From: Dehalococcoidia bacterium
GTDB lineage: Bacteria > Chloroflexota > Dehalococcoidia > Lucifugimonadales > JAGWBF01
Length of the DNA: 54,749 bases
Assembly: GCA_021296025.1 (NCBI GenBank)
Contig: JAGWBF010000003.1
Location: forward strand, 1-54,749
Reading direction: 5' to 3'
The notes under the pieces were generated by a model. It searched no databases. It saw nothing but the letters and a program-made list of their open reading frames with translations, and was not told the DNA's origin. Shown piece by piece: positions 1-54,749 of the stretch. Positions within the stretch are counted from its first letter, which is position 1; every line of letters starts with the position of its first letter. The position numbers and the translations under genes were made by a program.

Positions 1-159
1 TATAGGCGCGATTATCTCCTCCGGCTCTGTCGCGGTCCAGGCACGGGCGGCATTCAGAGCTTGAGCCTTTCTATCCGCTTCAGAGTCCCCGCAACCAGAC
101 CCCATGAGAGCAATGGCCACTACGCAGGCTAGAATGACAGCTATGCGAGACTTGGTCAT
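1..159 (-). CDS. Partial CDS (N-terminus only, runs off the window): putative lipoprotein
   Basis: My own translation of the minus strand from ATG at 159: MTKSRIAVILACVVAIALMGSGCGDSEADRK... This is a hydrophobic signal peptide with a lipobox-like LMGSGC. It is open to position 1. Too short or truncated to appear in the ORF track. Confidence 0.35.
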   Translation of the reverse strand, partial: MTKSRIAVILACVVAIALMGSGCGDSEADRKAQALNAARAWTATEPEEIIAPI

Positions 160-249
160 ATTCAATATCCCCCGTCTGTAGTGCTTGAGGAGTGGAAACC
201 AAAGCGGCCGGAATAGTCGAGGGTCTTGCTTGGAGTAGGTGGTGTTCTC

Positions 250-324
250 TGGCTCCCCGGGCAGGATTCGAACCTGCGACCTAGCGGTTAACAGCCGCCC
301 GCTCTACCGCTGAGCTACCGGGGA
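250..324 (-). tRNA. tRNA-Asn (anticodon GUU), CCA encoded
   Basis: The minus-strand 75 nt folds as a cloverleaf. Acceptor UCCCCGG/CCGGGGA; D-arm GCUC-AGCGGUA-GAGC; anticodon arm GGCGG-CUGUUAA-CCGCU; T-arm GCAGG-UUCGAAU-CCUGC; discriminator G plus CCA. Confidence 0.9.
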
Positions 325-544
325 AAGAAGGGCCACGCCGGATGGCATGGCCACACTCAGATTCTACCACCCCAACCCACTGCTCTCAATCATCCGGCCC
401 GCCTCCAGGCACAGAATATACCCGTGTTTCTAGCGCATCACTGGGCCAAGGCAGGTTCCCGATTCCCGAGAACGACGAGGTAGTACAAGGAGCTGCTGGA
501 TGACGAGGGAAAACACTTAGGACGTGCAGGTTCCTGGCAGGCTG

Positions 545-1552
545 CTATGCCTTCAGGCGGGGAATGACGTCGCGGCCCATGGTCTCCAGCTGCTTCAGCA
601 CCCGGGCGTGCTCCATCCCCGGCCACTGCATGCGGAGGATCATATGGCTTACGCCCAGGTGATCCTCGTAGTGGCGCAGCTCCGACACTATGTCGTCGGG
701 GGTGCCGATGATGAACCGGTCGCGGGCCAGGTCCTCGAAGGGAACATGGAAGCTCTCGTTGCCTGGAAGGGCCTTATCCTGGCCCCACTGGGCATAGGCA
801 CGGTACTTGGGCTCCAGGTAGGGCTGGGCCTCGGCCATCGCCTGCTCCCTGGTTGCTGCGACGTACGCCTCCCGCATCATGGGGACCTGGGTCCCTCCGG
901 GCCCGCTGGTGGTGGAGGCGACCTCCCGATACCGGGCTAGCTGCTGGTCCACCATCGTGACTGTCGCATGGGGGTTCACCAGCCATGGGTAGCCCAGCTC
1001 TGCGGCCCGCATCACCGCCTTGTCGTGGTTGGCCGCCATCCAGATGGGCGGGTGAGGCTTCTGGGTCGGGGGGAAGCTGGGTGTAACGGGAGGGACCCGG
1101 TAGAACCTGCCCTCATACTCCATCCTGTCCTTTGTCCACAGGCCCTTCATGATCTCCAGGGATTCCAGCATGCGCGGGACCCGCTCTTCCCGCTTTATGC
1201 CAAAGGCGATGTACTCCTCTTCCCGGTATCCCAGGCCGATGCCAAATATAAACTTGCCCCCCGTCGCCGCATCCATGGTGGCCACGGACTCTGCCAAATC
1301 CACCGGGTTGTGCAGGGGTACCAAGATAACCGTGGCTGCCAGGTGCATATCCCCAGCTTCTGACGCCAGGCGGGCCAGCAGGGGGAAGGTTGCGGGCATC
1401 TGGTAGGGATCGGAAAGATAGTGCTGCCCGGCGCAGATGAGGTCGAATCTGGCGTCCCTGGCTGTGCCCACCTGCTCCAGGTTCTCCCGGATCCGGTCTG
1501 CTGCCGACTCGGCGGACAGGTACTGGTTGCCAACAAAGTATCCCAGCTTCAA
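545..1552 (-). CDS. LLM-class (luciferase-like) flavin/F420-dependent oxidoreductase
   Basis: 335-aa ORF. The N-terminal MKLGYF..., the block GGKFIFGIGLGYREEEY and the overall length are typical of bacterial luciferase-like monooxygenases. Confidence 0.85.
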   Translation of the reverse strand: MKLGYFVGNQYLSAESAADRIRENLEQVGTARDARFDLICAGQHYLSDPYQMPATFPLLARLASEAGDMHLAATVILVPLHNPVDLAESVATMDAATGGKFIFGIGLGYREEEYIAFGIKREERVPRMLESLEIMKGLWTKDRMEYEGRFYRVPPVTPSFPPTQKPHPPIWMAANHDKAVMRAAELGYPWLVNPHATVTMVDQQLARYREVASTTSGPGGTQVPMMREAYVAATREQAMAEAQPYLEPKYRAYAQWGQDKALPGNESFHVPFEDLARDRFIIGTPDDIVSELRHYEDHLGVSHMILRMQWPGMEHARVLKQLETMGRDVIPRLKA

Positions 1553-1584
1553 CTTCTTCTCCGTTTCCCGTCCAAGATGATGCG

Positions 1585-2760
1585 CTATGTAACGTAGCGG
1601 AGGGCCGACTCGGTCAGCACCTGGGCTGCAATGGGCAGCGAATCCTCATCTATGTCGAAGTGCTGGCTGTGGTGGGAAGCTGTGATTCCCCGGGCCTCGT
1701 TTCCGCAGCCGACAAGGAAGTAGCAGCCAGGGGCTTCCCTGAGAAAGTAGGTGGCATCATCTCCCACCTGGGGCGGCGAGATAGTAACCACGTTCTCCTC
1801 GCCGACAATGGGGGCGGCGACATCGGCCACCAGCCGGGCCACCCGGGGGTCGTTGATGACGGCGGGGGCGCCCTGGACATGCTCGAAACGGGCTTCGCCT
1901 CTCAGCCCGCGGGCGACGTTCACAGAGATCTCCTCTGCCCGCTTCAGGATGTGCGCCCTGACCGAATCGTCCAGGGTCCGCACGGTGCCGGTAAGCTGGA
2001 CCTCGTCGGACACCACGTTGAAAGCGGTGCCGCCGTGTATGGTGCCGAAGCCTAAGACAGCGGCCTGGGAGGGCTGCACCTCGCGGCTCAGCACAGACTG
2101 CAGGGCGGTTACCACATGGCAGCTAATCAGGATGGGATCGACGGCAAGGTGGGGCATTCCCCCATGTCCTCCCTTGCCCTCCACGGATATCTTGATCTCA
2201 TCGGCGCTGGAGAAAATGGGTCCCGCCTGCGATGTTACCTTCCCCACGGGGAGACCGCTCCACAAATGGAAGCTGAGGACGTTGTCCACCGGCGGGTCCT
2301 TCATGACTCCCGCCTCGATCATGGGCAAGGCTCCGCTCATGATCTCTTCGGCAGGCTGGAAGACTAGCTTTACGTTGCCCTTGATGGACTCTTGGCGGGA
2401 GCTGAGCAGTTCGGCAACCACCATCCCAACGGCGGTGTGCCCGTCGTGTCCGCAGGCATGCATCACGCCATCCACCTGGGAGGTGTAGTCCCGGTCTCTC
2501 GGTTCCTGGATGGGAAGGGCATCGATGTCCACCCGGAGGAGCACCGTGGGCCCCGGCGAAGCTCCCTTTAGCAGGCCCACCACCCCGGTGTCGGCGACTC
2601 CCCGCGTGACCTCCCATCCCACATCTTCGAGGTAGTTGGCGGCGATGTCTGCGGTCCTGTGCTCCTGAAAGGAAAGCTCCGGGTGCCTGTGAAAGTCCCG
2701 ACGGAGCTCGATCAGTTTGTCCTTGAGGCGGGCTACTTCATATCCAATATCGTCTGCCAC
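1585..2760 (-). CDS. M20 family amidohydrolase (N-acyl-amino-acid / hippurate hydrolase-like)
   Basis: 391 aa. Motifs FHRHPELSFQE, MHACGHDGH and GGHG are characteristic of the M20D peptidase/amidohydrolase family. Confidence 0.85.
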   Translation of the reverse strand: MADDIGYEVARLKDKLIELRRDFHRHPELSFQEHRTADIAANYLEDVGWEVTRGVADTGVVGLLKGASPGPTVLLRVDIDALPIQEPRDRDYTSQVDGVMHACGHDGHTAVGMVVAELLSSRQESIKGNVKLVFQPAEEIMSGALPMIEAGVMKDPPVDNVLSFHLWSGLPVGKVTSQAGPIFSSADEIKISVEGKGGHGGMPHLAVDPILISCHVVTALQSVLSREVQPSQAAVLGFGTIHGGTAFNVVSDEVQLTGTVRTLDDSVRAHILKRAEEISVNVARGLRGEARFEHVQGAPAVINDPRVARLVADVAAPIVGEENVVTISPPQVGDDATYFLREAPGCYFLVGCGNEARGITASHHSQHFDIDEDSLPIAAQVLTESALRYVT

Positions 2761-2863
2761 CCTCGCCTCCGTTCGGCTGCGAATTCGTTTCTGGCGGGTA
2801 TTCTATCACAGCGATAACCCGCCCTTGTGTCGCTAGTTGCCCGATACTATACTAGCTACCTGT

Positions 2864-3529
2864 ATGGAAGAGCAGCATCTAGATGAAGAGCTTGCGGAGC
2901 TCAGCCTCTTTCCCCTGAACGTCGTCCTGTTCCCCGGTATGCCCATGCCCCTGCGCATCTTCGAGGAGCGGTACAAGCTGATGATCAACCAGTGTATCGA
3001 CAACTCGGAGGTGTTCGGCATCATGCTCATCCGCGAGGGCCCGGAGGTTGGCGGTGGCGCGGTCCCCCATGCCATTGGCACCACCTGCCGGATCACCGAG
3101 GTCGAGCGCCTGGAAGATGGCAGGATGAACCTGTCCACCACCGGTGAGAAGCGCTTCCAGCTGGTCGAGCCCCTGTACGATGCGCCCTATCTAAGGGGCA
3201 AGGTGAGGTATCTACCCGAAGGGGTGGGTGAGACCCAGGAAGGTGTACAGGAGGAAGCCCACCACCTATTTACGGAATTCATCCGGGGCCTTGCCGGACT
3301 GCGGGGAGGGTGGATGAGCGGCGCCGATGCCCCAGACGACCCCGGCGTGCTTTCTTACTCCATCGCCCACTACCTCGACCTACCGGTCATTGCCAAGCAG
3401 CGCCTCCTGGAGGTGCCCCAGACGGGTGAGCGTCTCAAGTATGAGATACCCCTGCTCCAGGGAGCGGTCCAGCGCCTCAAGGAAGAGACGGTCAAACGGA
3501 ACCCCTACCAGGGACCTCGCCTGAACTAA
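2864..3529 (+). CDS. LON substrate-binding (Lon N-terminal) domain protein
   Basis: LFPLNVVLFPGMPMPLRIFEERYKLMI is the hallmark start of the LON_substr_bdg domain. I prefer the ATG at 2864 over the TTG at 2837 that immediately follows a stop. Confidence 0.8.
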   Translation: MEEQHLDEELAELSLFPLNVVLFPGMPMPLRIFEERYKLMINQCIDNSEVFGIMLIREGPEVGGGAVPHAIGTTCRITEVERLEDGRMNLSTTGEKRFQLVEPLYDAPYLRGKVRYLPEGVGETQEGVQEEAHHLFTEFIRGLAGLRGGWMSGADAPDDPGVLSYSIAHYLDLPVIAKQRLLEVPQTGERLKYEIPLLQGAVQRLKEETVKRNPYQGPRLN

Positions 3530-3599
3530 CTGCCCCTTCAGGGATGCCACCACCTCTTCCCGCCCCTCAACTCCGCCCGAACTTTGGATTGAATGGAAG

Positions 3600-4517
3600 C
3601 TAGTACCCCTCGTAGCGAACCATAGCCTCGGCCGCCGGCTCCCCATCGAAAAGATCGGGATGGAGCGCCCGCGCTAGAATGTCCACGCCGTCAACCAACC
3701 GAGGACCTGAGCGGGTGAAGTAGGCGTTTGAGTTTCCCACAAAGACCTGTCCGCATTGCGTGGCCGACAAGGAACTCCAGCCTGGCAGCTCCGTCAGCAG
3801 GGACATCTCGTCCATCCCCCTGTCAACGTCGAAACCACAAGGCGCGACGAGCAGAACATCGGGGTCCTGGGCCACTACCTCATCCCAGTCGGTCCTGCGG
3901 GAGGGACGCCCAGCCCTTCCCAGGCAATCGACTCCGCCGGCTGCTTCTATCATCTCCGGCACCCAGTGACCGGCGTATATCAGCGGCTGAAGCCACTCCA
4001 GGCAGGCCACCCGTTTCAATTTGGCCTGCCCGGTCTTACTCCTTACCTCATCGATCCGACTTTTCATCCCGTCCACCAGTTCTACTGCCGCATCTTCACA
4101 CCCGGCCGCAGCGCCGACGCGCATGACATCATCGAATACATCCTGGAGACATGTAGGGTCCAGGGTGATGATGGTTGGATCTCTCTTCAGATATCTACAG
4201 GCCTCGGCAACCTGCCGGGCGGTGACCGCTCACTCTTCGCAAAGGGCTTGGGTCAGTATGATGTCCGGCTCCGCTTCCCTGAGCACATCCTTGTCTATCT
4301 CATATATGCCCTTGCCCTGGACCAAGCGTTCCCGGATCCACCGGTCTATCTCCCCGCTGCCGGCCGTCCCGTTGTCCAGGGTGCTATAGACCACCTTGGG
4401 GACATCCAGGGCCGCCGCCGGATAGTCGCATTCGTGGCTCACTCCATAGAGACTATCTCCCAGACCGAGGGCGTACACCATCTCGGTGGCCCCGGGAACG
4501 AAGGAACAGATTCGCAT
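3600..4517 (-). CDS. Cytoplasmic periplasmic-binding-protein-fold (BtuF/cobalamin-siderophore type) protein with an in-frame TGA at 4230-4232; candidate selenoprotein (C-E-E-U) or pseudogene
   Basis: ORFs 4230..4532 and 3600..4124 are in the same frame and separated only by one TGA. My read-through translation is ...DIILTQALCEE-[TGA]-AVTARQVAEACRYLKRDPTIITLDPTCLQDVFDDVMRVGAAAG... From memory, family members carry L-C-x-V-C-A-V at this point, so the TGA sits on the second Cys. There is no signal peptide. Start taken at ATG 4517 (MRICSFVPGATEM). Confidence 0.6.
4201..4220 (-). promoter_or_regulatory. SECIS-like hairpin 9 nt downstream of the in-frame UGA
   Basis: Minus-strand RNA GCCCGGCA-GGU-UGCCGAGGC forms an 8-bp stem with one bulged A. 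The apical loop contains GGU, or AGGUU if the closing A-U pair opens. Confidence 0.4.
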
Positions 4518-4679
4518 GAGCACATCCCCCAAGCACAGTTGTCGTGTCCAGGAGCATTATGCCAAGAAGGTCAACTAACGTACAGAACAGACCTTCGAGC
4601 TGCGTTGTGCCAGGAATACTCCCATGATATATTGACGCCACCGACGCCGAGACACGAGCCAGGCACAAAAGGGAACGAC

Positions 4680-5891
4680 ATGGTGCAAGCTCAGGATATA
4701 AGGAACATGAAGCTGGTCTCCCACCATGATCTTGGCGGGTACGGCAACGTCGGCGAGGGAATCGCCATCCACCAGTACCCCGGCGGGCAGCGCCTCCTCT
4801 TCCTGGCCCACGAAAGCTCCCCCAAGGATGTTACGGTGGTGGACGTCACCGACGTCGCCAACCCCAGGGTGGTGAACCAGACGGAGTTGCCCCACCGGGA
4901 GATGCGCTCCAACTCCCTGGCGGCCGTGGGCGACATCCTGTACGTCGCCTACCAGGTGGCCAGGCCGGGAATGAAGCCCGCAGGCATGGGCATTTACGAC
5001 ATCAGCAAACCTGGCGAGCTCCGGCAGATCAGCTTCTTCGACACTTCCGGGCCCGGCTCCAGGGGTGTGCATTGCTTGTGGTGCGTGGACGGGCGCTACG
5101 CCTACTTGAGCACCGGCAGCAGCGACCTCAATCCCCGAAATCCCAAGGACGACCAGTTCTACATGTGCGTGGATGTGAGCGACCCCGCCCAGCCTCAGGA
5201 GGTCGGGCGATGGTGGCTGCCGGGAACCATGGACAGCGATGAGGAAGACCCGCCGGAGAGGCATCCCCACTTCGACACCGGCTTTCGCCTTCACAACGCC
5301 AACGTTTACCCACAGAGACCCGACCGGGCCTACCTGGGATACATAGACGCCGGATTCATCACCCTGGACATATCGGACATGGCCAAGCCAAAAGTGGTCA
5401 ACCATGTGGACTACCACCCACCCCTCATCGGCTTCACCCACACGGTGGTCCCCCTGTTCCAAAGGGAGCTGCTGGTGGTCAGCGAGGAAGCTATTACCCA
5501 GGATGGGTGTGCCGACTGGCCCAAGCTCGTGTGGATCGTTGATGTCAGCGTCGAGTCGAACCCTGTGATGCTCAGCACCTTGCCGATGCACAAGGAAACC
5601 TACGAGAACCTGCCGGGCCGCTACGGCGCCCACAACATTCACGAGAACCAGCCCGTGCCGACATCCCACATCGACGAGAACATCGTTTATGGCACCTACT
5701 TCAACGGAGGAATCCGTGTGCACGACATCTCCGACCCCTTCAGACCCGAAGAGGTGGCCTACTTTGTGCCGCCCGTGCCTGAGGGTGCCCCAGCCAACGG
5801 GGTCAACGATGTGTACGTGGACGAAAATCAGCTGATCTATACGGTGGACCGCATCGCGGGCGGGCTGTACATCTTGGAGCCCGACTTCTAG
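4680..5891 (+). CDS. LVIVD-repeat beta-propeller protein
   Basis: Only the C-terminal 403 aa of the 711-aa track ORF look real. The upstream part is antisense to the binding-protein gene. Repeated hydrophobic-D-(I/V)-(S/T)-D/xxP units: VTVVDVTDVANP, MGIYDISKPG, FITLDISDMAKP, VWIVDVSVESNP, IRVHDISDPFRP. Confidence 0.7.
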   Translation: MVQAQDIRNMKLVSHHDLGGYGNVGEGIAIHQYPGGQRLLFLAHESSPKDVTVVDVTDVANPRVVNQTELPHREMRSNSLAAVGDILYVAYQVARPGMKPAGMGIYDISKPGELRQISFFDTSGPGSRGVHCLWCVDGRYAYLSTGSSDLNPRNPKDDQFYMCVDVSDPAQPQEVGRWWLPGTMDSDEEDPPERHPHFDTGFRLHNANVYPQRPDRAYLGYIDAGFITLDISDMAKPKVVNHVDYHPPLIGFTHTVVPLFQRELLVVSEEAITQDGCADWPKLVWIVDVSVESNPVMLSTLPMHKETYENLPGRYGAHNIHENQPVPTSHIDENIVYGTYFNGGIRVHDISDPFRPEEVAYFVPPVPEGAPANGVNDVYVDENQLIYTVDRIAGGLYILEPDF

Positions 5892-5966
5892 ACTGTAAGA
5901 CAGAACTTGTGCGGTCTTATGTAAATCCGCTCTACACAGAAATCTTATGGTTTACGGGAGGATGAC

Positions 5967-6869
5967 ATGGTAATGACCAAAGTTAGGGTTGCGGTGATGA
6001 ACGCAATCCACGACCTGCCGGTTTTGGTGGCCAACGATGAGGGTTTCTTCAGGGATGAAGGCCTTGACCTGGAGGTGGTCACCACCCCCGGCATCGCCCA
6101 GGCGTCCGCCGATCACCGGGCTATGCGGGACCTGATATTCGACCGCACCATGGAAGCCATGTACAACGATGGCGACGTCAACCAGTTCCGCATGTGCGAG
6201 TGGGGCGTGATGAAGCGGGTAGTGGAAGCTGAGGAGTGCGGTCAGCGTCCCCAGAAAATAGTCGCCCTGGGGGCCGCAATGACCACTTTCGCCATCTTCG
6301 TTGCTCCCGACTCGGGCCTCTACGAGCCCGAGCAGCTCAAGGACAAGCCCATAGCCGTCAGCCCGTGGAACGGCTCCAACTTCACCACCCTGAAGATGAT
6401 GGACGGCTTTCTCCAAAGGGAGAACATTCGCATAACCAACGCGGGTACCATGCTCGAACGCCTCGACGCCCTGAAGCGGGGGGACATAGCTGGCGCCACC
6501 TTCATGGAGCCCTGGATCAGCATCGCCCAGAAAGAAGGCTTCCGCATCCTCATCGAGAGCCACTCCAGCAGGAGCGAAGGGGCTGCCGACGACCTGGACG
6601 GGCCAACCCTGGCTGCCATGTTCCGTGCCCAAGCCAGGGCCGCCGACGTTCTCAATGAAGACCCCACGCCCTTCCTGCACTACCTGGTCAGTGAAGGCCA
6701 GGGGCGGGTCGAAGAGAAGGATATCCAGAGCTGGCGCCTGCTGCACGCCCATCCCAAGCCCTACACCCAGGAGCGGTTCGAAGATACCTACAACTGGATG
6801 CTTAGCTGGGGCCTCACCTCACCCGGCGCCACCTACGAGTCGGCCGTGGACAACCGGGCCTGGGAGTGA
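5967..6869 (+). CDS. NMT1/THI5-like (nitrate/sulfonate/bicarbonate-type) substrate-binding-fold protein, no signal peptide
   Basis: 300 aa with the N-terminal pattern VRVAVMNAIHDLPVLVANDEGFFRDEGLDLEVV, typical of the SsuA/NMT1 fold. A GGGAGGA RBS lies 6 nt upstream of the ATG. Confidence 0.7.
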   Translation: MVMTKVRVAVMNAIHDLPVLVANDEGFFRDEGLDLEVVTTPGIAQASADHRAMRDLIFDRTMEAMYNDGDVNQFRMCEWGVMKRVVEAEECGQRPQKIVALGAAMTTFAIFVAPDSGLYEPEQLKDKPIAVSPWNGSNFTTLKMMDGFLQRENIRITNAGTMLERLDALKRGDIAGATFMEPWISIAQKEGFRILIESHSSRSEGAADDLDGPTLAAMFRAQARAADVLNEDPTPFLHYLVSEGQGRVEEKDIQSWRLLHAHPKPYTQERFEDTYNWMLSWGLTSPGATYESAVDNRAWE

Positions 6870-6882
6870 TAGGGACTCTCCT

Positions 6883-8328
6883 TTAGATCTTGTGTCCGTG
6901 GGGAGCATAGGCTGATACGTTGGGATTACCTGGCAGGAACTCACCTCGTCCCCGCCTTCCCACTAGCTGACCATCCTCGACGATCACGCTGCCCCGCTGC
7001 ATGGTGAGCTCGGGCATCCCAAGCAGGCGGAACCCCTCGAAGCTGGAGAAGTCCGTGTTGCCGTGCTGCTGCTCCACGACGTGGGTCTTCCCGGGATCCC
7101 AAATCACGAGGTCCCCATCGGAACCCACCTGCAGCGTGCCCTTCTGAGGATATAGCCCAAATATCTTGGCCGGGTTCTCACAGAACACCTGCACCAGCCT
7201 GGGCAAGGTGATTCGGCCCTGGTTGACGCCGTAGCTCCACACAACCGGAACCATGAACTCGATGGTGTTCAGCCCGTAGCGTGCTTCGAATATGTTCTCC
7301 CCGGAGGCGTTGGGGTCTTCAAGGGCGATATCGGCCCTGGCTCCCCCCGTCATCTTCTGCATCTTGGTGAACCCTCCCGAATCGCTGGCGATCACATCTA
7401 TGTGCCCGTCAGCCAGCGCTTGCCAGAGGGCGTCGCAGTCCTCCTTCTCCCGAAGGGGCGGGCCTACCTTTGCCAGCGGGCCCTTGGCGAGGATTTCGTC
7501 GTTGGTCAGGGTCAGGTAGTGGGGGCAGGACTCGGTGAACAGGGGCATCCCCTCTTCACGGAACCGCTTGACCAGGGGGATGGACTCCTTGGCGCTCAGG
7601 TGTACAGGGTACAGAGGGGAACCTACTATTTTCGAGAACACCGCTACCCGGTTCAGCGCTTCGGCCTCGAGTATGTTGGGCTGGGCAGGCAGAAAGTACT
7701 CCCCGGACACCTTGCCCTCCGCAGCAAACTTGTCGGTCAGGTAGTCGATGCAGCAGCCGTTTTCCGCATGGACCATGGCGAGGGCGCCATCCTTGGCTGC
7801 CTGGTCCATCACCTGGATGATGGCGTCGTCCGACAGCATCATTCCCCGACGGCTGTAAGACATGAAAAACTTAAAGGAGATCACACCCAGCCTCACCAGC
7901 TCAGGCACCGACTTGCGCAGGGTGTCTTCATCGGCGGCAACGTAGGTGCCGTGGACGGAATAGTCCAGGTAAGACAGCTTCTGGGCATCGTCGATGAAAT
8001 TCCTTATCACGTCCGTCGTGTATCCGCCGAACCCCCAGGCGGGAACGTTTCCTACGAAGGCTACGACGGTGGTGATGCCCCCGAAGGCAGCGGTGATGGA
8101 GTAGGTATCCATCTTGTCCGAATAGACGGGATGGCAGTGGGAGTCGATGGCCCCCGGCAGAACGTACTTGCCCGTCGCATCTATAGTTCGCACAGCCTCC
8201 CTCTGGGAGAGGTCGTCCTGGATGTCCAGGATTTTGCCATTGCCGATCAGAACATCTCCCCTGCTGATACCCTGGCCACTCACCAGTAGCCCACCCTTTA
8301 CAAGGACGTCAGGTCGCTGCTCAACCAT
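6883..8328 (-). CDS. Cyclic amidohydrolase (D-hydantoinase / dihydropyrimidinase-like)
   Basis: 481 aa. The N-terminal beta-sandwich (VLVKGGLLVSG...GDVLIGNGKI), the metal-binding DSHCH and the overall length match the hydantoinase/dihydropyrimidinase family. Confidence 0.85.
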   Translation of the reverse strand: MVEQRPDVLVKGGLLVSGQGISRGDVLIGNGKILDIQDDLSQREAVRTIDATGKYVLPGAIDSHCHPVYSDKMDTYSITAAFGGITTVVAFVGNVPAWGFGGYTTDVIRNFIDDAQKLSYLDYSVHGTYVAADEDTLRKSVPELVRLGVISFKFFMSYSRRGMMLSDDAIIQVMDQAAKDGALAMVHAENGCCIDYLTDKFAAEGKVSGEYFLPAQPNILEAEALNRVAVFSKIVGSPLYPVHLSAKESIPLVKRFREEGMPLFTESCPHYLTLTNDEILAKGPLAKVGPPLREKEDCDALWQALADGHIDVIASDSGGFTKMQKMTGGARADIALEDPNASGENIFEARYGLNTIEFMVPVVWSYGVNQGRITLPRLVQVFCENPAKIFGLYPQKGTLQVGSDGDLVIWDPGKTHVVEQQHGNTDFSSFEGFRLLGMPELTMQRGSVIVEDGQLVGRRGRGEFLPGNPNVSAYAPHGHKI

Positions 8329-8521
8329 GCCACTCCCCTTCCAGTTTCTCGTCCGATCGACACGACGGTTCGCCCCACGTCTCCCGGCAAAGGTATATTA
8401 CTATCGCCCCAAGACAGCGTCAAAATCCCCGTCGCACGTTGACGCTCCAACTATGCTCTACTACACTCAGCCAACTGGGGAACCAGGAAAAGGCCCCCGA
8501 AGACACCCCAAGGAGCGCTTT

Positions 8522-9499
8522 GTGAAAGCTGTAGTCATCCACGAACTGGGCTCGTCGGATGTGCTCAAGTATGAGGATATGCCGGACCCTCAGATCAGGC
8601 CAAGGCAGGTGCTTGTCCGCATCAAGGCCGCTTCCATCAACCGGGGCGACCTGGGCCGGCGTGAAGGGACCTACCGGGGCGCAACCGCGGGAGCAGCCCT
8701 GCCCCTAGTGCTTGGGTGGGATGTCGCAGGCGAGATCCTGGAGGTAGGCCAAGAGGTGGAAGGGCGCCACGTGGGCCAGAGGGTGGTGGCTACCCTTGCC
8801 CAGGGGGGCTACGCAGAGCTGGCAGCAGTGAACGTGGCAGGCACGGTGCCCATACCGGACAGCCTTTCCTATGAAGAGGCGGCAAGCATACCCATAGCTT
8901 TCCTCACCGCATGGTTTGCGTTGCTGAAGATTGGTGAACTCCAGGACGGAGAGGTAGCCTTAATCCAGTCCGGAGGCTCCGGCGTGGGCATGGCAGCCAT
9001 CCAGATCGCCAAGCACGCGGGAGCCACGGTAATTACCACCAGCGGGACTGAGGATAAGCTGCAACGCTGCCGAGAGATGGGGGCGGACCTCGCAATCAAC
9101 TACAGGCAAGGCGATGTTCCGGCAGAGGTATCCAGTTTTACCGCCGGTTCAGGAGTGAACTACGTCCTGGAATCGGTAGGTGGCGAGACCTTCTCTAACA
9201 GCCTCAAGTGTCTTGCAGCCGGTGGTCGCCTGGTGACCGTGGGCAACACTTCCCAATCGACCTCCCCGGTTGATGCGGGAATGCTTGTTCAGAGGGGTCT
9301 TAGAATAATCGGCTTCTCCCTGTCCACTCAAATGGGAAGGGGAGGCGTCATGGGCGAGTTATACCGCATCTTGGAGCTGTTCGAGCAGGGCGCGCTGAGG
9401 ACAGCAGTGGACAGGGTGTTTCCTCTGAAAGAGGCTTCCGAGGCCCATCGCTACATGGCTGACAACCGGAACTTCGGTAAGGTGCTCCTGGTCCCCTGA
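8522..9499 (+). CDS. NADPH:quinone oxidoreductase / zeta-crystallin-like MDR family
   Basis: VKAVVIHELGSSDVLKYEDMPDPQIRPRQVLVRIKAASINRGD plus the GGSGVGMAAIQIAK Rossmann motif. I prefer the GTG start at 8522. The longer track ORF (from 8147) overlaps the divergent hydantoinase gene. Confidence 0.85.
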   Translation: MKAVVIHELGSSDVLKYEDMPDPQIRPRQVLVRIKAASINRGDLGRREGTYRGATAGAALPLVLGWDVAGEILEVGQEVEGRHVGQRVVATLAQGGYAELAAVNVAGTVPIPDSLSYEEAASIPIAFLTAWFALLKIGELQDGEVALIQSGGSGVGMAAIQIAKHAGATVITTSGTEDKLQRCREMGADLAINYRQGDVPAEVSSFTAGSGVNYVLESVGGETFSNSLKCLAAGGRLVTVGNTSQSTSPVDAGMLVQRGLRIIGFSLSTQMGRGGVMGELYRILELFEQGALRTAVDRVFPLKEASEAHRYMADNRNFGKVLLVP

Positions 9500-9513
9500 A
9501 CCGCCGCAGCCGG

Positions 9514-10896
9514 CTACATGCGAGGCCTAGGCGCAGTGGGTACAACCGGAGGCATAAGCTCCAGCCCTATGGCCTTTTCGCACCAGCGAGCCGCTGCTAG
9601 AAGCTTCCCCTCTCCGAACAGGTGGCCCTCCAGCTGGATCCCCAGGGGCAGCCCTTCCAAGCTTAGACCCGACGGCAGGGAGATGGTCGGCAGCCCCGCG
9701 GAGGTCCAGGGGGTCTGGAACATGGGGCTTCCCGTGGTCCCCCCGTCCAGGGGAGGCGCGGGGCTGGGGGCGGATGGAGTAAGGAGGACATCCACCGACC
9801 TGGCAAGGGCATCCATCTCCGCCCTATGTCGGCGTCGTAGCCTCTGGGCCTGCAGATAGTGCACGCCGGGTATCAGCTTGCCTATTTCGATCCACCCACG
9901 CAGCTTGGGGCTGTAGTCATCGGCCCTGGCATTGAACATATCTTCGTGGTATGCGGAGCATTCCACGTCGGTTATGGTCCGGTGGGCAGCGTAAATGGTC
10001 GCAAAGTTTGGTGGCAGCGACACCTCGACCACGTCGGCGCCGCGAGAGGCGAAGTGCTGGGCCATCTCCTCGGTGTGCCTTCGGGTCTCGGCATCGCAGT
10101 TTTCCAGGAAGAACTCGCGGATGAGACCGATCCTGGGAGCCAGAATAGGAGAGTTCAGCATCTCCCGATACTCATCGACGGGCTCCCAGGCTGAGCACGG
10201 GTCGTTGGGGTCGTAGCCCGCCATCGCGTCCAGCATTATGCCCGCATCTTCGACGGTGCGAGTCAGTATCCCCACCGTATCCATGGAGTAGCTAACCGGG
10301 ATAACACCGAAGCGGCTTACCCGTCCGTAGGTGCCCTTCAGACCGACGATGCCGTTGTAAGCCGCCGGGCGGCACGTCGAGCCTGCCGTTTGGGAACCCA
10401 GAGCACCGGCGCACATGCGGGTAGCCACGGCGACCGATGATCCGCTGCTGGAGCCTCCCGGCGTTCGAGAGGCGTTCCATGGATTGATCGTTGGAGAAGG
10501 GTCGGAAGTCGCAAATTCCGTAGTAACAGCCTTGCCCAGCACGATGGCACCCGCCTGCTTCAGCCGAACCACCGAGGTTGCATCGTGATCAGGAACGAAG
10601 TCTGCGAGCACCTTGGAACATGCCGTGGTCTTCATACCTGCAGTGTAGTAGATGTCCTTCAGTCCGATGGGCACCCCGTGAAGAGGCCCCAGCACATCCC
10701 CCTCGGCTGCTTGTTGGTCCCGACGGTGGGCCGCCCCCAGAACCTCTTCCCTATCGATGGTCACCCATGCGTGGAGGCTGGGTTCCAGCTCATCAATCAG
10801 GTCCAGGAGGGCAGTGCTCAGTTCTACCGACGAAACCTCACCGGTGCGTATAGCACCTGAGGCTTGGGCGATATTCAGATCATAAAGCTGGGGCAT
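9514..10896 (-). CDS. Amidase signature (AS) family enzyme (GatA-like amidase)
   Basis: 460 aa with GVPIGLKDIYYTAGMKTT and the GGSSSGSSVAVA amidase signature. Confidence 0.9.
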   Translation of the reverse strand: MPQLYDLNIAQASGAIRTGEVSSVELSTALLDLIDELEPSLHAWVTIDREEVLGAAHRRDQQAAEGDVLGPLHGVPIGLKDIYYTAGMKTTACSKVLADFVPDHDATSVVRLKQAGAIVLGKAVTTEFATSDPSPTINPWNASRTPGGSSSGSSVAVATRMCAGALGSQTAGSTCRPAAYNGIVGLKGTYGRVSRFGVIPVSYSMDTVGILTRTVEDAGIMLDAMAGYDPNDPCSAWEPVDEYREMLNSPILAPRIGLIREFFLENCDAETRRHTEEMAQHFASRGADVVEVSLPPNFATIYAAHRTITDVECSAYHEDMFNARADDYSPKLRGWIEIGKLIPGVHYLQAQRLRRRHRAEMDALARSVDVLLTPSAPSPAPPLDGGTTGSPMFQTPWTSAGLPTISLPSGLSLEGLPLGIQLEGHLFGEGKLLAAARWCEKAIGLELMPPVVPTAPRPRM

Positions 10897-10956
10897 AACA
10901 CCCTCCTAATGCTCTGCGGATCAAAGGGGTATCCAGGGAACAGCAGCCATCCGGAC

Positions 10957-11589
10957 CTATTTAGTTGAGATCTCGATGGTGTTTATGGTGACATCTTCCA
11001 AGGGCTTGTCACTGGCCCCCGTGCGGACCCGGGAGATGGCCTCCGCCACGTCCTGACCTGTAGTCACCGTCCCAAAGATGGTGTGGCCCCCGTTCAGGTG
11101 GGGAGTGGGCACCGTTGTGATGAAGAACTGGCTTCCATTGGTGCCTGTTCCTCCACCCCGGTTTGCCATGGCAAGATAGCCTGCCCGGTCGAACTTCAAT
11201 TCAGGATCGATCTCGTCGGCAAACTGGTAGCCTGGCCCACCAGTGCCGGTGCCGGTGGGGTCTCCACCCTGGATCATGAACTGGGGGATGACACGATGAA
11301 AGATGATGCCATCATAGTAGTCGTCCTTGGCAAGAAACACGAAGCTGTTGACGGTGTTGGGAGCTTGTTCGGCGTACAAGTCCACTACTATGTCGCCCAT
11401 GCTGGTGTTTATGGTCGCCGTGTAGTTCTTCCCGGGCTCTATTACCGTGGCCGGGAACTCCGAGTACTGTTTCGCCATGCTACCTCCGGGGGTTGCAGTA
11501 GGAGTCTCAGTAGGGGAAGCCCCGCCGCATGAGACCGCCATCAACATCACAAGGGCGACCAGGAAGGACATCGCCGCCAATCTGAGCAT
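10957..11589 (-). CDS. Cyclophilin-type peptidyl-prolyl cis-trans isomerase, lipoprotein
   Basis: Signal peptide ending LMAVSCGG (lipobox). The cyclophilin core has [15 protein letters not shown] and SQFFIT. Confidence 0.9.
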
Positions 11590-11775
11590 GGGGCCATTAT
11601 AGTTGCATGAGGGTGCTGTGTCATCCCAACGCCAATCAGGGCCCTCGGCGCCGGGGATTGACCACTCAACTCTTCTAAAGCTACACTTCTCCCGTCGCCC
11701 CCATCCACCGCCGGATGAAGGGGTCTCACATTAGCTCCCACGTTACATGACAATCAAGTTCAGCAAGGGGGTCCA

Positions 11776-12216
11776 GTGGACTGTCCAAGATGCACAGTGC
11801 CCCTGAAGGTGGAAGGCCACAAGGGTCTCTCAATAGACCGGTGTCCCAAGTGCCAGGGGCTATGGCTGGACTACTCTGAGCTGGACGAGCTGGAAGACAG
11901 AGTGATGGATGAGGACTCTGCCAAGGGAGCGATGATGTTCCGGTCCCATGGCGGGGAGCTTTCATGCCCCAAGTGCAGCGAAACTATGGAGTGGTTCCGC
12001 TACCGGCACTACGACATGGAGATCGATTTCTGCCCCAAGGAACATGGTTTCTGGCTGGACAAAGGCGAGGAGAAGCGGGTTGTCGAGATCATGGAGCAGC
12101 GGGCAAAAGACCTGAAAAGGTCAGCCAGCGCCGAGGCCCAGTGGGAAAGCTTCCTGGCTGGGATGAAGTCCAAGGGCTTTATGACCAAGGTGAAAGACTT
12201 ATTCAAGAGGCGGTAA
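11776..12216 (+). CDS. Tandem TFIIB-type zinc-ribbon (zf-TFIIB) protein
   Basis: Two CPxC...CPKC units (CPRC...CPKCQGLWLD and CPKCSETM...FCPKEHGFWLD) followed by a basic tail. GTG start. Confidence 0.7.
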   Translation: MDCPRCTVPLKVEGHKGLSIDRCPKCQGLWLDYSELDELEDRVMDEDSAKGAMMFRSHGGELSCPKCSETMEWFRYRHYDMEIDFCPKEHGFWLDKGEEKRVVEIMEQRAKDLKRSASAEAQWESFLAGMKSKGFMTKVKDLFKRR

Positions 12217-12306
12217 GCCCGCCATTTGGCCCACAGACCGTGGTCGGGGACGCAGCTCTGTCGGTCATCGTTTCCACATCCTGGCACTATCTCGGGAGGT
12301 AGAAGC

Positions 12307-13182
12307 ATGGAAAACCCCAAGTTCGTGGATGTCAAAGGAGTACGTACCCGTTACTTCGAGTCAGGCCAAGGCGACCCTTTGGTGCTTGTGCATGGCGGCG
12401 CTTTCGGCGGGTTCGACAACGCCGAGGACTGGGAAGTGAACTTCGATTCCCTGGCCGAACAATTCCACACCTACGCCATTGACAAGGTGGGACAGGGTTT
12501 CAGCGATCCTCCCCTGTCCGATGAAGAGTTCGTGATTGGCGCCCATGTCAATCACATCTACGACTTCATGTCGGCGGTAGGCATCGACAGCGCCCACGTT
12601 GCCGGGCATTCCCGGGGAGGCTATGCGGTAACCCGCCTCGCCCTGGAGCACCCCGAGGTGGTTAGGACCCTGACCATCATAGACAGCTCCACCCTGATGA
12701 CCCCGCCGAACCCCATCTACGACGAGTGGGCCAGGCAGGCCGCCAACATTCCCGATCCCCGAGAGCAGATCAGGTACTTGATGGGCGCAAACTCCTTCAG
12801 GGATGATCACGTCACCGAGCACTACATCGACGTAGCCTTGGAGATTCGGGACTTGCCGAAGTCCAAGGATGTGGTAAGGCGCATGGACGACGGGCTTCGG
12901 GACCAGTTCAAGACCGACCTGGTAGCCCGTCAGCCGGAGACCCATGCATGGATAAGGGATGGAGGCATTAAGTGCCCCACGCTGGTGATCTGGGCTTTCA
13001 ACGACCCATCGGCCACCATGGAACACTGTGGCATACCGTGCATGGAGCTGATCCTGCCGTCAGTTCCCAACTCCCAGATGCACATCGTCAATGAAGCGGG
13101 CCATTACTGCTACCGAGAGCAGCCCGAGGCGTTCGAGGATGTCCTGGTCACCTTCATCAAGAAGAATTCGGAAGAGGGCTAA
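12307..13182 (+). CDS. Alpha/beta hydrolase, meta-cleavage-product (C-C bond) hydrolase-like
   Basis: VRTRYFESGQGDPLVLVHGG and the nucleophile elbow AGHSRGG. I prefer the ATG at 12307 (MENPKF). Confidence 0.85.
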   Translation: MENPKFVDVKGVRTRYFESGQGDPLVLVHGGAFGGFDNAEDWEVNFDSLAEQFHTYAIDKVGQGFSDPPLSDEEFVIGAHVNHIYDFMSAVGIDSAHVAGHSRGGYAVTRLALEHPEVVRTLTIIDSSTLMTPPNPIYDEWARQAANIPDPREQIRYLMGANSFRDDHVTEHYIDVALEIRDLPKSKDVVRRMDDGLRDQFKTDLVARQPETHAWIRDGGIKCPTLVIWAFNDPSATMEHCGIPCMELILPSVPNSQMHIVNEAGHYCYREQPEAFEDVLVTFIKKNSEEG

Positions 13183-13185
13183 TCC

Positions 13186-13698
13186 ATGCCTTACACGCTG
13201 GACGACCTAGATGCAATGACCATAAACGAGGCCCAAGGCCTGCCCTTTGCCGACCGGGATGCCATCCTGGACCTGATCATCGCCGACGGGCGCAAGCGAT
13301 CCACCCCCGACATATCCCACCGGGTAGGTCTGTATCACGACTATTTCGACGAGGACCTGACCCGGATGCTCAAGGTGAAGGCTGTCCGGGTGCTATGCCG
13401 TGGAACCACCGAGTCCGGCTTCGACGGGGTTATCGTGGGCGACACGGATGAGGAGCACTACAGGGCGGCCTTTCGTCACCTGGAGACCACCCTGAAGGCC
13501 GCCGGTTCCAGCTATGACCGGGTGGTTACCATGATGGTGTTCCTGACCAACATGGACAACTGGCCCATGCTTAACGAGGTCTATAAGGAGTTCGTGCACA
13601 ACCAGCCTTGCCGAGCAGTTATAGGCACAACCGGACTGGCTGAAAAGCCCCTCATGATCGAAATCGTCGAATGCCTTGCATACAGGGTCAGCCCCTAG
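13186..13698 (+). CDS. RidA/YjgF family protein with an N-terminal extension
   Basis: The C-terminal half (VVTMMVFLTNMDNWPMLNEVYKEF...RAVIGTTGLAEKPLMIEIVECLA) matches the RidA endoribonuclease L-PSP fold. It starts 4 nt after the hydrolase stop. Confidence 0.75.
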   Translation: MPYTLDDLDAMTINEAQGLPFADRDAILDLIIADGRKRSTPDISHRVGLYHDYFDEDLTRMLKVKAVRVLCRGTTESGFDGVIVGDTDEEHYRAAFRHLETTLKAAGSSYDRVVTMMVFLTNMDNWPMLNEVYKEFVHNQPCRAVIGTTGLAEKPLMIEIVECLAYRVSP

Positions 13699-13741
13699 CC
13701 TCAGCTTGCCGGCAAACGCGTCGTAGCCATCCATCTCGCTT

Positions 13742-14845
13742 CTATGACGTGGGCCACACCACCTCTTTTCTTCCGTTGTGCCACTGCACCAGGGGCACAC
13801 TCCGCCCCACCTGGGCGCCTGTGGCTGGGTCTATCTCGAAGGGGCCGTAGAATGTCGTAAAGCGCGTCCGCCTCGCAGTCTCCATGAGGATGTCGCTGTC
13901 CAGGGTCCCGGCTTCCGTCACGCACCGCTCGACCGCCAGCCCCGCAGCATACGCCTGGGCCATTGTGTAGTCCGCCTCCGATTCACGGAACCCAGCATGC
14001 CTGCCCTGGAGTTCCGCAGTAGTCGGGCCATAATCCAGCGCGTAGGACAAGCCCGGCTCCCACTGGCTGGGGCCGATGAACCCCTCCGCCAGCGTGCCCA
14101 TCTCCTCCCCGAACAGGGAGACGCCTGCTGCAACCACCACAAGCGCCTCTGCACCAAAGTCCGTCATAGCTAGCTTCCGCGCCAGCGATAGATCGTCCTG
14201 TATGAGCCCAACCCCAACGACTACATCAGGGGAGCAATCCCTGATGCGCCTCACTGTAGAAGCGAATTCCGGGCGGTCGGACTCATACACTTCGTCGAAC
14301 ACGACATCCCAACCGCACTGCATGGCCCGCTCCACGAATCCCCCAGCCACAGCCTTGGGGAACGAGCCGCGGGAAGAGCGGAGAATGGCAGCTTTCCGGG
14401 GGCGGGGATCCATGTTAATCAGGAACTCCGTCACCCCCCAAAGGTACCTGGAAGCGTGGGACAGGATGCTGACGACCCTGCTGAAGCCACCGTACTGGAC
14501 AGCATCTGACGCGCCCCCATGGTTCCACAGCACCATGCCCAGCTCATCGCTAACGCGGGCGCAGGCCAGGGTGAGGGAGCTGGAATAGGGACCTAGCAGG
14601 ATATCCACCCGGTCTTCGTTAATCAGCTTGCGGGATATGGAAGCCGCTGTTGCAGGCCTGCTCCCATCGTCGTAGTAGAGGAGATGTACCGGTAAAGGGT
14701 CCGAGGACTCGGTTAGGCGCATTCCGCCCCCGGCGTTACAGTCATCTACCCAGCATCTAACGCCGTCTAAGGCCTGCACTCCCTGGCTGCTGAACAGGCC
14801 TGTTAGGGAAATGGGCAGGCCTACTCTGATGGCATCTCTGCTCAA
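13742..14845 (-). CDS. LivK/Peripla_BP_6-type (branched-chain amino acid/amide) binding-fold protein, no signal peptide
   Basis: 367 aa with IRVGLPISLTGLFSSQGVQALDG at the N-terminus and YSSSLTLA, typical of type-I PBPs. No hydrophobic leader. Confidence 0.7.
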   Translation of the reverse strand: MSRDAIRVGLPISLTGLFSSQGVQALDGVRCWVDDCNAGGGMRLTESSDPLPVHLLYYDDGSRPATAASISRKLINEDRVDILLGPYSSSLTLACARVSDELGMVLWNHGGASDAVQYGGFSRVVSILSHASRYLWGVTEFLINMDPRPRKAAILRSSRGSFPKAVAGGFVERAMQCGWDVVFDEVYESDRPEFASTVRRIRDCSPDVVVGVGLIQDDLSLARKLAMTDFGAEALVVVAAGVSLFGEEMGTLAEGFIGPSQWEPGLSYALDYGPTTAELQGRHAGFRESEADYTMAQAYAAGLAVERCVTEAGTLDSDILMETARRTRFTTFYGPFEIDPATGAQVGRSVPLVQWHNGRKEVVWPTS

Positions 14846-14877
14846 GGGCCTCCCGAAAGAAGTACCCCCTCGAACGC

Positions 14878-16068
14878 CTACTCGCCGCTCAGGGGTCGGA
14901 AGATGCCGAATGAGCTGGTGTAGCCATGGAGGTAGGTAGATCCGGCCACAGGCCCGATCTCTCCGTTGCAGAAGAACCCTCCGAGGGGAACGTATCCGAG
15001 GGCGTCCGTGAACAAGCCGGTGTCGTGGTCGGGGCGGCCGTACAGGTATTCACCCCTGCCCAGGCAGGAAAACAGCAGGGCTCCCGAGGTGGTTGTAGCA
15101 CGCTCCTCCTCGGCATACCTGACAAGGAGGGCCGACAAGTCTTCCGCCGAGGTGATGGCATCCCGGAGATGGAACTGCACCCGTTGTCCCTCTCGCAGCA
15201 TCTCTCCTATTGCGATGGAACCACCCTGGGAGTCCACTCCCATAACGTTGCGAATCAGGAAGTCCCCCTGCTGAGGGTTGTCGATGAAGTCGTCCATAAC
15301 GATCCCAAGGAACAAGGAGTTTTGCATTAGGGACTGGTCCCGCTCGCTGGAACGCACGAAAATCTCCTTCAACACCTCCAAGGGAGGACGCTCATCGAGG
15401 GCAACCAGCATGTTGTTGCTACTCTCGGTTATGCACATCAGCTCCCCGATTGGGCGGCATCCCTGGGCCACAACCGTGTCCACAACTATGTTGCCCTTCA
15501 GGGCAAGCCCAATAGCCCCCAAGCGGTGCACCTCGTCCCCCAGGAACAGGACATTCTGACCAGGCTGTTGGCCGCCGCTGGCCAGGCCTCCAATCTTCGT
15601 GCTGCCCCTGTAGGCGTAGTCGATCCCTTCGATGAACGCCTGGGCGGGAAAGCTGTATGGGTCCGCAACCAGCATAAAGTAGGGACTATCTTCGGCTGGC
15701 ACTCCAAGGGCTTCCTCCCACCTGGAAGGACTGGCATCCTGATCGGGGATGTCGCTGCCGACCAGGTGAAAGGCCTTCACGTCCACCCCAGGCAGGGAAG
15801 CCACCGTCAGAGAGACGCCCGGGCTGTGTTCCACCTCCCTGGAGCCTCCAATAACCCCTCCCGCCGAACATCCGAACACCAGGATATTCCCAAGGTGCTC
15901 CCGAATGATGGATGGCACCCGGTCATACTCCCCGGCGAAGTGATGGGACACGAAGACAACGGCAACATCTCCTTGCTCGCCGCCCAGCTGCTCTTTGATC
16001 TGGGAGGTGCAGCTGATGAGAGCTTCCTCAAGGGACTCTTTGTTGGACACGGTGGAAGACCATTTCAT
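14878..16068 (-). CDS. FIST N/C domain-containing sensory protein
   Basis: 396 aa. The layout (DVAVVFVSHHF ... FGCSAGGVIG ... LLFSCLGRG ... GFFCNGEIGPV) is the FIST_N plus FIST_C pattern. Confidence 0.75.
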   Translation of the reverse strand: MKWSSTVSNKESLEEALISCTSQIKEQLGGEQGDVAVVFVSHHFAGEYDRVPSIIREHLGNILVFGCSAGGVIGGSREVEHSPGVSLTVASLPGVDVKAFHLVGSDIPDQDASPSRWEEALGVPAEDSPYFMLVADPYSFPAQAFIEGIDYAYRGSTKIGGLASGGQQPGQNVLFLGDEVHRLGAIGLALKGNIVVDTVVAQGCRPIGELMCITESSNNMLVALDERPPLEVLKEIFVRSSERDQSLMQNSLFLGIVMDDFIDNPQQGDFLIRNVMGVDSQGGSIAIGEMLREGQRVQFHLRDAITSAEDLSALLVRYAEEERATTTSGALLFSCLGRGEYLYGRPDHDTGLFTDALGYVPLGGFFCNGEIGPVAGSTYLHGYTSSFGIFRPLSGE

Positions 16069-16307
16069 TACGCCACATCTCCAGCGTGGGATAGATTCAC
16101 CCAGTTATCACCTTGGTCGCAACCGGCCTTTTCCAGTATATCAGAGCCAGGGTTGCCCTTTCATCCCGCCCCACGGGCGGGAGAGTTCCGAAGAGAATGA
16201 TGGACCGGATGAAATATAGCTTTTCCTGTCGTCATGGGGGAGAATATGACAATCGGCCGTACTTCATTCTTAGCCGCCCTCATGATGATAAAGCGAGAGG
16301 TGCATCC

Positions 16308-18350
16308 ATGCCCAACCATCTCATCAACGAGACCAGTCCATACCTGCTCCAGCACGCCAACAACCCGGTGGACTGGTACCCCTGGGGTGAGGAAGCCCTC
16401 TCCAAGGCCCAGGGGGAGGACAAGCCCATCCTCCTGAGCATCGGGTATTCAGCCTGCCACTGGTGCCACGTCATGGAGCGGGAATCCTTCGAAGACCCCG
16501 GCATCGCGCGGATAATGAACGAGAACTACGTGTGCATCAAGGTTGACCGGGAAGAGAGGCCGGACCTCGACAGCATATACATGAACGCTGTCCAGGCCCT
16601 TACCGGCGGCGGTGGCTGGCCTATGACCGTGTTTCTCACCCCCGATGCCCGTCCCTTCTATGGAGGCAACTACTTCCCACCCGAGGACCGGGGAGGCATG
16701 GTCGGGTTTCCCAAACTGTTGGCGCGGGTCGCCGAAGCCTTCAGGAGCAGGCGGGGAGAGGTTGTGCAGACCACCAACGAGCTGCTGAACCACATTCAGC
16801 CCTCTCCTCCAGCCCGGAGCGCCGACCCCTTGAGCTCCGAGGTCCTGCACGATGCCATGGCCACCCTGGTGCAAGGGTTCGATTTCGACAACGGAGGCTT
16901 TGGCTCCGCTCCCAAGTTTCCACAGCCAATGATCTACGAGTTCCTGCTCAACTATCACCACATCAACAAGGACCCCTTCGCTCTGCAGATGGTGGAGATG
17001 TCGGCGGAGAGGATGGGGCGCGGCGGGATGTACGACCAGATCGGCGGGGGCTTCCACAGGTACTCGACCGATGCCCACTGGCTGGTGCCCCACTTCGAGA
17101 AGATGCTCTACGACAACGCCCTGCTCAGCAGGCTTTACCTGCACCTCTTCCAGGCAACGGGCAACGGCTGGTACCAGCGCATCGCCGAGGAGACCCTGGA
17201 CTATGTGCTGCGGGAGATGACTGACCCGGCTGGAGGCTTCTACTCCACCCAGGACGCCGACAGCGAGGGGGTGGAGGGCAAGTTCTTCGTCTGGTCAATA
17301 GACGAGATTGCAGGCTTGCTGGGGCCGGTCGACGGGCCCATCGTGGCGGGTTACCTGGGGGCCTCCGAGGCCGGTAACTTCGAGGGGCGCAACATCTTTC
17401 ACCTTCCCGAGGCGACTGGACCGTACGCCGAGAAACACGGGCTGTCCATAGAAGAGCTAATAGATAAGGTGCAGCAGGGAAAGGCCTCTCTCCTGGAGGA
17501 GCGGGAGACCCGCATCCATCCCGCCCGGGACGAGAAAGTGCTCACTGCATGGAACGGACTGATGATCCGCAGCTTCGCCGAAGCCGCCTCAATTCTGGGG
17601 CGAGACGACTACAGGCAGGCAGCTCTGAACAGCGCGACCTTCATTCTGGACAATCTCCGGAAGGACGGCCGCCTCCTCCGCACCTACAAGGATGGCCAGG
17701 CGAAGCTGAACGGCTATCTTGAGGACTACGCCTGCATGGCCCATGGTCTGTTGGCCCTGTACGAGGCAACCTTCGACGCCCGATGGTTCGATGAAGCCAA
17801 CGCCCTTGGGAGGGACATGGTAGACCTGTTCTGGGATGAGGCCCAGGGCATCTTCTATGACACCAGCCGGGACCATGAAGCCCTGGTGGTGCGCCCCCGG
17901 GACTTCTTCGACAATGCGACGCCATGCGGAGGCTCGGTAGCTACCGGGGTCCTTCTTCAGCTGGGGGTATTGACCGGGGATGGTGAATACTCCCGGCGAG
18001 CATCGGCCGCCATGCACGCAGTCCAGCAGCACTTGGCGCGAATCGCTCAAGGGATGGGACGCTGGCTGGCCAACGTGTGCTTCTACACCTCGGCCCCCAA
18101 GGAGATCGCCATCATCGGCGACCCATCGTCGGCGGACACTCAGGCCCTGATGAGGGAGGTCTACCAGCGCTACCTTCCTAACAAGGTTGTGGCCGGCGCC
18201 GGTGCCCCCGTGGCCGACGACCACGCTACGCCCCTGCTCCAGGAGCGGGGGATGATCGACGGCAAGCCCACGGCTTACGTCTGCGAGAACTACTCCTGCC
18301 AGCTTCCTGTAACAACCCCCGAGGAGCTGGCCTCCCAGCTGGAGCAGTAG
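16308..18350 (+). CDS. Thioredoxin-domain protein (DUF255 / YyaL / SPATA20-like, N-terminal Trx fold plus six-hairpin glycosidase-like domain)
   Basis: [24 protein letters not shown]...[18 protein letters not shown] is the DUF255 signature. I chose the ATG at 16308. The upstream part of the track ORF lies in the divergent intergenic region. Confidence 0.85.
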
Positions 18351-18609
18351 CCGGCTTCTACCCTTCCTAGAGCTCAGCCCTCCGTCATGCCACATCTTTC
18401 GTAGTTGCGGCGAAGGCTGCAATGACGGGGCAGGCTTCCCACCAGAAACGGGACGGGTTCGCATCCTGCCTTTGGCCGGAGAGATTGGGGATGTTGACGA
18501 CCATCCTACCCACACCTTCTCTTTGGATGTATAATTGGGCAGACTTCCAGAGAGCATCCTAGCTACGTTCCCTGACTGGAAGCCCCACACCACGCTTTTG
18601 GAGAGATTC

Positions 18610-19815
18610 ATGGCTGACAACCAGGTTATTGAAGCTGCCAAGGAGAAGTTCGGCGTCGTGCTGCAACAGCAGTTGGAGCGGGTCGAACGGCTCAAGTCCG
18701 AGCTGGACTGGACCGACTACAGCAAGGTCAGTCCCATCATCGTCGGCACCATCGGTGGAGACGGTATCGGCCCTTACATCGCCGCCGAAGCCCAGCGGGT
18801 GCTGGAGTTCCTCCTCCGCAACGAGGTAGCTTCAGGCAAGGTAGTCTTCAAGACCATCGAAGGCCTGACCATCGAAAATCGGGCCGCCAACCTCAAGAGC
18901 ATACCCGACGATGTCCTGGCTGAGATCAAGACCTGCCATGTCACCCTGAAGGGTCCCACTCACACACCAGAGCGGGGCGACGGCTGGCCCAACCTGGAGA
19001 GCGCCAACGTCTCCATGCGCAAGGAGCTGGACCTCTTTGCCAACGTGCGGCCCGTGCGCATCCCCCAGCAAGGCATCGACTGGACCTTCTTCCGCGAGAA
19101 CACCGAGGATATGTACGCCGTGGGCAGCCAGGGAGTCAACGTCACCGAGGACCTGGGAATCGACTTTCGTGTCATCACCAGCCAGGGTTCGGAGCGCATC
19201 ATCGAGGCAGCCTTTGCCCACGCCAAGCGCACGGGCAAAGACAACGTTACCGTCGTTACCAAGGCGAACATCGTCAAGACCACCGACGGCAAGTTCCTGG
19301 ACATCGCCCGGATGGTGTCCGAAAGGTACCCCGGCATCACCTGGGAGGGCTGGTACATCGACCTTATGACAGCCGCCCTCATCAACCCCGCCCGTCAGAA
19401 ACAGTTCCAAGTCCTGGTGCTGCCCAACCTGTACGGAGACATCCTCACCGACGAAGCTGCCCAGATACAGGGAGGCGTCGGCACCGCCGGCAGCGCCAAC
19501 ATGGGCAAGGCATACGCTATGTTCGAAGCCATTCATGGAAGCGCCCCCCGTATGGTCAACGAAGGCCGGGCCCAGTACGCCGACCCCAGCTCCATGATGC
19601 GGGCAGGGGCGATGCTCCTGACCCACCTGGGATTCGAAGAGATGGGGGACAAGCTGCACAAAGCCCTGGATATATGCGGGCAGTATGAGCGCAGCGTGGT
19701 GATGACAGGACGAAGCAACGGCGCCACGGGCGAGGACTTCGGCAACTATCTGATGAGCACCATCGAGGACGCTAGCCTGGAGGAACGCTGGGAGCAGTAC
19801 GTCCGGGAAGCTTAG
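18610..19815 (+). CDS. icd: Isocitrate/isopropylmalate dehydrogenase family protein (probable NAD(P)-isocitrate dehydrogenase) with a ~40-aa N-terminal extension
   Basis: GGDGIGPYI, the NLYGDILTDEAAQIQGGVG motif and its position directly upstream of mdh. ATG at 18610 (MADNQ). Confidence 0.75.
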   Translation: MADNQVIEAAKEKFGVVLQQQLERVERLKSELDWTDYSKVSPIIVGTIGGDGIGPYIAAEAQRVLEFLLRNEVASGKVVFKTIEGLTIENRAANLKSIPDDVLAEIKTCHVTLKGPTHTPERGDGWPNLESANVSMRKELDLFANVRPVRIPQQGIDWTFFRENTEDMYAVGSQGVNVTEDLGIDFRVITSQGSERIIEAAFAHAKRTGKDNVTVVTKANIVKTTDGKFLDIARMVSERYPGITWEGWYIDLMTAALINPARQKQFQVLVLPNLYGDILTDEAAQIQGGVGTAGSANMGKAYAMFEAIHGSAPRMVNEGRAQYADPSSMMRAGAMLLTHLGFEEMGDKLHKALDICGQYERSVVMTGRSNGATGEDFGNYLMSTIEDASLEERWEQYVREA

Positions 19816-19892
19816 GTAATGGGCGAGACCTCCAGAAATAGGGTAAGCAAGCCAATTTTCTAAGGGAACCAATCGCAAGAAAGGCAGGACAA

Positions 19893-20828
19893 ATGGCTCG
19901 GAAGAAAGTCACGGTGGTTGGGGCGGGGAATGTCGGTGCAACCACCGCCCAGCGGATACACGGGTTGGGTTACGCCGACGTAGTCTTGGTGGACGTTGTA
20001 GAAGACCTGCCCCAGGGTAAGGGCCTGGATATGCTGGAGTCGGGACCTGTCCTCGGCTCCGATGCCCAGATCGCGGGCAGCAACGGCTACGAGGCTACGG
20101 CAGGATCCGACCTGGCCATCGTCACGGCGGGCATCGCCCGTAGGCCCGGCATGAGCAGGGACGACCTGCTGCTGACCAACATGAAGATAATCGGCGATGT
20201 CACCCGTTCGGTGGTGGAACACTCCCCCGACTGCGTGCTGATGGTGGTCACCAACCCCTTGGACGCCATGGTGCAGCACGCCTACGAGGTCAGCGGCTTC
20301 CCTCGCCACCAGGTGTTCGGCATGGCGGGGGTTCTGGACACCGCCAGGTTCCGCACCTTCATAGCCCTGGAGCTGGACGTATCGGTAGAAGACATACAGG
20401 CTGTGGTCCTGGGAAGCCATGGGGACGACATGGTCCCCCTGGTGCGCTACACCTCCGTCGGCGGAATACCCCTGACGGAACTTTTGCCAGATGAGAAAAT
20501 AGAGCAACTGGTGCAAAGGACCCGCCAGGGAGGCGGCGAGATAGTCCAGCTGCTGAAGGCCGGCAGCGCCTACTACGCCCCTTCGGCGGCGGTGTGCCAG
20601 ATGGCTGAGGCGGTGCTGCTGGACAAGAAGCGCATCCTGCCCTGTTCCGTTTACCTGGACGGGGAGTACGGCATCCAGGGCCTCTACGTGGGCGTGCCGG
20701 TAAAGCTGGGTGCCAACGGCATCGAAGAGATAGTGCAGGTGGACCTGACCCAGGCGGAAAAGGATGCCCTCAATCTTTCCGCCAACAACGTCAAAGAGTT
20801 GCTTGAGGTTATGAAGAACGCTGCGTAA
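19893..20828 (+). CDS. mdh: Malate dehydrogenase (LDH-like, NAD-dependent)
   Basis: 311 aa with [32 protein letters not shown] and the catalytic [10 protein letters not shown]. Confidence 0.92.
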
Positions 20829-20880
20829 ACTTCGGTCTGTGTTCTCTCGTTGAGCCTATCTTGGCCTGAAGGATGGTCCC

Positions 20881-22182
20881 ATGGCAAATCGCACGGATGC
20901 TGAAAGAGAGCTGCTGGAAAAGGCTGCCCGGTACATGCCCGGGGCTTCCACGGGCAACATGAAGGTCGATCCCGAACACCTCTTCCTGATAAAGGAGGGC
21001 AGGGGGTCGAAGGTCTGGGATGTCAGCGGCAACGAGTATATAGACTACCTGATGGGGTCGGGCCCCATGGTCCTGGGCCATGCTCACCCTTCGGTGGTAG
21101 CGGCCGTCAAAGAAGCTGTGGAGCAGGGGAGCACCTTCTTCGCCACCAACGAGCGGGCGGTCCTTCTGGCCGAGGAGATAGCCAAGGCCGTCCCCAGCGC
21201 GGACAAGGTCCGGTTCACCACCAGCGGCACCGATGCCGACTTCCAGGCCATGCGGATTGCCCGGGCCTTCCGGAAGAGAGATGTGGTGCTCAAGTTCGAG
21301 GGCGGCTACCACGGCACCAGTGACTACGCCGTGATGAACGTCACTCCCAGCGCCTCCTCACTGAAGGAGTTTCCCACTCCAGCCCCCAATACGGCCGGCG
21401 TACCCAAGGCGATTCTGGACACCATGCTGATAGCCCCTTACAACGACATCGAGACCGCCGCGGCCATTATCGAGCAGAACCACGACGACCTGGCCGCCGT
21501 CATTCTCGAGCCTATGCAGCGCGTCATCGCCCCGAAGCCCGGCTTTCTTCAGGGTCTGCGAGATGTGACCTCCCATTTCGAGATACCTCTCATTTTCGAT
21601 GAAGTGGTCACAGGCTTCCGCCTTGCCTACGGCGGCGCCCAGGAGTACTACGGCGTGCAGCCCGATCTGACCACCATGGGCAAGATCGTCGGCGGTGGCT
21701 ACCCCCTGGGAGCTGTTGCCGGACGGGAAGAGCTCATGGCTGTGCTCGACCCGCAGCGGGCCGATTCCGACTCCTTCGTCTCCCAGGTAGGCACCCTCAA
21801 CGCCAACCCCGTGGCCTGCGCCGCAGGCTTGGCCACCCTGAACGAGCTGCGCAAGCCCGGCATATACGACCGACTCCACGCCATCGGCAGACAGATCAGG
21901 GATGCGATTGAGCGCGTGTGCCGGGAGGCTGAAGTGCCGATGCAGCCATCGGGCGAAGACGCCATATTCGGCTTCTACTTCACCGACGAACCCATCGAGA
22001 ACTACCGCTCGACCCTAAAGGCCGATGCGGAGAAGATGGCCCGGTTCAACATCCTGCTCCTGGATAAGGGGGTACTGAAGAACTGGCCCGACAAGTTCTA
22101 CCCTTCCCTTGCCCACTCGTCGGAAGATATAGATACAACGACTCAAGCCTTTGCCAAGGTGATCGACCAGATCAAGGGCTAG
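20881..22182 (+). CDS. Class-III aminotransferase (glutamate-1-semialdehyde aminomutase-like)
   Basis: 433 aa with DYLMGSGPMVLGHAHP, FDEVVTGFRLAYGGAQEYYGV and the PLP-lysine context DLTTMGKIVGGG. Confidence 0.85.
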   Translation: MANRTDAERELLEKAARYMPGASTGNMKVDPEHLFLIKEGRGSKVWDVSGNEYIDYLMGSGPMVLGHAHPSVVAAVKEAVEQGSTFFATNERAVLLAEEIAKAVPSADKVRFTTSGTDADFQAMRIARAFRKRDVVLKFEGGYHGTSDYAVMNVTPSASSLKEFPTPAPNTAGVPKAILDTMLIAPYNDIETAAAIIEQNHDDLAAVILEPMQRVIAPKPGFLQGLRDVTSHFEIPLIFDEVVTGFRLAYGGAQEYYGVQPDLTTMGKIVGGGYPLGAVAGREELMAVLDPQRADSDSFVSQVGTLNANPVACAAGLATLNELRKPGIYDRLHAIGRQIRDAIERVCREAEVPMQPSGEDAIFGFYFTDEPIENYRSTLKADAEKMARFNILLLDKGVLKNWPDKFYPSLAHSSEDIDTTTQAFAKVIDQIKG

Positions 22183-22194
22183 CGCCGGGGGGAC

Positions 22195-23235
22195 ATGAAG
22201 TATCCTTGGGCCAATGTGCTCATCCTCTTTCTGGCAGGCGTGGGGATGGCCACCGGATTCCTGGCCCTAACTTCTGACGGCTCTCTTACAGTTGTATCCC
22301 TGTGGGTCCACCGGATATCGGGCTACGCCTTGATATTCCTGATGGCCTGGAAGCTCCAGAACATCCTTCAGCCCATACTGGACAAGCACCTCTGGAGCTA
22401 CTCACCCCTTCTGCACTTGGCATCCATTGGGCTGCTGCTTCTGCTGTTCTCAGCATTGGCCCTTGGAGCGGTATGGAGCACTGCCGGATATTTCACCTAT
22501 TGGGGAATCAGCGGGGTCAGCTGGCACATATATTTGTCCCTGCTTCTCTTGCCCCTGCTCCTGGTCCACCTCCGGCGCCACCGGCGCCTGCTGCGCCCCC
22601 GCTACTGGGCAGAGCGACGGACCCTCATTCGCACGGCGGGCCTGGCGGTAGCTGGGTTCGTGCTGTGGCGCACCGTGGAGGTTGTGGCCGACGGCCTGGA
22701 CCTTCCAGGCCAAGACCGGAGATTCACGGGATCCTATGAGCGGGGGAGCTTCTCCGGCAACGATTTCCCATCCACCTCATGGCTGAACGACAAGACCCCC
22801 AGGGTTGACTCAAGCCAGTGGCGGCTCCAGGTAAAGGGCAGGGTTGCCCGACCCTTGACCTACTCTTACGATGACCTTTTGGAGATGGACACGCGCTTGG
22901 AGGCGACCCTGGACTGCACCGGCGGGTGGTACTCAACCCAGGAGTGGCAGGGAGCGTCGCTTAGAGACATTCTGGAAGAAGCTGGGCCCACCTCCGATGC
23001 GGCCAGCATTACAGTCCGTTCCCTGACAGGATACTACCGCCGGTTCTCCCTGGGAGAGGCGGCGGACTACCTGCTGGCGGTGCGCGTAGGGGGAGAGGTG
23101 CTGGAGCCCCGGCACGGCTACCCCGCCAGGCTGGTATCGCCGGGCAAGAGGGGGTACGACTGGGTGAAGTGGGTGGACTACATCGAGGTAAACGACACCA
23201 GCAAATGGTGGCAGCCTCCTCTGCCCATAACGTGA
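22195..23235 (+). CDS. Membrane-anchored molybdopterin-dependent oxidoreductase (sulfite-oxidase/YedY-fold domain fused to an N-terminal polytopic His-rich membrane domain)
   Basis: The N-terminal ~165 aa has about 5 predicted TM helices with conserved-looking His residues (VHRISGY, LLHLAS, SWHIY...LVHL). The C-terminal domain carries LEATLDCTGGW, EPRHGYPARLVSPGKRGYDWVKWV (Oxidored_molyb pattern). Confidence 0.7.
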   Translation: MKYPWANVLILFLAGVGMATGFLALTSDGSLTVVSLWVHRISGYALIFLMAWKLQNILQPILDKHLWSYSPLLHLASIGLLLLLFSALALGAVWSTAGYFTYWGISGVSWHIYLSLLLLPLLLVHLRRHRRLLRPRYWAERRTLIRTAGLAVAGFVLWRTVEVVADGLDLPGQDRRFTGSYERGSFSGNDFPSTSWLNDKTPRVDSSQWRLQVKGRVARPLTYSYDDLLEMDTRLEATLDCTGGWYSTQEWQGASLRDILEEAGPTSDAASITVRSLTGYYRRFSLGEAADYLLAVRVGGEVLEPRHGYPARLVSPGKRGYDWVKWVDYIEVNDTSKWWQPPLPIT

Positions 23236-23329
23236 CCAAGGGTCGGCGGAGCCTTACACTATCCGAGACTTGAGATGCCTCCGTGGAACTGTTGACTAAT
23301 TGAGATTGGAAGAACAAAAGGAGAGCAAC

Positions 23330-23701
23330 ATGGAGCTTGGCGCATTTTCCATCAGCCTTGCGGTGGAGGACCTGGAAGCATCCAGGGAATTCTACGAGAA
23401 GTTCGGGTTTGAGGTGGTAGGAGGCGAGGCCTCGGAAAACTGGCAGATACTACGGAACGGCTATTGCACGTTGGGGCTGTTCAAGGGGATGTTCGACAAG
23501 AACATCATCACCTTCAACCCAGGCTGGGACGACAAGGCGCAGCCCGTGGCGGATTTCACCGATGTGCGCGAGCTGCAGCGCCAGCTTAAGTCCAGGGGTG
23601 TAGGTTTCATCAGCGAGGCAGACGAGGGAGGGTCAGGACCTGCCAGCTTCGTCGTCCTCGACCCCGACGGCAACCCCATCCTCGTCGATCAGCATATCTG
23701 A
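23330..23701 (+). CDS. VOC (glyoxalase/bleomycin-resistance/dioxygenase) family protein
   Basis: [25 protein letters not shown] ... [15 protein letters not shown]. An AAAAGGAGAG RBS lies upstream of the ATG at 23330. Confidence 0.75.
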
Positions 23702-23765
23702 TCCCGGCCCCAGCGGGAGCACCGCAGGGTTCCGCCGGGATCTCCACCAATAGAGGCAACAGGGG

Positions 23766-24650
23766 CTAGGCGGGGACCGCCTTTGACACAAGGTCGCCGG
23801 TGGAAATGATGTGCTTCTGCAAACCCAGTTCATCGGGGTCCAAGCCCATGGCCAGCCCCATCAGCTGGGGAAGATGCAGTATGGGCAGGTTGGTCTTCCG
23901 CTGGGATTGGGCCATTGCCTTGGGCTGGTAGCCGTCCAGGTTCAGGTGACACAGGGGACAGGGCGTTACCATCGCATCGGCCCCCATGTCTGCAGCCTCG
24001 GAGGTGTGCTTTCCGACCATGGCCACAGAGTTGGCTTCGTTGATGGTCAGTATGGGAAAGCCGCAGCAACGGCTTTTGCCCGAAAAGTTCACGACCTCTC
24101 CGCCAATGGCCTCGATGAGCTCTTCCAGGGATGTCTCCCTTCCGGGGTAGTCCTTGAATCCAAGGGCGTTGCTGGGGCGTAGTATGTAGCACCCGTAAAA
24201 GGGCGCGACCTTGAGGTGAGTCAGAGGATTCCTGACGTGGGTCTTGAGGGTCTCAACCCCGATGTCCTCTATGATTATCCAGAGAAGGTGCTTCACCACC
24301 GTCGTTCCCTTGTACTCCAGGTACTCCTCGGCCAGTTCGGCGTTGACCCTGGCGAGATACTCGGGGTCGTCGGTGAGTCTCTTGTTGGCTTGGGACATCA
24401 CTCCCTGGCATGTGCTGCAGATGGTCATGATGGGCAGGCCCATCCACTCCGCCATGGCAAAGGTGCGGGCGTTCAGCACATCGCCGAGGAACTGGTTCTT
24501 CTCCTGGAGCACACCGGCCCCCGTGCAGGATGCGCCTACCATCTCTTCCAGCTCGATTCCCAGGCGACGGCAGACCTGCATCGCAGCAGGGTACAGCTCG
24601 GGGCAGCCACCCCGGGATACGCAGCCTGGGAAAAACGCATACTTTGACAT
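23766..24650 (-). CDS. CCG-domain (HdrB-like) subunit of non-classical succinate dehydrogenase/fumarate reductase
   Basis: 294 aa with YAFFPGCVSRG, ASCTGAG and a CCG motif (KSRCCGFP). It lies immediately downstream of sdhA-sdhB. Confidence 0.75.
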   Translation of the reverse strand: MSKYAFFPGCVSRGGCPELYPAAMQVCRRLGIELEEMVGASCTGAGVLQEKNQFLGDVLNARTFAMAEWMGLPIMTICSTCQGVMSQANKRLTDDPEYLARVNAELAEEYLEYKGTTVVKHLLWIIIEDIGVETLKTHVRNPLTHLKVAPFYGCYILRPSNALGFKDYPGRETSLEELIEAIGGEVVNFSGKSRCCGFPILTINEANSVAMVGKHTSEAADMGADAMVTPCPLCHLNLDGYQPKAMAQSQRKTNLPILHLPQLMGLAMGLDPDELGLQKHIISTGDLVSKAVPA

Positions 24651-24689
24651 TTACCTTCTACCTCAAGTAACTCAGGTTTGGGGACAGGT

Positions 24690-25643
24690 CTATTTCTTTG
24701 GTTCCAGCTTTCGGAAAATCCGCCGGACGTTCTCCACGTTGGGCAGCATCTTGTGGAATATGGGGGGCATCTTGCCCCGCACCAGCGCGCGCAGTCCGAC
24801 GGGTGCGAAGCTTTGCATGGCCCGAATGTTGAACATGCCTACCGTCTTCACGGGAAGCTTCAGCTCATCCAGCCGGCCGCTATGGGAAACCAGCTCGACG
24901 AAAGCATCGGTGTGCCGTGCTCCAATCTCCTTATCGAACCCGGCATTCATCGCCAAGTCCCGCATCACCATGATGCGGTCCATGGGGGCCACCCCTTTGG
25001 GGCAGACCTGGACGCACTCCATACAGCGGGTGCAGTCCCAAATGCCCGAGTACTGGCGCAAGCTGTCCAGCCTGGGCTTCTCCTGGGAGTCCCGGGGATC
25101 AGCGACGAAGCGGTAGGCCTTGGCGAGGGCCGCGGGCCCCAGGAAATTGGAGTCCACCTCCAGCACAGTACAGTCGGATACGCAGGCGCCGCACAGGATG
25201 CAGCCCATGACCCCGGCCAGGTGCAGCATATCCTCGTTTGGAGCAAGGTACTCTCCCTCGGGCTCCGGGCCCTCGGGCTGAAGCCACGGATCGACAGCCT
25301 TGACCTTGTCCCAGAAGGGGGTCATGTCCACCACAAGGTCCTTGATCACTTCCATGTTGCCCATGGGTTCTATCGTGACACTCCCACCGTCGGGCGCGAT
25401 CTCGCTCACCCGGGTCTTACAGGCAAGCTGAGCGTGGCCGTTCACCCTCATCGAACATGAGCCGCAGATTGCGCTTCGGCAAGAGCATCTAAGGGACAAG
25501 GTCCCGTCGATGTCTTCCCTGATGTTGATCAGGGTATCCAGCACGGTGGTGTACTCATCCACCTCGACCTTGTACTCCGACCAGTAGGGAATGGGCTCTT
25601 TGGCTTCGGGGTCGTATCGTCGTACCTTTACGGCCAGATCCAT
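24690..25643 (-). CDS. sdhB: Succinate dehydrogenase/fumarate reductase iron-sulfur subunit, with a C-terminal extension
   Basis: 2Fe-2S CSCRSAICGSCSMRVNG; 4Fe-4S CILCGACVSDC; the third cluster motif CTRCMECVQVCP has four Cys. Start set at ATG 25643 (MDLAVKV), which forms an ATGA overlap with the sdhA stop. Confidence 0.85.
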   Translation of the reverse strand: MDLAVKVRRYDPEAKEPIPYWSEYKVEVDEYTTVLDTLINIREDIDGTLSLRCSCRSAICGSCSMRVNGHAQLACKTRVSEIAPDGGSVTIEPMGNMEVIKDLVVDMTPFWDKVKAVDPWLQPEGPEPEGEYLAPNEDMLHLAGVMGCILCGACVSDCTVLEVDSNFLGPAALAKAYRFVADPRDSQEKPRLDSLRQYSGIWDCTRCMECVQVCPKGVAPMDRIMVMRDLAMNAGFDKEIGARHTDAFVELVSHSGRLDELKLPVKTVGMFNIRAMQSFAPVGLRALVRGKMPPIFHKMLPNVENVRRIFRKLEPKK

Positions 25644-27322
25644 CAGTACTTCCTTTCCTCGGGCGTCCACTGGGTGATTACCACCGGACTGTAGGAGATC
25701 TTCGGACCCTCGGGGGTTGATGTCACAAGGATGTGCTTGAGCCAATCGGCGTCATTCCGCTCCGGGAAGTCCGTCCGTGAGTGCGCCCCCCTGCTTTCCT
25801 TGCGTTCCAGGGCGCTGACAGCTATGGCCTCAGCACAGTCCAGCATCAAGCCCAGCTCCAGGTCGAACACCATGTCTGTGTTGAACGTGCGTCCCTTGTC
25901 TTCTACCGGCACCGTTGTGTACCGCTCTTTGAGCTGTTGGATGGTGTCCAGGGCCTCTTTCATGCCGTTCTGATCCCGGTACACACCCAAGTGGGCATTC
26001 ATGGCAGTCCCCATATCCAGGCGGATCCTAGCGACGCGGTCCCCGTTGGCATCCCTGGAGAGTATTTCAGCCAAGCGTTTCTCTTCCTGCCCAACCAGTT
26101 CTTCGACATCCAGGGGTTCCTGCGTCGTTCCCTTGGATACCTCAGCGGCATGGTTACCGGCACGGTGTCCGAAGACGACGGTGTCCAGCAGCGAGTTTGC
26201 TCCCAAGCGGTTGCCCCCGTGAACGCTGACGCAGGCGCACTCGCCTGCTGCATATATACCGGGGACACTTGTGAGACCATCCACGTCGGTCTTTATTCCG
26301 CCCATCTGGTAGTGCATTCCCGGCTGCACAGGGATGGGTTCTTGAGTTATGTCAATGCCCAATAGGTCGAGGCCAATGTCATATATCTGAGAAAGCTTTT
26401 CCTTTATGAGCTGTTCTCCCAAGTGCCGGCAGTCCAGCAGTACGGACCCATTTATGCCGTTGCCTTCGGCTATTTCGATTGTCTCGGAGCGGGACACAAC
26501 ATCCCTGGAAGCCAGCTCCATCATGCTGGGGGCGTATCTCTCCATAAACCGCTCGCCGTCCTTGTTGAGCAGGTAAGCTCCTTCGCCTCGCGCTCCTTCT
26601 GTGATCAGCACTCCGCTGCCTTTCAGCGTGGTCGGGTGGTACTGGACCATCTCCATGTCCATGAGGGGGACCCCAGCCCGGTACGCGAGGGCTATGCCAT
26701 CGCCAGTCACGATCAGTGCATTGGTGCTGGGTTCGAACACGCGTCCCAGCCCTCCTGTACACAGGATTACGGTCTTGGCCTTGATCAGGTACACCCGGCC
26801 CGTGCGGATTTCCATGGCCAGGACGCCGCAGCACTTACCTTCCTGCATAACCAGGGATGTCACGAACCACTCTTCGTAGCTGGTGATTTCCGACTTGAGG
26901 AGCTGCTCGTATAGGACGTGGAGGATCGCCTGCCCGGTGAAGTCGGCCACGAAGAAGGTTCGCGCCCGCCTTTGGCCCCCGAAGGCCCTGGTGCCCAGGC
27001 GTCCCTCATCATCCCTATTGAATATCACGCCCATGTGCTCCAGGGATATGAGTTCCTCCCCCGCCACCTGGCACATAAGCTCGATGGAGTCCTGGTCCCC
27101 CAGGTAATCGCTGCCCTTGACGGTGTCATAGGCGTGCTCTTCCCAAGCATCGCCGCGGTCAACCAGCGCCGCGTTTATTCCACCCTGGGCGGCGTTGGAG
27201 TGGCTGCGCACGGGATACACCTTGCTGATGATCCCCGTATTGGCTCCCATCTCTGTGGCAGCCAGGGCCGCCCTCATTCCTGCCAGGCCGGCGCCCACTA
27301 CCAGCACATCATGCTCAAGCAT
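25643..27322 (-). CDS. sdhA: Succinate dehydrogenase/fumarate reductase flavoprotein subunit
   Basis: 559 aa with [13 protein letters not shown], the covalent-FAD His context [11 protein letters not shown] and the capping-domain motifs. Confidence 0.92.
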
Positions 27323-27402
27323 ACGCTATCGGTCCTACCTTACTGCTTTGTTGATAGACCACCCTGGCAGCCCCCACTGTCAACACTCCGTACCGCCGCG
27401 GG

Positions 27403-27951
27403 TCAGCCAGCATCTCGCAGATGCATCGCCATCATCAGTCCGGCGATGCTCTTAGCATCCTTGATGATACCCTTCTTGATCAGTCCTGGCACCTGCGCCA
27501 GCGACACGTGTTCGACCCTGATATCTTCATCCTCATCAGCCGGAAGGGAGCTGGGAAAGAGTCCCCGTGCCTCATAGGCGTGCATGAGTTCGGTGCTAAA
27601 TCCCGGGCTGATCCAGAAGCTGGACAACAGCTCCAGGTGGGTTGCGGAGTACCCCGTCTCCTCCTGGAGCTCCCTCAGGACCGTCTCCTGCGACAGCTCC
27701 CCTTCTTCCACGTTTCCGGCCGGTATCTCCAGCAAGACCTGCTCCACCGCTTTGCGGTACTGGCGCACCATTACTATGTTGCTTTCGTCTTCATAGGGAA
27801 CGATGCATACGCAGGGGCGATGTTCGACGATCTCGCGGATACTCTGACCGCCACGGCCAAGGCTGACATCATCCACTCGTACGTTGAATATCCTTCCTTG
27901 GAAGGCCAAGCGGCTGCTTAAGGTGAGTTCAGGCTGGAGGTCGGACGTCAT
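27403..27951 (-). CDS. NUDIX hydrolase (ADP-ribose pyrophosphatase-like)
   Basis: Nudix box GNVEEGELSQETVLRELQEETGY. Confidence 0.85.
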   Translation of the reverse strand: MTSDLQPELTLSSRLAFQGRIFNVRVDDVSLGRGGQSIREIVEHRPCVCIVPYEDESNIVMVRQYRKAVEQVLLEIPAGNVEEGELSQETVLRELQEETGYSATHLELLSSFWISPGFSTELMHAYEARGLFPSSLPADEDEDIRVEHVSLAQVPGLIKKGIIKDAKSIAGLMMAMHLRDAG

Positions 27952-27956
27952 TGTAC

Positions 27957-28850
27957 CTAGTACTGGATAGCCCTGGTGGTACTTGCACCATCGCCGAAAC
28001 CCAGCCGTTGGGTGAGGGTTTCGAAGAAGTGAACAGGAGGATTGGACCGGAGAAACAGGGCTGAACAGGGGCTTGCTTGTACCTCAACCGCTGCCCCTGC
28101 CGGCAGGTCGGCATCCACATAGCCATCCACGCTCAGGGTGGCGCTGTGGTCGGTTCGGACAACCAAATCGACCGTCGATGTGGCTGGAAGCACCATGGCA
28201 GATGCCATCCCCACGTGGGGCGCTATGGGCTTCAGTATCATCTCATCAGCCAATGGCCACAGGATCGGCCCACCCACCGAAAGGTTGTATCCTGTGCTTC
28301 CCGTTGCTGTGGAAACGATCACTGCATCGGCCCGAAACTCGGTTATGAAAGCGCTGTTTATGTAGGTAGCTATAGAAACCAGTCGGGACACCGCTCCTCG
28401 TCCGACGACCACATCGTTCAAGGCGTTACACTCTTGTTTACCTGCCATGGACAGATAGTTGCTGCCGCCCCTTCCATCGGACATGGTACGAACTTGGAGC
28501 ATGCATCTTTCTTCCACTCGCATGTCCCCTTCCAGGAACAGGGGGACCCTGTCAAAGGCTTCGTGGGCTTCGATCTCGGTCATGAAGCCCAGCCTTCCCA
28601 TGTTTATTCCCAGAATGGGGATGCGGTTCGGAACGGACACCCTGGCGGCGCGAATTATGGTGCCATCTCCGCCAATGGTGATAATCAGGTCTGTTTCTTC
28701 GGCGCCGGGCAAGCTTTCCTCAACCTCGGTTGCAGCACACTGCCAGGACCTGCCGCCAAGATCCAGCCGCTCGACCAGGGCATTTGCCATTTCTTGGGCT
28801 TCGACTATGCGGTCGTTGTAGATGAAACCGATGGTCTGAAGAGACGCCAT
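27957..28850 (-). CDS. nadK: NAD+ kinase
   Basis: 297 aa with IITIGGDGTIIRAAR and the STATGSTGYNLSVGGPI motif. Confidence 0.9.
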   Translation of the reverse strand: MASLQTIGFIYNDRIVEAQEMANALVERLDLGGRSWQCAATEVEESLPGAEETDLIITIGGDGTIIRAARVSVPNRIPILGINMGRLGFMTEIEAHEAFDRVPLFLEGDMRVEERCMLQVRTMSDGRGGSNYLSMAGKQECNALNDVVVGRGAVSRLVSIATYINSAFITEFRADAVIVSTATGSTGYNLSVGGPILWPLADEMILKPIAPHVGMASAMVLPATSTVDLVVRTDHSATLSVDGYVDADLPAGAAVEVQASPCSALFLRSNPPVHFFETLTQRLGFGDGASTTRAIQY

Positions 28851-28976
28851 TTACCGCTTCCGGGGGAACGCCATCCCCAGGGTGGTGCCAGCTATCTGAC
28901 TACGGAAGTCTAGCATCGGCCCTCGTAGCTGTCAACAAAGGTGGACAGGCTGCGGCGCCCTCTCTGGTGGGGCACA

Positions 28977-30500
28977 TCAACCAATGGGGAGAAGCCCCAC
29001 GTACTCCACCACCGTGGCGCCCAAGGTCCCCGCCGACAGCTCCACCAGCCTGAGCAGCGGCCCAGGAAGGAAGCCGAAGACCAGTACTCCCAACGCCGAC
29101 ACCCCCAGGGCCAACTTAAATGACGCAGATGTGGGCACGGCCCCCTCGGATGTAGGCGGTTCCAGGTACATCGTACGCACAACCCTCAGATAGTAGTAAG
29201 CCGACACGACGGTATTGGCGACACCTACAACCACCAGCCAAAGCAGGCCGCTCTCCAGGGCGGAGCCGAAGATATACAGCTTGGCGATGAATATGCCAGT
29301 GGGGGGCACCCCGATCAGGGCAACCAGGGACAACGCCAGAGCAAAGGCAAGCAGAGGCGCCCTGCGGCTGATCCCTGCGAAGTCCGATATCTGGTCGCTC
29401 CCGACCTTGTTGGCGATAGCCATGACCGCGAAGAAGGCAGCCAGGTTGGTGGCAGCATAGGCACCCAGGTAGTACAGGACGCTGCTGGGGCCGGAGGTAT
29501 CGCCATCGGCAGTAGTGGGAGCGATGGCCGCCAAGCCCACCAGCAGGTATCCGGCGTGGGCTATGGTGCTGTAGGCCAGCAGCCTCTTGACGCTGGTCTG
29601 GGCGATAGCCACCAGGTTGCCTATCGTCATCGAGGCGGCCGCCATGACAGCCAGAAGTATCTGCCAGTCAAGCTGGAAGACCTCGAACCCCCCGTACAAC
29701 ACCCTGAGCAGCACCGCAAACCCGGCAGCCTTGCTAGCCACGGACAGATAGGCCGTGACGGGGGTTGGCGCTCCCTCGTACACATCCGGCACCCACATAT
29801 GAAAGGGGGCCGCCGATATCTTGAAGCCGAAGCCCGCGATGATAAGCACCACTCCTAGCAGTAAGGCCGAGCTGCCTCCGAAAATCTCCCCCGCCTCTGT
29901 CAGGAAAGCAGCCTGCCGGGCAATGTCACTCAGGAAAGTGCTCCCGGTGAACCCGTATACGAGGGCAATGCCATACAAGAGCAGGGCAGAACTCACGGCG
30001 CTCAGGACCAGGAACTTCAGGCCCGATTCGCTGGAGCGGGAAGTCTTTAGAAAGGCCGCAAGGGCTATCAATGGCAGTGTGGTCAGCTCCAATGCCACGT
30101 AGATGGCAATAAGCTCTTCGGTGGCCGCCAGAAGCATCATGCCGGTTGCAGAGAACAGCAGCAGGCCGTAGTACTCGCCCCGGTGCTCCCTCACATGCCT
30201 TGCATAGTCGGACGACGCCAAGACCACCAAGGCAGCCACGCCCAGCACGAGGAACTTGAAGAACAGGGCGAACCTGTCCACGACCAGGGTGCCGAATATG
30301 CCAACCAGTCTATGGTCGGGCTGATCGGCAACATCCATCCAAAGCCAGATGCTCAGACCCAGGGGGACTAGAAGTCCAATGGCGGCGAGCAGTCCGAGAA
30401 GGCCCTTCTGCTTCACCACGAGGTCCAGCAAGATAACCAGCAGGGCCAAGCCCACAAGGGCTATCTCCGGGGAGAGAAGGCGGACATCTTCAGGGGTCAT
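28977..30500 (-). CDS. nuoN: NADH-quinone oxidoreductase subunit N
   Basis: 507-aa polytopic antiporter-like protein (FHMWVPDVYEGAPTPVTAY). It is the last gene of the nuo cluster and overlaps the nuoM stop. Confidence 0.9.
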   Translation of the reverse strand: MTPEDVRLLSPEIALVGLALLVILLDLVVKQKGLLGLLAAIGLLVPLGLSIWLWMDVADQPDHRLVGIFGTLVVDRFALFFKFLVLGVAALVVLASSDYARHVREHRGEYYGLLLFSATGMMLLAATEELIAIYVALELTTLPLIALAAFLKTSRSSESGLKFLVLSAVSSALLLYGIALVYGFTGSTFLSDIARQAAFLTEAGEIFGGSSALLLGVVLIIAGFGFKISAAPFHMWVPDVYEGAPTPVTAYLSVASKAAGFAVLLRVLYGGFEVFQLDWQILLAVMAAASMTIGNLVAIAQTSVKRLLAYSTIAHAGYLLVGLAAIAPTTADGDTSGPSSVLYYLGAYAATNLAAFFAVMAIANKVGSDQISDFAGISRRAPLLAFALALSLVALIGVPPTGIFIAKLYIFGSALESGLLWLVVVGVANTVVSAYYYLRVVRTMYLEPPTSEGAVPTSASFKLALGVSALGVLVFGFLPGPLLRLVELSAGTLGATVVEYVGLLPIG

Positions 30501-32059
30501 TTGCCGGCGCTCACCAGGTCACTTACTTGTGACAGATGGGCAATGCCAGCCCCAAAGTAGTCGGTCAGAAGGGAGGGATACACTCCGATCACGACTATGC
30601 TTGCAGTCAACATCACAGCCGGAGCAGCTTCCAGGATGCTGGCATCGGTGATCAGGTCGAAGCGCTCTTTCCTTGGCCCGAATAGCACCCGTTCCAGCAT
30701 CCAAAGGATGTAGCCGGCGGCTATGACTATCCCGAATGCCGCCAGGGCTGTTGGCCACGCAAAGGCCTTGAAACTCCCCAGGAACACCATGACCTCCGCC
30801 ACAAATCCGCTCAGGCCGGGCAACCCGAGGGAGGCCAGCCCCGCGATGAGAAATCCGCAGGCGATGAGGGGCATCCTCCCGGCCAGCCCACCCAGGTCGG
30901 GGATGTACCTTGTGTGCGCCTTCTCATACACCAGCCCGACAAGGAGGAATAGCAGGCCCGTGATGGTGCCGTGAGTAAACATCTGCATGCTGGCTCCGGC
31001 CAGTGCAAGGCCGGCCACGTTCTCCGAGTCGGACCCGAAGAGGGTCCCTCCTCCGACACCTACAGCAACGCCCAACAGCACCAGTCCCATGTGGCTCACG
31101 CTGCTGTATGCTATCAACCGCTTCAGGTCCGTCTGGCGCAGGGTCACGATTGCTCCGTAGAGGACGCCGACCACGGCCAGCACCGCCAGCACCCATGCGT
31201 AGGTCTGGGCATGCTCCAGTTCGGGGAACATGCCCACGCAAACCCTGATCAGCCCATAACCGCCCATCTTCAACAGCACTCCGGCCAGCATGATGCTGAC
31301 CGCCGTCGGTGCGTCGGTGTGGGCGTCGGGCAGCCAGGTATGCACAGGCCACACCGGAAGCTTGATTGCGAAGGCAGCCACGAAGAACCAGAAGATAAGG
31401 CCGACGGGGACCACAGATGAGCTGCTTATTCCCATCAGAGACAGCTGGGTCATGTCGAAGGTGGCCAAATTCGAGGTCAGGGCTACCGCAATTATCCCCA
31501 CTAACATGAAAGCCCCGCCGAGGATAGTGAAGACCAGGAACTTCATCGCCGAGTACTCTTTGCGCCCGGTGCCCCAGATGGAGATAAGCATGTACATGGG
31601 CACCAGCTCCAGCTCCCAGAAGAGGAAGAACAGCAGAAAGTCCTGGGCTGCGAACACACCCATGACCGCCGTCTGCAGGACAAGCAGCCAAACGAAGTAC
31701 TCCTTGACCCTGGTCTGGATGCTCCATGATGCCAGCACAGCGGCCAAGCCCAATAGCCCGGTCAGCAGCACCAGCGGAGCGCTTAGGCCATCTACAGCCA
31801 GATGATAGCTGGCTGTAAAGGACGCGCTGCCAATTATCGCACCTTCACCGAACCAGTTGAACCTGTCGATGATCTGGAACCGCTCGGCCCCTCCCCGGTC
31901 GTAGAGGGAGAGCACCAGCCCCGACAGGACGAGGTCAGCCAGGAGCACCAAGGTGGCAAACAGGTGTACTTTCCCACCACTCCGCAACAGGGCAGCTATC
32001 ACAATCGCTCCTGCCAGGGGCAGGAAGACGGTCGCGGTCAAAAGGCCGTTAAATTCCAA
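30497..32059 (-). CDS. nuoM: NADH-quinone oxidoreductase subunit M
   Basis: 520 aa with FFLFWELELVPMY and HTWLPDAHTDAPTAVSIMLAGVLLKMGGYG. Confidence 0.9.
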   Translation of the reverse strand: MEFNGLLTATVFLPLAGAIVIAALLRSGGKVHLFATLVLLADLVLSGLVLSLYDRGGAERFQIIDRFNWFGEGAIIGSASFTASYHLAVDGLSAPLVLLTGLLGLAAVLASWSIQTRVKEYFVWLLVLQTAVMGVFAAQDFLLFFLFWELELVPMYMLISIWGTGRKEYSAMKFLVFTILGGAFMLVGIIAVALTSNLATFDMTQLSLMGISSSSVVPVGLIFWFFVAAFAIKLPVWPVHTWLPDAHTDAPTAVSIMLAGVLLKMGGYGLIRVCVGMFPELEHAQTYAWVLAVLAVVGVLYGAIVTLRQTDLKRLIAYSSVSHMGLVLLGVAVGVGGGTLFGSDSENVAGLALAGASMQMFTHGTITGLLFLLVGLVYEKAHTRYIPDLGGLAGRMPLIACGFLIAGLASLGLPGLSGFVAEVMVFLGSFKAFAWPTALAAFGIVIAAGYILWMLERVLFGPRKERFDLITDASILEAAPAVMLTASIVVIGVYPSLLTDYFGAGIAHLSQVSDLVSAGK

Positions 32060-32085
32060 CTAGTACCGCCCAGTCCCCATTTTGC

Positions 32086-34053
32086 TCAGGTCCACATGAA
32101 GGCAAAGAATACCCCTCCTATAACTATTGCTCCCAAGGTGACGATCAGCACGTACCCCTGGGCCTGCCCGGTCTGGAGCAGGGCCACAACCCTTCCAAAG
32201 TTCATGGATGACCAACCGATGGTCTCCGCAAAGTTGTCTATAATCTTCCGGTCCATCCAGTCCAAGCTTCCACCGCCGACGCCGTAGAACCCTCGCCTCG
32301 TAACCCCTCCTTCGAGCAGCTCGTCCATGTAGTACTTCCGGGAAAGGAGGTGGTGTGCCAGTCTGAAGGGGGCGCCCAGTGGCCCCGGCAGAAGGTTCGG
32401 GACTAGGAACAAGAACACCGCAGTCCCTATGCCCAGGACCGCAACGGCCAGGGACAGCCCTGCCAGGGAAAGGATGATGTCGGACTTGCCTCCCAGGAAG
32501 TCCGCAAACCAGTGGGCCGGAATTCCCAGGATGTCCACGACAGGGTTCACGAGGCCGCCCGCAACTACCGACGCCACAGCCAGCAAACCCATGGGCAACA
32601 CCATAACCCAGGGGGACTCGGCCAGATGCACCTTGTGCTCTCCTTGGTGGGAGGGAATGCCGGCGTCCTGTTCCTCAGCTTCGACACCTCCCCTGAACTC
32701 CCCGTGGAAGGTCATGAACACCATCCTGAAGATGTAGAAGGCGGTCATGGGGACAGCGGCGAACAGGAGCCAGAACACCACCGTGTCCACAGTTGAACCG
32801 CCACCCCAGGCATGGGCCAGAATCTCATCCTTGCTCCAGAAGCCCGACAGGGGGAAGATCCCGGCCAAGCTCAGCGAGCCAATAAGCACAAGCATGTAAG
32901 TCCATGGCATGTATTTACGAAGGCCGCCCATGTAACGCATGTCAAAGGTGCCGCTGGCATGGTTCACACTGCCAGCGCCCATGAAGAGCAACGCCTTGAA
33001 AAAGGCATGGGTGAACAGGTGGAAGATGGCAGGGACGTAGGCGCCGACTCCCAAGGCCGCCACCATGTAACCAAGCTGGCTGATCGTGGAGTAGGCCAGC
33101 ACCCGCTTGATGTCGTTCATCACCAGTCCCATGGTGGCCGCGAAGATAGCGGTGATCGCCCCAACCAAGGCGATGATCTGCATCGCATGCACCGAGGCCT
33201 CGACGACGGGAAAGAAACGGGCGATCAGGAACACCCCAGCAGCTACCATCGTGGCCGCGTGGATCAGGGAGCTGACAGGGGTGGGACCTTCCATGGCATC
33301 GGGCAACCATATATGCAGGGGGAACTGGGCTGACTTCCCCATCGCCCCGGCAAATATCCCCATCACCATGAGAGTGAGAGCCGTTCCTCCCAGGAGACCT
33401 AGCTGCACTCCTGCAGATATGTCGGCAATCTCCAGGGCGTTGAGCCCGTTTTCAGCAAATGCAGCCGTGTTGAAGAACAGGTATAGAATGGCGATCAGGA
33501 AGCCCAAGTCCCCAATTCGGGTAACTACGAAAGCCTTCTTTGCAGCAGCAGCAGCAGCCGGCCTCGTGAACCAGAAACCGATGAGAAGGTACGAGCACAC
33601 CCCGACTAGCTCCCAGAACACGTACAGCTGTACCACGTTGCTGGCAATCACAAGCCCGATCATGGAAGCAGTGAACAGGGACATTAGGGCGTAATACCGG
33701 GCGAAACCCGGATCGCCTCTCATATAGCCGAGGGAGTACACCTGGACCATCAGGCTCACCCCGGTCACAACCACCAGCATTATGGATGTGAGCGGGTCCA
33801 GGATAATGCCCAGGTTTATCTGCAACGCGCCCAGGCTCAGCCACTCGTGGGGAGCGAACAGCACCTCGCCGTTGTCGATGACGGAGCCAAGGGCCACCAG
33901 CGACAGGGCGAATGAGGCGCCTATAGTCGTGATGGTCGTAAGGGCAGCCAGGCCGGAGAACCGGTTGAGAAATGGCCGGATCACCAGGGCAATGGCTACA
34001 AAGGAACCCAGCGGCAAAAGGAATATAGCCCAAACGGCTGCCTCTTGGATCAT
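32086..34053 (-). CDS. nuoL: NADH-quinone oxidoreductase subunit L
   Basis: 655 aa with YVFWELVGVCSYLLIGFW, LHIWLPDAMEGPTPVSSLIHAATMV and the C-terminal lateral-helix region. Confidence 0.9.
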   Translation of the reverse strand: MIQEAAVWAIFLLPLGSFVAIALVIRPFLNRFSGLAALTTITTIGASFALSLVALGSVIDNGEVLFAPHEWLSLGALQINLGIILDPLTSIMLVVVTGVSLMVQVYSLGYMRGDPGFARYYALMSLFTASMIGLVIASNVVQLYVFWELVGVCSYLLIGFWFTRPAAAAAAKKAFVVTRIGDLGFLIAILYLFFNTAAFAENGLNALEIADISAGVQLGLLGGTALTLMVMGIFAGAMGKSAQFPLHIWLPDAMEGPTPVSSLIHAATMVAAGVFLIARFFPVVEASVHAMQIIALVGAITAIFAATMGLVMNDIKRVLAYSTISQLGYMVAALGVGAYVPAIFHLFTHAFFKALLFMGAGSVNHASGTFDMRYMGGLRKYMPWTYMLVLIGSLSLAGIFPLSGFWSKDEILAHAWGGGSTVDTVVFWLLFAAVPMTAFYIFRMVFMTFHGEFRGGVEAEEQDAGIPSHQGEHKVHLAESPWVMVLPMGLLAVASVVAGGLVNPVVDILGIPAHWFADFLGGKSDIILSLAGLSLAVAVLGIGTAVFLFLVPNLLPGPLGAPFRLAHHLLSRKYYMDELLEGGVTRRGFYGVGGGSLDWMDRKIIDNFAETIGWSSMNFGRVVALLQTGQAQGYVLIVTLGAIVIGGVFFAFMWT

Positions 34054-34054
34054 C

Positions 34055-34249
34055 TTACAGTTTCCTCAGGATCTCCTCTGCCACATGTTCCCTGCCCTTG
34101 GGCACCATGATCCGGAAAGGGGTCCGATCTGCCCAATCGAGGATGTCCCCCTCAGGAAGGATACGAGTGGGCAAACCCTCTCCTTCCAGGACTTCCTTCC
34201 ACATCTCGGCCGTCATCAGGTTGGACACCCTCTTAAACTCGGTCCACAT
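34055..34249 (-). CDS. Small DUF2007-like (putative signal-transducing, PII-like fold) protein embedded between nuoK and nuoL
   Basis: 64 aa. NLMTAEMWKEVLEGEGLPTRILPEG...RIMVPKGREHVAEEIL resembles the DUF2007 pattern. Its stop lies 1 nt from the nuoL start. Confidence 0.5.
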   Translation of the reverse strand: MWTEFKRVSNLMTAEMWKEVLEGEGLPTRILPEGDILDWADRTPFRIMVPKGREHVAEEILRKL

Positions 34250-34277
34250 ACTGCCTTCCCACTACTCGCGTAGTCGC

Positions 34278-34607
34278 TCAGCGTCGCATCAAGCTGGCTT
34301 CAGTTATGTCAACAGTTTCCCGGTTCCTGTAGAGCGCTATGACTATTGCCAGGCCCAAAGCTATTTCGGCCGCCGCAACGGTTATGATGAACACAACGAA
34401 CATCTGCCCGGTCAACAATCTTCCCAGGTGGTCCTGGACCCCCGTCGGAACAATGTACTTGGCAAAGGCCACCATTGCCACGTTTACCGCGTTGAACATC
34501 AGCTCAAGGGACATGAGGACGGTAATGGCATTCCTCCGAGCCATCGTGCCGTACAGCCCGATGCAAAAGAGGATGGCAGAGAGTATCAGCAGTCGCTCCA
34601 GGTCCAC
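34278..34607 (-). CDS. nuoK: NADH-quinone oxidoreductase subunit K
   Basis: 109 aa with 3 TM helices. LSLELMFNAVN and the conserved Glu-containing helices. GTG start 2 nt after the nuoJ stop. Confidence 0.9.
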   Translation of the reverse strand: MDLERLLILSAILFCIGLYGTMARRNAITVLMSLELMFNAVNVAMVAFAKYIVPTGVQDHLGRLLTGQMFVVFIITVAAAEIALGLAIVIALYRNRETVDITEASLMRR

Positions 34608-34609
34608 CG

Positions 34610-35653
34610 CTACCGATCCCTCGTGATTACCAGCGCTCCGATTATGGTGGCCAGCAAAAGCACCGCGGCCACCTCAAAGGGCAGAACGTAATCGTTTATC
34701 AGCAGGTCTCCTATTCCCGTGCGCTCCTCGGCCCCTTCGTAGCGTCCCTCGAAGACATTCAACACAGGGAAGTTCTCGACGGACACGCTCTGCCCGTCAA
34801 CGGACAATATACCGGTGGCTTCCCCGGGAACCACCGAGTATTTCAGGTCTCCGTCAGAGCCGACCAACCACCACCTGTCCTCTTGTACCTTCGGACGTAT
34901 CTCGACTACATCCTGCACAGGAGAGTCGGGCGCGTTTAATGCGCTAATCAGGTCCTCGGACAAGGGTGTGGGCTCCGTGGCCTCCATGAACTCCTCGGCA
35001 AACGCAGGATGCAATCTGGCGACCAGCCGACCCTGTTCCAGGAAAATCAATTCGGCCTGCAGTATCTGCGCGTCCGTCTCATAGTCAATCGCTTCCGAAG
35101 TCCGAAGGTTGGCCCTATGCTCCTCAGCAATTGCCAGGTTCTCATCAATGCGCTCTTGGATATGCCTCCCCACACCATCTTCCCAGTCAGCAGGGAGGCC
35201 GCCCACTGTGTTGGACTGCACCGCTTCGGTAGCCCAACCCAAGCCCCGGACATCCAGTCGTTCCTGGATAAGCTGCTGCTGACCAGTTGAAGCTACATCC
35301 AACCCCGGTTGCTGGTTCCAGTCGGTGTCCAATGCTACGTAAATAAGGGCAGCCAACAGCAGCGCTGGGAGTACGACCGCGGGAAGCTGAAGCCGATTCG
35401 GCAGGTTGCCTTGCTGCACCTCCCTGGTGAGCATGATGGCGAATACGATGAGGATAGCCACAGCGCCCACGTAAATCAGTAGCTGAACGACAGCCAGGAA
35501 CTCGGCGCTCATCAGCACGAAGAGGCCCGCCACCGTCATGAAGACGAGGACAAGGAGAAGGGCTGCCCGAAACACATCCCTGACAAGTACAACGCCCAAG
35601 GCGCCACCGACACCTGCGGCCGACAGCATCCAGAATGCTATCTCCTGAAACAC
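34610..35653 (-). CDS. nuoJ: NADH-quinone oxidoreductase subunit J carrying a ~200-aa hydrophilic insertion
   Basis: The N-terminal 108 aa are NuoJ TM1-4 (LAVVQLLIYVGAVAILIVFAIML). The C-terminal YVLPFEVAAVLLLATIIGALVI is the conserved last helix. Residues ~109-318 are acidic and hydrophilic with no TM segment. Total length is 347 aa versus the usual ~170-200 aa. Confidence 0.85.
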   Translation of the reverse strand: MFQEIAFWMLSAAGVGGALGVVLVRDVFRAALLLVLVFMTVAGLFVLMSAEFLAVVQLLIYVGAVAILIVFAIMLTREVQQGNLPNRLQLPAVVLPALLLAALIYVALDTDWNQQPGLDVASTGQQQLIQERLDVRGLGWATEAVQSNTVGGLPADWEDGVGRHIQERIDENLAIAEEHRANLRTSEAIDYETDAQILQAELIFLEQGRLVARLHPAFAEEFMEATEPTPLSEDLISALNAPDSPVQDVVEIRPKVQEDRWWLVGSDGDLKYSVVPGEATGILSVDGQSVSVENFPVLNVFEGRYEGAEERTGIGDLLINDYVLPFEVAAVLLLATIIGALVITRDR

Positions 35654-35772
35654 CGGTTTTCTTGCATCCTCTCGGTTCTAATTTGAGATGATGGAATGCC
35701 TACCCTGGATTTCATCTCGACTAATGTAGCCATTCCTTCCCTGCTATGGGCATTCGGTCTCACTGCCGGACC

Positions 35773-36363
35773 CTAAGACTCAGCAGATGACGACCGGCCT
35801 TCGCCGATATCCGCCCTATTTATTCTTGCTCCCGACTTTTCGTGTTGGTGCCACCGGTTCTGCTCTCTTCCCACTTCTTTCCAGGATAGTGGTGGACCGT
35901 CGTGGGGACTATATCCGGCGTTCTCGAGCTGGGGCCGGAACCAGGTGCTGGGTCTTTTCTCCGCTTGGCGGAGCTCATCTATGCCGATAACCAGCTCGCT
36001 GCGGGCATAGCGTCCCCGCTCGAAACCACTACCCATGAACAGCGCATCGTAGGGGCACGCCTCGACGCACAGCCCGCAGAACATGCAACGCCCAATGTCT
36101 ATGTCGAACACTTCCAGGTTGTACTTGTCGCCCTGGGGTTTGGCGGTGCCGCTGGGGGAAGTTACGATCTTGATGATTCCCAGGGGGCAGTACTTGGCAC
36201 AGGATGCGCATCCAGTACATCGCTCTTCGTACCACCCGAACTCTTCACCCCGGAACCTGGGATGTTGGGAAACCCTTTCCTCAGGGTACTGAATCGTAAA
36301 GGGTTTCCTGGTCAGGTTCTTCAGGGTGATCATCAGGCCCTTGGCAAGTCCAAGACCGTACAT
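35773..36363 (-). CDS. nuoI: NADH-quinone oxidoreductase subunit I (2x[4Fe-4S]) with a ~50-aa C-terminal tail
   Basis: MYGLGLAKGLMITLKNLTRKPFTIQYPEE, CTGCASCAKYCP and CMFCGLCVEACP. I prefer the ATG at 36363, with AGGGAG 12 nt upstream. The track ORF begins at 36429. Confidence 0.85.
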   Translation of the reverse strand: MYGLGLAKGLMITLKNLTRKPFTIQYPEERVSQHPRFRGEEFGWYEERCTGCASCAKYCPLGIIKIVTSPSGTAKPQGDKYNLEVFDIDIGRCMFCGLCVEACPYDALFMGSGFERGRYARSELVIGIDELRQAEKRPSTWFRPQLENAGYSPHDGPPLSWKEVGREQNRWHQHEKSGARINRADIGEGRSSSAES

Positions 36364-36459
36364 GCTATGCCCCATCTCCCTGCCCGGCAGCGGGCAAGGT
36401 CGTTCTCGAAGGCCAGGCCCCGGTTCCAAATGTGCTTTGCGGTGGGCGTACCTTGTCTC

Positions 36460-37599
36460 TCACGACGTTACTAGGGCGAGGGGAATATTTATTGCAGCCA
36501 TAAGGCCCAGGTCCCCCCTCGAAAGGGCTCCTGTGTCATCTCGAAGCCAGTAGACCTGCAGGGTGGTTGCGAAAATGTTGATCAAGCTCAGCGGGAACAG
36601 GAATTTCCACGCGAAGGCCATTATCTGGTCTATACGCAGCCTGGGGAAGGTTGCCCTGATCCAGATGAACAGGAACACAAAGAACCCCAATTTCATCAGG
36701 AACCAGAGGGCCCCCAGCTGGCCGGAAAGAAATGGACCGCTCCAGCCGCCCAGGAACAGGGTGGATGCCACAGCCGATGCTGCGACCACGCCTCCGAACT
36801 CTGCCATCTGCACCAGGGCAAACTTGATGCCGCTGTACTCGGTGTGATAGCCGGCCACAAGCTCCGATTCCGCTTCCACGATGTCGAAGGGGGTGCGGTT
36901 CAGCTCCGCCGAGATTCCCAGCAGGAACACCAATATCCCCAGGGGCTGCACCACGATAAAGGGCAGATGCTGCGCGTTGACCACATCCACCAAGCTCATG
37001 GACCCTGCCAGAAGTACGATGCCGACCATGGAGAGAACAGTGGGAATCTCATAGCTGATCAGCATGGCCACGCCCCGCATAGCTCCGAACATGGCGTAGC
37101 GGTTCCCCGAAGACCAGCCTGCCATGAAAATGCCCAGGGTGCTCAGACCGGTAATGGCCACAAGGTAGAGGACCCCGATATTCAGGTCTGCCAGGAAGGT
37201 ATTCCTGGCGATGGGAACCACCGCCAGCCCGGCTATCAACGGGAATACAACCACGATGGGCACCATCAGGAACGCAATCCGGTCCGCGCCCTGGGGCACC
37301 AGATCTTCCTTTGTCAACAGCTTTACAAGGTCGGCGATCGGCTGTAGGAGTCCGAAGGGTCCCCACCGGTTGGGCCCCAAACGGTTTTGCATTCTCCCCA
37401 GTACGCGCCTCTCCAGCCACACGTACAGGGCAGCGCCCAGAAGCACGCCATTGACCAGGATAAGAATGATCAGAAATCCCGAGATGATGTGGTCGAGCCA
37501 GCACAGGGAACTTGGGATGAACTCGCCAATGGCGTTGTAAATGTGCCTGTAAAGCACATTGTCATGGAACAGGCTGTCGGGGCCTATGCTGCAGTTCAC
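36460..37599 (-). CDS. nuoH: NADH-quinone oxidoreductase subunit H
   Basis: 379 aa with ERRVLGRMQNRLGPNRWGPFGLLQPIADLVKL and AELNRTPFDIVEAESELVAGYHTEYSG. GTGA overlap with the nuoD stop. Confidence 0.9.
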   Translation of the reverse strand: MNCSIGPDSLFHDNVLYRHIYNAIGEFIPSSLCWLDHIISGFLIILILVNGVLLGAALYVWLERRVLGRMQNRLGPNRWGPFGLLQPIADLVKLLTKEDLVPQGADRIAFLMVPIVVVFPLIAGLAVVPIARNTFLADLNIGVLYLVAITGLSTLGIFMAGWSSGNRYAMFGAMRGVAMLISYEIPTVLSMVGIVLLAGSMSLVDVVNAQHLPFIVVQPLGILVFLLGISAELNRTPFDIVEAESELVAGYHTEYSGIKFALVQMAEFGGVVAASAVASTLFLGGWSGPFLSGQLGALWFLMKLGFFVFLFIWIRATFPRLRIDQIMAFAWKFLFPLSLINIFATTLQVYWLRDDTGALSRGDLGLMAAINIPLALVTS

Positions 37600-38702
37600 C
37601 GATCAACCTCGCCCATGTTTATGTCGATGCTCCCCAGGTTGACGATCATGTCTGCCAGCTTCCAGCCGATGAGCAGGTCCTTGATCATCGTCAGGTTGAG
37701 CAAAGAGGGCGAACGTATCTTGCATCGGTAGGGAGATATCCCCCCGTCGCTGATCAGATAGAAGCCAAGCTCGCCCTTGGGGGATTCAACGCGCCCGTAG
37801 GACTCAGCCCCCTTGGGCGGACGCAGCACCAGGGGCAGCTCCGCTCGCACCGGGCCCGGGGGCATCTGCTCCACGCATTGTCGGACGATTCTCAGGCTCT
37901 GGCGCATCTCCTGCATTCGCACCCAGAACCTGTCCAGGTTGTCGCCGTTGGTGCCGACCGGCACATCGAACTCCAGCCCGTCGTACACATCGTAGGGGTC
38001 GGCCTTTCGCCAGTCCCAAGCCAGCCCGCTGGCCCGCAGTATGGGGCCGCTGGCCGAGCAGGCGATAAGCCTGTCCAGGGGCAGATTGCCGACGTTTCGC
38101 ACCCTCACAAGAATGATTTCGTTCTCCGCAAGGAGCTGTTCCAGCTCATCCAGGTAGGACGGCATGTAGTCCAGGAACCGGTCCAGGGCGGGCCAGAAGT
38201 CCTCGGGGGCGTCGTAATACACCCCCCCGGGCCTCATGTAGCTCACGGTAATGCGAGCGCCGCACAGCATCTCGAAAAGGTCCAGGATGCGCTCCCGCTC
38301 CCGGAAGCAGTACATCAACGGCGTGCCCAAGGCCCCCAGGTCCTGGAGCAGGAAGCCGGTGGCCACCAGGTGGCTGGCGATACGCTGGAGCTCGGCTGCC
38401 ATAACCCTCAGGTACTGGCCCCTTATGGGCACCTCTATGCCCATGAGTCTCTCGACGGCAAGGCAATATGCTTGATTGTTGGTCATGGAGGCCACGTAGT
38501 CCAGCCGGTCGGTGAGGGTGACAATCTGGGTATAGTTGCGCTCTTCGGCAAGCTTTTCGGTGCCCCGGTGCAGGTACCCGAATATGGGCTCCACATCCAC
38601 GATCATCTCGCCATCGAAGGTCACGCGAAGGCGAAAGACCCCGTGGGTGCTGGGATGCTGGGGCCCGATGTTGACGGTGATGGGCTCGGTGCGAATCGGC
38701 AT
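37596..38702 (-). CDS. nuoD: NADH-quinone oxidoreductase subunit D
   Basis: NIGPQHPSTHGVFRL plus the C-terminal SIDINMGEVDR. The ATG at 38702 lies 8 nt after the nuoC stop. An alternative ATG at 38726 would overlap nuoC. Confidence 0.88.
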   Translation of the reverse strand: MPIRTEPITVNIGPQHPSTHGVFRLRVTFDGEMIVDVEPIFGYLHRGTEKLAEERNYTQIVTLTDRLDYVASMTNNQAYCLAVERLMGIEVPIRGQYLRVMAAELQRIASHLVATGFLLQDLGALGTPLMYCFRERERILDLFEMLCGARITVSYMRPGGVYYDAPEDFWPALDRFLDYMPSYLDELEQLLAENEIILVRVRNVGNLPLDRLIACSASGPILRASGLAWDWRKADPYDVYDGLEFDVPVGTNGDNLDRFWVRMQEMRQSLRIVRQCVEQMPPGPVRAELPLVLRPPKGAESYGRVESPKGELGFYLISDGGISPYRCKIRSPSLLNLTMIKDLLIGWKLADMIVNLGSIDINMGEVDR

Positions 38703-38709
38703 GGTCGGC

Positions 38710-39168
38710 CTAGTACTCCACCGCATCCTGGAAATCTTTGCGCAGCGGATGCCCCGGAAAGCCTTCCCAAAGCAGGATTCGCTTCATGTTGGGGTGGCCC
38801 TCGAACCTGACGCCCATCAGGTCCCAGATCTCTCTCTCCTGGTAGTCAGCCCCCGGCCAAATCTCGATGACTGACGGGACTTCAGGTTCGCCCCTGCCGG
38901 GCACCCTTGTCCTCAGGAAGGTGCTGTGGTTGAACTCGAAAGAGGTCATCAGATAGACGACCTCGAAGTGGTCTATGTAATCAACCGCCGAGATGGAGTT
39001 CAGGAATTCGAGCTTCAGCTCGGGGTCTTCCTTCAGGAACCTGCAGACATCCGCGATAAGGGGCGGTTTTATCCACAGGTGAGATGCTGTCTGCTCTTCC
39101 ACAGAGTCGGGATAAGCTGCCTGAATGTGCTGGGCCAGTTCCCCCACATCAAGGAAGCTGGTCATCAT
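38710..39168 (-). CDS. nuoC: NADH-quinone oxidoreductase subunit C
   Basis: 152 aa with [41 protein letters not shown]. Confidence 0.9.
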
Positions 39169-39782
39169 TCACCTGCAACGTTGCCCCGCAGACTGTAGCG
39201 TTTGATCTTTTCGTGGAGCTGCATGATCCCGTAGAGAAGGGCATCGGGCCGGGGCGGGCAGCCGGGCACATACACATCCACCGGGACGATGTGGTTGACG
39301 CCGGGCACCACGCTGTAGCAGGAGTAGTAGGGTCCACCGCTGGTGGCGCAAACGCCCATGGAGATGACCCACTTGGGTTCGCCCATCTGGTCGTAGATCC
39401 GTCGTATGGCCGGCGCCATCTTCCAGGTGACGGTGCCTGCGACGATCATCAGGTCCGCCTGCCTCGGTGTGGCCCTGAAGGCCTCCATCCCAAACCGGGC
39501 TATGTCGAACCTTCCCATCGCTGTGGCCATCATCTCGAACGCGCAGCAGGCCAATCCGAAGGCCACGGGCCACAGGGCCGACTTGCGCCCCCAGTTCAGC
39601 AGGGCATCCACCGAGGTGACCATCACATTCCGGGACAGGTCATCAGGCACCTGGATCAGAGGTTCAGGATAAGGTTGGGCGCTGTTCCGGCGCATGTCGC
39701 TGACCACTCGCCCTTCCTCCAGGTCCAGGCTCCAGGTACGGGCGCTCAGGGGGCCTGCGCCATCTTGTATTTCCTGGGTCAT
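39165..39782 (-). CDS. nuoB: NADH-quinone oxidoreductase subunit B (N-terminal ~35-aa extension)
   Basis: [32 protein letters not shown] and [14 protein letters not shown]. The ATG at 39782 lies 2 nt after the nuoA stop. The track ORF from 40013 is out-of-frame overlap with nuoA. Confidence 0.9.
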
Positions 39783-39784
39783 TC

Positions 39785-40168
39785 CTATCTCCACTCCAGG
39801 TCCTGTTTTCGCCAAGCGTAAACCCAGCCGAGCATCAGTATAAGGATGAACACCATCATCGCTATCAGGGCAAACAGGCCAAGCTGATTGAACTTGACTG
39901 CCCAAGGATAGATGAAGACCACCCCGACATCGAAGATGATGAACAGGAGGGCGTACAGGTAGAAACGGAAGTTGAACTGTCCCCATTTGCCTCCGATGGT
40001 CTGCATCCCGCACTCATAGACCTCGGACTTGACGTCACTGGGCTTCTGGGGACGTATCTTGACTTTGGAAGCAGCCCACGACAGCATCAACATGCTGGTG
40101 GGAACTATGACGGCTACTATGCCGAGAATTGCAACAAGGCCGTACTGACGCAGATAATCGTCGACCAT
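39785..40168 (-). CDS. nuoA: NADH-quinone oxidoreductase subunit A
   Basis: 127 aa with 3 TM helices. [34 protein letters not shown]. Confidence 0.9.
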
Positions 40169-40247
40169 GCTCCCCTAAACACACCCTGCATTTGGCCTAG
40201 GAAATATAACATAGGCAGACCCCTGGCGCAAGGAAAGAGCCTGCCCT

Positions 40248-41741
40248 TTAGGCCCCCTTTGCCAGGGTACCCAATGCCCCTTCTATGCGCCTTACGCAGC
40301 GCTCCTTGCCCAGCACTTCCATGGTGGCGAACAGGGGAGGTGAAGCTGTCCTGCCGGTGAGGACCATGCGCAGCATGCCGAAGTAACGGCTGGCCGAGAG
40401 TCCCATCTCGGCAGCGGCTGCCGTGAACCACTCCTCCAGGACCTCGTGGTCGAACTCCTTGGCACCCTCCATAATGTCCAATCCACGCTTAAGCGCAGCT
40501 ACGGCAGTTTCAGGTTCTCTCACCCGGTCCAGTATCTCTTCGGCGCGGGGATTCACGTTGTCCAGAAAGAAGTAGCTAGCAGCCTCGGCCACGCTTCCCG
40601 CGTTGTCCAACCCCCCGCCCAGGGTCCTTATCCGCTCTTGCAGCAGGGGGACGAGCTTCAGCAGATAGTCCCGGTCCACGGGGGTGCACTCCCCAGGCAG
40701 GTCCTTCTCCAGGTAGGGCAAGACCGCGTCGGCCAGCTCCTCAGAGGACATCTGCCGGATGTACACCCCGTTCATCCACTGGAGCTTCTCGATATCGAAG
40801 ATTGCCGCCGAGCGGACGATGCGGTCTGCGTCGAAGCTATGCACCAGCATCTCCCGGGACATCACCTCCGTCTTGTCATCCAGGGACCATCCCAGCAGGG
40901 CCATGAAGTTTACCATCGCATCCGGCAGGAACCCTTCGGACCTGTACTGGAGGGCTGATGAAGCCCCGTGGCGCTTGGACAGCTTGGACCTGTCGGGCCC
41001 CAGGATTATGGGCAGGTGGGCGAATACGGGGGGCGTATATCCCAGGGAGCTGTACAGATGGACATGGAGCGGGGTGCTGGACAGCCACTCCTCGGCCCGG
41101 AGGACATGGCTGATGTCCATCAGGTGGTCATCGACGACGTTGGCTAGGTGGTAGGTCGGATAACCGTCGGACTTCAGCAGGATATGGTCATCCAGGAGGT
41201 CGTTGCGCCACACAACATCACCCCGGATGATGTCATGGAAGTCCGTCTCTCCCTCCCTGGGCATCCTGAAGCGGACCGCCGGGACTAGACCCTGGGAATC
41301 CAAACGGTCTCGCTCAGCGGGACTCAGGTCCCGGCAGTGGCCATCGTACCCTCTTGAGCCCTTCTGCCCCCTTCTCGACCGGCGCATCTCTTCCAACCGG
41401 TCCGGGGAGCAGTAGCAGTGGTAGGCGCTCCCGTCCTCCACCAGCCTCTGGGCCGCCTCGTGGTAGATGTCCAGCCTCTGGGACTGGAAGTAGGGAGCGT
41501 GAGGGCCTCCCACCTCGGGGCCTTCATCCCAGTCCAAGCCAAGCCAGCGCAGGGATTCCTGGATCTTGCCCAAGGCCCCGGCGGAGTAGCGCTTCTGGTC
41601 GGTGTCTTCCACCCGGAGGATGAATGACCCACCATGATGGCGGGCAAATAGCCAGTTGAAGAGGGCTGTGCGCAGGTTGCCTATGTGGGGGTCCCCTGTG
41701 GGACTGGGTGCGTAGCGCACCCTCACGCTGCTTCCAGGCAC
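40248..41741 (-). CDS. gltX: Glutamate--tRNA ligase
   Basis: RVRYAPSPTGDPHIGNLRTALFNW (HIGN) and KLSKRHG (KMSKS-type). 497 aa. Confidence 0.92.
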   Translation of the reverse strand: MPGSSVRVRYAPSPTGDPHIGNLRTALFNWLFARHHGGSFILRVEDTDQKRYSAGALGKIQESLRWLGLDWDEGPEVGGPHAPYFQSQRLDIYHEAAQRLVEDGSAYHCYCSPDRLEEMRRSRRGQKGSRGYDGHCRDLSPAERDRLDSQGLVPAVRFRMPREGETDFHDIIRGDVVWRNDLLDDHILLKSDGYPTYHLANVVDDHLMDISHVLRAEEWLSSTPLHVHLYSSLGYTPPVFAHLPIILGPDRSKLSKRHGASSALQYRSEGFLPDAMVNFMALLGWSLDDKTEVMSREMLVHSFDADRIVRSAAIFDIEKLQWMNGVYIRQMSSEELADAVLPYLEKDLPGECTPVDRDYLLKLVPLLQERIRTLGGGLDNAGSVAEAASYFFLDNVNPRAEEILDRVREPETAVAALKRGLDIMEGAKEFDHEVLEEWFTAAAAEMGLSASRYFGMLRMVLTGRTASPPLFATMEVLGKERCVRRIEGALGTLAKGA

Positions 41742-42622
41742 CTTATCACCTCATTCATGTCCTCGGGCAGGGGAGCCGTAAAGGTCATCTCCTCGCCTGT
41801 GGTCGGGTGCATGAAGCCAAGGCTGTAGGCGTGCAGGAACTGCCTTGGCAGCAGGGGACTGGTCTTTCCGTAGAGGCCATCTCCAAGAAGGGGATGCCCG
41901 ATGGCTGCAAAGTGGACCCGGATCTGGTGGGTTCGGCCCGTTTGGGGGAACACGTTCATTAGCGAGCAACCGCCGATGCTGCGGACAACCTCGTAGCTGG
42001 TAACGGAATCCCGGCCTCCTTCCACCACCGCCATTCGCTTGCGGTTTATTCTATCCCTGCCTATAGGGTACCGCAGGGTTCCCTTAGCGGGCAAAACCTC
42101 ACCCACAGCCAGGGCCCGGTACATCTTGGACATGCTCCTGGAGGCCAGCTGCCTGGCCAGGTGCTGGTGGGCCGCCGTGGTCTTGGCCACAACCATCACG
42201 CCCGAGGTGTCCTTGTCCAGCCGGTGAACGATGCCCGGCCGGACGGTATCTCCGATGCCTGCAATGTCGGGGCATATGGACAGAAGAGCGTTCACCAGCG
42301 TCCCCGACGGATGGCCGGGACCGGGATGGACGGAGAGCCCCGGCGGCTTGTCAACCACAGCCAGGTCCGCATCCTGGTACAGAAGGTTGACGGCGATGTC
42401 TTCGGGCTGGAGGGCCGAAGGTTGGGGCTCGGGCAGACCGACCTCCACCTCATCCCCTGCATTAAGCTTTTGCCCCGGCTTGGAGGTGCTGCCGTTCACC
42501 AGCACATGACCATTCCCAATTAGCTGGCGGACCTGAGACCTGGTCAGGCCGGGCCTCTGAGAGACCAGGTAGATGTCCAGTCTCTCCTGGCGGTATGAGA
42601 CCTGCAGCGTAAAGGTCTCCAT
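41723..42622 (-). CDS. rluD: RluA-family 23S rRNA pseudouridine synthase (RluD-like) with an S4 domain
   Basis: S4 domain RLDIYLVSQRPGLTRSQVRQLI and catalytic HRLDKDTSGVMVVAKT. The ATG at 42622 lies 2 nt after the lspA stop. The upstream part of the track ORF overlaps lspA out of frame. Confidence 0.88.
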   Translation of the reverse strand: METFTLQVSYRQERLDIYLVSQRPGLTRSQVRQLIGNGHVLVNGSTSKPGQKLNAGDEVEVGLPEPQPSALQPEDIAVNLLYQDADLAVVDKPPGLSVHPGPGHPSGTLVNALLSICPDIAGIGDTVRPGIVHRLDKDTSGVMVVAKTTAAHQHLARQLASRSMSKMYRALAVGEVLPAKGTLRYPIGRDRINRKRMAVVEGGRDSVTSYEVVRSIGGCSLMNVFPQTGRTHQIRVHFAAIGHPLLGDGLYGKTSPLLPRQFLHAYSLGFMHPTTGEEMTFTAPLPEDMNEVIRCLEAA

Positions 42623-42624
42623 GG

Positions 42625-43293
42625 TCACTGGGCCCCTCGGTTCCCGTAGGTCACGCCACATCCCGGGCACAGCCACACCCCTCCGGTGTAGCGCACTTCG
42701 GTGTTGCACAAAGGGCACCCTAGTAGTAGCGCGGTTCCCAGGTCCCCTTGGACCATGCCTGCGCTTCTGTCCACGGTAAGCGAAACCCCACCCTTTGCTC
42801 CATAGGGCCGTGGTTGGCCTGTTCTCTCCTGCTTGTTGGGAGACAGAAGCAGGAAAAGCAGCAGAAGGATGCCCACCACAATAGATGCGTCCGCCACGTT
42901 GAATATCGGCCACGGTCCGACGTCTATAAAGTCTGTGACCGCCCCCAGCCTTATCCTGTCCACCAGGTTGCCCAAGGCTCCTCCCAGCTGCAGGCCCAAG
43001 CTCAGGCGCAGCAAGGGACTGGACAGGGCGTGGCTGCGATACAGGAAGAAGAGTATCCCGATGGCAACAAAGGAGGCCAACACCAGCACCATCGTCTGGT
43101 CGGGGAAGAGGCCAAAAGCCCCTCCGGTATTGGAAGTCAGAGTGATCCGGAAGAAACCATCGTAAGGCACCGATTGACCATAGAAGAGACGGTTAAGGAC
43201 TATGGCCTTGGACACCTGGTCCAAGCTGAAGGCTGAGCTGGCTGCCAGCAGGAAGAAGGGGTCTTTTACCCAGGACACCCATCCTGGATTCAA
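42625..43293 (-). CDS. lspA: Lipoprotein signal peptidase II fused to a C-terminal C4 zinc-ribbon tail
   Basis: LspA core (NTGGAFG, GGALGNLVDR, FNVADASIVVG) followed by ~70 extra residues ending in GCPLCNTEVRYTGGVWLCPGCGVTYG. Confidence 0.85.
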   Translation of the reverse strand: MNPGWVSWVKDPFFLLAASSAFSLDQVSKAIVLNRLFYGQSVPYDGFFRITLTSNTGGAFGLFPDQTMVLVLASFVAIGILFFLYRSHALSSPLLRLSLGLQLGGALGNLVDRIRLGAVTDFIDVGPWPIFNVADASIVVGILLLLFLLLSPNKQERTGQPRPYGAKGGVSLTVDRSAGMVQGDLGTALLLGCPLCNTEVRYTGGVWLCPGCGVTYGNRGAQ

Positions 43294-43342
43294 GGTGTGC
43301 TCCTAGGGAAACCTCGACAGGAAAACAAGAGGGTTCGCAACT

Positions 43343-43987
43343 TTACTTTACCAGGTGGGGAGCAAGGAACCGGGCAACCTCGTCGGCGGCGCTGTTCTCG
43401 AGGCCTGCCCACACATGATTAGCTCCGGGTATGATTCTCAGCTCGGCGCCCTCCAAATTCCCAGCCACCGCTTCTTGCAGGGACTCGCTATTCACCACCT
43501 GGTCCCTGTCGCCGCTTATCACCAGCTTGGGCACCCCAGATTTGCTTTCTTTCAGGCCTTCGAAGGCCCTGAGGGGAGGCGAGACCAGGGCCATGGCCTT
43601 GATGCGCCCGTACCCTCCCAACCCTACCAGGGACACCACAGCCCCGAAGGAGTATCCAACCAAGCCCAGGCGTTTGCCGTCCACGCCGGGCAGCTTGCCC
43701 AGCACCTGCAGGGCAGCGGCCACATCGTCCTTCTCTCCTTCTCCCTCGTCGTAGGCTCCCTCGCTCCGGCCAACCCCCCGGAAATTGAACCTCAGGGTCG
43801 AGATGCCCTGTTCAAGGAGGGAGCGGGAAATGGCAAGCACAAGGGAGTTATCCATGCTGCCTCCCATAAGGGGGTGGGGATGACACAGGACGACCCCCGG
43901 ACACGCGACCGCGGCGTCGCCGGGAGATGCCAGGACAGCCTCCAGGGTGAGATTGCCTGAACGGAATGAGAGCGCTGTTTGTCGCAT
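43343..43987 (-). CDS. Alpha/beta hydrolase (COG2945-like small serine hydrolase)
   Basis: 214 aa with HPHPLMGGSMDN, the nucleophile elbow GYSFGA and GANHVW. Confidence 0.8.
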   Translation of the reverse strand: MRQTALSFRSGNLTLEAVLASPGDAAVACPGVVLCHPHPLMGGSMDNSLVLAISRSLLEQGISTLRFNFRGVGRSEGAYDEGEGEKDDVAAALQVLGKLPGVDGKRLGLVGYSFGAVVSLVGLGGYGRIKAMALVSPPLRAFEGLKESKSGVPKLVISGDRDQVVNSESLQEAVAGNLEGAELRIIPGANHVWAGLENSAADEVARFLAPHLVK

Positions 43988-44090
43988 ATTCGTAATGACC
44001 CGTTGCCAGACTCATCATACTAGATTTCGCCCTAGTGTTTGGCAAGAAGTGTTGCTAGAATATTGCCCAATCCCGGCTCCGGAGGCGCAT

Positions 44091-45149
44091 ATGCCTGTCA
44101 TCGATTTGCGAAGCGACACCGTTACCAAGCCCACTGAGGAGATGAGGGCCGCTATGGCCCAAGCTGAGGTGGGCGACGACGTTATGGGGGAAGACCCTAC
44201 TGTCAACCGGCTGGAGCAGATGGCGGCTGAACTTCTGGGCAAAGAGGCGGGCCTGCTGACCTCCAGCGGCACCATGAGCAACCTGATCGCTGCCCTGTCC
44301 CACTGCAGACGCGGCGACGAGGTGATCATGGGCAGCGAGGGACACATGTTTTGGAATGAAGTAGCAGGGGCTGCCACCCTGGCCGCGGTGCAGGTGCGCA
44401 CCGTGCCCAATGATTCTCAAGGGCGCATGGACCCGGGCGATGTGGAGGCGTCCATCAGGCCCCCGGGCAACATCCACTTTCCCAGGACTTCCCTACTCTG
44501 CCTTGAAAACACCCACAATCGGTGCAACGGGGGAGTCCTCACTCCCGAGGACACCCGCAGCGTGTCCGAGGTCGCCCACGCCAACGGCGTGGCGGTCCAC
44601 CTGGACGGCGCGCGGGTGTTCAACGCCGCCGTGGCCCTGGAGGTCCCTGCCAAAGATCTGGTGGCCGATGTGGACGATGTGTCCTTCTGCCTGTCCAAGG
44701 GGCTGAGCGCTCCGGTGGGCTCCGTCCTGTGCGGCAGCCAGGAGTTCGTGGAGCAGGCCCGCAAGTGGCGCAAGATGCTGGGCGGCGGGATGCGCCAGGC
44801 CGGGGTGATTGCAGCAGCGGGCGTTGTAGCGCTGGAAACGATGGTCGATCGCCTGGCCGAAGACCACTCCAATGCCAGCCGCTTGGCCTCGGGGTTGTCC
44901 CAAGTCCCCGGAATACGCCTGGACCCAGGATCCTTCCAGACCAACATTGTATTCCTGGAGCTGGAGGCGGAGCTGGGGAGCGTCCATGAGTTCATATCCC
45001 GCCTCAACCAGCATGGCCTGAAGGTGTCCTATCCGGGTGGGCGCCGGATCCGGCTGGTAACCCACCGTCACATAAGCCCGGGGGATGTAGAACAGGCTGT
45101 GGATATTGTCGCCAAGGTCGCCAGGGAGCAGCGTAAGCCGGCGGCTTAG
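44091..45149 (+). CDS. ltaE: Low-specificity L-threonine aldolase (beta-eliminating lyase family)
   Basis: IDLRSDTVTKPTEEMRAAMAQAEVGDDVMGEDPTVNRLE. GGAGG RBS before the ATG at 44091. The PLP-lysine region is FCLSKGLSAPVGS. Confidence 0.88.
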   Translation: MPVIDLRSDTVTKPTEEMRAAMAQAEVGDDVMGEDPTVNRLEQMAAELLGKEAGLLTSSGTMSNLIAALSHCRRGDEVIMGSEGHMFWNEVAGAATLAAVQVRTVPNDSQGRMDPGDVEASIRPPGNIHFPRTSLLCLENTHNRCNGGVLTPEDTRSVSEVAHANGVAVHLDGARVFNAAVALEVPAKDLVADVDDVSFCLSKGLSAPVGSVLCGSQEFVEQARKWRKMLGGGMRQAGVIAAAGVVALETMVDRLAEDHSNASRLASGLSQVPGIRLDPGSFQTNIVFLELEAELGSVHEFISRLNQHGLKVSYPGGRRIRLVTHRHISPGDVEQAVDIVAKVAREQRKPAA

Positions 45150-45185
45150 CAAAGGCCTGCAATCATATCGCCGACCGATAACCAT

Positions 45186-45216
45186 TTGCGTGCACAGCAT
45201 CAGGATGGCATATAAT
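45186..45216 (+). promoter_or_regulatory. Candidate sigma70-type promoter for the Rieske ferredoxin gene
   Basis: TTGCGT (45186-45191), a 19-nt spacer, then TATAAT (45211-45216), ~55 nt upstream of the ATG. The spacer is longer than optimal. Confidence 0.3.
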
Positions 45217-45272
45217 ACGGGGCGTTCGCTCTGCAAGGAGATACTCAAAACCAAGATTCTGGAGGAGACAGC

Positions 45273-45590
45273 ATGCCCGCAGACTTCGTGAAGGTGGCCC
45301 AGACTTCGGACCTGGCTCCGGGGCAGATGAAGCAGGTGCAGGCCGGTGATGAGCTGATCCTGCTGATTAACCTCGACGGGGAGTACTTCGCCATGGATGA
45401 CATCTGCTCCCATGCCTATGCCCCCCTGACCCAGGGCGACCTGAACGGCGAAGAGGTGGAGTGCCCGCTGCATGGCAGCGCCTTCAACGTGAAGACCGGG
45501 GAGGTGCTGTGTCCCCCCGCCAACCAGTCCCTCGAGACCTTTGCGGTGCGCATAGAAGGGGACGACATCCTCGTCGGCCCCAAGGGCTGA
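45273..45590 (+). CDS. Rieske [2Fe-2S] ferredoxin (non-heme iron oxygenase ferredoxin component-like)
   Basis: 105 aa with CSHAYAPL...CPLHGSAF (CxH...CxxH). GGAGGAG RBS. Confidence 0.88.
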   Translation: MPADFVKVAQTSDLAPGQMKQVQAGDELILLINLDGEYFAMDDICSHAYAPLTQGDLNGEEVECPLHGSAFNVKTGEVLCPPANQSLETFAVRIEGDDILVGPKG

Positions 45591-45637
45591 AACTATGGGC
45601 ATAGCCTCGTCCCGATGAGGGGGCGCCCATTTGGGGA

Positions 45638-46375
45638 TCACCGGCCCCTGGTGTCTCCCCACAGGTAGATGTGCAGACGGGGGCTGAACCGCAGGTTTTC
45701 GTTCACGCAAAGCTGGCTCAGCCAGTCGCTCCGCTCCTGCAGCACCGAAGAGGTGCGCCCCTCGGGGGAAAGGAGCACCCGCTCCCTGGAAAGAGACATT
45801 TCATCCATAAGCCTGCGGACCTCTTCCACGTCCGATTCCCTCGTAACCACGAACTTGAAATAGGCCTGCGAGATAGCTGCGAAGGACTTTAGCGCCTCCG
45901 GGACATAGCGTTCCTCCGACGTATTCCCCGACGTGTCAAGCTTGGGAGAGACGTTCCACTGATCGATAAGCGCACCCATTTCAGGCGTGGGCGCGATGGT
46001 GCCGTTGGTCTCCACCTCGAAGGTGAATCCCCGGCCCTTAAGCGATCGGACCAGCCCAGCCATCTGGTCCTGCTGCAACATCGGCTCTCCCCCGGTGATG
46101 ACAAGATGGGAACAGCCGTATTGCAGCACCTCGTTTTCGACGTGTTCTGGCGAGAGTTCCACAACCTCTTTTTGGAAATCGTAGTTCTTCCAGTCCCAGG
46201 TGTACTTGGTGTCGCACCAGGTGCAGGCCAGGTTGCACTGGGCCAGCCTCAGAAACACCGCTGGTGTCCCCGCCATCGTACCTTCGCCCTGAAGGGTGTG
46301 AAATATCTCCGGCCTGCCTTCGGGTCGACAGCTTACTTTCAACAACGTTTCCGAAGGGTGGGAATCCGTATTCAC
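45638..46375 (-). CDS. queE: 7-carboxy-7-deazaguanine synthase (radical SAM)
   Basis: TLQGEG...CNLACTWCDTKYTW cluster motif. Last gene of the que operon. Confidence 0.88.
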   Translation of the reverse strand: MNTDSHPSETLLKVSCRPEGRPEIFHTLQGEGTMAGTPAVFLRLAQCNLACTWCDTKYTWDWKNYDFQKEVVELSPEHVENEVLQYGCSHLVITGGEPMLQQDQMAGLVRSLKGRGFTFEVETNGTIAPTPEMGALIDQWNVSPKLDTSGNTSEERYVPEALKSFAAISQAYFKFVVTRESDVEEVRRLMDEMSLSRERVLLSPEGRTSSVLQERSDWLSQLCVNENLRFSPRLHIYLWGDTRGR

Positions 46376-47121
46376 GACGTTCCGCCCTTCAACCTTACCA
46401 GCAGGGGGTCGGGGTGCCCCGCCTCTTGAAAGCCCTTTGCCCGCAGAATACAGCTGTCGCAGGTACCGCAGGGTTCAGGGCCTCCCTGGTAGCAGCTCCA
46501 GGTGTTGGTGAGGGGAGCATCTAGATCCTTGGCCCATCGGACTATCTCCCCCTTGGACAGGTGGATGATGGGGGTCTCAATATTCATCGGGATGTTGTAC
46601 TCGCTCCACAGCTTGCTCCCGTACTTTAGGACCTCTTTCATCTTCTCGAAAAACTCGGGGCGGCAATCGGGATACCCGCTGTAGTCGATAGCATTGGGGG
46701 CCATGAACAGCGTGGCCTGAATCTCATCCGCCTTCAACTTCTCCTGCTCAATGGCCCACAGAGCCTGGCTCTCCAGGTAGGCGGCGCTGACGGTGATGAA
46801 GAAGGTGTTGCGTAGGGGAACGTAGGAGCTGGGAATGGACTGGCCCATCTGGCTTGCGTCTCTTTCCTCGGGCAGGGCGATGACGTCGGGGCTGGTCAGG
46901 GCCGAATACCAGGCGACCTTCCCAAAGGACGACACATCCACCAGCTCATGGCGGATGCCCAGGGATGCGCTGACCTGGCGGGCGCTGTCCAGCTCCGTGC
47001 TGTGGATCTGGCCGTAGTAGAAGGTGAGGGCCGTCAGCCGGTCGGTCCTGTGCTTGGCATATGCCGAAACGGTGGTGGAGTCCAGCCCGCCGGAGAGCAG
47101 GGTGACGCCGATGCTGACCAT
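46372..47121 (-). CDS. queC: 7-cyano-7-deazaguanine (preQ0) synthase
   Basis: LLSGGLDSTT PP-loop and the C-terminal zinc site CYQGGPEPCGTCDSCILR. Confidence 0.9.
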   Translation of the reverse strand: MVSIGVTLLSGGLDSTTVSAYAKHRTDRLTALTFYYGQIHSTELDSARQVSASLGIRHELVDVSSFGKVAWYSALTSPDVIALPEERDASQMGQSIPSSYVPLRNTFFITVSAAYLESQALWAIEQEKLKADEIQATLFMAPNAIDYSGYPDCRPEFFEKMKEVLKYGSKLWSEYNIPMNIETPIIHLSKGEIVRWAKDLDAPLTNTWSCYQGGPEPCGTCDSCILRAKGFQEAGHPDPLLVRLKGGTS

Positions 47122-47549
47122 CAGGAGGCTGATCTATATTCAGCGTACTGGGTAGAGGACTCCCACATACGGACAGCTGCCGGTTCGATGCCGCAAAGCT
47201 CCTCGGTCTTGCGGTATATCTCCCGGGCCATCACCTCCGCCGACGGGTTCACCCCATCGAAAAGGTAGATGAACTGCTCCTTGACCCCCCGTAGAGCTTC
47301 CAAAAGCTCGCCGTCCTTGCTGTTCAACAGGAATGCGTGGTCCCAGTTGGCATCGATCCACGAGGACACCTTCTGCTTCAGCTCGCTGAAATCCACCACA
47401 AATCCCACTGAATTCAGGGCATGGGAAGCCATGAAAATTTCGACCTTGTAGTTGTGGCCGTGGGGATGGATACACTTGCCATTGTGGCCCAGGAGCCGGT
47501 GACCGGCGGAGAACTCCATCTCCACCCGGACCTGGTAGTCGTCCTTCAT
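47121..47549 (-). CDS. queD: 6-carboxy-5,6,7,8-tetrahydropterin synthase
   Basis: 142 aa with FSAGHRLLGHNGKCIHPHGHNYKVE. Confidence 0.9.
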   Translation of the reverse strand: MKDDYQVRVEMEFSAGHRLLGHNGKCIHPHGHNYKVEIFMASHALNSVGFVVDFSELKQKVSSWIDANWDHAFLLNSKDGELLEALRGVKEQFIYLFDGVNPSAEVMAREIYRKTEELCGIEPAAVRMWESSTQYAEYRSAS

Positions 47550-47571
47550 CGCCGTCGCCTGATGAGACCGC

Positions 47572-48015
47572 TCAAGAGGGCAAGCCCTCTCCTGGGTACG
47601 TGGCGGTAACGACTGTGTGCAACCCTCCCCGGACCTTGTAGTCCAGCACTACCTCCATGCAGCGGGGCTTGCACGCACCCACCAAGTCGTCCAGGATACG
47701 ATTGGCGGCGCTTTCCTGCACGATCCCCACATCCCGATAGGACAACAGGTAGTACTTTAGGGACTTTAGCTCGATGCACAGCTCGTGAGGCTCGTAGGTA
47801 ATGCTCAGCGTGCCGTAGTCGGGAAGGCCCGTCCAGGGGCACACGGCGGTGAATTCGTCGGTGTCTATGCGAACTGTGGACTCTCCACAAGAAGGCTCGT
47901 AGTCAAAGGACATAATGATGGCGCTGTCGATGGACGCCTCCGGTCCATCCTGTATGAGCCTGTCCAGGTTCTCGTAGCGTTCCTTCAGCGATTCTATAGA
48001 TGCCATGTCCGCCAC
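47572..48015 (-). CDS. queF: NADPH-dependent 7-cyano-7-deazaguanine reductase (unimodular type)
   Basis: 147 aa with the catalytic Cys context FTAVCPWTGLPDYG and the IELKSLKYYL motif. GTG at 48015 or ATG at 48006. Confidence 0.88.
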   Translation of the reverse strand: MADMASIESLKERYENLDRLIQDGPEASIDSAIIMSFDYEPSCGESTVRIDTDEFTAVCPWTGLPDYGTLSITYEPHELCIELKSLKYYLLSYRDVGIVQESAANRILDDLVGACKPRCMEVVLDYKVRGGLHTVVTATYPGEGLPS

Positions 48016-48092
48016 TTCTTCGCCCAGTCCTCCGGGATTGTGACCCAGGTATTCCTCCGAGCCAACCGGAGGTCATATCGGACGTTTATTTC

Positions 48093-48121
48093 ATGATAGG
48101 TTATGCCAAATGAGGTGTCAA
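48093..48121 (-). promoter_or_regulatory. Sigma70-like promoter of the queFDCE operon
   Basis: The minus strand reads TTGACA (48121-48116), a 17-nt spacer, then TATCAT (48098-48093). This leaves a ~70-nt leader before queF. Confidence 0.5.
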
Positions 48122-48149
48122 AACCCCTGTGTGGCTCCCTCTATCTCCC

Positions 48150-48178
48150 TTGTCATTCCTAGGGCCCTGGGGTATCCT
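48150..48178 (+). promoter_or_regulatory. Weak candidate promoter for the divergent FTR-like operon
   Basis: TTGTCA (48150-48155), a 17-nt spacer, then TATCCT (48173-48178). If used, the first gene must start downstream of 48178, for example at TTG 48232. Confidence 0.25.
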
Positions 48179-48621
48179 TGTTGTATCTGGCAGATACGGG
48201 AGGGCCCCTGGCCCAAACGGGGGAAAAGGCGTTGAAAGACCAAGCCCCAAACGGCGCAGCGGCCGAGACCGAACTGCTCCAATCTCCGGCAGAGCTGGAG
48301 GAGATACAGGAGCTTTTGAAAGAGGCGGTAGCTTCGGAGCCCTCCCTTCGCCTGTTGCCCAAATTCGGCATGGCGCGGGCCGGCAGTCCCGACTTCCACA
48401 GGACCTACTTTGCTATCCACTGCACCTGTGGGACGGCGGGTCTTGTTTGTATAGAAACAGCCAAGTCCAAGACCCTGTCCCAAGTTGAGGATGCGCTGCC
48501 TTCCCTGAAGCAGCACCTGGTGGGCAGGGCCAAGCAGTTTGCAAGCATGCCATGCTCAATGCACACCAGCATGCGCTCTGCGGGCATCCAGGCTTCAATG
48601 CCAGGAAGTGGGGGAGGCTGA
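48178..48621 (+). CDS. Uncharacterised protein, first gene of the FTR-like operon (start uncertain)
   Basis: 147-aa ORF with a coding-like helical acidic segment (ELLQSPAELEEIQELLKEAV), then a Cys/His cluster (HCTCGTAGLVC ... MPC). I recognise no family. Its TGA at 48619-48621 is 1 nt from the ATG of the next gene, and the RBS of that gene lies inside this ORF. Confidence 0.45.
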   Translation: MLYLADTGGPLAQTGEKALKDQAPNGAAAETELLQSPAELEEIQELLKEAVASEPSLRLLPKFGMARAGSPDFHRTYFAIHCTCGTAGLVCIETAKSKTLSQVEDALPSLKQHLVGRAKQFASMPCSMHTSMRSAGIQASMPGSGGG

Positions 48622-48622
48622 T

Positions 48623-49039
48623 ATGGCGAAGGAACTGGACCAGGACAAGGCGATGGAAGGCACCATCCGCTTCTCGGAAAAGTACGTCGAGAAGAGCGGG
48701 TACAAGTTCTTTCCCGACCAGGAGGTGGTGCGCCTAGTACAGGAGGGCCTGGCCCGCAACCAAGTGGAGTACGGCTACCGCTACTGCCCTTGAATGCCCC
48801 TCAGCGGCGATCCCGTCGAGGACCGCAAAAAGATTTGCCCCTGCGACCGGCACCATGAGGATATAGAGAGGGACGGGTTCTGTATCTGAATGTTCTTTGT
48901 CAGCGAAGAGTTTCTTCGCCAACAGGAACAGGGTAGTGAGATCGAACAGACCATTGGCGATGCAGTCCAGCCCGGCGAGGGCCTGTTTGACCAACCATAT
49001 AAATCGAAGGCAGACCAGAAGGGGAGTCAGAGTACTTAG
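48623..49039 (+). CDS. Ferredoxin:thioredoxin reductase catalytic-subunit (FTR-beta) homolog with two in-frame TGA codons (48791-48793, 48887-48889); candidate double-selenocysteine protein (U57, U89)
   Basis: GGGGGAGG RBS 6 nt before ATG 48623. Read-through translation: MAKELDQDKAMEGTIRFSEKYVEKSGYKFFPDQEVVRLVQEGLARNQVEYGYRYCP-U-MPLSGDPVEDRKKICPCDRHHEDIERDGFCI-U-MFFVSEEFLRQQ...ST*. It aligns with cyanobacterial FtrC (...YAKRTDTYFCSD..VVIEGLARHKEELGSPLCPCRHY...WNCPCVPMRERKECHCMLFL). The CPC/CPC/CHC pattern becomes CPU/CPC/CIU. All three pieces are in one frame. Confidence 0.7.
48799..48821 (+). promoter_or_regulatory. SECIS-like hairpin after the first UGA of the FTR-like gene
   Basis: CCUC-A-GCGG-[CGAUC]-CCGU-C-GAGG: two 4-bp helices around an A/C mismatch, beginning 5 nt after the UGA. 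This is the weakest of the four hairpins. Confidence 0.3.
48903..48919 (+). promoter_or_regulatory. SECIS-like hairpin after the second UGA of the FTR-like gene
   Basis: GCGAAG-AGUUU-CUUCGC: a perfect 6-bp stem (7 bp with the A-U closing pair, leaving a GUU loop), beginning 13 nt after the UGA. Confidence 0.45.
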
Positions 49040-49054
49040 AGGAGCTGAGAAGCT

Positions 49055-49291
49055 GTGAGCATAACCGTTTACACATCCGTTGGTTGAGGCCCCTGCCACA
49101 TGGTGAAAGTGTACCTTTCACAAAAGGGGTTGGAGTTTACCGAACGGAACGTTTCACTGGACGAAAACGCAAGGGATGACCTGCTATCCCTGGGATATCG
49201 CAGCACACCCGTGACTGTGATAGACGACCAGAAGGTCGTCGGGTACAGCCCTCCCAAGCTGGAAGAAGCCCTGCAAGCGGCCGGGATCTAG
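49055..49291 (+). CDS. Glutaredoxin/NrdH-like small redoxin with an in-frame TGA at 49085-49087; candidate selenoprotein with a U-G-P-C active site
   Basis: GAGGAG RBS 10 nt before GTG 49055. Translation: MSITVYTSVG-U-GPCHMVKVYLSQKGLEFTERNVSLDENARDDLLSLGYRSTPVTVIDDQKVVGYSPPKLEEALQAAGI. The track ORF (49100..49291) starts after the active site and lacks beta-1 and the CxxC loop. Reading through the TGA restores a complete Grx fold with the Sec at the first CxxC position. Confidence 0.7.
49103..49121 (+). promoter_or_regulatory. SECIS-like hairpin after the UGA of the redoxin gene
   Basis: GUGAAAG-[UGUAC]-CUUUCAC: a perfect 7-bp stem with GU in the loop, beginning 15 nt after the UGA. Confidence 0.45.
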
Positions 49292-49328
49292 ACGCAGGTA
49301 ACCTTGTCCCATAGGGCCAATGCAAGTT

Positions 49329-49352
49329 GCTCCTCCGCTTATACAGAGGAGC
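49329..49352. terminator. Candidate bidirectional hairpin between convergent genes
   Basis: GCUCCUC-(10 nt)-GAGGAGC in the 107-nt gap between the redoxin gene (+) and the carbamoyltransferase-like gene (-). There is no clear U-tract. Confidence 0.25.
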
Positions 49353-49398
49353 GGGCCTAGCGGGCGTGCCTCAGGAAACTGGATGCAAGTAGGCGGGC

Positions 49399-50301
49399 TT
49401 ACTTGCCCAGCAGCTTCATCAAGAGGGCCATCCTGACGTACAAGCCGTTCTCTGCCTGACGATAGCCGGCCCATCGAGGATCGCTGGTCTCCTCGATGAT
49501 CAGATCGCTGCGCTGCATTGGGTCGAGGATGACGCATCCCGGCTTCAGGGCCGCCAGCAGGTCTCTATCGACCTTGGCTTCCACAATGTTCCGGCTCCTC
49601 ACCAACTCCGCGTGGCCCGGCGTGCCAGCCCCGTTAACGTACACCGCATCCAGTGACCCGGCCAGCTCTGCCAGTGACGTACCCTGGGTGAAGGAGATTC
49701 CGGCACTGGTGCAGTAATCTATCGTGTCCTGATCGGCCTGTCCGGTTACGGGCACCAAGTGCACGCTGACGTTGTCGTACATTGCCAGGGCCGTCAGCAG
49801 GGCGTTTACGTTTCGATGATCTAGCCGGCCCAGGAAAGAGATGTTAAGCCCATCTATGCCGCCCAGCTCCCGATTGAGGGTGTACAGGTCCAGGAGCGCC
49901 TGGGTCGGGTGGTCTTCGGGGCTTCCTCCGTTGATGACCGCCAGCCCCCCGGCCTCGGCGGCTTGCTCCGCAGCCCCGGGCTGCTGCGACCTTAATACAA
50001 CAACATCGAAATGCAGGCTTTCCAAGAACCTCATGGTGTTCTCAATGAAGGTGGTTGTCCTGACCGGGAAGAACTGGGATGCATCTTCTGTGTGCTGAGC
50101 ATCGCCCCCGAGGAGGGCCATCGCCCGCTCGAAGGACGCCCGGGTGAGGAAGCTGGGTTCGTAGAACAGGCAGTATAGTGACCGGCCTTGCAGGGCCTGT
50201 TCCACAGGAGCGCCATCTCGAATTCGATCGCACAAAGGAAATAGCTCGCCTTCAATCCATTGGCGCTCCAGGTCCCTGGTCCGTATTAGGTGATTCGACA
50301 C
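49399..50301 (-). CDS. Aspartate/ornithine carbamoyltransferase-family protein with non-canonical active-site motifs
   Basis: 300 aa with the ATCase/OTCase fold. HPTQALLD is retained, but the carbamoyl-phosphate motif S-T-R-T-R reads S-F-L-T-R (YEPSFLTRASFE). The C-terminal H-P-x-P reads L-D-P-M. Confidence 0.7.
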   Translation of the reverse strand: MSNHLIRTRDLERQWIEGELFPLCDRIRDGAPVEQALQGRSLYCLFYEPSFLTRASFERAMALLGGDAQHTEDASQFFPVRTTTFIENTMRFLESLHFDVVVLRSQQPGAAEQAAEAGGLAVINGGSPEDHPTQALLDLYTLNRELGGIDGLNISFLGRLDHRNVNALLTALAMYDNVSVHLVPVTGQADQDTIDYCTSAGISFTQGTSLAELAGSLDAVYVNGAGTPGHAELVRSRNIVEAKVDRDLLAALKPGCVILDPMQRSDLIIEETSDPRWAGYRQAENGLYVRMALLMKLLGK

Positions 50302-50494
50302 AACAAGTCCTCGGTGTAGCTTTGGGTCATTCCGGTCATCGGAAAGGTGCCTTCCTGGAAAAAACTCTTATGTTATATTGCAGGCACCAGTGAGAATGTA
50401 ACCGGGCCATGTTACACTATAGCCCGCTTTATCGCCAAGCTGGGTCAAAGCTACGCCAGGGTGGTCCCGGCACTCTTTCGAAGGAGCGGCAGGT

Positions 50495-51529
50495 TTGGAC
50501 AACATACTGGTCACCGGTGGTGCAGGATTCCTTGGGATGACCCTTGTGAAGAGCCTGGTGGGCTTCGGGGTGCGCCCGCGGGTGCTCGATATCAACCGTC
50601 CCGGGGACCCTGAGCTGGAGTCCAAAATGGAGTTCATCCGGGGGGACATCCGCAATCCCGACACCGTCCACCGGGTTGTTCGGGGGATGGATATAGTGTT
50701 TCATCTGGCCGCCGCCGTGCTGCCCACCAGAGGGAAGCGGGCGTACACATCCACCAACACCGAGGGCACGAGGAACCTGCTCCAAGCCTCCCTCGACCAT
50801 AACGTGAGACAGGTTGTCCACGTATCCACCAGCGCCATTTACGGAATACCCCAGGAGCTGCCGGTCACCGAGGAGTCCGAGCTTCGTCCCATGGGTTACT
50901 ATGGGAACGCCAAGTACCAGGGCGAGCTGCTGGTAAAGAGGTACCGCAACAGGGGCCTCAGGGTGTGTGTCCTGAGGCCACGGACCATCATCGGCACCGA
51001 ACGCCTGGGGATATTCCACATCCTCTTCGACTGGATCAAAGAAGGCAAAAAGGTCCCGATAATCGGCAAAGGGGACAACCTGTTCCAGTTTGTGAGCGCC
51101 CGCGACTGTGTGACAGCCTGCTACAAGGCAGTAGATGCCCGCAGCAATGACGACTTCAACCTAGGCGCGGAGGAGTTTTCCACGGTAAAGGCGGACCTCG
51201 AGGGCCTAACCGCCTATGCCGGCACAGGGTCCCGCGTTGCCCCAATACCTGCGCCACTGGTATAGGCCCCTCTCCAGTTTCTGGATACCCTCAGGCTTTC
51301 ACCACTCATGGACTGGCAGTACAAGGTGGCCGACAAGCCCTTCTACTTTGATATCACCAAGGCCAAGACGGACCTAGGCTGGCAGCCCAAGGACAGCAAC
51401 CTCAGCATGTTCATCGACTCCTACGACTGGTACACCAACTACTACGTCGATTCTGCCGAAGCCTATGGGTCTACTCACCGCAAGGCCGTGCGTCAGCGAT
51501 TTCTCCGTCTCCTCAAGGCTGTATTCTAA
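50495..51529 (+). pseudogene. NAD-dependent epimerase/dehydratase interrupted by a single in-frame TAG (51263-51265)
   Basis: ORF 50495..51265 (TTG start, AAGGAG RBS, ILVTGGAGFLG) and ORF 51308..51529 are in the same frame. Read-through gives ...VAPIPAPLV-*-APLQFLDTLRLSPLMDWQYKVADKPFYFDITKAKTDLGWQP..., which is the normal C-terminal region of this family. Confidence 0.6.
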
Positions 51530-51543
51530 GACCCGAGTGCCCC

Positions 51544-52209
51544 ATGAGAGTTGACCTGCACCTCCACACCATGTATTCCGGCGACTGCGCCACGCACCCA
51601 AAAATTGTTGTGGAGAGGTGCAAAGCGGCGGGACTGGGCTGCATAGCCGTCACGGACCACAACAGCATCCGCGGCGCCCTCCACGTCCGAGAGCTGGCCG
51701 ACTTCCCAGTGATCGTGGGAGAAGAGGTAATGTCCAACAGCGGGGAGATCATCGGCCTGTTCCTCGAAGAAGAAATTCCAAGGGGCCTCTCTCCCGAAGA
51801 AACAGTCAAGCGTATCAAGGCCCAAGGAGGCCTGGTGCATATCCCCCACCCCTTCGACCGCATCCGGCGTGGCCCCCTGAGCGCGGCTGCCCTAAAACAA
51901 GTGCTTCCCCAGGCTGACCTTCTCGAGGTGTTGAACTCTCGCACCCTCCTGCCCGGTGACCTAATGAGATGCACCGCCCTTTCCCAACGGAGCAACGCCA
52001 TCCCCATCGCCGTGAGCGATTCCCACACCCCGGGGGAGTTCGGCGCCTCTTACATGGACATCGATCCATTCGATCTCTCCCCGTCGTCCCTGCTTGAGGC
52101 GCTAAAGCAAGGTCAGGTCGTAGGCCGGCGTTCTTCACCCCTGGTGCACCTCACTACTGCTTATGTCAAGCTGTCCAAGAAGTTTGCTTCGTCGAAGGCT
52201 CAGCGGTGA
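51544..52209 (+). CDS. PHP-domain metal-dependent phosphoesterase
   Basis: MRVDLHLHTMYSGDC...IAVTDHNSIRG...HIPHPFD. Confidence 0.85.
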   Translation: MRVDLHLHTMYSGDCATHPKIVVERCKAAGLGCIAVTDHNSIRGALHVRELADFPVIVGEEVMSNSGEIIGLFLEEEIPRGLSPEETVKRIKAQGGLVHIPHPFDRIRRGPLSAAALKQVLPQADLLEVLNSRTLLPGDLMRCTALSQRSNAIPIAVSDSHTPGEFGASYMDIDPFDLSPSSLLEALKQGQVVGRRSSPLVHLTTAYVKLSKKFASSKAQR

Positions 52210-52249
52210 CCCAGGGCCAGGACCCACAAAACCCTGAGAGAGCTAGACG

Positions 52250-52942
52250 ATGAATGGAAACCCCGGCGACACCCCGGACATCGACCTTCCCGGCTGGGCT
52301 TGTGGCAAGGGGAAGGCGGAGAGCCGTTCCGGCTACCTGCTGAAGCGCCCGTGGGATGTGGTGGTCGGCCTCATCGGAATGATGATCGCGATGCCTCTCT
52401 GGGTGGTCTTCGTCATCGCCATAAAGCTGGAAGACCGGGGTCCTTTCTTCTTCACCCAGGAGCGTTGGGGCAAAGACAAGACCAGGTTCCGGGTGTACAA
52501 GATACGCACGATGGTGCCCAATGCCGAGGAGGCCTTCGGAAACATCCAGGCCCGGGAGAATGACCCCAGGGTTACCCGAGTGGGCAGGTTTCTCAGGGCC
52601 ACCAGCCTGGACGAGTCCCCCCAGCTGATTAATATAGTCAGGGGCGACATGAGCTGGGTGGGGCCCAGGGCTTTGCCGATCAACGAAGTGCAGACCCAGG
52701 AGACCGAGGGGGACCTGCCTGACGAAGCCGTTGAGGGGTTCGAGACCCGCTCAAAACTCCGGCCAGGGCTGACGGGCATCGCCCAAGTGTACGCGCCGCG
52801 CGACATACCCAGGGAGCAGAAATACAGGTACGATGCGATCTATGCCTACAGCCAAAGCCTGATTACTGACATCAGGCTGATCCTGGCTTCCCTGTGGATA
52901 ACCTTCAGGGGTAAGTGGGAGTCCCGGGAGCGCAAGCTCTAA
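52250..52942 (+). CDS. Bacterial sugar transferase (polyprenyl-phosphate hexose-1-phosphate transferase, small PGT type)
   Basis: One TM helix, then FFTQERWGKDKTRFRVYKIRTM, DESPQLINIVRGDMSWVGPRA and RPGLTGIAQV. Confidence 0.88.
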   Translation: MNGNPGDTPDIDLPGWACGKGKAESRSGYLLKRPWDVVVGLIGMMIAMPLWVVFVIAIKLEDRGPFFFTQERWGKDKTRFRVYKIRTMVPNAEEAFGNIQARENDPRVTRVGRFLRATSLDESPQLINIVRGDMSWVGPRALPINEVQTQETEGDLPDEAVEGFETRSKLRPGLTGIAQVYAPRDIPREQKYRYDAIYAYSQSLITDIRLILASLWITFRGKWESRERKL

Positions 52943-52946
52943 AGAG

Positions 52947-53927
52947 CTAGGAGTGGTCTATATCCATGACCACTTTGACTATGTTGTCCTCCCGGTTCTC
53001 ATACATGCGGTAGGCCTCGTTTATGCTGCTCTCGTCGAACGCCTTCCGATGGGTGATCATCTGCGCCGGATCGATCCATCCCCGCTCTCGCAGCTCCACG
53101 ATCTCTCGAATCTGGCTTATAGGGTCTCCGCTACGGGCTCCCGTCGTGGGGATAATGGTTGGCTGATTATCCATCCAGGTCCGGGTGTCGACGGGAACGA
53201 TATCATCACCCTGGATGCCGAAGATGATCACGGTGCCAAACCGCCTGATCATGCGAAACACCATGTCCAAGGTATCGGGATAGCCGGCGGCTTCGACTGA
53301 CACATCAGGGCCTACCCCTCCAGTCAGCTCCTGCACCCTCTCCAGGAGGTCTTCCTTGGAGGGGTTGATCGTGTGTGTTGCTCCGAACTTTCGCGAGTAC
53401 TCCAGTCGGTAGTCCAGCAGGTCCACGGCTATCACCTGCCGGGCGCCCTGGCGAGCAGTCAGCATCGTGAAGGACAGGCCGATGGCGCCCTGCCCCATGA
53501 TCACCACGCTCTTGCCCATGATGTTGCCCATCCTCTTGCAGGCGTAGAACACGGTCCCAGTAGGCTGGCACATCACCCATTCAGACAGGGAGCCGTGGTC
53601 GGGCAGTCCCACCATGCGTCCGGGGTTTGACACCAGGTATTCGCTCAACCCACCCATCTCCAGGGTAGGGATGACAATAACCCGCTGGCCCTCACGGAAC
53701 TCATCGGTGCGGCTTTCAACCACTGTGCCTGCGCATTCATGGCAAGGCCTGCCCAGGGGCAAGGGGTACTCCTCCTCGGGCATCACGGGGCCGTATCCAT
53801 GCCGTATGTCGCTGCCACAAATGGAGACGCTATCCAGACGGACCAGACACTCGCCGTCCGCGGCCGTCGGAGTCTCGGAATCGAACACCATAAAGCGCTT
53901 GGGACCCACCAGCTGAGCAACCTTCAT
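52947..53927 (-). CDS. Zinc-dependent alcohol/polyol dehydrogenase (MDR family)
   Basis: 326 aa with SICGSDIRH, GRPCHECAG and the Rossmann motif VVIMGQGAIGL. Confidence 0.85.
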   Translation of the reverse strand: MKVAQLVGPKRFMVFDSETPTAADGECLVRLDSVSICGSDIRHGYGPVMPEEEYPLPLGRPCHECAGTVVESRTDEFREGQRVIVIPTLEMGGLSEYLVSNPGRMVGLPDHGSLSEWVMCQPTGTVFYACKRMGNIMGKSVVIMGQGAIGLSFTMLTARQGARQVIAVDLLDYRLEYSRKFGATHTINPSKEDLLERVQELTGGVGPDVSVEAAGYPDTLDMVFRMIRRFGTVIIFGIQGDDIVPVDTRTWMDNQPTIIPTTGARSGDPISQIREIVELRERGWIDPAQMITHRKAFDESSINEAYRMYENREDNIVKVVMDIDHS

Positions 53928-54109
53928 AACCTAACCCGGCCCCCTTCTAGCCAATCTATCGGCGGGGCCACCGCCCGCCTCAAATCGTAGCTAACAGTAC
54001 ATTACACGGGGGACAACGGCAAGCCCTGCCCAGTCGTTGACACCCCTATACCCCTGGCATACAATCCCGCTGCGATAAGGGCACCAAACCTTTCCCAAGG
54101 GGTGCGTCC

Positions 54110-54307
54110 ATGGACATTGACCGCAAGACCCTCCGAGATATGCTCCAACTCTACCAGGGGATCGAGATGTCCGATGAAGAGTTCGACCTGATAGAACCGG
54201 AGCTTCAAAGCTACTTCGATATAGTCGAAAAGATGAAAGAGTTGGACCTGTCGGACGTTCCGTCGGGACGTCTGCTCAGGGCCTCCGAAGGAGGAGGGAG
54301 CCAATGA
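54110..54307 (+). CDS. GatC-like small acidic subunit
   Basis: 65 aa. MSDEEFDLIEPELQSYFDIVEKMKELDLSDV resembles the GatC helical hairpin. ATGA overlap with the downstream amidase gene. Confidence 0.55.
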   Translation: MDIDRKTLRDMLQLYQGIEMSDEEFDLIEPELQSYFDIVEKMKELDLSDVPSGRLLRASEGGGSQ

Positions 54308-54749
54308 CCAATAACGAGCTCCTCGATACAACTATAAGTGACCTGGCACCCCTAATAAGGGACCGCAAGGTGTCGCCGGTAGAGGTGACCGAAGCCGCCC
54401 TCGCCCGGGCAGAGGATCTGCAGCCCAAGCTCAACTCCTTCATCACCATCCTGCACGACAGGGCCATGGATGAGGCCAGAGAGCAGGAGCGGGCCATAGC
54501 CGCAGGAAATTTTGTCGGTCCCCTCCAGGGCATCCCCATTGGAATAAAGGACAACATCGCCACGGCAGGCATACGCACCACCCTGGGCAGCAAGGTGCTC
54601 GCCGACCATGTACCTGATGAAGATGCCCACGTGGTTACCCTGTGCAGGCAGGCTGGGGCCATCCTCCTGGGCAAGGAAAACCTGGAGGAGTTCGCTGCAG
54701 GCGCAACCTCCAACAACCCTCACTACGGGGCGGTGCACAACCCCTGGAA
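54304..54749 (+). CDS. Amidase-signature enzyme (GatA/AtzE-like), 5' partial, runs off the window
   Basis: My own translation from ATG 54304: MTNNELLDTTISDLAPLIRDRKVSPVEVTEAAL...LQGIPIGIKDNIATAGIRTTLGSKVL...NNPHYGAVHNPW. It is open to the window end and absent from the ORF track because no stop is reached. Confidence 0.85.
   Translation, partial: MTNNELLDTTISDLAPLIRDRKVSPVEVTEAALARAEDLQPKLNSFITILHDRAMDEAREQERAIAAGNFVGPLQGIPIGIKDNIATAGIRTTLGSKVLADHVPDEDAHVVTLCRQAGAILLGKENLEEFAAGATSNNPHYGAVHNPW

What the first reader, a model, noticed from the sequence alone, without database searches (positions are those of the whole stretch)
49055..49291. Adjacent glutaredoxin/NrdH-like redoxin with a U-G-P-C active site hidden behind an in-frame UGA
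The ORF track only reports 49100..49291 (MVKVYLSQKGLEF...), a Grx-like fold that lacks its first beta-strand and its CxxC loop.

Extending upstream in the same frame gives GTG(49055)-SITVYTSVG-TGA-GPCH-MVKV... This restores the classical beta1 / active-site / alpha1 arrangement, with the TGA at the N-terminal (attacking) position of a thioredoxin-like CGPC motif.

A GAGGAG RBS precedes the GTG. Two stops (TAG 49037, TGA 49046) close the frame just upstream, so there is no alternative longer ORF.

Sec-containing Trx/Grx-like proteins exist in bacteria. What is unusual here is the direct pairing with a Sec-containing FTR-like reductase.
Basis: partly seen in the sequence, partly recalled or inferred. 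Interest (0 to 1): 0.72.

Follow-up and report, generated by a model that had tools for sequence, protein, structure and literature searches.

The report
Selenocysteine glutaredoxin-like redoxin beside FtrB
The 63-residue "glutaredoxin" called here is really a 78-residue redox protein whose reactive cysteine is replaced by selenocysteine, encoded by a read-through UGA; it always sits next to an already known two-selenocysteine ferredoxin-thioredoxin-reductase-like enzyme in Dehalococcoidia, so it is a real but unsurprising new member of a known kind.

Summary

**The gene**
- The ORF starts at GTG 49055, has an in-frame TGA at 49085-49087, continues GPCH-MVKV..., and stops at TAG 49289-49291.
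- It encodes a 78-aa glutaredoxin-fold redoxin with a U-G-P-C active site.

**Evidence**
- In 80 Dehalococcoidia/SAR202 species genomes plus the window, the TGA is invariant (81/81).
- The roughly 10 codons upstream are conserved as protein while varying synonymously.
- More distant homologues carry Cys at the same position (CGPC, CKPC, CAPC).
- A 7-bp hairpin, GUGAAAG-UGUAY-CUUUCAC (49103-49121), lies 15 nt after the UGA. It is frozen at its synonymous sites, as expected for a bacterial SECIS.

**Context**
- The upstream gene passes NCBIfam's curated "FtrB family double-selenoprotein" model. That family was first reported in 2008.
- It precedes the Grx-like gene in 80/80 genomes.
- An uncharacterised CxC/CxxH protein (ORF147) precedes both genes in 74/80.
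- A fourth Sec codon, in a BtuF-like gene (CxxU), lies 45 kb away.

**Limits**
- The protein is not an NrdH or YruB member by curated cut-offs.
- No Sec machinery gene was found in the window.

**Most likely function (inferred)**
- It is the dedicated substrate of the diselenide FtrB, in the relay ferredoxin -> [4Fe-4S]/Se-Se -> Se-S.

Verdict: new member of a known kind, and truncated in the public gene calls seen.

The parts
49055..49291 (+). Full coding sequence of the Grx-like selenoprotein: 78 aa, (M)SITVYTSVG-U-GPCHMVKVYLSQKG...AAGI, stop TAG 49289-49291.
   Evidence: Searches give the sequence. In one search, Pfam PF00462 scores 53.1 bits over profile positions 1-58/60 with U written as C. 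Searches show the same architecture in 80/80 related genomes.
49085..49087 (+). In-frame UGA read as selenocysteine, at the first position of the U-G-P-C active site.
   Evidence: TGA is present in 81/81 sequences. It aligns with the first Cys of CxxC in Cys homologues and in PDB 7c10, 4fiw and 1r7h. TGA is otherwise the commonest ordinary stop codon in the window (16/37 long ORFs).
49103..49121 (+). SECIS-like hairpin inside the coding sequence: 7-bp stem GUGAAAG/CUUUCAC and 5-nt loop UGUAC. It starts 15 nt after the UGA, with GU in the apical loop.
   Evidence: 99.8% of cells are paired across 72 distinct sequences; synonymous sites of codons V6, V8, L10 and S11 are frozen (entropy 0-0.19 bits, against 0.6-1.9 at 22 other conserved 4/6-fold codons; Mann-Whitney p=0.001). 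There is no covariation, because nothing varies.
49039..49044 (+). Shine-Dalgarno-like GAGGAG, 10 nt upstream of the GTG start.
   Evidence: An SD-like motif precedes the inferred start in 75/81 orthologous loci.
48623..49039 (+). ftrB: FTR-catalytic-subunit-like [4Fe-4S] protein of 138 aa with two Sec (motifs CP-U ... CPC ... CI-U).
   Evidence: NCBIfam NF041072 'FtrB family double-selenoprotein' scores 226 bits (cut-off 160). Pfam FeThRed_B scores 91.7 bits; nearest structures are 4tpu and 7pwe, and the two U align with the third residue of their CPC and CxC motifs; it lies directly upstream of the Grx-like gene in 80/80 loci.
48791..48793 (+). First Sec codon of ftrB (CP-U).
48887..48889 (+). 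Second Sec codon of ftrB (CI-U).
48903..48919 (+). Conserved hairpin GCGAAGA-GUU-UCUUCGC, 13 nt after the second ftrB UGA. Candidate SECIS, built like the Grx hairpin.
   Evidence: window fold; alifold consensus over 74 distinct sequences.
48178..48621 (+). Conserved gene of unknown function (ORF147). The start is uncertain: the ENA call on a near-identical contig is 129 aa, which would start near 48232. It has a ~100-aa conserved core with CxC and CxxH motifs and stops 1 nt before the ftrB ATG.
   Evidence: present on the same strand directly upstream of ftrB in 74/80 loci, while the outer flanks are not conserved; motif conservation; no Pfam or NCBIfam family; confident AF2 core, no PDB fold match.

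Best explanation
Window 49055-49291 encodes a 78-residue glutaredoxin-fold redoxin whose N-terminal, attacking active-site cysteine is selenocysteine (U-G-P-C).

**Decoding (inferred)**
- The UGA at 49085 is recoded co-translationally by the bacterial Sec system (SelB and Sec-tRNA).
- Recoding is guided by the hairpin at 49103-49121, which lies within the codons for VKVYLS.

**Cassette (shown)**
- The gene is the last member of a conserved three-gene cassette: ORF147, then ftrB(U,U), then grx(U).
- The cassette is found in Dehalococcoidia/SAR202.

**Most likely mechanism (inferred from FTR chemistry)**
1. Reduced ferredoxin delivers electrons one at a time to the [4Fe-4S] cluster of FtrB.
2. 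FtrB's redox-active pair, here Sec-Sec instead of Cys-Cys, is cleaved.
3. The exposed Sec of the CP-U motif attacks the oxidised Se-S bond of the Grx-like protein, forming a transient intermolecular Se-Se link with its Sec.
4. A second electron releases the reduced selenol/thiol redoxin.
5. The reduced redoxin then reduces downstream targets that are still unknown.

**What is shown and what is inferred**
- Shown: the ORF, the conserved UGA, selection on both sides of it, the Cys/Sec pairing, the constrained hairpin and the strict synteny.
- Inferred: actual Sec insertion, the FtrB-to-Grx electron path, the ferredoxin donor and the targets.
For: 1. The TGA is invariant in 81/81 sequences from 80 species genomes whose C-terminal part is only 62-95% identical.
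2. The nine codons upstream of the TGA are conserved as amino acids (V, S and G at or near 100%; I and T 86%). They use 3-4 synonymous codons each, the signature of translated sequence. Starts and SD motifs are in place.
3. Homologues at 35-48% identity carry Cys at the U position: P0152 CGPCQMVK, P0185 CKPC, P0197 CAPC. The CxxC of the solved Grx/NrdH structures aligns there too.
4. The Pfam Glutaredoxin score rises from 31.6 to 53.1 bits and reaches profile position 1.
5. Hairpin:
   - It has a perfect 7-bp stem, 15 nt after the UGA, with GU in the loop.
   - GTG is used in 80/80, CTT (Leu, six codons) in 80/80 and TCA (Ser) in 78/80, against 1.3-1.9 bits of codon entropy at most other conserved 4/6-fold codons (p=0.001).
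   - The few changes fall in the loop or give G-U pairs, apart from one sequence with a single U-C mismatch.
6. The adjacent gene passes the curated FtrB double-selenoprotein model. It is adjacent in 80/80 genomes, while the outer flanks change.
7. Other evidence that the genome decodes Sec:
   - A BtuF-like CxxU gene has its UGA at 4230-4232 on the minus strand. Pfam Peripla_BP_2 aligns through that UGA, and a GGU-loop hairpin follows it.
   - TGA is still the commonest normal stop codon.
8. Literature:
   - Sec-Grx (UxxC, PF00462) is an experimentally verified family (PMC13188914).
   - FTR with two Sec at the redox-active positions was reported from GOS (PMC2398784).
   - Dehalococcoidia MAGs with 46-49 selenoprotein genes are on record (PMC13326102).
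9. Some pipelines translated the same genes with TGA as W, giving full-length products (P0131, P0286-P0294).
Against: - No selA, selB, selD or tRNA-Sec was found in the window, among its 20 largest ORFs, or in 60 neighbouring loci. Sec machinery in this genome is therefore inferred, not shown.
- The hairpin shows no compensatory covariation because it is invariant.
- As a single sequence, the region does not fold better than shuffles (z = -0.27).
- Rfam has no matching family.
- There is no protein-level evidence for Sec insertion (no mass spectrometry or 75Se labelling).
- The FtrB-to-Grx electron path rests on synteny and on analogy with FTR/thioredoxin.
- Cys-type and single-Sec FTR-like relatives that were examined are not next to a Grx. 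The pairing therefore cannot be generalised from Cys systems.
Confidence: 0.85

Rival explanations
1. The public annotation is right. The gene starts at ATG 49100 and makes a 63-residue truncated Grx-like protein. The upstream 45 nt are an untranslated leader or a separate 10-residue peptide ending at UGA.
For: All gene callers on the related contigs call the 63-aa ORF. The Met at 49100 is invariant. The 63-aa piece alone still passes the Pfam Glutaredoxin threshold (31.6 bits).
Against: - The product would lack strand beta-1 and the attacking active-site residue, leaving a single Cys-less-by-one 'GPC' outside the ORF.
- The upstream codons show amino-acid conservation with synonymous variation, and a start plus SD motif sits 10-14 codons before the TGA in nearly all genomes.
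- Cys homologues are co-linear through this region.
- The invariant Met matches the conserved M/L after CxxC-x in Cys homologues, so it does not indicate a start.
Confidence: 0.03
2. The UGA is read through as something other than Sec. This could be Trp, Cys or Gly, by near-cognate suppression or by a lineage-wide code change.
For: Several database entries translate it as W (P0131, P0286-P0294). No Sec machinery gene was seen in the window.
Against: - TGA terminates 16 of 37 long ORFs in the window, so there is no code reassignment.
- The recoded positions are exactly the redox-active Cys positions of three thiol-oxidoreductase-type proteins (Grx CxxC, FTR CPC and CxC) and one BtuF-like CxxU.
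- Each is followed by a hairpin with G-U in the loop.
- The W entries are products of gene callers that used code 4 on short contigs.
- The FtrB neighbour meets a curated selenoprotein model.
Confidence: 0.04
3. It is a genuine Sec-redoxin, but not the substrate of FtrB. The two are merely co-expressed, and each serves another partner. For example, both might act on ORF147, or the Grx-like protein might be reduced by a conventional thioredoxin reductase.
For: - No biochemical link has been tested.
- The FTR-like enzyme with the closest solved structure (4tpu) is, from my own recollection, described as a ferredoxin:disulfide reductase with uncertain physiological substrate.
- Cys-type FTR-like relatives sit next to other Trx-fold proteins or none.
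- A third conserved gene with CxC/CxxH exists.
Against: - Adjacency holds in 80/80 genomes over deep divergence, with 15 nt between the genes here, while the flanks vary.
- Sec is fixed in both partners, exactly at the residues that form the intermolecular bond in FTR-Trx complexes. That assignment comes from established FTR mechanism (Dai et al. 2007, as cited in PMC2398784).
- The ferredoxin potential suits reduction of low-potential Se-Se and Se-S bonds (inference).
Confidence: 0.15
4. The TGA is a sequencing or assembly error, or an inactivating mutation (pseudogene).
For: The window does carry one apparent nonsense difference elsewhere: TAG at 51263 where a near-identical contig has AAG.
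Against: The TGA is identical in 81 independent assemblies made with different technologies and from different studies. The reading frame and protein conservation are intact on both sides of it.
Confidence: 0.005

Closest known systems
Bacterial selenoprotein glutaredoxin (Pfam PF00462, UxxC), e.g. the Clostridium/Alkaliphilus oremlandii Grx that reduces selenoprotein MsrA (Kim et al. 2011, cited in PMC13188914)
   Same: - It is a small Grx-fold protein with Sec at the first position of the UxxC motif.
- The nearest solved structure by sequence is a 'Glutaredoxin', 7c10 (E 1.8e-14).
- It shows 'tandem use' of Sec, a Sec redoxin working with a Sec enzyme.
   Different: - The active site here is thioredoxin-type U-G-P-C.
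- The Sec partner is the upstream reductase (FtrB), not a downstream target.
- Glutathione dependence is unlikely but untested.
- Sec is fixed in all 80 species, with no close Cys orthologue.
NrdH-redoxin (TIGR02194; PDB 4fiw, 1r7h, 1h75)
   Same: - It has the same ~75-80-residue Grx-like fold with thioredoxin-like behaviour.
- It is collinear over residues 1-76, with E values of 2e-13 to 6e-7.
   Different: - The curated cut-off is not reached (60.4 against 85.75 bits).
- The active site is UGPC, not CVQC.
- VVGYSPPK replaces the WSGFRP motif (motif recalled from my own knowledge).
- No nrdI/E/F genes are nearby.
Ferredoxin:thioredoxin reductase / thioredoxin system of cyanobacteria and chloroplasts (PDB 1dj7, 2puk, 2pvo)
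   Same: - It uses an FTR catalytic-subunit fold with CPC...CPC...CxC motifs and a small Trx-fold substrate with a (C/U)GPC active site.
- It is presumed to follow the same two-step, one-electron mechanism through a mixed dichalcogenide.
   Different: - Both redox-active Cys of the reductase and the attacking Cys of the substrate are Sec.
- No FTR variable subunit is present (no FeThRed_A hit). Instead there is an unrelated conserved protein with CxC/CxxH motifs.
- The substrate has a Grx-size fold, not a 105-residue thioredoxin fold.
- The hosts are non-photosynthetic Dehalococcoidia.
FtrB family double-selenoprotein (NCBIfam NF041072; FTR selenoprotein of Zhang & Gladyshev 2008, PMC2398784)
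   Same: The neighbouring gene 48623-49039 is a member: 226 bits against a cut-off of 160.
   Different: This family describes the reductase, not the Grx-like protein under review. No held paper or curated model that I could consult mentions a Sec-Grx partner. The 2025 Haft & Tolstoy paper on selenoprotein neighbourhoods could not be read.
FTR-like ferredoxin:disulfide reductase of Methanosarcina acetivorans (PDB 4tpu)
   Same: It is the closest solved structure to the FtrB partner (E 5.8e-15), and the CPC and CxC motifs are aligned.
   Different: - The archaeal enzyme carries a fused rubredoxin domain and has Cys only.
- The protein here has a ~40-residue acidic/lysine-rich tail instead, and two Sec.

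Membership tests
Bacterial selenoprotein (UGA decoded as Sec) | In-frame UGA conserved among orthologues, with coding conservation on both sides. | tested here: met
   TGA is present in 81/81 sequences. The upstream codons are conserved as amino acids with synonymous variation.
Bacterial selenoprotein (UGA decoded as Sec) | Cys/Sec pair: homologues carry Cys at the UGA position. | tested here: met
   P0152 (CGPC), P0185 (CKPC), P0197 (CAPC) and nine others carry Cys there. PDB Grx and NrdH CxxC motifs align there too.
Bacterial selenoprotein (UGA decoded as Sec) | SECIS stem-loop immediately downstream of the UGA, with a conserved G in the apical loop. | tested here: met
   A 7-bp hairpin lies 15 nt after the UGA, with loop UGUAY. 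It is 99.8% paired, and synonymous sites are frozen (p=0.001). Caveats: there is no covariation, the single-sequence z-score is not significant, and binding to SelB is untested.
Bacterial selenoprotein (UGA decoded as Sec) | selA, selB, selC (tRNA-Sec) and selD present in the same genome. | tested here: inconclusive
Indirect support comes from three other Sec codons in the window in known selenoprotein families and from Sec-rich Dehalococcoidia MAGs in BSepDB.
Bacterial selenoprotein (UGA decoded as Sec) | Selenium detected in the protein (75Se labelling or mass spectrometry). | not testable with these tools
   Requires experiment or metaproteome data.
Glutaredoxin domain (Pfam PF00462) | Score above the gathering threshold over the whole domain, with a CxxC-type active site at the start of helix 1. 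| tested here: met
   53.1 bits against a threshold of 22.9, over profile positions 1-58/60, with U written as C.
NrdH-redoxin (TIGR02194 / NF007657) | Curated score cut-off. | tested here: not met
   60.4 against 85.75 bits, and 42 against 131 bits.
NrdH-redoxin (TIGR02194 / NF007657) | Genomic association with nrdI/nrdE/nrdF. | tested here: not met
   The neighbours are queCDEF, ORF147, ftrB, an OTCase-like gene and an epimerase.
YruB-family glutaredoxin-like protein (TIGR02196) | Curated score cut-off. | tested here: not met
   72.8 against 88.55 bits. This is the best NCBIfam hit but lies below the cut-off.
UXX-star glutaredoxin-like selenoproteins (NF041212, NF041211, NF041114, NF047338) | Curated cut-off, and Sec three residues from the C-terminus. 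| tested here: not met
   Scores are 17.8-43.1 bits against cut-offs of 66-100. Sec here is at residue 11 of 78.
Thioredoxin (Pfam PF00085, WCGPC) | Thioredoxin domain hit and a WC(G/P)PC motif. | tested here: not met
   There is no PF00085 hit, only sub-threshold Thioredoxin_2 and Thioredoxin_3 hits. The motif is G-U-G-P-C, without the Trp. Only the xGPC active-site chemistry resembles thioredoxin.
FtrB family double-selenoprotein (NF041072), for the neighbouring gene | Curated cut-off, and two UGA codons at the redox-active Cys positions. | tested here: met
   226 bits against a cut-off of 160. The motifs are CP-U and CI-U, aligned to CPC and CxC of 4tpu and 7pwe.

The most novel reading that the evidence does not exclude
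The cassette ORF147 - FtrB(U,U) - Grx(U) could be a self-contained, obligately selenium-based, ferredoxin-driven redox relay: [4Fe-4S] -> diselenide -> intermolecular diselenide -> selenenylsulfide. It is peculiar to Dehalococcoidia/SAR202. The uncharacterised CxC/CxxH protein, with no detectable fold relative, would be either a new kind of FTR accessory subunit or metal centre, or the relay's specific target. On this reading Sec is fixed in all three positions because the partners co-evolved to exchange Se-Se bonds that sulfur versions cannot match.
Probability: 0.3. Interest if true: 0.65.

Novelty: new member of a known kind. Interest (0 to 1): 0.45.

Why it matters
1. **Annotation.** In every public gene call I saw, this abundant Dehalococcoidia/SAR202 protein is truncated to 63-67 residues and its FtrB partner to 56 residues. 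Single clusters of it are seen on more than 260 contigs, including Tara Oceans. No curated NCBIfam model captures the Grx-like protein. A dedicated model would correct the many truncated public records.

2. **Biochemistry.** Three Sec residues sit at exactly the positions that exchange bonds in an FTR/thioredoxin-type reaction, with no Cys orthologue in 80 species. This offers a natural system for asking why selenium is preferred over sulfur in a low-potential, ferredoxin-driven dichalcogenide relay.

3. **Ecology.** It adds to the picture of selenium dependence in SAR202 and other Dehalococcoidia.

Tried and rejected
- **Rfam.** Gathering thresholds over the whole window, and permissive E-values on 48600-49320, gave nothing relevant. 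Rfam gave no match to any SECIS-type family here.
- **Single-sequence folding.** Folding of 49085-49150 is no better than shuffles (z = -0.27). I therefore relied on comparative data instead.
- **Covariation.** None is measurable because the stem is invariant. It was replaced by a synonymous-site test.
- **Sec machinery.**
  - tRNA-Sec was not found in the window or in 60 loci.
  - The 20 largest window ORFs include no SelA, SelB or SelD.
- **Family membership.** NrdH, YruB and UXX-star were all rejected on curated cut-offs.
- **Cys-form pairing.** I tested whether Cys-type homologues show the same pairing.
  - Contigs of the Cys-Grx homologues were too short or carried unrelated neighbours.
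  - Cys-type FTR-like P0298 sits next to a 205-aa Redoxin/AhpC-type protein. P0299 and the single-Sec variant P0295 have no Grx nearby.
- **ORF147.** No Pfam or NCBIfam hit was found, and its homologues carry no Pfam domain. The AF2 model has a confident core but no PDB fold match (best E 0.13).
- **FtrB-Grx fusion by read-through.** In the window both genes are in the same frame, separated by TAG and TGA. I rejected a fusion because the relative frame differs among loci.
- **Tool restrictions.** The 63-aa part was searched instead.
- **Papers not held.** Haft & Tolstoy 2025, Haft & Gwadz 2023 and Balsera et al. 2013 could not be read.
Full report
**1. Observation**

- GTG lies at 49055.
- Nine sense codons (SITVYTSVG) follow, then TGA at 49085-49087, then GPCH, then the ATG at 49100 where the mechanical ORF list starts, and the stop TAG at 49289-49291.
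- The frame is closed upstream by TAG 49037 (also the stop of the preceding gene) and by TGA 49046.
- GAGGAG sits at 49039-49044.
- With U written as C, the Pfam Glutaredoxin score rises from 31.6 to 53.1 bits. The match extends from profile positions 14-58 to 1-58 of 60. This restores strand beta-1 and the CxxC loop.

**2. Comparative test**

A protein search returned 278 relatives. Nearly all are 63-67 residues long, begin MVKVYLS, and come from Dehalococcoidia/SAR202. That pattern means either a family that really starts there, or a family systematically truncated at a Sec codon.

I fetched the DNA of 80 species-representative genomes and translated upstream of each match.
- All 80, plus the window, have TGA at the same codon, followed by GPC[H/R/Q].
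- The TGA is preceded by a conserved I-x-V-[YF]-[TS]-S-x-G strand.
- These upstream codons vary synonymously: Val uses GTC/GTT/GTA, Ser uses TCC/TCG/TCT, and Thr uses all four codons. They are therefore under protein-level selection.
- An in-frame ATG, GTG or TTG lies 10-14 codons before the TGA in 78/81 sequences, with an SD-like motif in 75/81.
- Eighty-one independent assemblies rule out a sequencing error or a pseudogene.
- TGA ends 16 of 37 long ORFs in the window, so the genetic code is not reassigned.

**3. Cys/Sec pair**

An exhaustive HMMER search with the 63-aa part found full-length homologues at 35-48% identity with Cys at the U position.
- Examples are P0152 (SCGPCQMVK), P0185 (CKPC) and P0197 (CAPC). 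Others carry CPWC, CHVC and CPDC.
- In alignment A3, both active-site positions are invariant.
- The closest solved structures are a glutaredoxin (7c10, E 1.8e-14) and NrdH-redoxins (4fiw, 1r7h). They are collinear from residue 1, with the first Cys of their CxxC opposite the U.
- Within the orthologous group itself no Cys form was seen, so Sec is fixed.

**4. SECIS**

A perfect 7-bp hairpin, GUGAAAG-UGUAC-CUUUCAC, occupies 49103-49121. It lies 15 nt after the UGA and has G-U in the apical loop.
- On its own, the region does not fold better than shuffles (z = -0.27).
- Because the stem is invariant, there is no covariation.
- The informative signal is at synonymous sites.
  - The codons forming the stem are GTG 80/80, AAA 75/80 (the five AAG give G-U pairs), GTG 79/79, CTT 80/80 (Leu has six codons) and TCA 78/80.
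  - Other equally conserved 4- or 6-fold codons in the gene have 0.6-1.9 bits of codon entropy.
  - The difference gives Mann-Whitney p = 0.001, the minimum possible for 4 against 22 codons.
  - The one freely varying synonymous site in the segment (TAY) lies in the loop.
- This is what an RNA structure superimposed on coding sequence should look like.
- Similar hairpins with G-U loops follow two other UGAs in the window:
  - the second UGA of ftrB, GCGAAGA-GUU-UCUUCGC, conserved across loci;
  - the UGA of the BtuF-like gene, CGGCA-GGU-UGCCG.

**5. Context**

The gene immediately upstream (48623-49039) has two in-frame TGA codons, at 48791 and 48887, in the motifs CP-U ... CPC ... CI-U.
- It scores 226 bits on NCBIfam NF041072, 'FtrB family double-selenoprotein' (cut-off 160), and 91.7 bits on Pfam FeThRed_B.
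- Its nearest structures are the FTR-like enzyme 4tpu and 7pwe. The two U align with the third residues of their CPC and CxC motifs. By established FTR structure, these are the redox-active pair next to the [4Fe-4S] cluster.
- It is directly upstream of the Grx-like gene in 79/80 loci by motif search. The 80th locus is N-masked but shows the FtrB C-terminus.
- A further gene (48178-48621, ORF147) lies directly upstream of ftrB in 74/80 loci. The outer flanks (queF/queD, an OTCase-like gene, an epimerase) are shared by only 5-20 loci. The conserved unit is therefore ORF147 - ftrB(U,U) - grx(U).
- ORF147 has a ~100-residue core with conserved CxC and CxxH motifs. It has no Pfam or NCBIfam family. 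Its AF2 core is confident but has no PDB fold relative.
- Cys-type FTR-like relatives and a single-Sec variant (CPC...CI-U) are not next to a Grx. The pairing is specific to the double-Sec clade.

**6. Does this genome use Sec?**

- No tRNA-Sec, selA, selB or selD lies in the window or in the loci examined. The whole genome could not be queried.
- Indirect evidence is good.
  - My scan for CxxU/UxxC contexts found only four TGA sites with convincing coding context. Three are in this operon.
  - The fourth is at 4230-4232 on the minus strand, in a Peripla_BP_2/BtuF-like protein (ALCEE-U; Pfam 79.5 bits aligned through the TGA).
  - That protein matches the known 'BtuF, CxxU' selenoprotein family listed in PMC13188914.
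  - BSepDB lists Dehalococcoidia MAGs with 46-49 selenoprotein genes (PMC13326102).

**7. Mechanism**

- Shown: a translated 78-residue Grx-fold redoxin with U-G-P-C, a constrained hairpin in SECIS position, and obligate synteny with a double-Sec FTR-like protein.
- Inferred, from the FTR/thioredoxin mechanism (Dai et al. 2007, as cited):
  1. Reduced ferredoxin donates electrons to the FtrB cluster.
  2. The Se-Se pair opens.
  3. The exposed Sec of the CP-U motif attacks the Se-S bond of the oxidised redoxin at its Sec. This is the residue equivalent to the Trx Cys that forms the mixed disulfide with FTR.
  4. A second electron resolves the intermolecular diselenide.
- A ferredoxin-level reductant is a sensible match for low-potential Se-Se and Se-S couples (my inference).
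- The targets of the reduced redoxin and the role of ORF147 are unknown.

**8. Comparison and novelty**

- Sec-glutaredoxins (PF00462, UxxC) are an experimentally verified selenoprotein family. The idea of a Sec redoxin serving a Sec enzyme has a precedent (Kim et al. 2011, cited).
- The FtrB double selenoprotein is curated.
- The protein is not an NrdH, YruB or UXX-star member by curated cut-offs. It lacks the nrd context.
- What appears not to be recorded, in anything I could consult:
  - this specific subfamily, which is truncated in the public gene calls seen;
  - its invariant pairing with FtrB(U,U);
  - the third conserved gene.
- I could not read Haft & Tolstoy 2025, which may cover it.
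- I therefore rate it a new member of a known kind, of moderate interest.

**9. Verdict**

- Confidence that this is a Sec-containing Grx-like redoxin is about 0.9. Confidence that it is FtrB's dedicated substrate is about 0.65.
- The overall statement is scored 0.85, with the inferred steps marked as such.

Noticed in passing
window 3603-4556, minus strand (TGA at 4230-4232): A fourth selenocysteine candidate in an unrelated gene. This BtuF-like periplasmic-binding-fold protein has the context ...DIILTQALCEE-UGA-AVTARQV (CxxU). Pfam Peripla_BP_2 scores 79.5 bits aligned through the UGA, and a CGGCA-GGU-UGCCG hairpin follows about 12 nt later. It matches the known 'cobalamin-binding protein BtuF, CxxU' selenoprotein family. 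The overlapping plus-strand ORF 3756-5891 is probably over-extended at its 5' end.
   Followed up: partly
window 48178-48621 (+): A conserved uncharacterised gene lies directly upstream of ftrB in 74/80 related genomes. Its ~100-aa core has invariant CxC and CxxH motifs. It has no Pfam or NCBIfam family, and its confident AF2 core has no PDB fold match. It could be a metal-binding accessory subunit or the target of the FtrB/Grx relay.
   Followed up: partly
window 48623-49039 (+), TGA at 48791-48793 and 48887-48889: The neighbouring FTR-like gene has two Sec codons at the redox-active pair and passes NCBIfam NF041072. Public gene calls truncate it to 56 aa. A conserved hairpin, GCGAAGA-GUU-UCUUCGC (48903-48919), follows the second UGA. 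No equally clear hairpin was seen after the first UGA.
   Followed up: partly
L085 397-870 (ENA ERZ27247687:k141_250315): A related FtrB variant has Cys at the first redox-active position and Sec only at the second (CPC ... CI-U). No Grx-like gene is visible on its 2.9-kb contig. It may be an evolutionary intermediate between the Cys and double-Sec forms.
   Followed up: no
window 51263-51265 (+), within 50495-51529: The NAD-dependent epimerase/SDR gene carries an in-frame TAG where the near-identical contig ERZ18545484:ptg007101l has AAG (Lys). That contig gives one 344-aa protein. The TAG is a nonsense variant or a sequencing error in the window.
   Followed up: partly
P0128, P0141 (from the representative search): Other truncated-looking Grx-like proteins begin MFCAKVKEFLSQ... 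. They may be a different Sec subfamily with a U-M-F-C active site whose ATG directly follows the UGA. Their DNA was not examined.
   Followed up: no
window 45638-48015, minus strand: A complete queE-queC-queD-queF (preQ1 synthesis) cluster is transcribed divergently from the cassette. It is shared by only 11-12 of the 80 related loci, so it is probably unrelated to the cassette.
   Followed up: partly
window 16113-18350 (+): This 745-aa ORF has only a weak local hit (27 bits, residues 85-149) to the rhodanese/DsbD fusion-like selenoprotein TsoB model and is otherwise unassigned.
   Followed up: no
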